A DNA stretch of 64,000 nucleotides, from NCBI GenBank assembly GCA_951406725.2, contig OX597814.1, forward strand, positions 106,764,001 to 106,828,000, read 5' to 3'. Positions 1 to 64,000 of the stretch are shown piece after piece. The first letter of the stretch is position 1. Each line of letters begins with the position of its first letter. The notes under the pieces are model-generated. The model was given only the letters and a program-made list of their open reading frames with translations. It was not told the origin of the DNA and searched no databases. Position numbers and translations under genes: made by a program. This DNA is from Octopus vulgaris. Its lineage: Eukaryota.

Positions 1-15
1 GGAAGGAAGGAAGGA

Positions 16-95
<80 letters not shown>

Positions 96-110
96 AAAAG
101 AAAGAAAAAA
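1..110. repeat. (GAAA)n/(GGAA)n microsatellite
   Basis: Direct reading of tandem GAAA units. Confidence 0.97.
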
Positions 111-744
111 GAGAAAGGATAACTGCCTAAACTAATTTGAAGCCAACGTATGACAGTTCGAAAAGGTGACCGTCTGCCACAATACTAATCCAGTGATTTT
201 TACCATTCCACACCAATAAACGGCAAGTTAGGTAAGTCTTATTCCGCCATTCTGTTCTATTTCCAGTTGTCGTTATGCTATATTCTACAATCGGTGCTGT
301 AGTTATAACATATATTCGGTACTAGGGGTTTATATCACATTCTATGATATCGTTGTGATTATGGCATATTAAATGATATCACTCTGATCAGGTCCTATTA
401 AATATCCCTCTGGTTATCTCATATAACTTCATATCAGTGAGCATGTCTCATTTTATGTGCTGCAGCCAATGACAAAAGCACTCCACACTTATGAACAATA
501 GCGCTCCAACTGTGACAAACCCATGCTATATTATTACAATACACTATATATCTTGGACTACAGTGTCAAATGTATCCTTGTCAAGTTAACATAAACATTT
601 ATTTATATGAAAGAAAATTGTCGGAGAACTTTCATCTAATTCTTCCAAATTTTTCTGTTAAAACTGTATTGAAACCATTTGTGGGGATTTTTTTTTTCTT
701 ACAGCAACTGGTTGCACGCCTTAAGGTTTGACGGAACCTGCTGA

Positions 745-1080
745 GGGAAACCTCCACGCACGCAGCATTACCATGGCCGATGGCGAGGATAAGTCAATTG
801 GGAAAGCCAAGCGCCCTCACGGGCATCACTTGACACCTCTGTGAGGCCAGCTGCCAACGATGACAAGAACTTTGTGGTTAGTAACCCAGTCACCTCCGAA
901 TGTCTCAAACGCCACAGGTTGGAAGAGATAGTTCACTGTCAGATTCCGATACTTCAGTGTTTTCTTCCGTTCGGCCATGGAAGGAGGGAGTAAAGGAGTC
1001 GCAGACTGTGACACCCCAAATGACGCACCTACCTCTAACCCAGGGACAAAGGGTAAGATCATCCGGTCTCTTTCCATCAC
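745..1080 (-). pseudogene. Degenerate C-terminal restriction-like endonuclease (RLE) fragment of a CRE-like non-LTR retrotransposon
   Basis: Minus strand across frameshifts reads DGKRPDDLTLCPWVRGRCVIWGVTVCDS...AERKKTLKYRNLTVNYLFQPVAFETFG...LAIGHGNAACV. This matches the RPDG..PW..G..WDVT / K..KY / P.A.ET.G / AIQRGNAA motifs of CRE-clade RLE domains. Confidence 0.72.
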
Positions 1081-1492
1081 TTTAAACATCTTCTTTGTTA
1101 AGATTAAGCCGTAAGGTGTAATTTGGAAGAAACGTAGCTATTATTTCTAGCGAGTCGATTAACAATTAGAATCCTTACGCAGTAAATATATGGAGGATTT
1201 ATTCCAATAGTTTAACACTGTAAACAGTGGTAATACTGTAAAAATGATGAGTGTTCTGCGCGGTTGCGCTGCAGGGCAGAATCCAAGTGCATCCATAAAT
1301 CCGTGAAAGGAAAAGGTGGGTGACACTGACTAAACTGATTTATATTGCCTGTAGACAAGTTACTTTACTCTACGCACCCATGAAAATGAAATGTGACTGA
1401 ATAAAGAATTATTGAAGATCTACATTAGAACGATAACAACAGCGCCACCTACAACCAAAGCAACAGCAACAACACCAGTAATTTAAATATAT

Positions 1493-1723
1493 ATTTCTTT
1501 ACTACCACAAGAGGCTAAACATAGAGGGGACAAACAAGGACAGACAAAGGGAATAAGTCGATTACATCGACCCCAGTGCGTAACTGGTACTTAATTTATC
1601 GACCCCGAAAGGATGAAAGGCAAAGTCGACCTCGGCGGAATTTGAACTCAGAACGTAGCGGCAGACGAAATACGGCTACGCATTTCGCCCGGCCTGCTAA
1701 CGTTTCTGCCAGGTCGCCGCCTT
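1493..1723 (-). mobile_element. tRNA-derived SINE, family A (monomer)
   Basis: Minus strand has an A-box-like GGCAGAAACGTTAG, a B-box-like GAGTTCAAATTCC, a central GCCTTTCATCCTTTCGGGGTCGATAAATTAAGTACC domain and an AAAGAAATA tail. Near-identical copies at 8.5 kb and 52.9 kb. Confidence 0.9.
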
Positions 1724-2054
1724 AGAAATTTAAATATAAGCAACAACAATACCGAAGGGAAACTCGACAGCGGCAGCACAACCTCTATCAGCTGAGTTTT
1801 CACATTTTTAAGGATATCAGGTTTTTATATCAAAACTTACTTTCAATGTCATGTTCCTGTTTAATTTAAATTGTCTACATTTTCAATTATATTTCTACAT
1901 TCCTGAGTGGCGACAGTTTAGCAGTGACTGGGGTAAAAATGAACTGTTCCGGACTGGAGTGAATTTATTAACAAATAGCTTTGTACAATAACATATCTAA
2001 ACTTAATCATAGACCAGACAAGTTAATAAATAAATGTACACACGCCACACACGA

Positions 2055-2106
<52 letters not shown>

Positions 2107-2667
2107 CAAAGATATATATGTATATACGTGTGTATATATATACATATATATATTAATCAGCCGAAATTACTACGATGATCCGGTTCTTGACTGAAGACTG
2201 AGGGTTTCGAATGTCCTGTCCGTGTTTATTGTGTCGTCTTCTAAGAGTTATACGTTCTTGTCCATGTTGTATTTTTCTACATACCTTAATATATATATAC
2301 ATACATATATATATGCATATAACACACAATACAGACATCTATTTTAATTTTCAATTAATAAGCATTATTTCTGATGTTTTATTTACTCAGCTGCAAGTCA
2401 GCCCAGACAGACTTAACTATATCCGCTGTTACGTGTAATCCTTCAAAACAGCGTCCATTTAATTTTAAGAGTCTTTCTTTCTTCCTTTCTCTCTTTCTGT
2501 TTCTCTTTCTTTCTTTCTTTCCTTCCTTCCTTTCTGTTAATTCACTAAGGCCCTGCTCGAGAAATATTAACTAATCAAAATATAAAAAAGATACGAATTT
2601 TGTCAGTGTGTGAATGAAATATGTAACCACACACACACACACACACACATGCACGCATGTATGTATG

Positions 2668-2724
<57 letters not shown>

Positions 2725-2822
2725 GTATATATGTATGTATGTATGTATATATGCACGTATATATGTATCTTTGTATGTATGTATGTATGTATGTATGTAT
2801 GTATGTATGTATGTGTAGAGTT

Positions 2823-3192
2823 GTATGTCTTGCTTTTATGTATGTATTCTCATACACATAGTTGCATATCTAGACATGCTCATATATATTTGAATAATAA
2901 ACTTCTGGAAAGTTTTACAGATTTTTACAGTTCCAGTGATGGATTGGATTTGTAGTCTTCAAATTAGCTTTCTCCTTTCTGGTTTTGAGAAGCCTAATTT
3001 CTCAAGATTGTTATTTAGGCAGTGTGTTACATATCCCAGCGCCCCAGTAATTACAGGTATTTACCTGAACTTGTAATTTAAATAGAGTAACTGTAGATTT
3101 CTCTACTGTTCAGCATAGGTGTTCTCTTCTTCACTGATCTTCAGCTTTATGTTAGCATCCGCTGGGCAGCTGATTTCCACAACTGTACACAG
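2823..3192 (-). mobile_element. 5'-truncated R4/Dong-like RLE non-LTR retrotransposon (3' end)
   Basis: Reverse-complement match to 7010-7380. Translates to CTVVEISCPADANIKLKISEEENTYAE...PVITGALGYV...GTVKICKTF. Flanked by (TATG)n on both sides. Confidence 0.85.
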
Positions 3193-4354
3193 TGTATGTA
3201 TGTATGTATGTATGTATGTATGTATGTATGTATGTATGTATGTATGTATGTATGTATGTATGTATGATAGCTACTCAACCTGGAGCGTCTGATGTCATCC
3301 AGTCCGACTAAAGGAACCTTTCCATGAGCTTGCATTTGCTAAAAATTTCAGATCTTCCAGATCTGCATCTCTGTGATCTATTTACATATGTCGGAGATTT
3401 CTTCACGATTCTCCGTTATTCAAACCACCAGTCTTCCTCCAGACACATTGATAAAAATAAGGCCACTAAAATGGTTAGCTGTGTATGAGATTTGAAGACG
3501 AAATGCACACCACCCAGTGGTCATATTTATACCCGGCGGCAGCGATGGAGGTTGACTTATATCCTGCTAGCAATATAAACGTGAGTGCTTATATATATAT
3601 GGACTTGTGGTACACCACAAGTCCATATATGAGGTTCTCTCGTGCAAAATAGCGTCGTATTCTGTATTCTAACACAACATCCACTTTTAATTATGGATAA
3701 ATATTAGTTTTTGATATACATTATACAATATATATATATATATATACATGCAATATGTGACTGTGCTTGTGTGTATCAAAGTTGCTTTTAATTTATTTAA
3801 TAATATTTTATTCATATAATTTTCATGTAACTTTCACAAGAATATCGCCGGATTCTCTCTTTTTCTTGCTTTTATGAAAGTAAAAAAATTGTTTTTCACA
3901 CATTTATTCTACATTTTAATTTTTTCTTGCTTATCTTCTCTCGTTAGGAAACATTAAATATACATTCATATTTATTCTACATTGCGTCTATACAATGTAT
4001 ATATATTGAGATTTTCCAACTAGTAATTAGAGACTTTTTTTAATACACACAGTGCAACAGCCCTCTTTCTACTTAATAACATATTAGTCTACTGATTTAT
4101 AATGTTTTTTTTCTTTCTTCATAAATGTTTCGCAGCTTTATCTCAGTTACATTATTTTCTTGTTTGCCATTTAATCACTCATTATAAACGGACTGTCAAT
4201 TCCTAGTTTTATATTTTCCCCTTTCAGTCAATAAAAACCATTATTTCTTCCGTTGATCAGCTTCGTTTCAGTCAACAACTAAACCATCTGTTCGCTTTAA
4301 ATTATTTAGGAACGGCTTTATCCTACACTTTGCAACAAACCGCATTTCTCTTTA

Positions 4355-4803
<449 letters not shown>

Positions 4804-5112
4804 ACTCTAATCAATGGATTTATGTGTTCCTTCCTTGCTTAGAAACATCTTGTTTCGATTAGGATCTGTTTATTTTATTTTATTGCATTTCCTGCGTAAC
4901 AACTTGTTTTGTGCCGACTGACTGGTCGCAGTTATTTGTTTATGCTAACGTTGTACATGCGAATAAATAAAACATATATGTCATTTTACGCATATATATA
5001 TGGGAGAGAAAGAGAGAGAGGGGGTATACATTCATTCATACATACATACATACATACATACATACATACATACATACATACATACATACATACATACATA
5101 CATACATACGAA

Positions 5113-5222
5113 CAAAAATACCCTGTTGTTGATGTTGAAATTCCAATGAAGGAGCCTTGGATCTAGGTTAGAAACTGGTTCTGTCTCTATTAGCAAGAAA
5201 TCTCGAAATAAGCTGAATAATT
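5113..5222 (+). mobile_element. 3'-terminal tip of the R4/Dong-like element
   Basis: Near-identical to 7446-7545 (AAAAATACC..GTTGATGTTGAAATT..GAGCCTTGGATCTAGGTTAGAAAC..GAAATAA); (CATA)n on both sides. Confidence 0.8.
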
Positions 5223-5324
5223 ACATACAGACATACAAACATCCTTACAAACATACATACATACATACATACATACATACATACATACATACATACATAC
5301 ATACATACATACATACATACATAC

Positions 5325-6200
5325 TAGAATTGACACGAAGCGCAGCCTCTCTTGAATACAAGACCACTACATCACATCACACTTTGAAGGCTATGCGTTT
5401 GCAATCCAAGAACAGGAGGTTGCCACAAAGTTTCGAGTGAACAAGAGAGTGACGTTCTTGTAATCCCAAGGTGCAACCGCATGTGTAGGCTTTGTCATAT
5501 TTCTGTGGAAGACATTACGCATGTGATTGTCAGCTGTCCTAAAATGTCATCACGGTACTTCCTCCCTATGCGGCATGATGTTGCTAAAACAATTTACAAT
5601 GTCATCCGCAAAATAGACAATCCTGAAATAAACTTAGAAAATCCCATTGTTATGGAATACATTCATAAACACCAACTCCAGGAATACTGGTGGAATATTC
5701 CCATCAAAGCTTCTGTCAGATGTAAGCATAACAGGCCGGGTATTGTTGTCTGGGGCAGAGGAGCAAAGGTATGTACCATCATGGAGGTCAGCTGCCCTGC
5801 AGATATAAATATCTCTTTGAAAATCAAAAACAAAGAGGATATCTATGGGCAACTGCTTCAAAACCTCCAGCTTCTATATCCATATCATATTCATACCAAT
5901 AATAATTGGAGCACTAGGTTTTGTTAGTAAATGGTTAAAGGAGAATCTGGATAAACTGGGATTTTCAGAATGAGAAATCGACCATATTCATACATACATA
6001 TATACATTCATACATACATATATACATACACACAAACATACATTATAAGTGTAATCTGTGAGTGGAACTGTAAAAATATGCAAAATTTTTCTCAAGTTCC
6101 AAATGTGAATTTTTCTGTGTTAACTACATCCTAAAGATGGAGCCTTGTATCTCTGCTGGAAACTGGCTCCCTCCTCGGTGGAATATAATAATTAAAATAT
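5325..6200 (+). mobile_element. 5'-truncated R4/Dong-like RLE retrotransposon, second subfamily
   Basis: HFEGYAFAIQEQE, zinc knuckle CRLC..EDITHVIVSC, RHD, HNRP(G/D)IVVW..CTIMEVSCP..K..KEDIY RLE motifs. Starts directly after (CATA)n and is interrupted by CATA-like repeat at about 5985-6042. Confidence 0.88.
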
Positions 6201-6370
6201 AATAATAATTAAAAAATAGAATATTTTTTTATTATAATAATTTTAAAAAATAGAAGAGACATACATACAAAGATACATACATACATACATACATACATAC
6301 ATACATACATACATACATACATACATACATACATACATACATACATACATACATACATACATACATACAT

Positions 6371-7545
6371 GAGGCTGATAACATCATAAGACTTGGAAGG
6401 CAGCTCCCTGAGCAACACTCTTTGTCTGATAACCTAGAATACATGCCCAAAGAAGTTGCACGACTCTACTGCAATGTATCATCAGATGAAAGGATGAGTC
6501 TGTATGAGCAGAAGACTATGCAGGAATATGTTAGTAGAAAGCTCCGTGATGATAGTAACATTGATCATCATCAAAGCAGTTTATCATGGACGAATAGCTG
6601 GATTTCTATCTCCCACTTCGAAGGATATGCGTTTGCGATCCAGGAACAGGAAATATCAACCAAGAACCTGATGCACAAGAGGGGTAGAAATGCGGAAAAA
6701 GCCGTAAAACAGGACAACTGATGCACACTATGTGGAGTTCACACTGAAGATATCACCCACATCATGAGCAGTTGTCCGAAAATGTCATCACGGTTTTATC
6801 TACTAATGAGACATGTTGTAGCTAGGACACTATATAATGAAATCCGTGAGGAGGATAATCCCGAGTAAAAAGAAATAAGAACCCGCAATATGGTGAAAAC
6901 CATAGCCACTTATAATTAAAAGGAATTCTGGTGGAATGCACCAGTGAATACCTCAATAAAATGTAAGCACAGCAAACCTGATATAATGATTTGGGAGAGA
7001 GCAGAGAAACTGTGTACAGTTGTGGAAATTAGCTGAAGATCAGTGAAATAAAGCTGAAGATCAGTGGAAAAAAGAACACCTATGCTGAACTATTGGGAAA
7101 TCTGCAGTTCCTCTATCCAGATTACAAGTTTATACCTGTAATTATTGGGGCTCTGGGATATGTAACACACTGCCTAAATACCAATCTTGAGAAATTAGGC
7201 TTCTCAAAACCAAAAAGGAGAAAACTAATTCGAAGATAACAGATCCAGTCCATCAGTGGAACTGTAAAAATATGTAAAACTTTCCAGAAGTTCGTCATTT
7301 AAGTACATATGAGCATGTCTAGATATGCAACTATATGCATGAGAATACATGCAGAAAAAAAAACATACAAATCTGCACATGCATACATACAAACATACAT
7401 ACATACATACATACATACATACATACATACATACATACATACATACAAAAATACCTTGTCGTTGATGTTGAAATTTTAATGAAAGAGCCTTGGATCTAGG
7501 TTAGAAACCGGTTCTTTCTCTACTGGCAAGAAATCTTGAAATAAA
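6371..7545 (+). mobile_element. 5'-truncated R4/Dong-like RLE retrotransposon with 3' UTR
   Basis: HFEGYAFAIQEQEISTK, CTLCGVHTEDITHIMSSCP, KPDIMIW..CTVVEIS, with stops and frameshifts. Starts after (CATA)n and ends in degenerate (CATA)n. Confidence 0.9.
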
Positions 7546-7792
7546 CATACGAACATACATACAAGCATACTTACAAACAAACATAGAAACATATATACAT
7601 GCATACAAACACACAAACAAACATACATAACATACATGCATGCATGCATACATATATACATACAAACATACTTACATACAAACATACAAACATACATACA
7701 TGCATGCATACATATATACATACATACATTCATACATACATATATACATACATACAAACATACATACGTACATACATACATACATACATACA

Positions 7793-7826
<34 letters not shown>

Positions 7827-8520
7827 CATACATACAAACATAGATACGTACATACATACATGTATACATACACACATACATATATTATTTCCGTTTTTGA
7901 TGAGCCTAGTCGTCGTCCACGACCAAACCTTGTTTTGGGTTTTTTGGGGGGGTTTTTTTCTGTTCTTTTTGTTATTCCGAAACCCCTACATTTTTTTCTT
8001 TTAGTCTAATTTCTCTACAGGCTGCAAATAACGGTAAAAAAATAAGGTTGGTATTGTTTGTTTGTTTTTTTTTCTCATAAACCCAGTATTTTATTTGGAT
8101 AGATTAGAAAACGACGGCTTCCGACTTTTCCCTTTTCATATAAACTTTCTCCAACTTTTTCTTTATTCTCCTCTCTTCCAATTATCTTCCTTTTTTCTAT
8201 TTCCTTTCCAATTTCCTCCTATTCTTCTTTATTTTATTCATTCGGCTTATTTCACATCATTGGACATTTCTCCCCGTGACAAACACCAATGATTATGATC
8301 TTTTCCAGATTCTCCATCCATAGAAGCGAATACTTTCTGATGTCTATATTCATTTCTATACATTAGACAACACACAAAGAGATATTAAAACAATTATACA
8401 TTTGTGAGTCACATCTGTCGTATGATCAGCATCAGCTTCATCATTATAAGATTCCATGTTAAATGGAATGTACACAGTCTATTTATGTATTGAATTCTTT
8501 CTCCATATTTATAAACTTAA

Positions 8521-8927
8521 CCTATTTCTTTACTACCCACAAGGGGATCAACACAGAGAGGACAAACAAGGACAGAAAAACGGATTAAGTCGATTACATC
8601 GACCGCAGTGCGTAACTGGTACTTAATTTATCGACCCCGAAAGGATGAAAGGCAAAGTCGACCTCGGCGGAATTTGAACTCGGAACGTAAAGACACACGA
8701 AATACCTATTTCTTTATTACCCACAAGGGGCTAAACATAGAGGGGACAAACATAGGTATTAAGTCGATTACATCGACACCAGTGCGGAACTGGTGCTTAA
8801 TTTATCGACCCCGAAAGGATGAAAGGCAAAGTCGACCTCGGCGGAATTTGAACTCGGAACGTAAAGACACACGAAATACCGCTAAGCATTTCGCCCGGCA
8901 TACTAACGTTTCTTCCAGCTCACCGCA
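8521..8927 (-). mobile_element. SINE family A, head-to-tail dimer
   Basis: Two consecutive copies of the family A body joined at GAAATACC|TATTTC (8706/8707). Confidence 0.9.
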
Positions 8928-9697
8928 TTTATTATAAACTTTTTATAAACTATTTATAAACTTAACCGTTCTCCAGTCCTTAATATGCACACACGTATCT
9001 ATATTAATGCTTGTATTTATGTTGTAATAAAAACAATCTTACATTAAACTGAAGAACCATTAAATACATTTGTCAGAGGACAGACTTATTCTTTAACAAG
9101 GCTAATAATGACAGCGGTTTCAAAGTTTCGATCATTTATGCCATCATGGAAAAGTGTGTGCATATATAATTTACCTAAAATGTTTTTTTAACGTACTGAC
9201 TAATTGCTAAAATTATTATTATTAATAATCTTACTCTATATAATTATTATTAAATTTATAATTCACTCTCTGATCGAGACTGCAGTTTTCTGAGGGATAG
9301 GTCTTTTCACACACGTGGATATAAAGGTTAAATATGAATCACATTCGACTGTATATCTTTGGAAGTGTGGCTAAATATTAGTCACGCGATGGTGCTTGAT
9401 AGCGTGCATATTTATTCCAACACATGAAAATTTATATTTGGATATTACACTGATGAAAACAAAAGGTAATTATGTTTTACTTTAAGTTCGAAATTAACCG
9501 CTGTCGAATTGATTCATCATTTTTCCCTTTTGCCTACATTCCAAAAAGTGTGTTATTTTCCCGGAGTTTTTATGGTAGTTGAAAAGACATTTCTAATTCA
9601 GTACATGGCGATGCAGTTAGCCGATCCCTCATAATTATGTATATAATTATAGAATATTTTGTGTGCATATATATATATATATACATACATACATACA

Positions 9698-9743
<46 letters not shown>

Positions 9744-9824
9744 TATAAAGGGTAAAATTATTTAAAATAATAACTTATACAACTTATATATATATATTAA
9801 TCATTAATGATTAAATCAATCGAT

Positions 9825-9867
<43 letters not shown>

Positions 9868-10047
9868 CAAAGAGAGTTAGAGGTTGTGGATCCAACCAAG
9901 GAATAGTATCTATCCCTATTCAAAATACTGCTGGTAATATATCCCATTATTGATAAACAAGTGTTGGTTATTGCGTGACTATTACACAATTGACCGCAAC
10001 AAATGGGCGAGGGTAAATAGTGGTTTACCCTTAATTTATACGACACG

Positions 10048-10500
10048 AAGAAAATGGAGGGGATACAGAAATAGTATACATCAACTGTTAGACATTATAT
10101 TATGTCTATTTATTTATTTTAAACAATTATGAGAATATATATACGTATGTAAAGACTGTGTATTACATACACAAGTACATAAGTACCAGTAATTCCTAGA
10201 ATAGAAAAAGAAAAAGAACAGTTTCTTACAGCCGTTTCTGCCAAGAGATCACAATACCCCACTACGGAACACTGAAGAGATGGAAATAACATGTGGGGTA
10301 TTGTGACCTCTTGGCAGAAACGGCTGAAAGGAACTGTTACGTTTCTTTTTCTATTCTAGGAATTACTGGTACTTATGTATGTAATACACAGTCTTTATAT
10401 ATGTATATATATTCGCATAATTGTTTAAAATAAACATATAGCTGTAATATAATGTCCAACGGTTGATGTATACTATTTCTGTATCCCTCCATTTTTTCTT
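10048..10500. repeat. Long imperfect palindrome (arms about 210 bp)
   Basis: 10048-10261 is the reverse complement of 10294-10500; the right end abuts (TA)n. Confidence 0.93.
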
Positions 10501-10501
10501 A

Positions 10502-10547
<46 letters not shown>

Positions 10548-11418
10548 CATTGGGATTTTGACAACCGTTGTTCTTATAAAACCTACATACACCTTTGAAA
10601 GAATACTAGAACCATTTTAAGAAAGATATCTAATGTAGCTGCTTGGCAAAGTAATTCGCGATTCTGACTTTATTTCCTAATTTATGATTATTGTACTGAT
10701 ATTTAATATTTGTCCATGCAAACATAGAATCGCACAGAATATGGGACTTGGCTGTACAGTGTAAAAGAATATACAGGACTTTGAACTTAGAACTCTTTTT
10801 CATTTCTCAGTGTGACCGCACCCCACTTTTTCTTATTTCTTCCATCCTATTTCCTAAAATTGATACCTTCTAAAGGTCACCAGCCCTTGCGAGAAAATGT
10901 GTTTATTTACAAATATGTTGATAGGTATACAATGGAAAAATAAAAAAGAAAGAAAGAAAAAATGAAAAATACTTTGTAATGAAATTTCAATGAATTGGCC
11001 ATACCAAATTTAAACGACCCCTCGCTTTCTCTCCCCCAGCTCTCTCTCTCTCTCTATCTATCTATCTTAATATCTATCCTTTCCCCAAACTTTATTATTA
11101 TTACTTTCTCTCCTCTTTCTTGATTGTCCTGAAACCTTTCCCTCTCTATTCCTCTCAGATTTGCTTCTCTTTATCTTTCTTTCCCTTTATTCAAAAAAAG
11201 CAAAATAAACAATATTCTCCTCTTCAAAATAAAAGGGAAAAACATCCGATTCATATAAATGAAGAACGAAGCGTTCTGTTTTTATAATTTTGATTTTGTT
11301 TTGACGAGTTCGAAAACGAACGAAAGCGCTAATAAAGGATTTTCCAGAATTCTGACTGCCTCCCTTTTCTCAGTATACAATATCTGTGGACCATTTCAAA
11401 CACTCTCTACATATACAT

Positions 11419-11515
<97 letters not shown>

Positions 11516-11518
11516 TAT

Positions 11519-11561
<43 letters not shown>

Positions 11562-11572
11562 TATGATATATG

Positions 11573-11607
<35 letters not shown>

Positions 11608-12412
11608 ATACATATATATATTTATATATGTATATATATGTATGTATATATATGCACGCATATATATATGCATATACATTTAAATATATATACATATATA
11701 TATTTGCATCTATATATATACTTATATGTTTGTGTGTTTGTGTATGTGTACGTGTGTGTGTGTGTGTACTGTACGTCTTTCAAGTATCATCTTGGTTTAA
11801 TAATATTGCTCAATAATTATTGCTGTTTTCTTGCAATGCTTACAGAGTGTTGCAATATTTCTGCGAATGTTTCGAAGGTGGTTCAAGTTGAACAATCAAA
11901 GCGCGCGCGTGCGCATGTGTGTATGCGTGTGTGTGCTGGGGGAGGGGCGGGGTTTCTCATACAGCCGCTTCCCTCTTCATTCGCATCCAAACTCGTTAGT
12001 CTTTATACTTCTTCCGCGTTATGTCATTCACTTTCACTCTTGTTGCCTCTAATTGTAAATCTATCTATTTATCCGTGTATTCATCTATCTATATATCTAT
12101 CCAACAATCTATCTAGCTCTCCACCTATGACCTTCCTTTCACAATCTCTCAACTTTTAAACCTTTCATATAAGTAAAACTCATGCATCCGTTTCGCTTTT
12201 CATATGTGTGTGTGTATATGTTGCTAGTATATATATATATATATCCCTATATAAGTTTGTAGATGTAAATTGTGCAGTTGTCTGTATATGTTTATGTATT
12301 CTAACTGTATGTAAACACAGCAATGTGTATGTCTGTAAAGATAGATTGTGTGTTATGTATTTTTTTGCATTGATATATTATCGTTATGCGATGAAAAATG
12401 TGTGTGTATGCC

Positions 12413-12472
<60 letters not shown>

Positions 12473-13489
12473 ATATATATATATATATATATTTACACAT
12501 ATATATATATGTATGCATGTATATATATATATATACATACATATTCAAATATATATTCATTCAAGTTCATACGTATGTATACGCGTACATATATGGTTGT
12601 GTGTGTTTGCATACGCACATAAATACACATACATATTATTATACATATGAATGTGTATTTATTTATGTGTGTATGTAAGTATGTATGTATGTATGTATGT
12701 ATGTATGTATGTATGTATGTATGTATATATGTATGTATGTTTGTGTGTATGTATGTATGTATATCTTATGATATCTGCATTCATAAGCCGAATATTTCGG
12801 TTACTACAACAAGAAAAACTATACATGACGTTGGTATGTTTGTCTGCGTGTATGTATGTGTTGGGAGTTAGTGGGGGTGTTTCTGTGCGTGTGTACGTGC
12901 GTGCTTGTTTGTTTGTTTGTTTGTGTAAGTCCTGATGTGTCACGTGGTGTCCAATAATCTCTCAGGTCGCTTAAGAAGTAACGAAATGCCATGTCATGCA
13001 ATAGTAATGAACCGTTCATTAATCCATCTTCTGTTAAAGGAGGTAGAAACATCGCTGTCCTTCACTGACTCCTCTACACTGACTTCCATTGCATTTCCAG
13101 ATTTCCTTTGCACTCGACCGGCGTCCAAACTAATCAACCACAAACACTTATATATACATTCAACATACTGCACACATACATGGATGTAGACAACGTTCAA
13201 CATTCTTACATGCATGTTTATACATGCATACATACATACATACATATATATATATGTATGTATGTATGTATGTATTTAAATATATATATGTATGTATGTT
13301 TGTATATATATGTATATATATATACACACACAATATGTATATACATATGTATGTATATATACAAACGTAGGTACAACATATGTTATACATGCGTGTATTT
13401 AGTTTCTAGGTTCGTTTTTGAAGTAGTCATGAATGCATATGTGTGTGCGTGCGTGCTTATATATGTATATATATGTATGTATATGTATG

Positions 13490-13588
<99 letters not shown>

Positions 13589-14082
13589 AAATATATATGT
13601 AAATATATTTTAATATATGCATACCAGTATGTATGTAGGTATGTCAGTGTGCATGCGTGAGTACATGTAAGAATCGAGTGCGTTTCTACGTCGGCATATT
13701 TGTTTCCTCTTTCGAAATGTCTTCCTCCCCGTTACTTGAATGCTTTTTCTTTCATTTTTCTCAAATATAAACTTAGGACTTTTCTAGAAAGCTATACATT
13801 CATATAACCAAATATGTATATACATGTACACACATAAATATATGAATACATATATGTATATGTATGTGTCACATATATATGTATGAGAGAGGGAGAAAAT
13901 GAGAAAGAGAGAGGCATATTTATGGGAAGGTACAGGGTATAAGACCACAAAGTACCAGAAGTTGAGTTTGGAACTTGATGCCATAAAATTAGATCATGCA
14001 AGACATCTTAGAAGTTAAAAGAAGGAAATATTAAAAATTTTACAAGAACATACTTGCATACATACATACATACATACATACA

Positions 14083-14165
<83 letters not shown>

Positions 14166-14274
14166 GTACATATATATACATATATATACATATATATATA
14201 CATATATATCCACACATATATACATATATACATATATATGTATATATACAAATAGATATATATGTATAAATGTA

Positions 14275-14326
<52 letters not shown>

Positions 14327-14445
14327 CATATATATATATACATATATACATATATATGTATATATATATACATAGATCTAAATATATATATATACACATA
14401 TATATAAATATATATATATACATATATATATACATATATATATAA

Positions 14446-14526
<81 letters not shown>

Positions 14527-14886
14527 GAAAACGTTTCTTTTTATTGAAATATTGAAGACGATAAGAAAAAAGAAAACACGGGAAAAGGCTGAAGAAGCGC
14601 TGTGGTGTCTTTAGTTTTCGATGTTGATGTTATGTATTTCTGAATAAAATTAGAAAATAAATCGATCAGAGTTCAAATCGTGAAATAGCCAATCACCGTA
14701 AAGATATTCCTTTGGGTGGTTCTTTCGTTTGTACTTTCTTCAATCTGTTCTAATCGGTGTACGCGGAGGAGGAGTGGAAGAAGTAGATAGGTATGCATGT
14801 AGTACCTACACACTTGCACACATATATTAATGCTTGCGTATATATATATATGTATGTATGTATGTATATATGTATGTATGTATATG

Positions 14887-14977
<91 letters not shown>

Positions 14978-15975
14978 TAGATATTTATATATGTATGTAT
15001 ATGTATATGTATAAACTATTACATATATTTATATAGAAAGAGAGTGGGGAGACAGGCAGACAGACAGATAGACAAACAGAGGAGAAGTGAAAGTGGAAAG
15101 AAAATGAATTAATGAACGTTTGTTTGAGAGACTTTAAGATTCTGTCTCTCTCCACACAGATATATGCACATACATACACACACACACGTATATGTGGTGG
15201 AGCGGGGTTAGAGAGAGAAGGGGTGCGGCAGATGTAAAGTTTAAAAGTGAAAGTGAAAGTGAAAGATAAAATGAGAAAGACAATGAAAGTGGAGATTAGA
15301 GAGCTTAAGATAAGGGAGATAAATGTGAAAGAAGGGAGAGAGGGAAAATAGAGAAGATGCTGAAGAAATACAGAGAAGTGAGAGAGAGAGTAAAGGTAAA
15401 TGGGTAGAGAAAAATATTGATTAAAAAGTAAAATGAGAGAGGAGAAAGATTAGAGAGGGGAGGGGTAGAAATGAAGGTAGAAAATGTGAGATCAAAATTG
15501 ATAAGAGAGAAAAGAGAAATTTTTTAATGAGCAAAGTAGGTAAAAGGAGAAACTATTAAGGGTTGTAGAGAAAGATTGCGGAAAAATGGAGGAAAATAGA
15601 AATTTAGGCCCAAAGGAAAAAAAAAAGAGGAAGAAACTTTTGTAACAATCAGATGTTTAACAGAGCATGAAATATGCATAAGTTTCCTTATTTTTGTGAG
15701 AATTATCAGAAATATGAATTTTGGAATCTTGAAAGTCAACGAAGCGAAAGAATTTAAGCTGACTTTTCACTTACTTTCTGATACTTTATAAAACAAAAGA
15801 ACAAATGGAGGGGAAAAAAGTAGATATAAAAGATGGCGGGGCAGGGGGAGAAGGGTTGAACAGGAAGAGCGTGGGTTGGGGGGACGAGATGGGTTGAGGT
15901 GAGGCTTGGAGGAACACAGAGAGAGACACTTAAACAGAGAAAACATCCACATAAAATAAAATAGATTTCAAAAGA

Positions 15976-16016
<41 letters not shown>

Positions 16017-16056
16017 TAATAATAATAACAGCAACAACAACAACAACAACAGCAGC

Positions 16057-16110
<54 letters not shown>

Positions 16111-16764
16111 CACAACAGCAACAATAATAGCAATGGTTATTATTATTATTATTATTATTTTTAATATTATGTTGTTGCTGCGTGGGGTGACGGGCGGGGT
16201 GGGGCACATATTAGTTATAAGGGAGGCAAACACACTCCTGTTTATACACATCTGTTTTCAAACTAGAAAGACGAAAGAAAGACCAATGAGAGTTCAAAAG
16301 TGAGTGTCACTATCCGTCTATGTATGTGTGTGTGTGTGTGTATTTATTTATGTGTGTGTGTATGTATGTATGCAGTGACGTGTGTATACGTAGATATAAA
16401 TATTTATGCATACATTTTTATTCAAAACTACGTACATGTATACATTATGTGTATATATATATATTTATTGATTTATACATAATGTATATATAAATATATA
16501 TATATATATATATACATATATACATATATACATACATACATACATATACATTTATGTATATATGTATATATAAACTATATATATGTGTATATAAAAACTA
16601 TATACATGTATACATGATGTGTTTATATATATATTTATTTATTTATACATAATGTATATATATATATATATATACATATATATTTATGTATATATGTGCA
16701 TATGTATAATAGATATTCATGCATATATACATATACATATATAAACTTATATCTATATCTATAC

Positions 16765-16805
<41 letters not shown>

Positions 16806-16818
16806 CACAACGATAGAA

Positions 16819-16869
<51 letters not shown>

Positions 16870-16991
16870 TATACATACACATAGAAACCTAGTCATATGA
16901 ATGCTTGTAGAATGTGAAGATATTTCAAATATACAGATGAATGTCTAAAGAAGTAGAGATGGATAATGCATGAGCGTGTATGTCTGTGCAC

Positions 16992-17040
<49 letters not shown>

Positions 17041-17918
17041 TGTGAGTGTGTGTGTACATACATCTGTGTCGGAGGAGTATCTTTTATTTATAGTTTTTTT
17101 TCTCTTTCCGCTTGATTGCAACTAGTGCTTATGCCAAACGCGGCCATTTTGTATCTTTTCTTTTACCTCCTCTTCTTCCCTTTCTTCTCCTTCTTCTTTC
17201 TCCTCATCTTCCTCTCTTCTTCTTCTCCTCCTCCTGCGCCTTCTACTTCATCTCTTCTTCCTCTCCTCCACCACGCTACCTCTCCCAAAAACAACACTAT
17301 CCGTTTTATCATTCCTGCAGACCTTCACCCCCAGTCTCCAGTCTCCCCCCTAGCCCTCCACCCCCTCCTGCCCTTTATTCAAAAGAGCAACAATCATATT
17401 GAAGAGACAAGAACCAAACGAAAGCGACATAAATATTTCCAGCAGACGACCACCGCCGCCGCCACCGCCTCCCAATCCCCGTCTTAACTACCTTAGTCAT
17501 AAACTAAGATACACTGACTTTATACAATCGCATTAATCATACTTCATTTACTCTCCACTCTTGTTGTGTCTCTACGCTTCTTATTTCATTGTTTTCCTAA
17601 CAAATAAACAAACACACACACACACACACACACAGCACCACCATGTAATCTTTCGCTGCAGTCGGCGTTTTTTTCTATATTTGTTGTTGTTGATGATGAT
17701 GATGTTTTTACTTCATAATCACAATCGCCATGTTCGTATCCAATCCCTTCATTATAAAGTCATATTCAATTGAAAAATATTTGCTTTCATACTGTACAAA
17801 TACATACATATAATATCATATATACATATACATATATATATATATATATGTATATAAATGTGTATATATATACATATATATATATATATAATATATAAAC
17901 ATATATATATATATAAAC

Positions 17919-17953
<35 letters not shown>

Positions 17954-18104
17954 GTGTGTGTGTGTTTTAACCGTGGTGTTTTTTCTTACTTTGCATAAAT
18001 TAAAGACTTTGATATGTCTTTTTGTTTTGTTTTTGATTTTTTGTTTACTTTATAACTTTCTGTGTTTCGGTATATATATATATATATATATATATATTTA
18101 CATT

Positions 18105-18177
<73 letters not shown>

Positions 18178-18325
18178 TATTTATCTATCTAGCTATGCAT
18201 CGACCTATCGAGCTCTCTAACTATTGATCATTTCATCTCGCTATCAAATTACCTATCTGTTTCCTTTCCTCTCAGTGTTGTATGGATATATACATGTGTA
18301 TCTATGTATGTGCACATATACATAC

Positions 18326-18387
<62 letters not shown>

Positions 18388-18533
18388 GGATAGATAATCA
18401 TACATATGTATCTCGTATATATATATATATATATATATGTGTACACACACACATTCACATATATATATACATATATATATACACATATATATATATATAC
18501 ATATATACATATATATATATACATACATACATA

Positions 18534-18582
<49 letters not shown>

Positions 18583-18862
18583 TGTATGTATGTATGTATG
18601 TATGTATGTATGTATGTATGTATGTATGTACATATACATATACATTTATGATGCAGCAATGGGTACCTCTTGCACAACATGTCATCTGAGAGTTGTCACC
18701 CACGCTGACATATGTCTTCATTCTGTCATAGAATTTTTCATGGAATGTTTTGCCTTGTTCCGCTGTGACTAACCATAGTATACAATGCGTGATAGGAATG
18801 TTTAAAATCAAGCGACGTCTATCTTGATAGTTTTTAAAGTGATTAAAGGCTTCTGGCAAGAC

Positions 18863-18927
<65 letters not shown>

Positions 18928-18945
18928 CTCTCCTCTCTCGCTCAC

Positions 18946-18979
<34 letters not shown>

Positions 18980-19320
18980 TCCATTTGCCCTAAAAGAAGA
19001 AGTCTACTTCATTAGATGCAAACGAAATCGCAGATGTTACAGCAAAGATTTCCTCCCCTTGCGGGTCTCTTCCAGTTATTCACGACTGTTCGCTCTACTC
19101 AGCTCCTCCGCCCATTGGCAGCCTTTCTTTTTCGTCCTGCAGTGTCCAACGAAAACCACCCTCCTTACCAAACAGGCTTGGTCGGAAGGCCGGTTTAGTC
19201 AGCGTCGGCCTGACTATGTGAGTATGATCATAGTATTATTAAGAGTGACCTAACATATACATATGCATTTATATATAAATGTGTGTGTGCATTTGTGTAC
19301 ACACACACAGATATATATAT

Positions 19321-19374
<54 letters not shown>

Positions 19375-19380
<6 letters not shown>

Positions 19381-19640
19381 AAATTCTTGTTTTACCGTTA
19401 ATTCCGGCATATCTATCCTAAATATATTATTTGTCACATGCGTGTATATATCTATATGTATATGTGTATCGAATTCTTGTTTATATCTCCGTAAATTCTT
19501 GTTTTACCGTTAATTCCGGCATATCTATCCTAAATATATTATTTGTCACATGCGTGTATATATCTGTATGTATATGTATATGGAATTCTTGTTTATATCT
19601 CCGTAAATTCTTGTTTTACCGTTAACTCCGGTATATCTAT
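19375..19640. repeat. Minisatellite, about 113-bp unit, about 2.4 copies
   Basis: CCGTAAATTCTTGTTTTACCGTTAA recurs at about 19377, 19489 and 19601. Confidence 0.9.
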
Positions 19641-20309
19641 GTGTATGTATATGTGTGTGTTAGAAGTATAGTCGCAATTAGTTTTATTTTAGAAGACATT
19701 GTCTGTAGCGACGGACAAATATATATTTTCTTTTCTCTTTTTCTCTGCTTAAATTCTGTAAAATCTCTTGGATTGTTTTCTTTCAGCTATTTTATTATTA
19801 TTATTATTGTTTCTTTATATACTCACTTGTTACTCTTGTCTATATATGTGCATGTGCACACATGTGTATATGTGTGTATATGTATGTATGTATATGTGTG
19901 TATGTGTGTGTACAAATAGCTTCGTTTAGAATTCTCCCCTCTCTGTCTGTCTCTTCAGTTCTCTCCCTCACGCTTCTCCTTGTCTCTTCATTACTCTCTT
20001 CTATCTTACTCCCCTCTTTCAAATATATAAATTCTCTCTATATCTCTTCCTTCTCTCCCTGTCTCTTCAGTTTCTCTCCCGCTTCTCCTTGTCTCTCCAT
20101 TACTCTCTTCTATCTTACTCTCCTCTCTCGGATACATATAAGGACATAGACGCTTTCTCTCTCTTCCTTCAGTTCCCAGTCTCTCCTCTTCCTCTTCTCT
20201 CTTACTCTCGGCTCCCAATTTCTCCTTAAGTACATAGACGCTCTCTTTCTCTATTTCCTCCCTACCCCCTATTGCACTATTAGATTAATATAAATTAATA
20301 TAATATAAT

Positions 20310-20376
<67 letters not shown>

Positions 20377-20390
20377 GTAAAATATCAAGA

Positions 20391-21281
20391 ATGTCCAGAA
20401 CCTGGAAACGTGACGAACTGGCGTGGTTCCTGCGAGGATGGCAATGCGCTGACGGAGAAAATCCAAATAATATAATTACGGCTGCGCTGAAGAACAACGG
20501 ATACAAAAGGACGTCAGCTCAAATAGAGCGGAAGAAGCAAGAATTTATACGCTCCTACGCACTTGTCAGATCGCACATTAACACGCTGGATGCCATTTTT
20601 GACAGCGAAAAACGCGAACAAAGTAAAGATGGCAAGGATAGAGACGCGGGCGCTGATGAGGAGGGTCACCCCCACCTGGTAGACACCCAGGAAGAAAACT
20701 CCAGTGAGAGGCCTGCCCGTGAGATGAACCCAGGTGCGGATGCTCCTACCAGCACCAAAAGCCATGGACATGGAGATGAAAAAACCAAAAAAGGAAGAAA
20801 AACTGAAGCTAAAACTCAGACAAAGCCAAGGGGCAAGGCAGCCAGGGATAGAGGCAAACCTAACTATCCATATGCCAAAAAGGATGGAAACAAGCAGCGC
20901 ACACGGGTATGTAGGTTCTACCTGAAAGGTGCCTGCCGGCATGGAGAGGAAGGTGCAGGCTGCCGCTTTGCACATCCGGGACCCTGCCACAGAAACCAAC
21001 CACCGAAAGGAAATGGGATGGACCACGCATCACCTGCCCCAAAACGGAGGTACGCAGATGTGGTGCGTGCCACAAACCACCAACGTGTTGTTGAAAGGGC
21101 AGCTGCTGAGCAGGAATCTTTTTTGTGCATGGCACAAAAGATTGTACAGCAGCTAACCTGGCTCCATCAGGCTCAGGCTCGCAGATGGAACTGCCCACAG
21201 TTCACAAGACCGCCACAGCAGATGGACCCAGGGTGGACACCACCGGCAACAGCATACACCTCACCTCGATGCTCCTACTGA
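20391..21281 (+). CDS. LINE ORF1 protein (Myb/SANT-trihelix-like N-terminus, disordered linker, CCCH zinc finger)
   Basis: 296-aa ORF; W..DE...L....I..AL..NGY.RT..QI..K......Y at the N-terminus; CRFYLKGACRHGEEGAGCRFAHP finger. Confidence 0.85.
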   Translation: MSRTWKRDELAWFLRGWQCADGENPNNIITAALKNNGYKRTSAQIERKKQEFIRSYALVRSHINTLDAIFDSEKREQSKDGKDRDAGADEEGHPHLVDTQEENSSERPAREMNPGADAPTSTKSHGHGDEKTKKGRKTEAKTQTKPRGKAARDRGKPNYPYAKKDGNKQRTRVCRFYLKGACRHGEEGAGCRFAHPGPCHRNQPPKGNGMDHASPAPKRRYADVVRATNHQRVVERAAAEQESFLCMAQKIVQQLTWLHQAQARRWNCPQFTRPPQQMDPGWTPPATAYTSPRCSY

Positions 21282-24223
21282 ACATCAGAGGACTACTAAC
21301 ACACAATAACAGGACAAAAGTCCCGTTCCTGAGAGACTTTGTCGCATGCAATCAAGCCTTATGCATAGCACTCACAGAAACGCATCTGAAACCGGACATA
21401 GCAGATGCGGAATTACACATACCACAGTATGTTGTACTACGGACCGACAGGAAAGAAAGGAGTCATGGAGGAGTTGCTATGTACATCCGTGGGGACCTCA
21501 CACCCCAGGTCCTTTTGTCATACTCAAACTCGGTATGTGACACACTAATTGTACACATAAGGCAACTTGATGTAGTTGTGTGTGCTACATATCGCCCTCC
21601 AGATGCCCCAAGTCATATGGGCAAGTTTGAGGACTGCCTTTTAAAAATAGAAGTTCTAATCACATTAGAACAACACATAAGTGTACTTCTCATGGGAGAC
21701 TTCAATCTACCCAATGTCAGATGGCCCGAGGGCCTTTCTCTCCCAGGAATGACAAGATGTGAACGAGGACAGGCGAGGTCCCTCCTGAACCTCATCAACA
21801 CCCTGTACATGGAGCAAGTAATACTCCAACCAACCAGAGCAGGTAACACACTGGATCTCTGCTTCACAAATAATATGGATCTCATCCATAATGTGAAAGT
21901 GACACCGACACTACTCTCGGATCACAACATGGTAGAGCTGACCATGTACGGGCCAAAAGAGAGCACGGACATGCAGCCTACAAGAAACCCTCAGAATCTT
22001 TCCAGCTTGAACTTCAATAAGGCAAACTGGAAACAAATTGAGAAAGAGATCCTCAAACAAAACTGGCCTGAATGTCTCTCCTCGCCGGACATCGACATGA
22101 TACTTCAACAATTCATGTCTGTAATGCAAGCCATATGCTACCAATGTGTCCCAGAGAGAAAGGCCACTGTACACAAGAACAAAATCCCCAGAGAGAGGAA
22201 AACTTTAATGAGACGGCGTACAAAAATTTCAAATCGCCTAAACAAACAAATTGAAAGCAGTGAAAAGTCCCGCCTGAAAATAAAACTGTTGGAAATTGAA
22301 AATTGTCTGCAACTCTCCCATGAGAAGGAAAGAGCAGACAAAGAAGCCTGGGCTATAAACATAAAAACTAACCCCAGAGCTTTCTACAGGTATGCCAAAG
22401 AAACAGCTACGGTGCACTGTAGGATAGGGCCACTCCTTGAAAAGGATGGCACACTCACAGGAAAACCAATGAGGGTAAGCGAAATACTGAATGAACAATT
22501 CAAGAGTGTTTTCACTCCACCCCTTGGGCATTTCCAAATCAGCAATCCAACTGACTTCTTTACCACTGCAGATATAGAATCAGAGGCGGCGACGATAAAT
22601 TACATCGATATAACGGAAGACGATGTAATAAAGGCTATAGATGAAATGAAAACAGACTCAGCTATTGGCCCCGATGGATTCCCGGCAATCCTCCTAAAAG
22701 TATGTAAGAGAGTCCTAGCAAGACCACTGCAGTTCCTCTTTCAGAGCTTCCTTGCAGCTGACAAACTTCCAAGAAAACTGAAGGAAGGTAAAATATGCCC
22801 TATTCATAAAGGAGGTAGCAGAGCGGAGGCCAAGAACTACAGATCTATCTCTCTGACCTCACACATCAGCAAGGTCATGGAACGAATAGTCAGAAGGAAA
22901 TTAATCACCTTCCTTGAAGAAAATGACTTGCTGCCTGACACCCAACATGGTTTCCGACCAGGAAGAAGCTGCTTAACTCAGCTCCTGCAGCACTATGACT
23001 GGGTGCTGAAACAACTGCTCAACCACTCAAATGTGGAAGTCATATATGTCGACTTCGCAAAGGCCTTCGATAAAGTCGATCATGGAATGATATGTCACAA
23101 GCTGCGTGATCTTGGCATAGTTGGAAAACTAGGAGAATGGCTTCATGACTTTCTGAAGAATAGAAGTCAAGTGGTAGCAGCCAATGGGGCCACTTCCATT
23201 AGCACGCAAATAGTGAGCGGTGTTCCGCAGGGCACTGTTTTGGGACCACTACTGTTTATAATGGCCCTCTCAGACATGCCCTCAGCCACGCAGAGAGCCA
23301 CGATCACAAGTTATGCAGATGATACAAAAGTTTCACAGGCAATACAGAACCCTGAAGACACTAAGCACCTGCAATGTGAGCTGGACGAAATATACAAGTG
23401 GGCTGAAAAGAATAGCATGCAGTTCAATGCTGAAAAGTTTCAAGCTTTATACTATCATCATGCAAAACTGAATGCAATACCCAATGAATACACTGGACCC
23501 GGAGGGATTGCAATCCCAGAGGCACAATCAGTGCGTGACCTGGGTATTCACATGAGTGATGACGCGACCTTTCATGTACATGTTGCTAAACTGACAATGA
23601 AATGTAGACGGCTGGATGGATGGATTCTTAGAACCTTTAGAACAAGAGAACAAGAAACCATGATGGTCCTCTGGAAGACACTTGTCCTAAGCCACTTTGA
23701 CTATTGCTCTCAGCTATGGTCACCATCCAGTGTCAAGTTGATCACAGAACTTGAGGCGATCCAACGAAGCTACACGAAGAAGATAGCCTCTGTGCAGCAT
23801 ATGAGCTACTGGGAGAGACTCAAGAGATTAAAGCTCTATTCCCTGGAGCGTAGACGAGAAAAATATGCCATAATATATATCTGGAAGATCCTGGAAGGTC
23901 TTGTCCCAGACTTTGGCATCGAGAGTCACACAAATGCCAGAACCGGACGCCACTGCGTAGTACCAAGGACTCCAAATTTGCCATCAAGATGTAGGACAAG
24001 ATATTGTGATAGCCTGGGCTTCAGAGGCCCACGGCTCTTCAATATCCTCCCGAAGAACCTGAGGGACCTGCATGGTGTAGATGCGGATGTTTTTAAAGTA
24101 GGACTGGATCTCTTCCTGTCAGGTGTCCCGGATGAACCAACTTCACGGCAGGAGGTGCAGATGAGGGCAGCTGCATCGAACTCTCTCATGCATCAGATGG
24201 CGTTTGCTAAAAAGCATCCGTGA
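21269..24223 (+). CDS. LINE ORF2: AP-endonuclease + reverse transcriptase
   Basis: APE motifs NIRGL, LTETHL, GGVAMY, YRPP, GDFNLP, TLDL, SDH. RT motifs GPDG, NYRSISLTS, QHGFRPGRSC, DFAKAFDKVDH, GVPQGTVLGPLLF, YADD, RDLG. No stops; frame open from 21110; the ATG at 21269 just before the first APE motif is the inferred start. Confidence 0.96.
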   Translation: MLLLNIRGLLTHNNRTKVPFLRDFVACNQALCIALTETHLKPDIADAELHIPQYVVLRTDRKERSHGGVAMYIRGDLTPQVLLSYSNSVCDTLIVHIRQLDVVVCATYRPPDAPSHMGKFEDCLLKIEVLITLEQHISVLLMGDFNLPNVRWPEGLSLPGMTRCERGQARSLLNLINTLYMEQVILQPTRAGNTLDLCFTNNMDLIHNVKVTPTLLSDHNMVELTMYGPKESTDMQPTRNPQNLSSLNFNKANWKQIEKEILKQNWPECLSSPDIDMILQQFMSVMQAICYQCVPERKATVHKNKIPRERKTLMRRRTKISNRLNKQIESSEKSRLKIKLLEIENCLQLSHEKERADKEAWAINIKTNPRAFYRYAKETATVHCRIGPLLEKDGTLTGKPMRVSEILNEQFKSVFTPPLGHFQISNPTDFFTTADIESEAATINYIDITEDDVIKAIDEMKTDSAIGPDGFPAILLKVCKRVLARPLQFLFQSFLAADKLPRKLKEGKICPIHKGGSRAEAKNYRSISLTSHISKVMERIVRRKLITFLEENDLLPDTQHGFRPGRSCLTQLLQHYDWVLKQLLNHSNVEVIYVDFAKAFDKVDHGMICHKLRDLGIVGKLGEWLHDFLKNRSQVVAANGATSISTQIVSGVPQGTVLGPLLFIMALSDMPSATQRATITSYADDTKVSQAIQNPEDTKHLQCELDEIYKWAEKNSMQFNAEKFQALYYHHAKLNAIPNEYTGPGGIAIPEAQSVRDLGIHMSDDATFHVHVAKLTMKCRRLDGWILRTFRTREQETMMVLWKTLVLSHFDYCSQLWSPSSVKLITELEAIQRSYTKKIASVQHMSYWERLKRLKLYSLERRREKYAIIYIWKILEGLVPDFGIESHTNARTGRHCVVPRTPNLPSRCRTRYCDSLGFRGPRLFNILPKNLRDLHGVDADVFKVGLDLFLSGVPDEPTSRQEVQMRAAASNSLMHQMAFAKKHP

Positions 24224-24322
24224 GGTAAAACCGTGTAGCAAACCAAATGGCAGTGCCCCAGCATGGTCACAGCTCATTAGCTGAAACTGGAAAAATCAAA
24301 ATCAAAATCAAAATCATATATA

Positions 24323-24505
24323 TATGAGAATTTACCAAAAAACAAAAGACGAAGACGGGTGTGTAAACAACAAACATATGTATTTAATGCCGCTCGGGAA
24401 GTGAGAAAGTCTTTGACGTTTCGAGCCTACGTTCTTCAACAGGAAGGGACACAGAAATAAACAGGGAGAGAAAATAAAAAAGGTTTAGCGATCAATCATA
24501 GCGAA
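24323..24505 (-). mobile_element. Short PLE-pLTR-like repeat with degenerate minimal hammerhead motif (24411-24445)
   Basis: Minus strand CTTC-CTGTTGA-A-GAAC gtag GCTC-GAAAC-GTC-AAAG. The same family occurs on + at about 32205-32318, truncated at the AAAACGTA. Confidence 0.6.
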
Positions 24506-24519
24506 TATATGTTTGCGTT

Positions 24520-24577
<58 letters not shown>

Positions 24578-24765
24578 TAATGCACAATATATTGATTTAT
24601 CTAATCCGGTGGTACTCAAAATACCTCCTTTAATGGATCAGGTTACACAGTATATAGTAAACCAGAACAAAACAAAGAAGAGTGATGTAGAGTCCGATGC
24701 GGTTGGAATCCAATAAATCTAACCCAATCAATAACGATTATTTCATTAAGAGTGCATAAAATAAT

Positions 24766-25050
24766 ATAAAGGGGTCGACAAGATAATGGATACAACTTGC
24801 TAAATGGAAGTTTTATGACTTATTCCGGAATCGGTCCACTTTTGGTATCAACCACAGCTTTAATACGTCGAGAAATTGACTTGCACGGCTTTTGAATGGT
24901 TGTTAGAGAAACTTTGAGACATTTTCAAGTAAAAGCAGCTTAGCTCTTTTAGTGACTGTGTTGAATTGCATTGTTCAGATTATACTGAGATCCGAGATTG
25001 CGGTGGACGAAGAGGTGGGGGTAATCCAAATTGGTCTACTTCATTTTTTT
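24766..25050 (-). pseudogene. Tc1/mariner transposon 3' remnant
   Basis: Minus strand gives PPQS.DLSII (WPPQSPDLNII-like) and ISRRIKAVVDTKSGP (PRRI.AVI.AKGG-like), then a short TIR-like end at TA. Confidence 0.55.
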
Positions 25051-25221
25051 AGATCTTCGTATTAATTTTGAATAACATTAGCTTTGTGAATCGACACATT
25101 ATTGTGATGTAAGATTGAGCTACCGTCAGGGAATAATACTTGTACAATAGGAGACGGGCAGAGTGCACAAAAGAACAGAAAACTGCATTTCGTTGGCCAA
25201 GTTCATCGAGAACCTCAAAGG

Positions 25222-25537
25222 GAGTGATATGGAATAAAGATTTTTGCCAACATAACATGGCAGTCGTGGTTTAGGAAGAATGTTGTTGTAATTTAGCCCC
25301 AGGAGACATTGTCTCCAGCTGGCTATACGACATGATCTGTGTCTTTATATTTTCGAACAAGGGGATCTAGTATCCCCACTCAGCTCAAAACAATATCTGT
25401 GAATCGCGATTTCCGGGTTATTTCCCTTCACATAGCCAGCTGGAGACGATGTCTCCTGGGGCTAAATTACAGCAACATTCGTCCTAAACCAGGACTGCCA
25501 TGTTACGTTGGCAAACAATCTTTACTCCAAATTACTG
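25222..25537. repeat. Inverted repeat, arms about 105 bp with about 105-bp spacer
   Basis: 25222-25326 is the reverse complement of 25432-25537. Confidence 0.9.
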
Positions 25538-25758
25538 TTGCTGAATATCTCTCGTTGTGAGATTTAAAAATAGTAATGGCTTATTCTGTTTCGTGAGAGT
25601 GCACTTCCTTATAGAGCTGGCAGTAGCAGCTGTGATTTGTGTTCGATGGAGGAGCTGGAAATTCTCAATTGCAAATCCAACTTAATTAATATGCATAAAA
25701 AATTTATTAAGCCATTGTTCACATTTTATAAAGCATTCTTCAATTTTCCACATAAAAA

Positions 25759-26155
25759 TCTTTATATATAAAAGTCAAGTTGTGTGTCTGTCTCCTACGA
25801 TTTAGATTCCTAACTACTCCCACATTTTGCGGTGTAGTTTAACCAAAACTGGGTATCTTATAGTCGTGATTCATATCGAGCCCTTCTGGGTATTAGCGCG
25901 CGTCTACGATGAGTCTACGATTTTAAAAAAATTTACCATCATTTTTTTCCATTTTAATGCATTTTTTCGCTATTATATAAGGGAAGTAACTCTCTAAAAA
26001 TGTCTACGATGAGTCAACGATTTTTTAAAAAATTCACCGTCATTTTTTTTCCATTTTTGATGCATTTTTTTGCTATTGTTTGGCTATATCTCTCTAAAAA
26101 TGCTTATATAGTTATTTCCTTTACAAACCCGAGCAACGCCGGGCGATACTGCTAG
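25759..26155 (+). mobile_element. Non-autonomous Helitron
   Basis: 5' TC after A, 3' CTAG before T, subterminal GC hairpin CCCGAGCAACGCCGGG; homologous to 40873-41100 and 41690-41717. Confidence 0.9.
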
Positions 26156-26501
26156 TACTGTATAAAGAACTTACTTAAATCAGATTAACGTCTGCGTTCT
26201 CTTCTAACGGACTCTTCAACCTCAACTTGAATTATCTCTTATGTAACACACCAAGAACGCATTTTCTAACTAATTTTTCCTCTTTAATCTTCAACTATTG
26301 CGCTTAATCATTATGTGTGTATGTGTGTGTGTGTGTGTGCAATATCTATTACGTATATGATGTATGTGTGTGTGTGTCTATATACATATATATATGTGTG
26401 TGTGTGTGTAAATGTATGCATACATATCTTTTATCTTTTGCTTGTTTCCTCTCATTAATTATGTAGAATGTTGAAAGGGAACACACGAGTTGATATGTAT
26501 A

Positions 26502-26629
26502 AGGAAATTAAGACAAGGTAGGAAATGATAATATAGTTTTATCATGAAATAAGTACATTTTAGCACCGGTTCTAAAATGTTCTTCATGATAAAATTATTT
26601 TGGCATTTTCTACCTTGTCTTAATTTCCT
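26502..26629. repeat. Imperfect palindrome, about 128 bp
   Basis: AGGAAATTAAGACAAGGTAG...CTACCTTGTCTTAATTTCCT centred on TTTTAGCACCGGTTCTAAAA; abuts (AT)n. Confidence 0.88.
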
Positions 26630-26676
26630 CATATATATATATATATATATATAAAATCTTGGTGTTTGAATGCTTT

Positions 26677-26716
<40 letters not shown>

Positions 26717-26801
26717 GCAATATATATATATGAAAGATATGTATATATATAAAAGATGTATATATATATATACTTAAAAGCAGCAGAAATATAACAAAAG
26801 A

Positions 26802-26837
26802 TGCTACTCAGAATTTCACGTTCCCGTTCGTCGGACA
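26802..26837 (-). ncRNA. Minimal type-I hammerhead ribozyme-like motif (CCGACGA core)
   Basis: TGT-CCGACGA-ACG ggaa CGT-GAAA-TTCTGA-GTA-GCA. The paralog at about 60207-60231 has CTGACGA and a perfect stem I but lacks stem II. Confidence 0.65.
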
Positions 26838-26840
26838 GTT

Positions 26841-27022
26841 TTGTGTTTGTCCCCACAACATCACTTGACAACCGATGTTGGTGTGTTTAAGTACCAGCAA
26901 CTTAGCGGTTCGGCAAAAGAGACCGATAGAATAAGTACTAAGCTTACAAAGAATAAGTCCTGGAATCGAGTAAAGACGGTGCTCCAGCATAGCTGCAGTC
27001 AAATGACTGAAACAAGTAAAAG
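26841..27022 (+). mobile_element. SINE family B, 3' half
   Basis: Shared body GGTTCGGCAAAAGAGACCGATAGAATAAGTACT and tail GGTGCTCCAGCA..CAGTCAAATGACTGAAACAAGTAAAAG. Confidence 0.88.
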
Positions 27023-27082
27023 TATATATATATATATATATATATCTGTAAATATAATTTGTGATAATTATTCGGTAGCCAT

Positions 27083-27143
27083 GATAAAACTCCGAGTTTC
27101 GGATGTCGGAGCGGAAACCCACGCCGGCATCTCTTCAGTTATC
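27083..27143 (-). ncRNA. Type-I hammerhead ribozyme motif
   Basis: GATAA-CTGAAGA-GATG..long hairpin..CATC-C-GAAA-CTCGGAG-TT-TTATC; stems I, II and III can all pair. Confidence 0.78.
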
Positions 27144-27710
27144 GAGCTATCAAAAAGAATGCTATGAAAATAGTATGTGTGTGAGCGTGTATGCGTATGT
27201 ACAAATTATTTTTGGCGAATGTGCGGGTGCGTATGTGTGTGTTTCAAGTGTGTGTGGATGAGCATATGCACATAGACACAAGTATGTGGGTGTGCGTGCG
27301 CGCATGTGTATGTATGGACATGCGCGCATACGCATTCGCCATGTGCATATTTACACCTTTACATTTTACTCTTATTGCTTATTTTTTACACTTTTTTTAC
27401 ACGTTTTTCTGTATTTTGCCTTTCGCCCTGTTTTTTCTTGTGCATGTGCGTATATAGACGTGTGTATGAACTTTTTTGTGTGCGTTTCAAATGAGGGTGG
27501 ATGAGTATATACATATAGGCGCATGTGCGTGGGTGTGCAGGCGCGCGTGTGTATGTATGGACATGCGCGCTTACGCGATTGCTGTGAACCTGTTTACTCC
27601 CTTACCTTACTTAGTGGTCATTCTAATAGCTCTTTTGTCTTAATAACGGCCAATCACACAGTAATTTCCCTTTGTTTAACGATCACTTTCATAGCATTTT
27701 TTGATAGCCC

Positions 27711-27771
27711 GATAACTGAAGAGATGCCGAGGCAGATTTCCGCCCCTACATCAGAAACTCAGAGTTTTATC
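27711..27771 (+). ncRNA. Type-I hammerhead ribozyme motif (inverted paralog of 27083-27143)
   Basis: GATAA-CTGAAGA-GATG..CATC-A-GAAA-CTCAGAG-TT-TTATC. Confidence 0.75.
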
Positions 27772-28175
27772 ATGACTGCCGAATAACTGTCACATATTAT
27801 ATTTACAGATAAATTCCTCTATTTTCATAATATCGAGGTCTCTTTCGTTCTTTTCTTGTCTTACCATTTCTATCAATATATATATATATAAAAAGTGTGT
27901 GTATGTGTATATATATATATAGTGTGTGTGTGTATATGCACACACATATACATATATGCATGTATGAAAGACTTCTAACAGTTATCTTTCACCATTGAAG
28001 TTGGTATTAATAATACTGTTGTTCATGTTTTTCTCGCTTCATCCTACCTTTACTCTCTCTCTCTTTCTATCTCTCACCTTCTCTATCTCTCTCTTCCTCT
28101 CTCTGTGCCTTTCTCCTTGCATATCTCTCTTTCTCTCTCTCTCTTTCTCTCTCTCTCTTTCTCTCTCTCTCTCTT

Positions 28176-28267
<92 letters not shown>

Positions 28268-28810
28268 TTTCTGACTAATGGACTGTTCCCATCTGATAAG
28301 ATACATAAAGTCGTTTTCTTGAAAAGGACACAGTCACTGAACTGGAAAAATATTGCACGTGGTATTCCACAGACTGTAACAGGATGAGTATAATGTTAAG
28401 TTCACTCCTGGGTGGAAACGAGGAACAACAACAACAGCAACATCGACGATGACGATGATAAGAGGTGGTCGTGATGTGGGTTGTGGTGGTTAAGGAGATG
28501 ACGACCATGATGACGACCATGATGATGATGATGATGAAAAAAAGGAACGGATGCCAGTTGATTTATCTTTCACTTTACCATTTTTACACTACAACTGGAA
28601 TATTTGAAAACAGTATAGATCAGTGAAGAATCGATCTTTTGAGCATATTTTTTATCTCTTTTTCATTTTGCACAATATGTGATATGGTAATTTTGAATAA
28701 ATGATTCTTATTCATGCTTTTGGAAGCAAAAGAAATGTCTAAAAGGGAAGAATAAATAAATAAATAAATAAATAAAAGAAATATAGATTGAGAGACTGGT
28801 GTGTGTGTGT

Positions 28811-28841
<31 letters not shown>

Positions 28842-28844
28842 ATA

Positions 28845-28922
<78 letters not shown>

Positions 28923-29033
28923 GCATTCAACATAGTTAAAATATATTTAATATATATATGTATATATCTATATATATACGTATATATATATATATATACA
29001 TACACAGAGAAAAAGATTAGATAGATAAATTGG

Positions 29034-29077
<44 letters not shown>

Positions 29078-29126
29078 GTATATATATATATCCATATATA
29101 AACATATATAAACATATATGTATATA

Positions 29127-29184
<58 letters not shown>

Positions 29185-29226
29185 ACATATATGTATATAC
29201 ATATATATATGGAGACATACAAAATT

Positions 29227-29351
<125 letters not shown>

Positions 29352-29621
29352 GAAAGAAATAATTGTGGAAACGGAGAAGTGAAATAAAAGAATCCATGAA
29401 TAATTAAACTTTAAATATTTTAGTGGAAACCAGTGAAACAACGGCGAGGAATCGAAATAATTCTGTAGAAAATGGTTGGCGAGATATGAAGATGGAAGTG
29501 TTTAAAAACAATATGTCTTGTGAGGGATTATGCATTTTTCATACTTCGATAACAAAATAAAAGAACTGCGTCAATGTGATATTTTTAGGAATGAAATTTC
29601 ATTTGGAAGCTAATAATAATA

Positions 29622-29717
<96 letters not shown>

Positions 29718-30000
29718 GGGAATGAATGTGTAAAGGGAACTAAATGCGCATGGGAAATGTATGAAAGGGAAATATTTTGTTAATAAGACAGCAACATGGT
29801 CTTGTATAAAATAGCTTTCAAAGAATTGAAAAAAAATATGAGGTTGAGGAGGCGGGAAATGGTGGCCAATGGTTGTGTTTTACTTAGGAAATTATAACGA
29901 GATAAGGATGATTATAACGACGCCCAAAACAGTTTTACCATATTTGGAAAATATTTTACAATTAGATTGCATAGGTATGTATAATGCGATTATTCTTATA

Positions 30001-30062
<62 letters not shown>

Positions 30063-30271
30063 TATATACATACATACACGCACACATGTTTTCCCTCACC
30101 CGCTGTCGAATACATAAGCGCACGGCCCGGGTATATCTCTGTCTGTGTGTGCGTGTGGTGGAGAGAATGAAATAGAATGGGATGACAAATTGGTGTTTAT
30201 GTGAATATAACTATATCAATCCACCTCTCTCATCTCTCCCTCTCTCTCTCTCTCACTCTCTCTCACTCTCG

Positions 30272-30303
<32 letters not shown>

Positions 30304-30341
30304 GTATATATATATACACACACACACATACACACAGAAAG

Positions 30342-30414
<73 letters not shown>

Positions 30415-30619
30415 CAATACATATGTATGTATGTACTATCAATGTGTATATGCATGTATGTATGTATGTATGTATGTATGTATGTATGTATGTATGTATG
30501 TATATAAACGTGTGTGATTTTTTTCTGTGTTTATATATAAGAGAGGTTTTATCTTTCTATGTGTATTGGTTTACGTATTGGTAGGTACGAGTAATGACAT
30601 TCTGATAAGAAATTGAAAA

Positions 30620-31900
30620 TATCCAAGTAACTTGCGCTTAAACATCAGCAGCCATTTCTAATCGCTTCCCGTGGACTGACAAACGCATTTCAAGCTCTTT
30701 TGTCATCTTCTAACCCGATGCATTAACATTGATCCTCTTTGACTGCCATAATTCTTATTGCATTCTAGACATATGATGCAATAAATGACACACTTTTGTT
30801 TGCAATTCATATTTGCAGTAAACTTTAATTCTCTCCCATTCTCGATTGTTTTTTTTAATTTCCTTTGGTTCCTTTTTGTTGCTTTTTGTTTTGTTCGTTT
30901 GTTTTACCCAGCTCAATCGATTCACACGATGGATTTCCACAGCTTGCATTTTTCCCTTTGTCCGATGTGAATTTCAACTTGAACGATTTAGTAGTTGTAT
31001 TCAACTGTTGCGACTTTTTAAATTTTTTCTTTTAAAATTTGATGGTTGATGTGGAATTGGAAAGTATTGTTTGGTCGAATGTATGATGTTGTGATTTCTG
31101 AGATTGTTGGTTATTACTAATAGAATATTTACGATTTTTGCCTCCACCCTCAATGTGAGAGTCTCCCCGTAAGTCAGAGACTGAACTCTCTTGTATCTTG
31201 GTTATAGCATGATTTACTAATTTTATGGATATTTGGGTTTCTGAAGAAATACTTTTCGTTCTGCTAGTCGTCTTTCTCATTTACTTGGGTTCATAACTTT
31301 TGAACATACATGATTTGTCATATTAAATGGGGCATTCTTGTTTAATATGAGAAGAATGGCCAGATCTAAAATCCAAGTATAGATGTGTGGCTGTCTTTGC
31401 AATAGAGATCGGTTATAACAGTCTTATTTTCCTTAATCGCCAAAATATGAATCGATTCATGAGTACTACTTATAAACTCCAGGAATCTTGCAAGGTCTTC
31501 CTTACTTCTGTTCCAAAATATGAAACAGCCATCCAAGAATCTTTTCTAGTTTTCTTTTAAATAGGATTAAAAATATTAATCAACAGTAATTCCAGATCGG
31601 ACATTGATATTTTATATCCAAACAATGGTATCACTAAAGTTGCAAAGGTTGGTGCTACTTTACTACCCATTGTGGCCAATTATATATGAAGGTAGTATCG
31701 GTTATCAAAAAAGTAGTTGCTACGTAGCACGATCGTAATCCTTCTGGTACAAATTCTGTTTTGAATGTCTCTTAAAGTATCTGTATTTGTCTCTACATAC
31801 TTCTACTGGTTATAATGATAAAGAACTATTTCCAAAACGAGAACCCTAATTCATAAAGGGAGCAGTGGAATATCGATTCACATGCAACTAAGACTGATCT
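30620..31900 (-). pseudogene. Degenerate Penelope-like element (RT + GIY-YIG)
   Basis: Minus strand across frameshifts: ATMGSKVAPTFATLV, KRFLDGCFIFWNRSKEDL, TDLYCK..YLDFRSGH, NMNCKQKCVIYCIICLECNKNYG. Confidence 0.82.
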
Positions 31901-33020
31901 ATTTCAGTAGCTGTTAGAATATTTAAATTCCACTATATGTTCTTTCCAGCACTTTAAAGTAAGTATTTATGCGTCTATCTCTCATATCTATGATTTTTAG
32001 GTTTAAAAAAAAAAGTAATCAGAAATTATCTGCTCTAGAAATAGTGTACGTAAGCAGAACAATAAAGATATTCAAGATTTTTCTACATTTCTACATTTGC
32101 TCTTTTTACCAAGTTCCCGTATTGAAATTACACGAGGGATACAAATAATAAAAAGGGGGAGATATACATACGTACGCACATACATGTCTACATGCAAGTA
32201 CGGTAAAACGTAAAAGACTTTCTCACTTCCCGAGCGTTAAACTAATACATCTGTTTGTTGTTTACACACACCCGTCTTCGTCTTTTGTTTTTGTTTTGTT
32301 TTTTTGTAAATTCTCACTATATATATATACACACACACGCGCGCATGCATACATATAATGTATATAGATACATATGTGACGCTTTCTGTAATGTCAGGAA
32401 ACTTCCTTTAGGGGGCAATAAAACGAGTACCAATGATGCACTGGGGGTCGTTGTAATCGACTTAACCCCTCTGCTGAACTTGCTGAACTTGTGTTAAAAT
32501 CTTAAACCAATATTATTGGTAAGAATGTTTAGAAAAACAAACACAATAACGCCTGTGTGTTTGCCGTACCAGCTGCTCCTCTCGATCCTTGACCATCAAA
32601 ACAGATTACTGACATGCATTGTTGCTTAATCCTAATCCAGCAGACCTGAGATCAAATAAGTCCAACCTGAAACTTCAATCTTTTAAAACATGCCTGGAAA
32701 ATTTGTTGTTATTTCTAGCAAGCCAAATAACCACCTAGAAGTTGTCGCGTTGGACCACGAGTGATATATGTTCTGACAGGGGTTTCCTGTGCGAATACAG
32801 ATTTACGTGAGTGTGTGTACGTGTGTGTTTAGATGTGTGTGTATTTCAATGTAAGTCTATGTGTGTTTGTCTTTTTGTGTGTGTTTGAATAGGATTTTGT
32901 TTGTTTTGCGTGCGCGCATGCGTACAGGTTTATGTTTGGGTCTGTTGGGACGTGACTGGAGGTACGTGTTTTTCACTTTGTGAGTTTGTATATGTATATG
33001 TGTATATGTGTGTGAAAGTG

Positions 33021-33058
<38 letters not shown>

Positions 33059-33061
33059 ATT

Positions 33062-33290
33062 TTTCATCATTTATTTGGTTCAGGCCATGTTGGAGCCCCG
33101 CCTTGAAAAAAGTTGGGGTTTTCGTGGGGGGGGGGTTAGTCGAACGAATCAACCCCAGTACTTTTTAAAGCTTGATATTTATTTTATCGTTCACTTTGGC
33201 TGAACCGCTAAGTTACAGAGACGCAAATTTTCAACACCGGTTGTCAAGCTGTGATGGAATACATATACAGACAGACACAAACACATACAC
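33062..33290 (-). mobile_element. SINE family B, diverged 3' half
   Basis: GGCCATGTTGGAGC..GAACCGCTAAGTTAC..CAACACCGGTTGTCAAGC is the reverse complement of the family B body. Confidence 0.75.
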
Positions 33291-33598
33291 GCACGCACGT
33301 ATATATATATATATATATATATGCGTGCGCTTGTGTATATGTCTTTGTCTATGTATAACTGAAATGTATATTTGTGTATATGTATGCGGATAACAATTTG
33401 TGTGTGTGTGCGTGTACATACGTGCTTGTATCTATATATATATATGTGCATAGGTACACACTTGTATAATTGTGTGTTTGTGTCAATGTATACAAACTCT
33501 GTGGAAGCGTGTGTGTTTGTGAGTTTCCTTATGAGTTTATGTATGCGGGAATGTCTATTTGTATATGTGTGTGTGTGTGTGTGTGTCTGTGTCTGTGT

Positions 33599-33696
<98 letters not shown>

Positions 33697-33959
33697 AAGG
33701 AAAGGTACTTGAAAGAAAACTTTGCCAGAAGCGAATCTTTCTTTAAATTTAGAAATATTCTTAACTTTTGTAAATGTTTCCATTTGAAACTGTCATTCTG
33801 TCCAAAAATGGCTTTTGAGAAGACGCACAATTGCGATTCTCGGGAAGCGAGAAACGTCAAAGAAGAAAGTCAACAAAAGCCAACAGTGTGTTCTTTCTGA
33901 AAAATAACAGTAAAATTCGGGAAACCCAAGGGGAGTTTCCTGTTGTTGCTGTTGCTAGC

Positions 33960-34440
<481 letters not shown>

Positions 34441-34557
34441 GTGATATATTTTTTTATTGTTAATATTGCTATTTGCATAATCTTCTGGCTAAATTTAGAA
34501 ATATCTCGGAATCAAGAGAAAATGCGTTTGTAATATATGTATATGTATATGTATATG

Positions 34558-34659
<102 letters not shown>

Positions 34660-35402
34660 CACGCACACTCACACATACACATATATATATATACATACAT
34701 ACTTACGTGCATATATGTATGTGTGCATGTACGTGTGTGAATGTGTGTGTGCGTGCGTGTAATGTATATAGGTGTATGCATGCGTTTGTGTGTGTGGAGG
34801 AGGGATGGGATGTCTGAGGTGTGTGTGAGTGTGTCCGTATGCAAAATATGAATTTCGTTTTGAATCAAAGAATAAAAAGTGTTGCCAATGGTTGATCAGT
34901 AAGTCTTTTCATGTGCAAGACAAAAGAAAACGCAGTTTATTGTGGCAATGTGCCATGCTAGATATTGTTGAAGACAGCGAGGTTCTAACAAATATTTAAT
35001 TAAAATGTTTTCTAATCTACAACTCCACTAAATGGATGTTTATCTTTGACCAATTCAAATGAAAGCAAAAAAAAAAATACAGAACAAAAACCATTCCTTA
35101 CGGTATTTAGCAATATAATAATAACTTCATTATTTATTCTCTTGTAGAATACATACAAATATTCATACACACAGGCACCACACACATACATGAACATATA
35201 CAGATTTATATAAATATAAGAATATATATATATACGTATATAGATATATACATATACAAACAAATGAATATATAAAATACAGACACACACATATTAATGT
35301 TTAACGGTGTTTGATAAGTGCTATTGCACGAAACTTTCGGCCCTTAAGTCATACTGTTGCTTCTACTAAATAATATATATATATACACACACACACATAT
35401 AC

Positions 35403-35487
<85 letters not shown>

Positions 35488-35502
35488 AGACTACCGGTAC
35501 AC

Positions 35503-35589
<87 letters not shown>

Positions 35590-36234
35590 TACCGGTGGAG
35601 CTATTTCTAGCACTAGAGTTAACATATTCAAAGTTGGCTCTCTTATATTTACGGATAAATATGAATTTGTATCCCCGGTTTATTGTGCTGGGTCGCTCGG
35701 TGTTAAAATAAGGGTATTATTGAATTAATATCTATAATTTTATTCACCCTCATTATTGAATATATATATATATATTCATGTTTTGAGTTCTATTTTTCCT
35801 GTTTGCATCATATATACATGTGCGTGTGTATGTAAATAGGGGGTAAAGGAATTCGCGAACGCAGGGGACATACAGACAGACAGACAAACGGACAGACATA
35901 AAGACAGGTCGACAGACAGACAGAAAGATAGAGAAAAATTATCGGCCTGAGATCGTGTTAGAACCGAAACATTTACATGGAGGAAACGTTATTTTGGCTA
36001 ATTAAAAGAAGCCAAAAGCAATTAGCTTCATTTTTGTTTATTTCTTAAAAGTCTTTTATGGTGCGAAGTGCGACGAAATTATTTGTGACACTTCCTATTT
36101 AGACAACACTTTTAAGTAACTTAAGAAAATGACTGCAACGGTTTTCTTGCGGTTTAAATTGTCTACAGTGATTTTTTACGATGTAATCATTACAGACACA
36201 CACACACACACACGCACACACAATGTAATGTGAA

Positions 36235-36266
<32 letters not shown>

Positions 36267-36341
36267 TGTTTCTCCCATTGTAGCATATATATAAAATGTG
36301 TCTGAAACAGCTGTAGTGAACTTTAACCCATTTGTACCTTT

Positions 36342-36372
<31 letters not shown>

Positions 36373-36468
36373 AATTTAAATAATATGAGTGGAAATTGTT
36401 GTTAATCAATTAAAACCAGTGGCTTAACATATTTAAAAAATCCGAAGATTAAAAATTGTGTTACATAC

Positions 36469-36611
36469 AAAATTAAGAGGAATGACCACTAAAGTGGACA
36501 CCCTATATACTAAACATAGACGTTCTTGAGAACACATTCATCGTGGTATTGGCGATTTGACGTCTATGTTTAACATATAGGATGTCCACTGTAGTGGTCA
36601 TAGCTCTTAAT

Positions 36612-36614
<3 letters not shown>
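36469..36614. repeat. Imperfect palindrome, about 145 bp
   Basis: AAAATTAAGAG..ATGACCACT..GTGGACA..AAACATAGACGT versus ACGTCTATGTTT..TGTCCAC..AGTGGTCAT..CTCTTAATTTT; sits between (TA)n tracts. Confidence 0.85.
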
Positions 36615-36655
<41 letters not shown>

Positions 36656-36687
36656 TATATACAGAGACAGACAGACAGACTGAGAGA

Positions 36688-37052
36688 CGCGCAGGAGTGG
36701 CTGCGTGGTAAGAAGCTTGCTTACCAACTGCATGGTTCCAGGTTCAGTCCCACTGCATTGCACCTTGAGCAAGTGTTTTCTGCTATAGCCTTGTGAGTGG
36801 ATTTGGTAGTCGGAAGCTGAAAGAAGCCCGTCGTACATATATATATGTATATTTATATGTGTGTGTGTGGGGGGGTGTTTATCGCCCCACCATCGCTTGA
36901 CAACCGACGTTGATGTGTTTATATCAGTTCAACAAAAAGAGACCGATAGAATGAGTACTGGGCTTACAAAGAATAAGTCCTGGGGTCGATTTCTTCAACT
37001 AAAAGTGGTGCTCCAGCATGGCCACAGTCAAATGACTGAAACAAGTAAAAGA
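36688..37052 (+). mobile_element. SINE family B, full length (tRNA head, CORE-like ACCTTGAGCAAGT, internal microsatellite, LINE-like tail)
   Basis: A-box TGGCTGCGTGG, B-box GGTTCAGTCCC, and tail shared with other copies. Confidence 0.9.
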
Positions 37053-37104
37053 AGCAAAGAATATGTGTGTGTGTGTCTGTGTGTGTCTGTGTGTCTGTGT
37101 GTGT

Positions 37105-37185
<81 letters not shown>

Positions 37186-38553
37186 CGTGCATTTTTTATG
37201 TATATGTACATTTGTGGATGTGATGATGTTACGCACTTGTGTTAGAATTTATATAATTATCATGATTTTTCTGTAGAGAACTATGAAAACTGTTTTATTT
37301 ATCATTTTATATATTTTTCAAACATATTTTCCCATCCTCTATTTACTCCCTTTATCTATCTCCTGCGTCTCTAACTTTTCTCATTATCTTCATTTCCGCA
37401 ACTTCCCATATTGTTATCGTGCCATCCAATCACATTATACCATATCGCCCTATGATATCACATTATACCATATCAGTCTATCTTATCACGTTGTTCTCCC
37501 ATTGTAATGTTGTGTTTGTTCTGTTCCCTTTGTGGAAAAAACAACTCTTTTGTTTCGATTCCATCATCTTCCTTGCCATCGTTCATCTTCCTCACCCTCT
37601 TTCTCTCAATCCTCTATCTCTCACCGTCGCCATTTTCTGCTCACCGCACCATCTTGTCAAAACTGCTCCACTCCATTATTTCAAAACTGTACGCCACTTC
37701 CTTTTCGCAACATTATCTTACATTATCAGTTTGTGTTACCTAAACTGTTATATGATATATTTCGATAAACAGAAAACATCGACGGCCGGAGAGAAAAATA
37801 AAAGAGAAAAACTTCCATAAATTGTACAACATTGATAAGGAGTGATGGATATCGGATATCGGCTGATTTTTAACAATGATTTTTAACAATGATAAACACT
37901 CGTCATATTCTCAACATATAAGTATTAATAATTCTCTATCTTTCTCTTGAATGAATCGCGTATGTCTATTTAATTCATGTACGTGAATGTCTTTGTGTTA
38001 CCAAACATTTCGATAGATTTCAGGTGTGATGCAGCCGACAGAAGGACCCAAACTACAAATAATCTGATCCTACCTGATTAATTAGTATTTACAGGTGTTG
38101 ACCATTCATGTTAAGGGTTCAGCGTCTAGATAAGATCTATTACAAATCAGTCTGGTTGTCACTAGTTTGTCTCAATTACAATTCTACAACAAAATGCTTT
38201 CAAATATTTAGATTTTAAAACTGTCTTTGTGTGATTTTAGCGAAAATGTTCTTGTTGTTATTGGTAAAGTTGTTGTCGACGATGTTGCTGTTGTTCTCAT
38301 CGTGGTGGTGGTGGTGGTGGTGATGATGGTCGTCGTCGTCGTCCTCGTCGTGGGTATTTTTTTCCGTTTGTAATGATTTGAGGAAGGTTTGGCAGTTATT
38401 TCTAGTAGGTCTGGCGATACATAAAGACGGGCTCCTTTTTTGGTTTCGCCTCACTAATGAATTTGTTAAAGTTGTCTCTTGCTAATTATAAAATATATAT
38501 ACATGTGTGCGTGTGTGTGTGTGTCTGTATGTGTGTGTGTGTGTGTGTGTTTG

Positions 38554-38588
<35 letters not shown>

Positions 38589-38594
38589 ATGTAC

Positions 38595-39815
38595 AATACC
38601 TCAATAATTAGAATAAACCGAGGTTTATATAAAAGTTCCTACGCGTGTTTCACGAACATGATTGTTTGGAGCCTAGCCGAAGGTACTGCAAGAGCATTTA
38701 AATGCTCAAACGCGCAACGGATCCTCGGAGAATACTTTATTGTATCAAATTGCATAATTATCTGTAACTTGATACAATAAAATGATGTTTTGTCGGGCCT
38801 TAAGATAAATGCACCAGATGCACATAATGGTAAAACTGAAAAAGAAGATGAGATACAAGTAAGTGAAATTAGCGAAGCAACAAATGAATTTCGTGATATT
38901 TAACTTGAAACCATTCGGTTATTATTCTACCATAAATGCCCAAAGACGTTATTTGTTCGTATGAGGCTGCTATTCATGTTTCCAACAGTTTAATTTTCAA
39001 TATTTCCTAATAGATCCATTGTTAACTTCAGAATATTTTTTAATATGCTACTTCTTTTAAGTCTATGTATCTGATAACTGAAACGATAGAAGTTCGATGG
39101 AATAGTACAAAATAAATATGGCTTTTGAGAATATCTTTGTTTTTTGTAAGTGAAATATTTTACTTCAATATTACCGCCCATGATCGCTTATTATAGGTGG
39201 GCGGTTATTTAAGCCAAAAATTAGTTTTATAAAATAGAATTTTCCATTTAACAGCACTGGACGGATTTTCGGAAAACTCCGGTATTACTTTAGAATGAAG
39301 TTAGGTAGAACAAATTTCTCAAATGTCTTTAAGTCGCCCTCCTCCTCCAGTGAATTTTGGGGCTTATAAACCTAATATTTTATCTTTTTTTCTTAATACT
39401 GGTTCCCATATTACATTCATATCTGCACCAGGTCTGCTCAGCAGGTTATTATGTCCAAGCATATGTGCTGCCTCTTTTAATTTTCGTATTTTCCAGGTGT
39501 CCGCTGTCTATTATTTTCACTTCATCCCACAAGGAGATGTGGTCTCCGTTTTTCCATGCATGATCGGCTATACCCGATTTTTCAATATCTCCTCGTGTCA
39601 CAGCTTTACGATGTTCTTCTACCGTTATTTTAAGGGGGTGGCATGTTTCGCCTTTGTATAATTTACCACAACTGCATGGGATGGACTACACGCAATTTTT
39701 GGTCACATTCTCTTCTATTGGTGGTTATACTTGGAGAAGATATTTGCGAAGAGTTGTATTACTTCTGAATACTGTCCTGATGTCATTTGGACCGCATATC
39801 TTTCTAGTTACTTAA
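38595..39815 (-). mobile_element. 3' part of a Penelope-like element (GIY-YIG endonuclease + 3' pLTR)
   Basis: Minus strand at about 39690-39430 reads SIPCSCGKLYKGETCHPLKITVEEHRKAVTRGDIEKSGIADHAW..WDEVKIID..IRKLKEAAH; a hammerhead motif lies downstream on the same strand. Confidence 0.8.
38636..38732 (-). ncRNA. Hammerhead ribozyme-like motif with long stem II (CCGAGGA core)
   Basis: TTCT-CCGAGGA-[..GTTTGAGC..GCTCCAAAC..]-GAAAC-ACGC-GTA-GGAA. Confidence 0.6.
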
Positions 39816-39828
39816 GAAATTATTATAA

Positions 39829-39874
<46 letters not shown>

Positions 39875-39878
39875 CATT

Positions 39879-39934
<56 letters not shown>

Positions 39935-39952
39935 TATTATTATTATTATTAT

Positions 39953-40001
<49 letters not shown>

Positions 40002-40004
<3 letters not shown>

Positions 40005-41717
40005 TATTATAAAAGGCAGATTTTATCTGCCTCCCTTTGTATCTTATAGAAATCTACAATATAGGATTTCTTCAATTACAATTTACCTAGCATTTTTATC
40101 TGCCTCCCTTTGTATCTTATAGAAATCTACAATATAGGATTTCTTCAATTACAATTTACCTAGCATTTTTAAGAGTAGAATGCATCGGGTTTTGCCAGGT
40201 CCACTTTTTAAAATTTCAACCCCAATTAAGCAAAATTTAGAGAAAACTCACATTGTGGTGTATGCGTCAAATGCTTCTCTTAGTGTGGTCTACAGCACAC
40301 GCACACGCACACACACAGTGTGCAACGAATAAAGTGAAAGTAATTCACTGTGTGTGTGTTGACAAGTAGACAGTAGAATGCGATGGCGATGGCGATGGCG
40401 ATGTAATATTTGTTTCAGTCTATGACGCTGATAGATACATGAGTAAAATGTATGGGACGCTAAGAGATAAGAGTGAGTGAAAATGTTCTTGGAAGAGAGT
40501 AAATAGCGAGAGAGTGATTTGAGGAAGACTTTACATTAAATAACCGTAGTGGCTTGTCAAATGAAGAGGAGTGAAAGGGTACTGGAGGAAATAGGGTGAG
40601 TGAGGAAGATGGCCCCTAGCAACCACACCTTTTAAGATAGGGATTTCTAAGGTAGCCCACGAGCATCGTCACCTCATTCTACATGTCCCTGTAAATTTTG
40701 GAGCAAATCGAACGGGATAAAGTTATCTCTAAGAAACAGAAAGATCGCCCAAAAGTGTATATAGATATTTAAATGTATTTATATATTCATCTATACACAC
40801 ATGTATGTATAATGTGCGTGTATATATTTCCATAACCATTCAATCCATACAAAGTTTTTTAGGACGAAAATATTTATATATAAAAGAAAGGTTGTGTGTC
40901 TGTCTACTCCGATTTAGATTCCTAACTACTCCCACATTTTGCGATGCAGTTTAACCAAAACCGGGTATCTTATAGTCGTGATTCATATCAAGCCCTTCTG
41001 GGTATTAACGCGCGTCTACGATGAGTCTATGATTTTACAAATAATTTACCATCATTTTTTTCCATTTTAACGCATATTTTTTTTAATAAAGGGAAGTAAC
41101 TCTCAAACTTCACACCAATATGCGTGCTCATATGCGACGTAATATCACATCAGCAGCATTTCCTCACACTCTCCTTGCACTTGGCGAAGGCAAAATACCA
41201 GGGGATGAAAATGGTAATATTGCCATCGATTCCATTTGTAACATTGTTAAGACGCCTTCTGATCTCAGAGATGCAGTGTTCCCAGATCTACAAGCTAATT
41301 ATCAGAATATGGATTGGATTGGCAAAAAGGCTATACTGGCCCCGAGGAATAAAACTGTTCACCATATTAATGATGAAATGCTAAAACTCATTCCTGGGGA
41401 AGTCTGTGTATATCAGTCTATCGATACAACTCCTGACCCAGAGGACGTCATCAACTATCCAATAGAGGTACTCAATTCCTTTGAGCACCCCGGACTACCA
41501 CCACACTTTCTCAAACTTAAAGTTGGTGCCCCTATAATGCTCATCAGAAATTTGGTTCCCCCAAAACAATGCAATGGCACACGTTTGATCGTTAAGTCCT
41601 TATCTCCCACCGTAAACTTATATCAATATTTGCCTGAATAATCATCATAATTCAGTGCAATCATTAACAGTACTTTCAAGCAATTCAGCCCCGAGCAACG
41701 CCGGGCAATTCTTCTAG
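40002..41717 (+). mobile_element. Composite Helitron inserted in (AT)n
   Basis: 5' TC, 3' hairpin CCCGAGCAACGCCGGG + CTAG, A|T target, internal about 75-bp duplication (40020-40170), second Helitron 5' end at about 40873. Confidence 0.85.
41105..41615 (+). pseudogene. PIF1-family (Helitron RepHel) helicase fragment
   Basis: NMRAH..LLALGEG..KAILAPRN..V..IN..YQSID..YPIEVLNS...GLPPHFLKLKVGAPIMLIRNL....CNGTRLIV. Confidence 0.92.
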
Positions 41718-41781
41718 TATATATATATATATATACAGTTTGGCTGCTTGCTTCTCTGGAGACTGTCAGAATGATGTAGAC

Positions 41782-41824
41782 ACCTCTGATGAGAACCTAA
41801 TATGGTCCGAAAATCGATTACGGT
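41782..41824 (+). ncRNA. Minimal hammerhead motif, unit 1
   Basis: ACCT-CTGATGA-GAACC taata TGGTCC-GAAA-ATCGAT-TA-CGGT; one stem I mismatch. Confidence 0.72.
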
Positions 41825-42082
41825 TGCTCATCATTTTTTCAGCCTGTGGAGAAATGGCTAAAATTTGCCCTGTTTATAATTATCCCCTATGTTACATATT
41901 TATTACACCATACCTTGATACTGTGTGAACTAAGATCCCAGTTGACAGGTGGCTGGTATTTATAGAATGTTAAACACTTTCGGTATGCAAATTAAGGACC
42001 CCTTCATAGAGTAACTACTGAATGTGTTGAGTATATAAACAGTTTGGCTGCTTGCTTCTCTGGAGACTTTCAGAATGCTGTA

Positions 42083-42136
42083 GACGCCTCTGATGAGAAG
42101 CCCATAATGTTCGAAAATCGATTAAGGCTGTTCGTC
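42083..42136 (+). ncRNA. Minimal hammerhead motif, unit 2
   Basis: GAC-GCCT-CTGATGA-GAA..TTC-GAAA-ATCGAT-TA-AGGC..GTC; palindromic stem III AATCGATT. Confidence 0.8.
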
Positions 42137-42452
42137 ACTTTTTTTTAGTCTGCAAAGAAATGTCTATAAGTTTCTCTGTTTATAATTATACTATGTTACA
42201 TATATATGTGTGTATGTGTGTGTGTACACACACACACATATTCATATACATATATGTGTGTATATGGTTTAATTCAAAATTAAAGATGAAACAAAACGAT
42301 TTGTGATTATTTGTGAAAATGTGTTTTCGGTATCATTAAATTATGAACAGACGTGGTTGGGTGGTTAGGAGCTTACTTCCCAACCACATTGTTCAGGGTT
42401 CAGTCCCACTGACTGGGAAGTGTCTTCTAGTATATCCTCGAACCGACCAGAG

Positions 42453-42522
<70 letters not shown>

Positions 42523-43449
42523 TCTTGTTTCCCTTCCTCGCTAATTCTAACCCAGAAACATTCTCATTGCGTTCTCTTTCTCTCTGTCTCTCTGTCTCTC
42601 TACCTCTCGCTTTCGCTATCTATCTATCTTTCATTGTTTCTCTCACACTTTTTCTCTCTTCCTCTCTATCTCTCTATCTCATCCACTTTCTATCTCCTTC
42701 TGCCTCTCTTTTCCTCTCTCTCTTGCTGTCTCCCTCTCTCCTCCTCTCATCTTCTCTCTCTGTTCTCTTCTCATTTTCTCTCTCTCTCTCTCTTTCTCTC
42801 TCCCTCTCTCCTCCTCTCATTTTCTCTCTATCCTCTCTCCTCCTCTTTCTCTCTCTCTCTCTCTCTCTAGGGAGTCTCCTCTGCAACTCTACTTCCTTAC
42901 CGCCCTATTCTCTCCTCTTATTAGTTCCCATTAATCTTTAAAATAAAACTAAAAGGAACCTTTTTTTGTTAATGTATTTCCCTTCTCTTTTTTTTCCACC
43001 GCAGTAAAAAGAGGTGGGGTGGGACAGAAATGGACGAGCAGGAGGAGAAAGAGGAAGAAGAGGAATAAATAAAAGATAAAAATGAGATGCAATGCGATAC
43101 AAAAAAAAAGTTCTTCAAAATTTTAAAAACAAAACCAAAATTGAAATTTTAAAACAGAAAAACAAAGAACATCAAAGAAAAAGAAAATTCTAAAAATGGT
43201 AAAACCAAACAATGGAACCGTAATAAAAACAACTATTCTAGCAATCAATCTTTCTAAAAATGAAAAAGATCTACGTATAAAAGCAAAATAAAAATGATAT
43301 TTGCCAGCTTTAGGTGGTTGGCGAGGGATGCGGGTAACTCACTGAGCCGTGCCTTCACAACAGACTAACAGTAACTTAGCTTAGGGCTAATTATTGAGGA
43401 CGCTGTGTGTCATAGCGATGCGTTGGATACTACCACAAGCAACAGCCAC

Positions 43450-43572
<123 letters not shown>

Positions 43573-43787
43573 AAAGAGGAGGAGGAGGACATGTTTATAC
43601 TAGATCTAATAGATATTCTTTCAGCCATTTTTTTCTCTGATATATCAATAGAAGAAACTTGGCTAAGCAAATATAATTACAATTAGTTATCGAATCGATA
43701 ATTAAGAAAATAAACATCATATATACATACATACGACCGTCGTGCTAAACAAAGCTTACAGTACACTGTCTTCCCTATCAATCATTT

Positions 43788-43854
<67 letters not shown>

Positions 43855-43877
43855 TCCTTACTGCTAAGTTCCTCGTT

Positions 43878-43914
43878 CGACCGACGAGCGTGATACGTGA
43901 AACCCAGTGTAGCG
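43878..43914 (+). ncRNA. Degenerate minimal hammerhead motif (CCGACGA core)
   Basis: CGA-CCGACGA-GCGT gat ACGT-GAAAC-CCAGT-GTA-GCG, just downstream of (TA)n; weak stem I. Confidence 0.55.
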
Positions 43915-44003
43915 GGAGAGTAAACTTCAATCACTAAAAAACTCTATGTGTCTTTTAGTAGTCTTTTATTTTTGTGTATTTGCTTATGTGAGTGAGTGCT
44001 TGC

Positions 44004-44049
<46 letters not shown>

Positions 44050-44258
44050 ATGTCTGTTTGTGTGTGTGTGTGTGTTTGTTTGTGTGTGTGTGTGCTTTTA
44101 CATCTATTTATATTTTTTTATAGCAAAGGTTGAAAGGTTGTTGTTGGTACACTTACGTTAAGAATTTGATACGGGTTTGTACACAAACACACAATCATGC
44201 AAACGCAGAGGGAGAAAGGGAGGGGGAGCCAGCCAACCAAACAGACAGACAGACAGAC

Positions 44259-44301
<43 letters not shown>

Positions 44302-44416
44302 AAGTGAGAGAAACGTTCAGTTAAACCGTAAGTGCCAATTTTTTTGTTTACTAATCTTTTTTAACTATTACACCCAGCGCCATTTCTGTTGTACAGATAT
44401 CATATTTGTGTGTATG

Positions 44417-44495
<79 letters not shown>

Positions 44496-46779
44496 TGAAT
44501 GGGTCTTTGCCATGGCATACATATAAAAGACGATACTAGTTTTTCGCAACCAAGAAAATAACGCTGGAACCAGCAGGGGTGGGTTTTTATTTTTTACCTT
44601 TTTTTACTCACCTGCTACTCTTCCGTTAAAGGCCGTTTTACGCATAAAAAAAAACAAAACTTTTTTATGATGAATACAGTTGAACATTTCTATAGTAACA
44701 CTTTGTATTAAATTATTCAAGAAATAATTAATGAATACACCTATAAGGTTGGGTAGGGGAAGTATCGGCACCCAGGCAGGGGACGCTTTCTTGCATTCGA
44801 CATCGATTATTTGAACTTAAACTTCCTTGAAACGCTCTCACCGTGAGTTTTGCTTTACATTATTACAAAGAATCAACTTGTAGATCGAATTGTAAATTCT
44901 ATTTATAGTTTATTGGTGTTGTTATTAATTGCTGTTGTTGTTTTTGTTTTTCTTTGTTAATTATTAATTAAAGAAACACCAGTTATTTCTGTCACCTTCG
45001 CCATCTTCGTTGTCTTCATTATTGTCGCCATTATCGTTGATTTGTTGTTGTTTTTCCCGCCATTATTAAAGAGCAATCTATTTAATGTGCTCTTTAAATT
45101 GGTTTGTCTCCCTTCACCTCTGACCTACCGTAGCGCCACTCTTTAATTCACCGTTTCGCGCCATGCTTCATGATTAACTGTTAATATTTCCTCCATTTTC
45201 GTTCTTTGTTTAGTCTACCCTAACAAACAAATGGGGCGGGATGCAGCAGTTTATTAGAAACCTCCTTATTGCTGATCTGGTCTTGTTGTTGTTTTCTTGG
45301 CGCTTGCCCTTGTTGTTGTTATTGTAGTTGTAGTTATTATTTTTCTTGTTGTTGTTCAAGTCTTGGTCATGATGGTTATATTGGTAGAGGCGGTGAAGAT
45401 GCCGTCGCCGTCGTTGTCATCGTAGATTTGTTATAGTTGCGGTGGTTCAGGTAGAGGTGGTGGTGGTGGTGGTAGTGGTGGTGGTTGTGGTGGTGGTGGT
45501 GGTGGTGGTGGTGGTGGTGGTGGTGGTGGTGGTGGTGGTGGTAGTTGCGACGGTGGTGGTGGTAATCATCATCATCGTGATTTCGTTTTGTTTTTGCCAT
45601 GACTAACGTCGCCCATCATTCTTCATTTCTTGCAAAAATTTCGGGTGAGAAATGAGATTTTTGTGAAGCTAAATGGAAACCAATTCCCACTTACCTCTTG
45701 CTTTATATCGTTCGCCCAGGATACTTCTATTGCAAACGAATTACTGGTATTTATCGTTTTTGAACGTCAAAGCCGACCCTAACATGAATTCACTTCAGAA
45801 TGTAAGGGAACCTCAATTGTCAAAGATTTTCTGTGGTTTAACTTTAAAACAGCGATATTTCTTTAGCTCAGTTCTTAGTTTATTTCCAATTCTGGTCTAT
45901 CTTTATTTAAAGCACGAAATATATAAAAATGATTACAAATTAGTTTATACAATTAAGCGGTATTCAATACAGGTAGACAGAATGAAATAAGTGTTATTCA
46001 ACAAAGCTATATTTTCACAGATCAATGTTAATATGTAAATATTAACAACAAAATGTTAAACGATACATTTTTGAATAAAACTAATCTTATAACAGAAAAT
46101 AAACTCCAGCGACCTGCAATTCTTCACCTTTATCTTAGAATCCCACAGCTTTCTAAACTATTGTTGAATCTACTTCCGTTCTGCTTCGTCTTGCCAGATT
46201 TTGTCACACATCAATGATATTGTGTTGTTAGATTTTTCATTTGGCTTTAAGGGATTTACCATTTTTCATAGATTCCGCTTCCTCTATACAGTTTCCTGTC
46301 TTTTCTTTCTTTGTCTCACATTCGTTACTTATAATGTTAACTCGTCTTTGTTCTATAATCGCTCTTTTGTACTCTTACATTACAAAAGAGCGAATAAGTT
46401 GGTCTTTTATTATATAATATTCACAACAGACTCCAACAGTCTTTCTTTTTGTCAGAAATATATTTTAGTCGTGTCAAATGCTGTATCTGAAATAATGTCG
46501 CTTTTACCAAGTTTTTCCCAATTCATTTACGTCTATGTGAATGTATCATAACTAAATATGTAATATTATAACTAAATGTGTAATATTTAGGTACTTTACA
46601 AGTTCAAATCCCACCGAGTTCAACTTTACCTTTCGTGATCAATAAAATAAAGTACCAGGAAAATACTGGTGGCGATGTAACCGACATGTCCCCCTGCCCC
46701 TCCTCAAAACTGCTGACTTTCCATCCTGAAAACCGTATAGCTGGCCTTAAGAGCCCTAGTACTGTATAAAATTTTATAC

Positions 46780-46837
<58 letters not shown>

Positions 46838-47022
46838 GCAGATTTTTTATCACTCTTTCATGAGTAATAAAAAATCTGCCCATGAGTTAAGATCTTCTAC
46901 TACCATGTTTTCATTGATGAAATTCACCTCTCAGTCTATATACCTACCCTCTTTGTAATGTTGGCAAATGGAATAAGTATAAAAACAATGAACACTGTCA
47001 ATTTAATTTTAATAATTCTATA

Positions 47023-47110
47023 TGTGGCTGAAGAGTGCTCTACATTTTAAAACTGATGTAATACTTACATTATTTAATTAAATGAAGTAGCATGAAGCAA
47101 TCGTACTACA
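47023..47110 (+). ncRNA. Hammerhead motif with long stem II
   Basis: TGTGG-CTGAAGA-GTGCT..AGCAT-GAAGC-AATC-GTA-CTACA. The paralog at about 61015-61215 keeps the canonical GAAAC-GGTC-GTA (61070-61081). Confidence 0.7.
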
Positions 47111-47241
47111 CTACCTTTGGATATCCTTGTTGCTTATTTTGATTATAATCATCCCATTTGATTTATGTGGATAATACCATACCAAATTCTGGTGCCTTTA
47201 ACTTAAGTACCATATTCTTCTGAATTTAAACTTTTGCTGAA

Positions 47242-47326
<85 letters not shown>

Positions 47327-47329
47327 ATA

Positions 47330-47542
47330 CTGATTTCAAATTTTGGCACAAGGCTAGCAATCTCATGGGGAGGGGTAAGTCGACTACATCCACCCCAGTG
47401 TTTAACTGGTACTTATTTTATCGATTTCGAAAGATGAAAGGCAAAGGCGACCTCGGCGGAATTCGAACTCAGAATGTAAGGACGGACGAAATGCCGCTAA
47501 GCATTTGCCTCGCGTGCTAACGATTCTGCCAGCTCGCCACCT
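47330..47542 (-). mobile_element. SINE family A, alternative-tail subfamily
   Basis: Same head and core as 1493-1723, with tail TTTCAAATTTTGGCACAAGGC. Confidence 0.85.
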
Positions 47543-47769
47543 GGCGGTATTTCATATATATAGAAGAAGGAGCACTCCGTCGGTTGCGACGACGAAGGTC
47601 CCAGCTGATACAATCGTGAAATTAATGTGCAAGTGGCTGAGCACTCCACATACACGTGTACCCTTAACGCCTCTCATTTATTCATTTTATTTCATTTTCA
47701 TTCATTAATGTGTTTTCCAGCCCGCAGCTACTCTGTATACAACCTTTATGGCAAATAAAATGAAATAAA

Positions 47770-47907
47770 GTAGCTTGCTTACCAACCACATGGTTCCGCG
47801 TTCATTCCCACTGCGTGGCACCTTGGGCAAGTGTCTTCTACTATAGCCTCGGGTCGACCAAAGCCTTGTAAGTGGATTTGGTAGACGGAAACTGAAAGAA
47901 ACCCGTC

Positions 47908-47967
<60 letters not shown>

Positions 47968-48200
47968 ATGTATATGTATGTGTGTGTATATGTTTGTGTG
48001 TCTGTGTTTGTCCCCCTCCCCCAACATCGCTTAAACAACCGATGGTGGTGTGTTTGCGTCCCTGTAACTTAGCAGTTCGGCAAAAGAGCCCGATAGAATA
48101 AGTACTAGGCTTACAAAGAATAAGTCGTGGGGTTGATTTGCTCGACTAAAGGCGGTGCTCCAGCATGGCCGCAGTCAAATGACTGAAACAAGTAAAAGAG
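47770..48200 (+). mobile_element. SINE family B, near full length
   Basis: CACCTTGGGCAAGTGTCTTCTACTATAGCC core, internal (TA)n, tail GGTGCTCCAGCATGGCCGCAGTCAAATGACTGAAAC. Confidence 0.92.
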
Positions 48201-48674
48201 AGTTACACAATGTAACGGAGAGGATGGGGTGAAAGGCCAAAGATTACACGAATCTAGCAGAAGAACTAAGCCGTTATTGCAGTTAACGAATATATCTTTA
48301 TTCCTACATGTACTAAGACATTGATAAATTATCTGCCAAGGTTGACATAGACGCATTTCATGAAATATCAATACCAGCATCGTTGTTCATATTGCTAAGG
48401 AATTCTTACACATCGTTTGTCCTTTTTTGTTTATCTTAAACATATTTGTTAATCTTAATCAGTTAATTTTAAACAACCGTGTTAATCTTGATAGGATTTT
48501 TTTTTTATTAATATATCTATGACTTATGTGGGGATGGTGGTTCCATTGAACATTCTCGTTAACCCTGAGTATTTTCATTAACAGGGACCACCCTTAATAA
48601 ACTTTTAACACTTCGACGTATTTAATCCAAGTTGTTCTATTTTCAAACAAGATTTATTTCTCAAACAACAAAAT

Positions 48675-48741
<67 letters not shown>

Positions 48742-48918
48742 CTGTAGTTCTTAATGCAGTCGTATATTCCTTCTGTCTGTATGTATGTCAGGTGAAATAT
48801 TTGTGTATGCGTGTTTCAAAGTAAATATTATTATGAATATTTGTATTTCTGTATTTCAACGATGATCTCTCTCCCTGCCTCTCTCTCTCCCTCTCTCTTT
48901 CTCCTTCTTTCTTTCTCT

Positions 48919-48963
<45 letters not shown>

Positions 48964-49372
48964 TCTCATGTGACATTTTATATGTCATTTTCCTGTCGGG
49001 GCTGGAAAAACAAACCAAATTACGAGTTATTTGATTTGATTTTAGAAAAACAAGGAACACCGCAACCAAATTTACCGGAAGTGATGACAAATTACACAAT
49101 CATTGAAACGATTTGCATAAAAGCAAATGATTAAAGACTAATCGTTTCTAGAAGTTTCTGTTGTTTGTTTTACTTTTTTTTAATGAGTGAAATAAAATCA
49201 TATTCGGGAAATTAATTGACAAACCATATTTCTGTTTAATTATTTTCTTACATAAACAAATTAGTGAAACAGAACAGTTGTTTATAAAATTAGATTTGTA
49301 TTCGCAGGGAATAAAATGTGGAAAATATGATTATTTTGTTCATTTTTTTACTGAATTGTAACGTTTCTGATG

Positions 49373-49645
49373 TGAAGGCGCGTGGCCTGTTGGTTAGGCT
49401 GTTGCTCTAGCGATCGCCGGTTCAATTCCGGGGCCGTGCGGTGCATTGTGTTCTTGGGCAAAACACTTCATTTCACGTTGTCCCAATCCTGTGACGGGAT
49501 AGCCAACCAATCGAGGGTGAGGTGGGGAGAAATGGTGGCCCGTTTTCATTCGAAGGCTAAAAAACAGAAAATGACGGAAAGCGCATTGTGACCAGCGATG
49601 TGTAACAACATCCGATAGTCTGGTCGTTCACGTGATCACGTGATA
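49373..49645 (+). mobile_element. tRNA-derived SINE, family C
   Basis: GGCGCGTGGCCT..TGGTTAGG A-box, GGTTCAATTCC B-box, TTCTTGGGCAAAACACTT CORE-like segment, (CACGTGAT)2 tail. Confidence 0.7.
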
Positions 49646-49834
49646 TAATGTTTCCGACATACGATCATATTCGAATGTGTTTCGAAGGACAACGGTTGAT
49701 GGAGACGAAGGGGGTGATTGGTAAGCTGCTAAAGGCAAGTAGCACACTGAATCACTTAATGTCCCTTTTAACAGGCGCCATGAGATGGTGCGGATCAATA
49801 AGCAGAAGAGATACTGCATATGTCTTCTATATTT

Positions 49835-50030
49835 TAGACATTAGACTGCGGCCATGCTGGGGCACCACCTTGAAGAATTTTTAGTCGAACAAATCGACCC
49901 CAGTATTTATTTTGTAAAGCCAGGTGCTTATTCTATCGGCCCATTTTTGCCGAATCGCTAAGTTATGGAGAAATAAATACACGAACACCGGTTATCAAGC
50001 GATGGTAGGAACAAACGCATAGACAAAGAC
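49835..50030 (-). mobile_element. SINE family B-related, 3' half
   Basis: GACTGCGGCCATGCTGGGGCACC is the reverse complement of the LINE/SINE shared tail. Confidence 0.82.
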
Positions 50031-50176
50031 ACATACGCGCACACACACACACATATAATAGATACATTCTGTCAATTTGTGTGTTTGTTCGTTTATTTCT
50101 CCTCCAAAATGAAAGTAAATGTTCAAGGGAAACTATTATGCTTTTTCATCTTATTTTATCTTAAATCTTATATATG

Positions 50177-50250
<74 letters not shown>

Positions 50251-50319
50251 CAATAATAAATCTCTGAACCAGATGTAAACAGTAACTGCACGACAATGTA
50301 AGGTATACTAGCCATCTTA

Positions 50320-50775
50320 ATATGGCTAACCACTAAGGGTGGGTGTTACTGTAGCTTGTAGCCCCAGGAGATCATCGTCTCCAGCTGGCTTTAGGCACAC
50401 TTTTTGTGCCTTTATGGTATTTGCAAAGGGAGGTCATCCCTCCCTCGTCAACCCAGGTGACACGCACGGACTGCAGTTTCTAGGTGTTTACCTGTCTTGC
50501 TTGCATAGTTTTTCGAGATCAGTGACAAAAAGTTACTGAAAAAACGATATAAAGATTTGCATTGGGACTCCCTTCATCGACAACCGGTGACTGCCGTACG
50601 CTGAAGACAGGCAAAAACCTAGAAACTGCAGTCCGTGCGTGTCACCTAGGTTGACGAGGGAGGGATGACCTCCCTTTGCAAATACCATAAGGGCACAGAA
50701 ACTGTGCCTAAAGCCAGCTGGAGACGATGATCTCCAGGGGCTACAAGCTACAGTAACACCCACCCTTAGTGGTTA

Positions 50776-50782
<7 letters not shown>
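50320..50782. repeat. Inverted repeat, arms about 180 bp, containing a hammerhead
   Basis: 50320-50498 is the reverse complement of 50604-50782; the right end runs into (TA)n. Confidence 0.95.
50595..50639 (+). ncRNA. Minimal type-I hammerhead ribozyme
   Basis: CGTACG-CTGAAGA-C AGG caaaaa CCT A-GAAAC-TGCA-GTC-CGTGCG: 6-bp stem I, palindromic stem III ACTGCAGT, GUC cleavage triplet. Confidence 0.82.
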
Positions 50783-50816
<34 letters not shown>

Positions 50817-51000
50817 ATATAAATGATATATAAATATATGCATTTATACATACATATATGTACATACCTACATACATATGTATATATACATGCATATATA
50901 CATATGCATGTACAGGACATAAAAACAAAAACATAGAAAACTAACTGTTTTACGAACAACGAAAAAACAGAGAAACAAGAACATTCCCTTCATCAGTTGT

Positions 51001-51563
51001 CCCTTGCCTCATCTACTCCGCGTTCCGACGGTAAGGACAAGATGCGACTTCGTTAAAACAATCCTTCCCGCAAAGCAAACCAAACAAAATTTGGGATTTT
51101 CTGCGGAGGGTGAAAGTGGCAACAAAAACAGGTCAGCGAGAACAAAACAGTAAAAACAAACGGTGAGGGCTGTTAAGCCAAGACGATGTGAAGTGGTGCA
51201 CGCTTGGTAAAATGAGCTTTGAGAAGAGACAGATAAAAGCACGTCTTGTCATTATAAAGGATGTGGAAGAATGAGAGAACGACTATTCTCTCTTTCTCCC
51301 TCTTCCTTCCTAAAGACAAGACGTGCTTTTATCTGTCTCTTCTCAAAGCTTGTTTTTCCTAGCGTGCACCACTTCACATCATCTTGGCTTAACAGCCCTC
51401 ATCGTTTGTTTTTACTGTTTTGTTCTTACTGTTCTGTTTTTGTTGCCACTTTCACCCTCCGCAGAAAATCCCAAATTTTGTTTGGTTTGCTTTGCGGGAA
51501 GGATTGTTTTAACGAAGTCGAATCTTGTCCTTACCTTCGAAACGCAGAGTAGATGAGGCAGGG
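51001..51563. repeat. Inverted repeat, arms about 250 bp
   Basis: 51001-51250 is the reverse complement of 51315-51563; a related single copy lies at about 61690-62000. Confidence 0.95.
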
Positions 51564-52019
51564 AATCTTGCAAAACAAATTCATAAACGTCGTGTCTTTT
51601 TTTTTTTTTTTAGTTCTCATCATTGTTTGGATCGGTTCCCATCGTGTGTGTTTTGTTAAAATATTTGTCAAGGATGGTGAAACTGGGAGAGCTTTTGCTG
51701 CTCCCTGTATTTCTGAATTATTTAACGCCTAAGAAACATGTGTTGATTTCTCTGCACAGTTTCTAAAAGATTTGGAAGCTGATGAGAGGCAGACATGTCC
51801 ATGAAAATTAAATATTTCTAAGCATTTAGTTTCGTTCCTCGACTATTTGAGTTCAAATCCCTTATGATTTTTCTTGATTTTGGTACGGTTGGAATCGATA
51901 AAATGAAATGATATTGATCTACTCCGAACGTCGATTCAACCGACAGCAAACTCATCTTTTGTAATAAGTTAAGCATTGGTAAACAAGTGGTCAGTAAGAT
52001 CTGGACACCTTTATATCGT

Positions 52020-52400
52020 GGTACTCCGTCGGTTACGACGACGAGGGTTCCAGCTGATCCAATCAATGAAACAGCCTGCTCGTGAAATTAACTTGCAAGT
52101 GGCTGAGCACTCCACAGACATGTATACTCTTAACATAGTTCTCGGGGAGATTCAGCGTGACACAGAGTGTGACAAGGATGGCCCTTTGAAATACAGGTAC
52201 AACAGAAAGAGGAAGACAGAGTGAGAGAAAGTTGTGGTGAAAGAATACAGCAGCCTTCGCCACCGCCCACTGCCGGATCCTCGTGGAGCTTTAGGTGTTT
52301 TCGCTCAATAAATACTCACAACGCCCGGTCTGGGAATCGAAACCATGATCCTACGACCGAGAGTCCACTGCCCTAACCACTGGGCCATTGCACCTCTACA
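52020..52400. mobile_element. SINE-like interspersed repeat (family D) with a minus-strand tRNA-like head at the right end
   Basis: ACTCCGTCGGTT.CGACGACGA.GG...CAAGTGGCTGAGCACTCCACA shared with 47570-47670; minus strand GCAATGGCCCAGTGGTTAGG..GGTTTCGATTCCC. Confidence 0.75.
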
Positions 52401-52503
52401 CACCCTTATAACAAAAGGATTGACAGTAGACCATTAGATGTGGCCACGGCAGCGAAATTTCGGGGTAAACATCAAAGGTGTTCGTGTATGTGCGTGTTTG
52501 TGA

Positions 52504-52569
<66 letters not shown>

Positions 52570-52712
52570 GGCTAATTATGAAAACCAAGGAACACTAATT
52601 TGTTTATTTCAGTAAAGATCCAGTTCCTTTCTTTGAAAAAACCTGGATTCAGTTTTCAGAAGGAAAAGAAAATAAATACGTAGAAGTCGCTTCGTTACCC
52701 ACAAAAAGTATT

Positions 52713-53251
52713 GGCTTCAAACTTTGGCGCAAAGCCAGTAGTTTCAGGGGAGGGGGTAAGTGGATTACATTGACCCCAGTACACGACTGGTATTTACTTT
52801 ATCGACGTGGAAAGGATTAAAAAGTAAATCGACCTCGGCGGAATTTGAACTCAGAACGTAAAGACAGACGAAATACCTATTTCTTTACAACTCACAAGGG
52901 GCTAAACACAGAGAGGACAAACAAGGACAGACAAACGGATTAAGTTGATTATATTGACCCCAGTGCGTAACTGGTACTTAATTTATCGACCACGAAAGGA
53001 TGAAAGGCAAAGTCAACCTCGGCGGAATTTGAACTCAGAACGTAGAGACAGACGAAATACCTATTTCTTTATTACCCACAAGGGGCTAAAGACAGAGGGG
53101 ACCAACGAGGACAGACATAGGTATTAAGTCGATTACATCGACCTCAGTGCGTAACTGGTACTTAATTTATCGACCCCGAAAGGATGAAAGGCAAAGTCGA
53201 CCTCGGTGGAATTTGAACTCAGAACGTAGAGACAGACGAAATACCGCTAAG
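52713..53251 (-). mobile_element. SINE family A, head-to-tail trimer
   Basis: Three body units joined at GAAATACC|TATTTC (52877/8 and 53061/2). Confidence 0.9.
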
Positions 53252-53611
53252 AATAACTGAAACTAGGAAACTGGCGAGCAGAGTTGACTCTACACAACAG
53301 CTTTCACTGAATTTATTCTTAACATTGTAGTCTAACGTGTGCTGAGGGTTGAAAGGCTCAAACATTCAAATATTTAGGGGAGACGAATAATCAGTGAGAT
53401 GAAACAGAGCTCTAAATTCTATTTAAATCTTTCTCCATTTCAAAATCATGACTGCATTACTCCCCCACCTTTCTCTCTCTCTTTCTTTCTCTTTATGTAC
53501 TTATATATATATATATATACACACACATACATCTATATATATATGTATACATATATATATACAGACATACATCTATATATATATGTGTGTGTGTATACAC
53601 ACACACATTCA

Positions 53612-53643
<32 letters not shown>

Positions 53644-53896
53644 CATATACACACACACATTCATATATATATAGAGAGAGAGACATAGATATATAGATAT
53701 ATATCTATATGTATGTATACATCTATATATATATATACACACATTCATCTATATATATACACACACACATACATTTATATATAAATATATATATATATAT
53801 ACATCTATATATATATATATATATACATACATACATCTATAGATATACACACACACACTCATACATCTATATATATATATATTTATACACACATAC

Positions 53897-54071
<175 letters not shown>

Positions 54072-54421
54072 TACATTACACTTGGCCATACTGTTGCTGA
54101 ATAACGACATTGATTTTTGTTTTATCCCTGGTTATTTTTATCGCCATTTTAAAATATTTTTATTTCCTAATATATAGTTTAACTTAAATATGATTCAGTC
54201 CTTCTTTGTTTTCCCGTTTCATCATTCTATCATCCCGCTTATTCTACTAATGCACGTGGACATAGTTTTTCATACATTTTTAATTAGGTGATGTGTTTTT
54301 GTGTTCACTTTCATATCGTTTCGCTTCTATAGTTTTCCTTTTACACATTTTTTTTCTTTATTAAAACACACTTAAAATTAGCGTTACATTCATACATATA
54401 TATATATGTATGTATGTGTAG

Positions 54422-54520
<99 letters not shown>

Positions 54521-55163
54521 CATATATATATATACATATATATATATACATATATAAATATACATATATATATATATATATATACATACATATATATATA
54601 TATATACATATATATATACACATATGTGTGTGTGTGTATATATGTATATATATTCACATACGTATGACCATGTTTGCTTGTATGACTGTGTATGTGAGTG
54701 TGTACGTGTATCTACGTTTGTGTGTATCTACGTGTGTGTGTGGTGATCTTTGTTTTTAACACTACTTTTTACCGAACGACATTATTTTTCAACACTTTAA
54801 GACTCTTTCCTGTTTGAACTAAAGATAATTTTTTTTTAAATTCATTTTATGTTTCCTATTTTAGTAATTATATTACAACTTGTTAGCTATTTATGTTAGT
54901 ATTATATTTTTATTTCCACATTAATTTGCTACAGTTTGCTAAAACAGTATTTTAAAACACAGCTAAATCGCCATTTTTTGTCTCTTATTTTCTTTTATCC
55001 CACTTCTCTATTTTACCACGATTTTCCACTCACTGCAACATCTTCAAATATGATGTGTTGATCGAGTGCTTGGGTTTTAACGAATTTTTATTCACACCAA
55101 CACTATCAGATTTTTTTTCGTTCATTTTAGCCGTATAATTCTCTATCCACTCCTGGTTTAGTG

Positions 55164-55200
<37 letters not shown>

Positions 55201-55210
55201 TGTATGTATG

Positions 55211-55264
<54 letters not shown>

Positions 55265-55309
55265 TGTATGTTTGTATGTATGTGTATATATATATATATA
55301 TATATATAG

Positions 55310-55665
55310 TTATATAATTAGGGCTCAGTAAAATAATTTACTTTGCCACATACTGAAATTTTTAGAAATACAGCCAAAAGTTTTTTTTGCCATTTCTACT
55401 ACTTTAAGAAGAGTCTCCCAGATAGTGTTTACTCAAAAATAATTCACGTAGATATGGAGGAAAACACCAAAATATCACATAATCTTTGTACATGTGATAT
55501 TTTGGTGTTTTCCTCCATATCTACGTGAATTATTTTTGAGTAAACACTATCTGGGAGACTCTTCTTAAAGTAGTAGAAATGGCTAAAAAAAACTTTTTGG
55601 CTGCTATTTCTAAAAATTTCAGTATGTGGCAAAGTAAATTATTTTACTGAGCCCTAATTATATAA
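55310..55665. repeat. Near-perfect palindrome, arms about 172 bp, 11-nt loop
   Basis: 55310-55480 is the reverse complement of 55492-55665; lies between (TA)n tracts. Confidence 0.97.
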
Positions 55666-55760
55666 TGTAATATTTTGAATACACCTTGAATGGTCCTTTT
55701 ATATACTGAACAATACTTGGTGAAATTAATTAATAAATAATTGATTTTACCCTTAATCAT

Positions 55761-55829
<69 letters not shown>

Positions 55830-55984
55830 AACATACATATATATATATATATATACAAATATGAGAGAGAATCCACTATGTGGACGCTCTAACGCTAGAT
55901 ACAGATCCGCAAATGGACTCAACCACTAAGAATTTAATTTGTCGAACTGCACGCTATATATTAACACGAGGTCAGAGACACGAG

Positions 55985-56030
<46 letters not shown>

Positions 56031-56899
56031 TATGAGTCAGATGTTATGCAAGGGATAAATGTATCCGTAGGCCCTACTGGTGTATTACCTAACTTGCTAT
56101 AAAGTTAATAATAGTTGGTAATTTAAATGGTAAACCGTGGTTTAAGAAAAAGAAATGGAGCAACAATTAACGACTAGAAGTTGATCATTTGTATAAAAAT
56201 GGTCCTAGTTAAATTGTAGTTAGAATAACATTAACAATATGGAATTACAATTAAACTATGACCGGCTGCAAACTCGTGTTCGAGTATTGCCATCGCCTGA
56301 TCGAAAGTCCCACAGATGTGAAGGCTACGACCAGCCATTTTTGTGATAGGTCTTACTTTTTTTTAAGCGATGCCTGGGCATGATAATTTTTTTATAGTGG
56401 GGAAAGGTTTTGCACAAATCCCATCCTACTCTCTTAACACGGTCAGCATAAACTCGAAAAGAAGAACTAGTCTACATCATCGAATATTGTCAGTGTCGCA
56501 GGTTTTCTCACGGAGTTTTCCTCTCCTAGAGAGATGTTGTGATAGCAACAGAGGGGCCTCCCACTCCCAGTGAGCCAACCGGGCGTCTGGACACTAATCC
56601 ATGTATTTCCACGTCCCCACGGATACATACATGCATACAGGCACATGTACTTATATTGTTGAATGGTCGTTGACTGCTCAAGAACCCCTTCCGCCTTTTG
56701 ACAGGTCTTATTTTTCGTCTTGTAGAGTATCCAACAATCACCCTCCTCACCAAGCAGGCTTGATGGGGCTGCCAGTTTAATCGCCGGCGACAATCCGACC
56801 ATATAACAGGCTGTACTGGGTTACAAGCTACCAATAGCGCCCAAGAGCGACCTGACACAATCCCTTGACACGATCTCAGCATGGTAAGAATCAACACAG

Positions 56900-59870
56900 A
56901 TGCCCAAACAATACCAACGGGATGACCATATCGGAATGTGCACTACGAAAGAAATTCGACGCCAGGGCACCAGAAAACAATACCACCACCACAACCACCA
57001 GCAACAATTTCACTCCTGGAACATACGGCGCAGTACGGCTAGATACGGATGAAATGCATGTCTTAGAGTTACCACCGAAATTCGCAACATATAAGAAGGT
57101 CAGAAAACTTAATTGTCTGAGATTGAAAAAGCATTCTTAAAAATAAGATGGCGGTTAGGAAAATACAACAACAACAACAACGACGTATGAAAACAAAACA
57201 GCAACAACAGCAATGTTAGTGACAACAACAATAGTGACAATAACAACAACGATAACCACAACATCCCCCACACAAACAACTATAACGACAACAACAACCA
57301 CGCAAACATACAGAACCAAAACAACACTAGCAACAACAACAACAATGATAATAACATGAACAACAATAACAATAACAGCAATGACAACTACAACACCCCA
57401 TACACAGACAACAATACCAACCTCAACAGGAACATGAGAGAGTAGAAAAACTTCTCTTCGACGCACAGATGGGGATGTGGCGCAACATACTCCAGCCCAG
57501 GAAACGGACTGCACGAAATTTCCAAACATTCAACAACGATGTTCCCACGCTGCACGAGTTACGAAAAACACCATAAACCCTACGTAAACCCTGTTATGGG
57601 ACCCCTCCCCAGTCGGCCAATTTGCGGAGCAAATATCTCCAGCAATTACAGGCTATCCTACTTCCTCTCACCGGTGTTACGACCACTCATTGAATTGTCC
57701 CCGGATGCCTGTGTGAGCACGGAGGACCTGCTCAATAGAATCAGTAGTTGCAACCACACCAACGGTTGTGTAGTGGGTAGTATGGATGTGGCTTCACTCT
57801 ACCCATTTATAGACATTAGATTTTGCTGCGGTAAAAAGCATAGGGATGAACTATAAAAGTGTGGTAGAGTCCCCCGAAGTCAACACGAGGGAACTGGGCT
57901 TCCACTTTACACTAAGCTATGACCGTAACTACCTAGACAACCATGACCTAAGTAGATTCTGCTCCACCAGGTCACAGAGAGGAAGGCCACCCACCATCAC
58001 CTCGGCAGTGAAGAAAAACACCACAGAGCGCTGGAGTGGCTAGACCATACCCACCCAGGACCCTCAGAACAGCAATCAGGTGAAAAGAATGATTGCGCAT
58101 GCTATAGGACCACCTTGAAGAACCACATAGTGAAGTTTGACAGAAAACTATATATGCAGTTTCAAGGAGCAGCCATTGGTGTTGGTGTGGCTGGAGATGT
58201 GGCTGACCTCTTCATGACCTGGTGGGACAGAAAACTTAAACAATCCTTAGCTGAACAATCCACAACTGTTTTGCTTTACCGTAGGCATGTAGATAACATC
58301 AATATTCTTGTTAGGGACAAACCCTAGTAACTGTAGTGTAGAAATCGAGAGGAGCATAATGGGGAGCATTAAGCACGTAGCTAACTCCATCCACCAAAGT
58401 ATCAAGGCAACTATAGATTACCCCACTAGGCACTCAAACAACAGACTCCCCGTACTTGATACTGAACTTTGATTAGAGACTGTAAACAACAGTTCCTCCA
58501 CTCCTATTACATGAAACCCATAATGACTAAATATGTTGTTCACATGACCTCAGCTTTGTCACACAGTACGAAAATCAATATACTGATAGCAGACTTAGCT
58601 AGGATAACGAATAACGTGTCCCCCTATGCGAACCCTATGAAACAAGGAAACATGTACAGAACTTCATGCAATTCTCTGGATATGACCAAAAAGATAGGAT
58701 TCGCGTATACAAATGAGCTAGAAAGAAGTTAGCATTATATGTAATGAAGCCAGTGGTACCCGCCTTAGATACAGAGATAAAGACTGGAATAGTATACAGA
58801 GAGTTTATGACAAAGCAAGCAAAGTAAACACGTGGTACAGGGCTGACAAATATCAAGCAGTGATGTTTGTAGAGGCTTACATCCCATGGGAGATTAACCC
58901 GTAGATCTAGGAAAGCTCTGAAGGAGACCAAACTCAACATTAAGATCGTTGAAAAGCCAGGGAGCTCCATTAGATCGAAGTTATGTAGGACGTACCCCTT
59001 CGAAAATACCACATGCACCGATGAGAACTGCGCAGTATGTAATATTAACCCCAACATTAGCTGTAGAAGTAGATATGTGGTCTACAGCATAAAGTGCATA
59101 GAGAGTGCTTGTAAAGACAAGAATGCAGCATACATTGGAGAGACATCTAGTAGTATTGCGGAAAGATTAAATGAAAAACACTTGAGGCAATATGATGATA
59201 AAAAACAGTCCTCGTATTCTCTACAAACATGCCAAAGACCAACATGGAGGTACACTAGACCGACTTGACATTCGCATTTTAGCCAAGCGCCGGAAGGACC
59301 CATCACTCTAGATCTATCGAAAGACAACCAGAAATGTGAGACTTTTGAGAATATTCTCCTGATGAAAAGCTCATTGCTTTTGGATCTCCTTAATGGATTT
59401 TACATTAACGAAGTGTGGCGAAGTCTTTTGAAACGATTGTAGAGATGGATTTCGAATGAACTCTTTTCTGGTTGTTGCTTTGTCCTTTATTTATATTTAT
59501 ATTATTTCAGTTTCATTGCCTTAAACTTCCTGTTGCTTTTAATATGCATTAATTTAATCCATATATTTTTCTTCATTCGACTTCACTCGTGTTACCCTTT
59601 TAGCTTTTATCACCTTTTGTATTCGTATATATGTGTAAATTTTATGCTATTGGGCTTTACCATTGGGTGCCCTGATGTATTTATGTTCGATAGGGAATGT
59701 TATAAAGTTGTTTTTACCAATTAGAGCGTTTATTCATTATACCTTTCAATTTATTTTTCCTTTCGTTTCAGGGTTACCTGAGCACTTCCATCTGCAGACC
59801 TTTTTTTACTCTTCGTTTAACGAAATTACTTTTCGGTTTAACAAAATTATAAAATTATCTTCATATTCAT
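56900..59870 (+). mobile_element. Degenerate near-full-length Penelope-like element (RT, GIY-YIG, 3' pLTR)
   Basis: LELPPKFA, PSRPICGA, GSMDVASLYPFID, QFQGAAIGVGVAGDVADLFMTWWD, LYRRHVDNI, RLPVLD, HSYYMKP, VVYSIKCIESACKDKNAAYIGETSSSIAERLNE; many frameshifts; ACA-rich segment at 57165-57440. Confidence 0.9.
59355..59445 (+). ncRNA. Hammerhead ribozyme in the PLE 3' pLTR
   Basis: TCTC-CTGATGA-AAAG..CTTTT-GAAAC-GATT-GTA-GAGA, directly downstream of the GIY-YIG region. Confidence 0.78.
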
Positions 59871-60084
59871 CTGTATGTATGTATGTATGTATGTATGTAT
59901 GTATGTATGTGTATATATATGTATATATATATATGTATGTATATATATATATATATGTATGTATATGTATGTATATATATATACATACATATATATACAT
60001 ATATATACAAAAATATATACATATATATACAAATATATATACATAGATATACATATATATACATATATATATAATATATATGTG

Positions 60085-60150
<66 letters not shown>

Positions 60151-60452
60151 TACACACATATATATATATATATACTTTATTAAAAAGCAGCAAAAATATC
60201 ACAAAAACTGTTACTCAGAGTTCGTCAGACATATTAATGCTTTGCTTTTATCTCGAATTAGGATAAAAACAATTATCTATTAAACTGAAGAATTATTCAA
60301 TATTTTACGTAGAGTATATGTTATTCTTTTACAAAAAGAGTGGTAACAGTGACTTCGAAGGCTTAAACTTCGTCAGATGAAGGCTAGCAGGCAGAAAATT
60401 TAAAGTCACCGTCGCCCCTTTTCTTATAAGGTAAAATCAATGAATGTGTATA

Positions 60453-60483
<31 letters not shown>

Positions 60484-60486
60484 AAT

Positions 60487-60685
60487 TCTTTTACTTGATT
60501 CAGACATTTGATAGCGGCAATACTGGAGCACCGCCTTAGTCGAACAAATCGACCCCAGGACATATTCTTTGTAAGCCTAGTACTTATTCTATTATCGGTG
60601 TCTTTTGCCGAACCGCTAAGTTACGGGGACGTAAACACACCAACACCGGTTGTCAAGCTATGGTGGGGGACAAACACACACACGC

Positions 60686-60741
<56 letters not shown>

Positions 60742-60888
60742 GACGGGCTTCTTTCAGTTTCGCCTACCAAATTCCACTCGCATGGCTTTGGTCGACCCGA
60801 GGACAAAGTAGAAGACACTTGCCCAAGGTGCCACGCAGTGGTACTGAACCCAAAACCATGTGGTTGGTAAGCAAGCTTCTTACCACAC
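60487..60888 (-). mobile_element. SINE family B, full length
   Basis: Reverse complement of 47770-48200. Confidence 0.92.
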
Positions 60889-60898
60889 AATACATATA

Positions 60899-60993
<95 letters not shown>

Positions 60994-62370
60994 ATCAAAC
61001 TGAGCAACAGAATCGCTCTGCGTTTAAATTGATGTAATGATTGCATTGTTCAATTAAATGGAGTCGCTTGAAACGGTCGTACTGCATCACTTCTGATATC
61101 CTGTTGCTTATTTTGATTGTATTCACCTCATTTTGAAATTGTATGATTAATACCGCTCTAATGTTTGGTGTTTCAACTTAAGTACCTAATTGATCTGAAT
61201 CTCAATTATTTTGCTTATATATATATATTTTTTTTTTGTAGTGGCCATGCTGGAGCACTGCCGTTTTGCTACACTGATATTACTGAGATCCACCTCTAAT
61301 ATGTGGCACTATATAGGTAATTAAAAAACTAAAGATGTGAGCTCTTTTCAAGAAACAACACCGCAGGGCTTCTGGAATTTATGAAATTTTTATCCTTGTA
61401 TATAATTAGAACAGTTTAAGCATATTCTTACAACATCATGAATAATTCTATGATTTTATTTAAAATTCTGAATCCGGGCAAATTCTCTGATGAAGGAAAT
61501 GTGGATCACTGGAGTTGTCAAGTCGTTCTGGTGAAACACACACACGGACACTGATAAATATATATATACACAATCTATTTGGAAATAGATGTGTGGCTTT
61601 CAATCAAATAATAATATAAATAACATACACACACACATATATATATATATATAATATATATATACATACATACACACATGCATATATGAGTACAGGACGT
61701 CACCAAACAGTAAACAACTTAAAATACGAAAGTAAATGAGTTCAAAACGCAAACAACGAGAGAAACAAATGGAAAACGACAAGTAACATAAAGAACAACC
61801 CTTTGTTAGTTGTCGGTTGTACTTCTACTCCTCATTTCGAGCATTGAACGACAATATGAGTCTTCGAAGACAGTTGCTCTTATAAATGCAAGAAGAAAAT
61901 TTGGGACTTATGGAGGGTCACAGTTGGGATCAAACACAGGACAATGGAGACAAACAAGGAAACCGAACGAAAATGAACATGGAGGGCCGTTAGACCAGAA
62001 CAAGGGTAAAAATAGCGAACGCTAGAGAAATATTTTCTTGGACAAGAGAAAAGATATCAGAGAGAGATAGGATACGTGCTGTCCTTACGACAGTCGCGAA
62101 AGGAAAGAAAGAGGATCACATGAGGAAGAGAAAAATGAACAATGGTCACGTGTGAGAAACGAGAGAGTGAAACGGAGAAAGAGGGAGAGAGAAAGAAAGA
62201 GAGATAGAAAATGGTGAAGGGGGGAAAAGGGGGATTAGAAAAAGGATGAGAAAGAAAACAGTATAGATTAGAGTCGCATCAAAAAGATAAAGGTAAACAT
62301 ACTTGGAAATGGATGCTTGACATTCAATAAAATAATAATATAAATAATATATATATACATGCATGTATGC

Positions 62371-62434
<64 letters not shown>

Positions 62435-62519
62435 GTATATATATATATATATATATACAAATTAGTAAATAAATGGCACAACTACTTTTTACTGGAAGAC
62501 AATACTTTGTATTGCATTA

Positions 62520-62569
<50 letters not shown>

Positions 62570-62663
62570 ATCCAAACAAGAAAGCACTAAAAAACACAAC
62601 AACGCGAGGACGTGGAACAAATATAGTATTATTGGACGCTCAGGAAAGAAGGAAAGAAGGAGG

Positions 62664-62698
62664 GTTTAACGTTTTGAGCGGAGCTCTTCGTCGGAAAC
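62664..62698 (-). ncRNA. Minimal hammerhead-like motif (CCGACGA core, G12 mutated) in a short repeat at about 62567-62770
   Basis: GTTT-CCGACGA-A-GAGC tcc GCTC-AAAAC-GTT-AAAC; the element sits between (TA)n tracts. Confidence 0.62.
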
Positions 62699-62790
62699 AT
62701 AGGGGAGAAGGAAAGATCCAGAGAAGGGAAGACAGAGGAAAAAAATCGCCAACGGTATACACGAGATTATATATATACATGCATATATGC

Positions 62791-62925
<135 letters not shown>

Positions 62926-62995
62926 CAGATATAGATATAGTTATAGATCTAGATATAGATATACAGACACACATACACACATGCATATATGGGTT

Positions 62996-63265
62996 CAGGA
63001 CGTGTGTGGTAAATAGCTTGCTTACCAACCACATGACTCCGGGTTCAGTCCCACTTCGTGGCACATTGGGCAAGTGTCTTCTACTATAGCCCCGAGCCGA
63101 CCAAAGACTGGTGAGTAGATTTGGTAGATGGAAACTGAAAGAAGCTCCTCATATATATAGGATAAGTACTAGGCTTACAAAGAATAAGTCCTGGAGTCGA
63201 TTTCTTCGACTAAAAGGCTGTGCTTCAGCATGGCTGCAGTCAAATGACTGAATCAAATAAAAGAA
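62996..63265 (+). mobile_element. SINE family B with internal deletion
   Basis: Head and core plus tail present; middle segment missing. Confidence 0.88.
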
Positions 63266-63868
63266 TATATATATAGTTATTTATATACACACACATACAC
63301 ATACACGTGCATATATACATCCATAGACCTATGATGTTCTATGATGCACACGAAACTTTCAACCATTAAGTCACTTCGTGACTTCTTCTGCAGATAAAAT
63401 TATACATATATATATACATATATATATATGTATGTATATATACATACATACATACATACATACATACATACATACATACATACATACATACATGCATACA
63501 TACATCTGTATGTATATATTTATGTATGTAAGTATGTATGTATATTTGTGGCTGTGTGTGGGGGTGTGAAAGAGAGAGGAAGAAAGAAGAAAATTCGAAT
63601 GAGTAAGAGAGAGAGAAGCTGTAAGCAATTGTGGGGATGTGAGAGAGACTAACGTAAGAATATCAGACGAAAGAATATGAATATGAGAGAGAGAAATAGA
63701 AAGAGAAACGGGTAGAGAAGGAGGGATGAGGAAGAGGAGAATGAGGTGAGAAGAGAAAGAGAGAGAAAGTGAGAGAGAGTGCGAGGAATGAGCGAGAGAA
63801 AGAATGTAATGTATGATAGTGGGATTGAATAAGAGGGGCGGCTGTCGGAAATTGTTCTGCGTGCAAGT

Positions 63869-63904
<36 letters not shown>

Positions 63905-64000
63905 TAAGAGAGAGAGAGTAAGAGAGAGACGCACATATACGTACGTACATAGATATTTATGCATACACATATGTGCATATCTGTAAATGTGCGTGTGTGT

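Follow-up and report, generated by a model that had tools for sequence, protein, structure and literature searches.

The window analysed here, a stretch of 64,000 nt (C1:106764001-106828000 of a 2.8-Gb assembly in 227 contigs), contains two hammerhead-like motifs lying 304 nt apart in direct repeats. It was asked what kind of element they belong to, and whether the locus is the source of a small circular RNA or the product of a transposition event. The question bears on how animal retrozymes move, which could be through rolling-circle copying of circular RNA or through the copying of linear transcripts. We consider it probable that 41728-42207 is a worn, 5'-truncated copy of an old, dispersed, noncoding hammerhead family, whose insertion into a microsatellite was likely carried out through TPRT by the RT/endonuclease of a Penelope-like element (PLE).

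Direct repeats were found at 41728-41903 and 42032-42207, with a start-to-start distance of 304-306 nt. They align in ungapped blocks, namely 41728-41839 with 42032-42143 (87% identity over 112 nt, spacing 304), 41834-41883 with 42140-42189 (80% identity, spacing 306) and 41887-41903 with 42191-42207 (94% identity); by BLAST of the unit, the overall identity was 83% across 176 nt. With 128 nt of single-copy sequence between the repeats, the locus copy spans 480 bp, or 1.58 units of the 304-nt period. The tandem hammerhead repeat of ~304 bp proposed in the initial annotation was thus confirmed; it is absent from the TRF listing, only 1.58 copies being present. The accompanying statement that the repeat has no ORF is true in a loose sense, as a stop-to-stop frame of 86 aa (41668-41928) is the longest to overlap it. 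No significant further unit sequence was detected 5' of 41728 (local alignment score of 13, against a shuffle mean of 15.6). An extension of the unit 5' of the (TA)9 run at 41718-41735, drawn by eye, aligned no better than shuffles and was dropped. The parts of the locus are as follows.

41718-41735, no strand: (TA)9 microsatellite at the 5' junction (TRF, period 2, 9 copies)
41728-41903, forward strand: 5' copy of module B, 176 nt (unit positions 1-176), holding hammerhead 1 (direct repeats, BLAST)
41771-41834, forward strand: hammerhead motif 1 (from sequence; relaxed descriptor only, no Rfam match)
41821-42124, forward strand: predicted 304-nt product if both hammerheads cut (from the predicted cleavage sites)
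41904-42031, forward strand: single-copy part of the unit between the repeats, positions 177-304, made up of the 60-nt core C and the 68-nt module A
42032-42207, forward strand: 3' copy of module B, ending at the 3' terminus of the family (...GTTACAT + AT run)
42075-42138, forward strand: hammerhead motif 2 (from sequence; relaxed descriptor only)
42203-42266, no strand: compound TG/CA/TA microsatellite at the 3' junction (TRF rows 42203-42254; inverted-repeat pairs)

The miRNA-like Rfam matches at 42184-42275, all below the gathering score, correspond to hairpins of the 3' microsatellite.

Each repeat of the locus reads CUGAUGA...GAAA-AUCGAUU-A. The pattern CTGATGA...GAAAATCGATTA, which had been assigned to each repeat beforehand, was found at 41786-41820 and 42090-42124. 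By hammerhead numbering, the cut is predicted after A17 at 41820 and 42124, so that the coordinates of the two predicted sites and the distance of 304 nt between them had been given correctly. In motif 1, the core occupies 41786-41792; helix I has AUGAUG/CAUCAU as its distal part and ACCU/CGGU, with a C.U mismatch at 1.1-2.1, as its proximal part; helix II (GAACC/GGUCC) has one A.C mismatch; GAAA lies at 41809-41812, the palindrome AAUCGAUU at 41812-41819, and A17 at 41820. In motif 2, the core occupies 42090-42096, helix II keeps only 3 bp (GAA/UUC), closed by a 10-nt loop, the proximal part of helix I (AGGC/GCCU) is intact and its distal part degraded, and A17 is 42124. Both hammerheads of the locus are damaged, as are most copies in the family.

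The strict hammerhead descriptor was passed by neither motif. Motif 1 passed only if one mismatch each was tolerated in helix II and helix I, and motif 2 only once helix II was allowed to shrink to 3 bp and loops to reach 12 nt; the variant seen in motif 2 occurs at only two places genome-wide. Taken alone, the core pattern is weak evidence: it matches 3 times in the window, where 0.73 matches are expected, and 7 of 100 shuffles contain at least 3. For the full descriptor, comprising the core and helices I, II and III, there were 0 matches in 150 shuffles of the window. When the whole window was compared with Rfam at the gathering threshold, no hammerhead was found, and a search of 41600-42350 at E ≤ 10 found none either.

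The ribozyme is better preserved elsewhere in the family, where every hammerhead core base is present in well-kept copies. At L095:1536-1619, for example, CUGAUGA, GAAA, G10.1-C11.1, A15.1-U16.1 and H17=A are found together with helices I, II and III. The 5' side of this copy consists of AUGAUG (distal helix I), a 5-nt internal loop, GCCU (proximal helix I) and CUGAUGA. It is followed by helix II, GAACC-CAAUAA-GGUUC, which has 5 bp and a loop, by GAA, and by helix III, A-A-UCGA-U-U, in which 2 bp and a palindromic tetraloop make up the 8-nt palindrome AAUCGAUU. On the 3' side, A17 and the cut are followed by AGGU, a 4-nt loop and CAUCAU, which closes helix I. In well-kept copies, helix I accordingly has 4+6 bp, helix II 5 bp, and helix III 2 bp with the palindromic UCGA loop. 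The best-kept copies can be folded on paper into the canonical metazoan type I hammerhead, which is described as having a helix III of 1-2 bp with a palindromic loop of 2-4 nt, too weak as a monomer and active as dimers in tandem repeats (PMC4209133).

Across 44 copies, the proposed structure paired 86.9% of the cells, against 19-54% in slid registers. Covariation in these 44 copies was not above that of shuffles (86.9% against 87.3% paired; score of 0.117 against 0.121), and the ribozyme was not more conserved than the rest of the unit (0.893 against 0.917). The argument for the fold therefore comes from the founder sequence alone; the copies decay neutrally, and the hammerhead fold is a property of that founder sequence. 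The core was intact in 25 of the 44 copies; of all 44, the strict descriptor was passed by 7 and the relaxed one by 14. In Rfam, the best family copy reached 12.8 bits (E = 3.3) with Hammerhead_3 (RF00008), for which the cut-off is 48.5, and had no match with RF00163. A genome search with RF00163 returned 6 other hammerheads, which belong to unrelated families and have no adjacent PLE ORF.

Nearest-neighbour folding preferred a hairpin in which the core pairs with CAUCAU (-17.8 kcal/mol) over the hammerhead fold (-7.3 kcal/mol). When L095 was cofolded as a homodimer, an 8-bp intermolecular helix III and both helices II were formed, and the cores paired with CAUCAU. Self-cleavage of the family hammerheads is thus a prediction. 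Four monomers folded as circles, all of them decayed copies, gave z values of -0.49 to -2.34 with 61-67% paired, and the predicted 304-nt product of the locus (41821-42124, GC 38.5%) gave a circular MFE of -64.5 kcal/mol with z = -0.69 against shuffles. For these decayed copies, the self-pairing of the predicted circles was unremarkable compared with shuffles. A run of 5-9 T was observed after each ribozyme.

The search of the genome with the 304-nt unit yielded 1975 first-look candidates. Scoring of 40 of these gave 84 matches, which lie on 20 contigs and have identities of 72-91%. With a 596-nt query, 2281 first-look candidates were obtained and again 40 were scored. Since 40 of ~2,000 candidates were scored per search, the sample leans to long, query-like copies, and the length ceiling and the counts given here are those of 40 scored loci per search. 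Nearly every scored locus has a variable 5' start, followed by unit positions 1-304 and then by position 1 to ~170-183 of the next unit. Positions 177-304 are kept in the family copies, which match the unit across 1-304. The 3' end is fixed: 49 of 57 sampled arrays (three loci counted twice) end at reference 164-183, just past ...CCATATGTTACAT, and this end (...GTTACAT + AT) lies 77-90 nt past the predicted ribozyme cut. The 5' starts are scattered over positions 1-435 of a 554-nt copy, with 5 of them at positions 1-9. The five longest copies start within ~20 nt of each other, at unit position ~225-245. Nothing beyond ~1.8 units (~554 nt) was seen among the 40+40 scored loci, and no scored locus found with the 596-nt query extends 5' of query position 42. 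The 600-nt upstream flanks of the 14 longest unique copies are unrelated, apart from two short SINE-like overlaps.

The full element is ~554 nt long and has the design A(68)-B(176)-C(60)-A(68)-B(176). Module B holds the ribozyme, and two ribozyme-bearing direct repeats of 244 nt enclose a 60-nt core. The copy in the window has the layout B-C-A-B, the first A being missing. Two ribozymes are carried by most long copies, and copies chosen solely for a near-intact ribozyme are 108 to 475 nt long. The GC content of the unit is 34-39%. Two loci that seemed to end at the cleavage site were rejected as such: in L017 an internal replacement of ~85 nt is followed by resumption of the unit, and L025 is unexplained. 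The 5' starts that cluster around the core of the ribozyme (reference 127-132) were likewise put down to a boundary effect of BLAST and discarded, since several of the flanks still resemble the unit.

Among ~60 unique elements, the median pairwise identity was 84.1% and the maximum 92.9%. Agreement with the majority base was ~0.89-0.92 per column, and 0.77 at CpG positions. Only 33 genomic sites lie within 1 mismatch of the 49-nt intact ribozyme stretch, 4 of them being exact. The family is old, without young members in the sample, and it looks extinct.

The family copies carry a recurrent insertion signature. Of 46 copies, 16 had a microsatellite no more than 30 nt from the 5' end (p = 1e-4) and 24 no more than 30 nt from the 3' end (p = 2e-10), compared with 12.8% in distal flanks of these loci. 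Some of the 3' microsatellite runs may have been seeded by the AT-rich tail of the element itself. Target-site duplications were overall not significant (Mann-Whitney p = 0.28); they exceeded the 95th percentile of the null in 3 of 17 clean pairs (11, 15 and ~25 nt), one of which, at L094, is an 11-nt duplication with a 10/11 match on either side of a 554-nt copy. One tail-to-head tandem of two elements was found in the flank of L091.

A bias of PLE insertion toward microsatellites has been published (PMC8557442). For the only PLE studied in vitro, it was described that the RT starts 111-118 nt into the ORF and that the hammerhead cuts at +26, with the insertion end 85-92 nt downstream of the ribozyme cut (PMC11167929), and animal retrozymes have been proposed to be non-autonomous derivatives of PLEs (bioRxiv 10.64898/2026.07.22.740005). 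Since the family resembles PLEs in its cut-to-end geometry, in its preference for microsatellites, in being 5'-truncated and in inserting as a tandem, we infer that it was likely copied by a PLE. Source copies would have been transcribed across both ribozymes. With a weak helix III, two motifs would pair through AAUCGAUU and cut as a dimer, by which a 304-nt RNA would be released that could be ligated to a circle. The RT of the PLE would start at an AT-rich nick, at an internal position ~80 nt to the 3' side of the ribozyme site, and would copy toward the 5' end, often stopping early. The copy in the window is probably inert, and the locus fits the role of a retrotransposition product better than that of a source.

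The fixed 3' end, the scattered 5' truncation and the occasional target duplications of 11-25 nt are signatures of LINEs too, and no sampled PLE shares the unit sequence. The family could accordingly be a SINE-like retroposon of the Sm-alpha type that depends on a LINE for its copying, with the hammerhead as a passenger or a processing signal and with PLEs uninvolved. We regard this as unlikely, because hammerheads with a palindromic helix III are described as a hallmark of PLEs and retrozymes (PMC4209133), because the family has microsatellite-targeted insertion in common with the resident PLE, such insertion being published for PLEs (PMC8557442), and because its 3' end lies as far from the ribozyme as internal initiation by a PLE would place it (PMC11167929). 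The T6-8 run directly after each ribozyme would moreover stop Pol III, and the absence of a tRNA-family match in Rfam on 41600-42350 at E ≤ 10 also speaks against a tRNA-derived Pol III SINE.

The genome is rich in PLEs, among them intact elements with RT and GIY-YIG that end in (TA)n. A search for GIY-YIG gave 6136 candidates with open frames of up to 781 aa, a length that many of them reach, and at L037 an ORF with RVT_1 and GIY-YIG domains is followed by a 3' UTR of ~1.16 kb that ends directly at (TA)n. Neither similarity to the unit nor a hammerhead was found in 30 GIY-YIG loci with ±1.5 kb, and the 1.16-kb 3' UTR of the abundant PLE aligned with the unit no better than shuffles. Kinship of the unit with the terminal repeat of a resident PLE was therefore not found in this small sample of PLE families.

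These results bear on a second alternative, in which the family would be the 3' tail (pLTR) of an autonomous PLE, and the locus a heavily 5'-truncated PLE or a solo pLTR. It was described that most PLE insertions are 5'-truncated with the terminal repeat alone kept (bioRxiv 10.64898/2026.07.22.740005) and that hammerheads are typical of pLTRs (PMC4209133); in addition, a fragment of a PLE ORF was seen no more than 1.5 kb from 4 unique family loci, in all cases on the same strand. We nevertheless judge the pLTR alternative to be distinctly improbable. The five longest copies stop within ~20 nt of each other at ~554 nt in unrelated flanks, and the 600 nt upstream of the 14 longest unique copies contain neither a common upstream sequence nor a PLE ORF, which speaks against the unit being the terminus of an autonomous PLE. 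The unit is unlike the 30 GIY-YIG loci and the 3' UTR of the abundant PLE, and past the ORF of the PLE fragment that abuts one copy no second family unit was found. The PLE fragments near family loci look like neighbours in the same target, not like parents. Where the initial annotation had left the choice between a retrozyme and a solo pLTR, the retrozyme-like part stands: the hammerheads of the family are of type I and lie in tandem, their helix III is palindromic, and the repeat lacks an ORF and stands alone; the solo pLTR is disfavoured, since no sampled PLE shares the family sequence and the longest copies stop at ~554 nt without a PLE ORF upstream. 'Retrozyme' fits better than 'solo pLTR'.

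Among the runs recorded as RNA, none contained the stretch. Family-like sequence was also found in contigs of four presumed-RNA runs from three studies, mostly 80-95% alike. In all four runs the contigs leave 41650-41725 bare, and most of 42144-42190 lacks cover as well, gaps that count neither for nor against transcription. Predicted site 1 was bridged by contigs in 4 of 4 presumed-RNA runs, and site 2 in one listed record; such contigs cannot show ends, strand or circles. Contig joints that go back by ~298-304 nt follow the 304-nt period, and are fitted equally by tandem DNA, multimeric RNA and circles. The contigs differ from the window at many fixed positions and so derive from other family copies. 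With two motifs in the right register, intact cores and contigs bridging predicted site 1 in all four runs, the locus might be taken for an active retrozyme gene, whose transcript would be cleaved at 41820 and 42124 and would yield, upon ligation, a circular RNA of 304 nt. This is very unlikely: both motifs failed the strict descriptor, helix II of copy 2 has 3 bp, copy 1 is mismatched in helices I and II, no promoter was identified, the contigs come from other copies, and the family is old. That the locus is a likely source of a ~300-nt circular RNA is not supported either, the locus being 5'-truncated, with both hammerheads damaged, and belonging to an old family; moreover, 8 of 10 informative sites show colinear copying with its only sister locus, which lies 1.1 Mb away and has unrelated flanks and a different truncation point.

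That the 1.58-unit structure is a local DNA-level tandem duplication (a satellite seed) and not a retrotransposed copy has a negligible probability, for although slippage or unequal crossing-over can make tandem repeats and microsatellites flank the locus, this reading is contradicted by the dispersed copies, in that dozens of unlinked loci, spread over 20 contigs, have the layout of one unit followed by positions 1-176 and share its 3' end, and in that the sister locus has position-specific variants in common with the window copy, but not the flanks.

If the family was spread by retrotransposition, the nature of the template can be approached from the copies. Since the copies do not end where the ribozyme would cut, simple copying of a cleaved monomer from its 3' end does not account for them. 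Both the ceiling of ~554 nt and the clustering of 5' ends speak for a linear transcript of ~1.8 units that had stayed uncleaved. Between the window copy and its sister locus, 8 of the 10 informative sites are colinear, 0 group by locus and 2 cross, a pattern that points to a template whose two repeats already differed. The mean identity of repeats within a locus (84.6%) was equal to that between loci (82.8-84.6%), and no fixed position-specific differences between the two repeats were found across loci. In 136 locus pairs the pattern was the opposite, with 325 sites grouping by locus, against 149 colinear and 153 cross, a few loci dominating these counts. Across 17 other loci, the two repeats of one locus had on average 1.18 rare variants in common, slightly above the 0.69 expected by chance (p = 0.0095). 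Such sharing fits homogeneous templates, gene conversion or circles.

A more specific reading, which we put forward tentatively and with less than even confidence, is that this is a self-contained 'mini-Penelope' family of fixed design and ~554 nt, whose uncleaved linear RNA would be copied into microsatellites from an internal start ~80 nt past the ribozyme. If the mini-Penelope reading is true, the circular RNA is a by-product, and animal retrozymes do not need to pass through it in order to transpose. The family provides a clean natural record in this respect, with a fixed 3' end, a ceiling of ~1.8 units and microsatellite targets that it has in common with resident PLEs. The locus in the window has no special standing, being a dead copy of a retrozyme-like family.

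The SINE-like Sm-alpha repeats of schistosomes and satellite 2 of newts consist of repeats of ~330 nt in which type I hammerheads have a short helix III that favours cleavage as dimers, and they have been described as Pol III or satellite transcripts. Unlike these, the family described here has a T-run after each ribozyme, which argues against Pol III. It also differs from the 'min-HHR' form with a long helix II, as its helices I and II are canonical in size.

With plant LTR retrozymes, the family has in common that two direct repeats with hammerheads flank a noncoding core, from which a unit-length RNA would result (PMC4918200). The plant elements differ from the family by their type III hammerheads, by true LTRs with PBS/PPT, by 4-bp TSDs and by circles of 600-1000 nt.

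The hammerheads of PLE pLTRs are described as having a weak helix III, a palindrome that allows dimers and a ribozyme in each direct repeat, as is the case here (PMC4209133). An insertion end ~80-90 nt past the ribozyme site (PMC11167929), as well as AT-rich or microsatellite targets, 5' truncation and tail-to-head tandems (PMC4209133, PMC11167929), is likewise found in both. Unlike in a PLE, the repeats here are separated by 60 nt, without an RT/GIY-YIG ORF.

Compared with metazoan retrozymes, the family has a defined, pLTR-like A-B ... A-B design and no detected kinship with the sampled resident PLEs; the derivation of animal retrozymes from PLEs has already been argued in bioRxiv 10.64898/2026.07.22.740005. 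Published retrozymes are described as dimers to tens of units, whereas at most ~1.8 units, at the lower limit of that range, were found in the sample here, and their circular RNAs as abundant and highly self-paired, whereas the folds predicted here for decayed copies are unremarkable (PMC7229834). Judged at the level of sequence, most features of metazoan non-LTR retrozymes are nevertheless present in the family: as in the elements described in PMC7229834, it has a noncoding unit within 150-450 bp, a type I hammerhead, a low GC content, no LTR or ORF, thousands of copies, long target duplications if any, and PLEs that coexist in the genome.

The surroundings of the hammerhead element at 41728-42207 of the window were found to contain the following features:

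40021-40171: perfect tandem duplication of 73 nt (2.1 copies, 100% match)
41090-41641, + strand: 183-aa open frame encoding a Pif1 2B helicase domain (PF21530, E = 2.6e-15)
42340-42450: SINE-like repeat with a tRNA-like segment resembling a B-box
42455-42868: (TC)n microsatellite of 414 bp, following the SINE-like repeat
51779-51820, + strand: third match to the bare hammerhead core pattern (CTGATGA..GAAA..TH)

The helicase frame, which broke off ~90 nt short of the hammerhead element, was probably the remnant of a Helitron-type or Pif1-like helicase. Because 0.73 bare-pattern matches were expected per window, the match at 51779-51820 was probably due to chance. On the downstream side, it was observed that fragments of apparently the same SINE-like family adjoined many copies of the hammerhead element elsewhere (in the flanks of loci L010, L013, L014, L020, L024 and L062), which would fit common microsatellite targets for the two elements.

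Across the family, the CpG sites of the 304-nt unit were conserved at 0.77, compared with ~0.9 at other positions, suggesting that these repeats decay through methylation in the Octopus vulgaris genome. Two short copies (L073, G000:C3:153420697, and L090, C20:28992577) had near-identical flanks on different contigs; the pair reflects duplication, either segmental or introduced by the assembly, and not two separate insertions.

The genome also contains an abundant Penelope-like element:

L037, G000:C16:20837296-20840559 (relatives L042, L050 and L056)

Its coding layout comprised an RT and, at the C terminus, a GIY-YIG, and with frames of 781 aa at many loci it was apparently intact. No canonical hammerhead was present in its 1.16-kb 3' UTR, which contained internal tandem repeats of ~93 nt and ended in (TA)n. 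The ~93-nt repeat was present twice at L037 2120-2347, with copies 92% identical.

A different hammerhead family, having no sequence kinship with that of the 304-nt unit, was found at three loci:

L124, G000:C7:15930010
L125, C1:98507175
L128, C15:53489332

These hammerheads were called by Rfam Hammerhead_1 at 34-36 bits; their helix II contained an insertion of ~70 nt, and their helix III was formed by the palindrome ACGAUCGU.

Follow-up and report, generated by a model that had tools for sequence, protein, structure and literature searches.

Insertions of Penelope-like elements (PLEs) with an inverted pLTR and a tail are described, in the available text of two reports (PMC8557442; PMC3846280), as combining a head-to-head, 5'-truncated copy with partial tandems, a tail at one end, a target site duplication (TSD) of ~9-12 bp, a hammerhead in the repeat and a bias towards AT-rich or (TA)n targets. 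The octopus repeat family analyzed here resembles them in each of these features. As far as the text of those reports goes, it differs from them in having no ORF, in consisting as a whole of a 354-nt unit, in the length of its tail (~48 nt as opposed to 30-40 nt) and in the very high frequency of inversion, 120/171 loci, a figure inflated by ascertainment.

Metazoan non-LTR retrozymes provide a second point of comparison. The portions of text available on them (PMC7229834; bioRxiv 10.64898/2026.07.22.740005) report a non-coding tandem unit of ~350 nt with a type I hammerhead, a strongly self-paired fold, dispersed monomers and dimers and long TSDs, all of which have counterparts in the octopus family. 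The preprint, in the part available, derives these retrozymes from PLEs (10.64898/2026.07.22.740005). Unlike retrozymes, the octopus family consists mostly of dispersed, truncated and inverted copies, as opposed to long arrays. Head-to-head insertions with two fixed ends are not described in the retrozyme text examined (PMC7229834; 10.64898/2026.07.22.740005).

A third system is the Anolis PLE Poseidon PAc, which has been studied in vitro (PMC11167929). According to the available sections of that report, the PLE protein, a predicted dimer, cleaves and extends both strands and starts reverse transcription at two internal sites, one on either side of the tail; hammerhead cleavage is dispensable. 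These properties mirror the model that we propose below for the octopus element. The same sections describe PAc as autonomous and its start site as the same for the top and the bottom strand, with no strand preference, whereas the two octopus arms almost always use different sites.

The insertion and its repeat family

The window, a 64-kb stretch of Octopus vulgaris DNA, contains a palindrome that we interpret, with a probability of roughly 0.7, as one insertion of a Penelope-like element that is non-autonomous, carries a hammerhead and has a 354-nt tandem unit, the palindrome itself having probably arisen by dual-strand priming and cDNA joining (Table 1). The structure is largely ordinary: it is a common PLE-type inverted insertion, among many hundreds of family copies. 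The paired arms named in the original prediction (50320-50498 and 50604-50782) are real, with 172/179 positions pairing (96%), and the left arm does stop, as had been stated, at AAGACAGG inside CTG/AAGA, where it overlaps the start of the right arm by 2 nt (TT). Those bounds hold for the paired part and misplace the limits of the element, since the left arm runs 72 nt further, to 50248. Moreover, the segment at 50499-50603, previously taken for a spacer, turned out to be the 5' third of the right-hand monomer and is continuous through an intact hammerhead. The right arm ends at the (TA)n tract, ~24 nt short of the usual end of the element. Because the insertion sits in a (TA)n microsatellite, the TSD of the window copy is unreadable; with that TSD and its own end A lost, the class of this copy rests on the family. 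The anatomy of the family bears out the earlier framing of the locus as a PLE insertion, in which an inverted, 5'-truncated copy lies beside a longer one.

Table 1. Features of the insertion in window coordinates (monomer position m1 is window position 50497; the repeat unit is 354 nt)
Feature	Position	Strand	Description
Whole insertion	50248-50782	.	Non-coding Penelope-like (retrozyme-type) repeat, 354 nt, inserted head-to-head in a (TA)n tract
Left arm	50248-50498	-	Inverted 5'-truncated copy, m110 through m354 and on to m6; its outer end is end B, the fixed end with the tail
Left-arm part outside the earlier coordinates	50248-50319	-	Last 24 nt before end A and the ~48-nt tail
Right arm	50497-50782	+	m1-m288; the usual end A (m311-313) is missing at (TA)n
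Inversion junction m110/m1	50497-50498	.	2-nt microhomology (TT)
Type I hammerhead with upper stem I	50587-50645	+	Predicted, from sequence, descriptor scan and covariation in 120 copies
Hammerhead upper stem I	50587-50591/50641-50645	+	
Hammerhead stem I	50595-50600/50634-50639	+	
Hammerhead core CUGAAGA	50601-50607	+	
Hammerhead C10.1-A11.1 mismatch	50608/50621	+	In place of G-C
Hammerhead GAAA	50622-50625	+	
Hammerhead GUC	ends 50633	+	Predicted cut after 50633
Junction hot zone m175-199	50669-50693	+	36-60 nt 3' of the cut, over the TTTGCAAA palindrome, at the 3' base of a predicted long rod

One 30-mer of the element has 1,232 exact matches in the genome, and a similarity search of the same genome (2.8 Gb, 227 contigs) returned 2,361 first-look candidates; of the 40 candidates that were scored, many aligned only to query positions 178-463. 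The flanks of matched loci identified the repeat as a 354-nt unit in partial tandems. Loci were sampled through exact 3'-end patterns (30-33-mers), which were chosen to avoid selection on the position of the junction. Three sources were used: the first 100 of the 1,232 pattern matches, all 84 matches of the pattern of the window copy's subfamily, and, for the pattern of a second subfamily, the first 100 of its 170 matches, which contributed 18 new places. We removed 11 overlapping fetches and 17 loci known only from the similarity search, the window copy included. Of the 171 loci in the final sample, 120 were head-to-head inversions and the remaining 51 were not. Young and two-armed loci are favoured by the patterns, and 120/171 therefore overstates the inversion rate. 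Three locus pairs with common flanks represent duplications, and 118 inversions are left without them. The 120 inversions hold 111 distinct junctions, and 26/240 arms are longer than one monomer. Tandem copies (for example, loci L010, L014 and L019) and single-arm copies occur as well. One further locus (L033, C1:11167006-11170035) carries seven tandem units of ~119 bp, composed of the 3' end of the element and (TA)n, on one arm of its inversion, and we read this array as a local amplification after insertion.

Across the family, copies show the hallmarks of Penelope-like elements: the 3' ends are fixed and may carry a tail, 5' truncation varies, and there are partial tandem and inverted structures with the tail on one end. 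Family-wide, TSDs of variable sequence, in keeping with the ~8-14 bp expected of such elements, occur at AT-rich or microsatellite targets, although at the window copy the TSD is unreadable. The unit also has the form of a retrozyme, that is, a non-coding, tandem-permuted unit of 150-450 nt with a type I hammerhead (here 354 nt, with covariation), and the circular monomer is predicted to be strongly self-paired (MFE z=-6.7 versus 60 shuffles). Judged by its sequence, the element agrees with metazoan non-LTR retrozymes as regards its size, its tandem unit, its predicted fold and its hammerhead.

Outer ends, target sites and joining of the arms

Family copies have their 3' ends in two clusters, end A (m305-316) and end B (m1-8), ~48 nt apart, a distance that corresponds to the PLE 'tail', and their 5' ends range over m1-m353. 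In inversions, the two ends are used almost strictly one of each: 82 of the 84 classifiable inversions were A+B, 2 were A+A and none was B+B, the other 36 of the 120 having at least one unclassed end. With wider classes, the counts were 93 A+B, 3 A+A and 1 B+B. This rule puts numbers on a remark already in print, namely that the tail frequently sits at one end only. Near-strict one-of-each use of start sites in a retrozyme-like family was not found in a literature search that covered few subscription journals and no supplements, and it may be in print.

The A+B loci touch (TA)n or (CA)n in 41/82 cases. In 36 of the 41 non-microsatellite A+B loci, direct repeats of 8 nt or more flank the insertion, compared with 4.4% of shuffled pairs. 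The TSDs have a median length of 12 nt and a variable sequence, the targets are AT-rich, and in several single-arm copies the TSD immediately abuts the element on either side. Junctions without an insert overlapped by at least 2 nt in 65/84 cases, as opposed to 34% of 597 simulated ones, and inserts of at least 3 nt were present at 31/120 junctions, as opposed to 0.7% in the simulation. By eye, several of these inserts resemble copies of nearby element sequence.

We favour dual priming because the fixed outer ends ~48 nt apart are used one per arm, because TSDs of ~12 bp occur with microhomology or short-insert junctions, and because some arms exceed one monomer and read through the ribozyme. 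In this mechanism, a trans-acting PLE RT/GIY-YIG protein, possibly a dimer, would nick both target strands ~11-12 nt apart. The cDNA primed by one target 3' end would begin at site A (m312) and that primed by the other at site B (m5 of the following unit), with an uncleaved multimeric or circular RNA as the putative template. Both cDNAs would then stop short at differing positions and pair over a few complementary bases, followed by repair. The scheme is related to L1 twin-priming, in which the second target strand likewise primes an inverted cDNA and both junction microhomology and a TSD are seen. In twin-priming each cDNA is made from a separate part of the RNA, whereas both octopus arms begin close to one and the same 3' end and cover overlapping sequence, with a palindrome as the result.

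In keeping with the model, the genome holds young PLE families with RT and GIY-YIG ORFs. Other observations count against dual priming. No autonomous partner was found among 75 fetched PLE loci (L219-L293), which came from two young PLE families and a GIY-YIG family search, with the best 150 candidates per search scored; these loci share no sequence with the monomer except for adjoining family copies. In vitro, the start site of the Anolis PLE did not differ by strand (PMC11167929). In addition, most arm pairs share a haplotype (64/85, compared with 20.9 in shuffled pairs), as fold-back copying also predicts.

Fold-back or self-priming holds that one strand (of cDNA or of antisense RNA) folds over onto itself where it meets a short inverted match and is extended on its own sequence, after which an endonuclease trims the ends at A and B. 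It has been put forward for the rotifer Penelope in the available text of PMC3846280. We regard it as unlikely for the octopus family, even though it would account for junction microhomology, for the predominance of single-haplotype arm pairs (56/99 pairs lack any shared-site difference) and for junctions that recur at palindromes (for example, 181/181 and 195/178) in loci with unrelated flanks. However, the spacer is not consistently on one arm type: in 81 loci the arm reaching further 5' was the A arm in 52 and the B arm in 22, with 7 ties. A cDNA primed at A would also have no template for the tail. Furthermore, the arms differ from each other at 78/1337 polymorphic sites, against 17-50 expected if they were identical at birth, and 7/99 arm pairs differ at no fewer than three subfamily sites present in both arms, a result not foreseen if one arm is a copy of the other. 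This discordant minority could stem from later gene conversion.

As to the dual-priming machinery itself, the one-of-each rule (82/84) is possibly the genomic trace of PLE RT acting as an asymmetric dimer, with both target strands primed from two different fixed sites on uncut retrozyme RNA, a tentative proposal that we hold at slightly under even odds. If true, it would make the PLE tail and the inverted pLTR the outcome of one event, and it would link animal retrozymes to the PLE machinery through the anatomy of their insertions.

The hammerhead and the inversion breakpoint

Scanning both strands of the window with a hammerhead descriptor gave 50595-50639 (+) as the sole match. The original prediction of a complete hammerhead at this place is confirmed as far as the type I motif goes and has to be qualified in two respects, namely the C10.1-A11.1 mismatch and the Rfam search, which gave 0 hammerhead matches at the gathering threshold and none among 68 hits to E=10. 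We do not count the Rfam result against the motif because the family copies covary. The window copy matches the core C3-U4-G5-A6-N7-G8-A9, G12-A13-A14, stems I-III and the NUH site, with a stem II of 3 bp and a stem III of 2 bp that carries a palindromic loop. In the 120 copies that cover the ribozyme, positions 3 and 8 covary (C3/G8 in 93, U3/A8 in 16), one pair of stem II is swapped (A-U in 97, G-C in 17) and so is one pair of upper stem I (U-A in 91, C-G in 16), and N7 is unconstrained. Compensatory changes thus keep the predicted hammerhead structure; the copies are related, hence these changes represent few independent events.

The pair G10.1-C11.1 is called highly conserved in the available part of PMC4209133, and natural mismatches at this pair are known according to that of PMC3088659. 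The octopus family departs from it, with C-A in the window copy and in 94/120 copies and G-C in 15; not one of the 120 copies combines G10.1-C11.1 with the C3-U4-G8 core, so none is fully canonical. The haplotypes of this region (m107-m127) include C10.1-A11.1 with C3-G8 (59/120), the same combination with an additional U4C change (24/120) and U3-A8 with G10.1-C11.1 (13/120). For PLE hammerheads, the U3-A8 swap and a short palindromic helix III that requires a dimer have been described in the text available from PMC4209133, and on that basis a single copy whose stem III has 2 bp would be expected to cleave weakly. The family may retain only damped hammerheads (0/120 fully canonical), so that templates remain uncut. 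If the locus were read through, the palindrome would form dsRNA; in the predicted read-through RNA (-384 kcal/mol), the left arm pairs with the hammerhead core and masks it.

The original prediction also held that the hammerhead fold, or its self-cleavage, halts the RT and thereby fixes the point of inversion, and it proposed plotting the breakpoints on the monomer, with random scatter as the outcome that would speak against the idea. We found that the junctions scatter. Junction ends were counted against positions at risk, leaving out ends 3' of m260 in the first unit on account of ascertainment. The core (m107-139) received 18/176 junction ends versus 16.7 expected (p=0.7), the wider zone m101-145 received 21/176 versus 22.7, CUGANGA+-2 received 5/176 versus 5.0 and the cleavage site 2/176 versus 4.0. 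After collapsing repeated junction pairs (111 junctions, 175 ends), the core held 17 ends versus 17.2 expected. Moreover, 97 of the 128 arms that reach the ribozyme (m145) read through it, past m100, and the right arm of the window copy itself spans it. Fifteen further joints from other runs scatter as well, with 2/30 ends in the core, both at m123 (converted by hand). A separate candidate, 5' ends defined by cleavage, was rejected, as there is no pile-up at m137-143 in inverted copies (2/176) or in single copies (1/48).

Two points can be cited for a breakpoint set by the ribozyme. One is the window copy, the left arm of which ends in the core at m110; the other is an excess at m120-127, on the 3' side of stem II, with 10/191 ends versus 4.5 expected (uncorrected p=0.015), in a window that was picked post hoc and lies outside the five best windows of the scan. 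This excess falls to 8/175 versus 4.2 (p=0.076) after collapsing. We conclude that the ribozyme does not fix the breakpoint and that any remaining effect is small (less than ~2-fold); the proposed model is highly improbable, and the junction of the window copy lies in the hammerhead core by chance, as ~1 end in 10 does.

A scan of all windows identified m175-199 as the sole enriched zone, with 43/191 ends versus 22.1 expected (scan P=0.002) and, after collapsing, 37/175 versus 20.2 (P=0.015), an enrichment of ~2-fold that lies outside the ribozyme. This zone is not the window copy's own junction. It looks tied to position and not to length, because both arm types show a high rate there. A general rule that junctions form where the cDNA stops in stems finds no support, the pairing probability at junction ends being 0.61-0.62 against a background of 0.65.

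Finally, a classical MITE with long TIRs, an inversion after insertion or an assembly artefact is very hard to credit: the long, near-perfect inverted arms adjoin TA and, among the contigs of four runs, none spans the whole stretch, but the 120 inversions have 111 distinct junctions, tandem and single-arm copies occur, the arms of the window copy differ at 7/179 sites, so that neither is an assembler's mirror of the other, and the identical TIRs, fixed interior and fixed short TSD of a MITE are excluded by varying junctions, unequal ends and variable TSDs of ~12 bp.

Related elements and what the family means

The genome and the window hold several other elements of interest. One young, autonomous PLE family (L220-L248) has open frames that reach ~780 aa and, ~630 nt past the stop codon, a hammerhead-like motif with U3-A8; its 3' end carries (TA)n, and it includes several head-to-head pairs a few kb apart. 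In the window, broken PLE-like ORF pieces with RT-like motifs recognized by eye lie at 57446-59268 (+), with a weak GIY-YIG match (E=0.0011) that is below the Pfam cut-off; a BLAST search of the element against the window found no sequence shared between these pieces and the retrozyme. A second, older head-to-head element, of a sister family, is located at ~25233-25570. Its arms are ~93% alike, it has distant similarity to m217-m354 and a tail-like stretch is present on one arm only. Just 220 bp from the insertion, a large palindrome (51002-51563; 278-nt arms, 92%, 6-nt gap) consists of an internal segment, folded back on itself, of a longer high-copy repeat that is unrelated to the element and gave 3,388 first-look candidates; among the 18 other copies examined, none is palindromic. 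The window also contains an apparently young LINE (20373-24223, +) with two long open frames of 302 aa and 1,037 aa, the latter with endonuclease and RT domains, and a Pif1-helicase fragment (41090-41641, +), possibly derived from a Helitron.

The head-to-head PLE-type structure was already known, and the idea of a breakpoint set by the ribozyme is refuted by its own test. With its many short, young insertions, the family offers a count-level view of PLE integration, in which two fixed start sites, one per strand, a stagger of ~12 bp and joins by microhomology can be followed together. It is thereby relevant to the origin of the inverted repeats and tails of PLEs, and it supports the proposal that animal retrozymes are passengers of PLEs.
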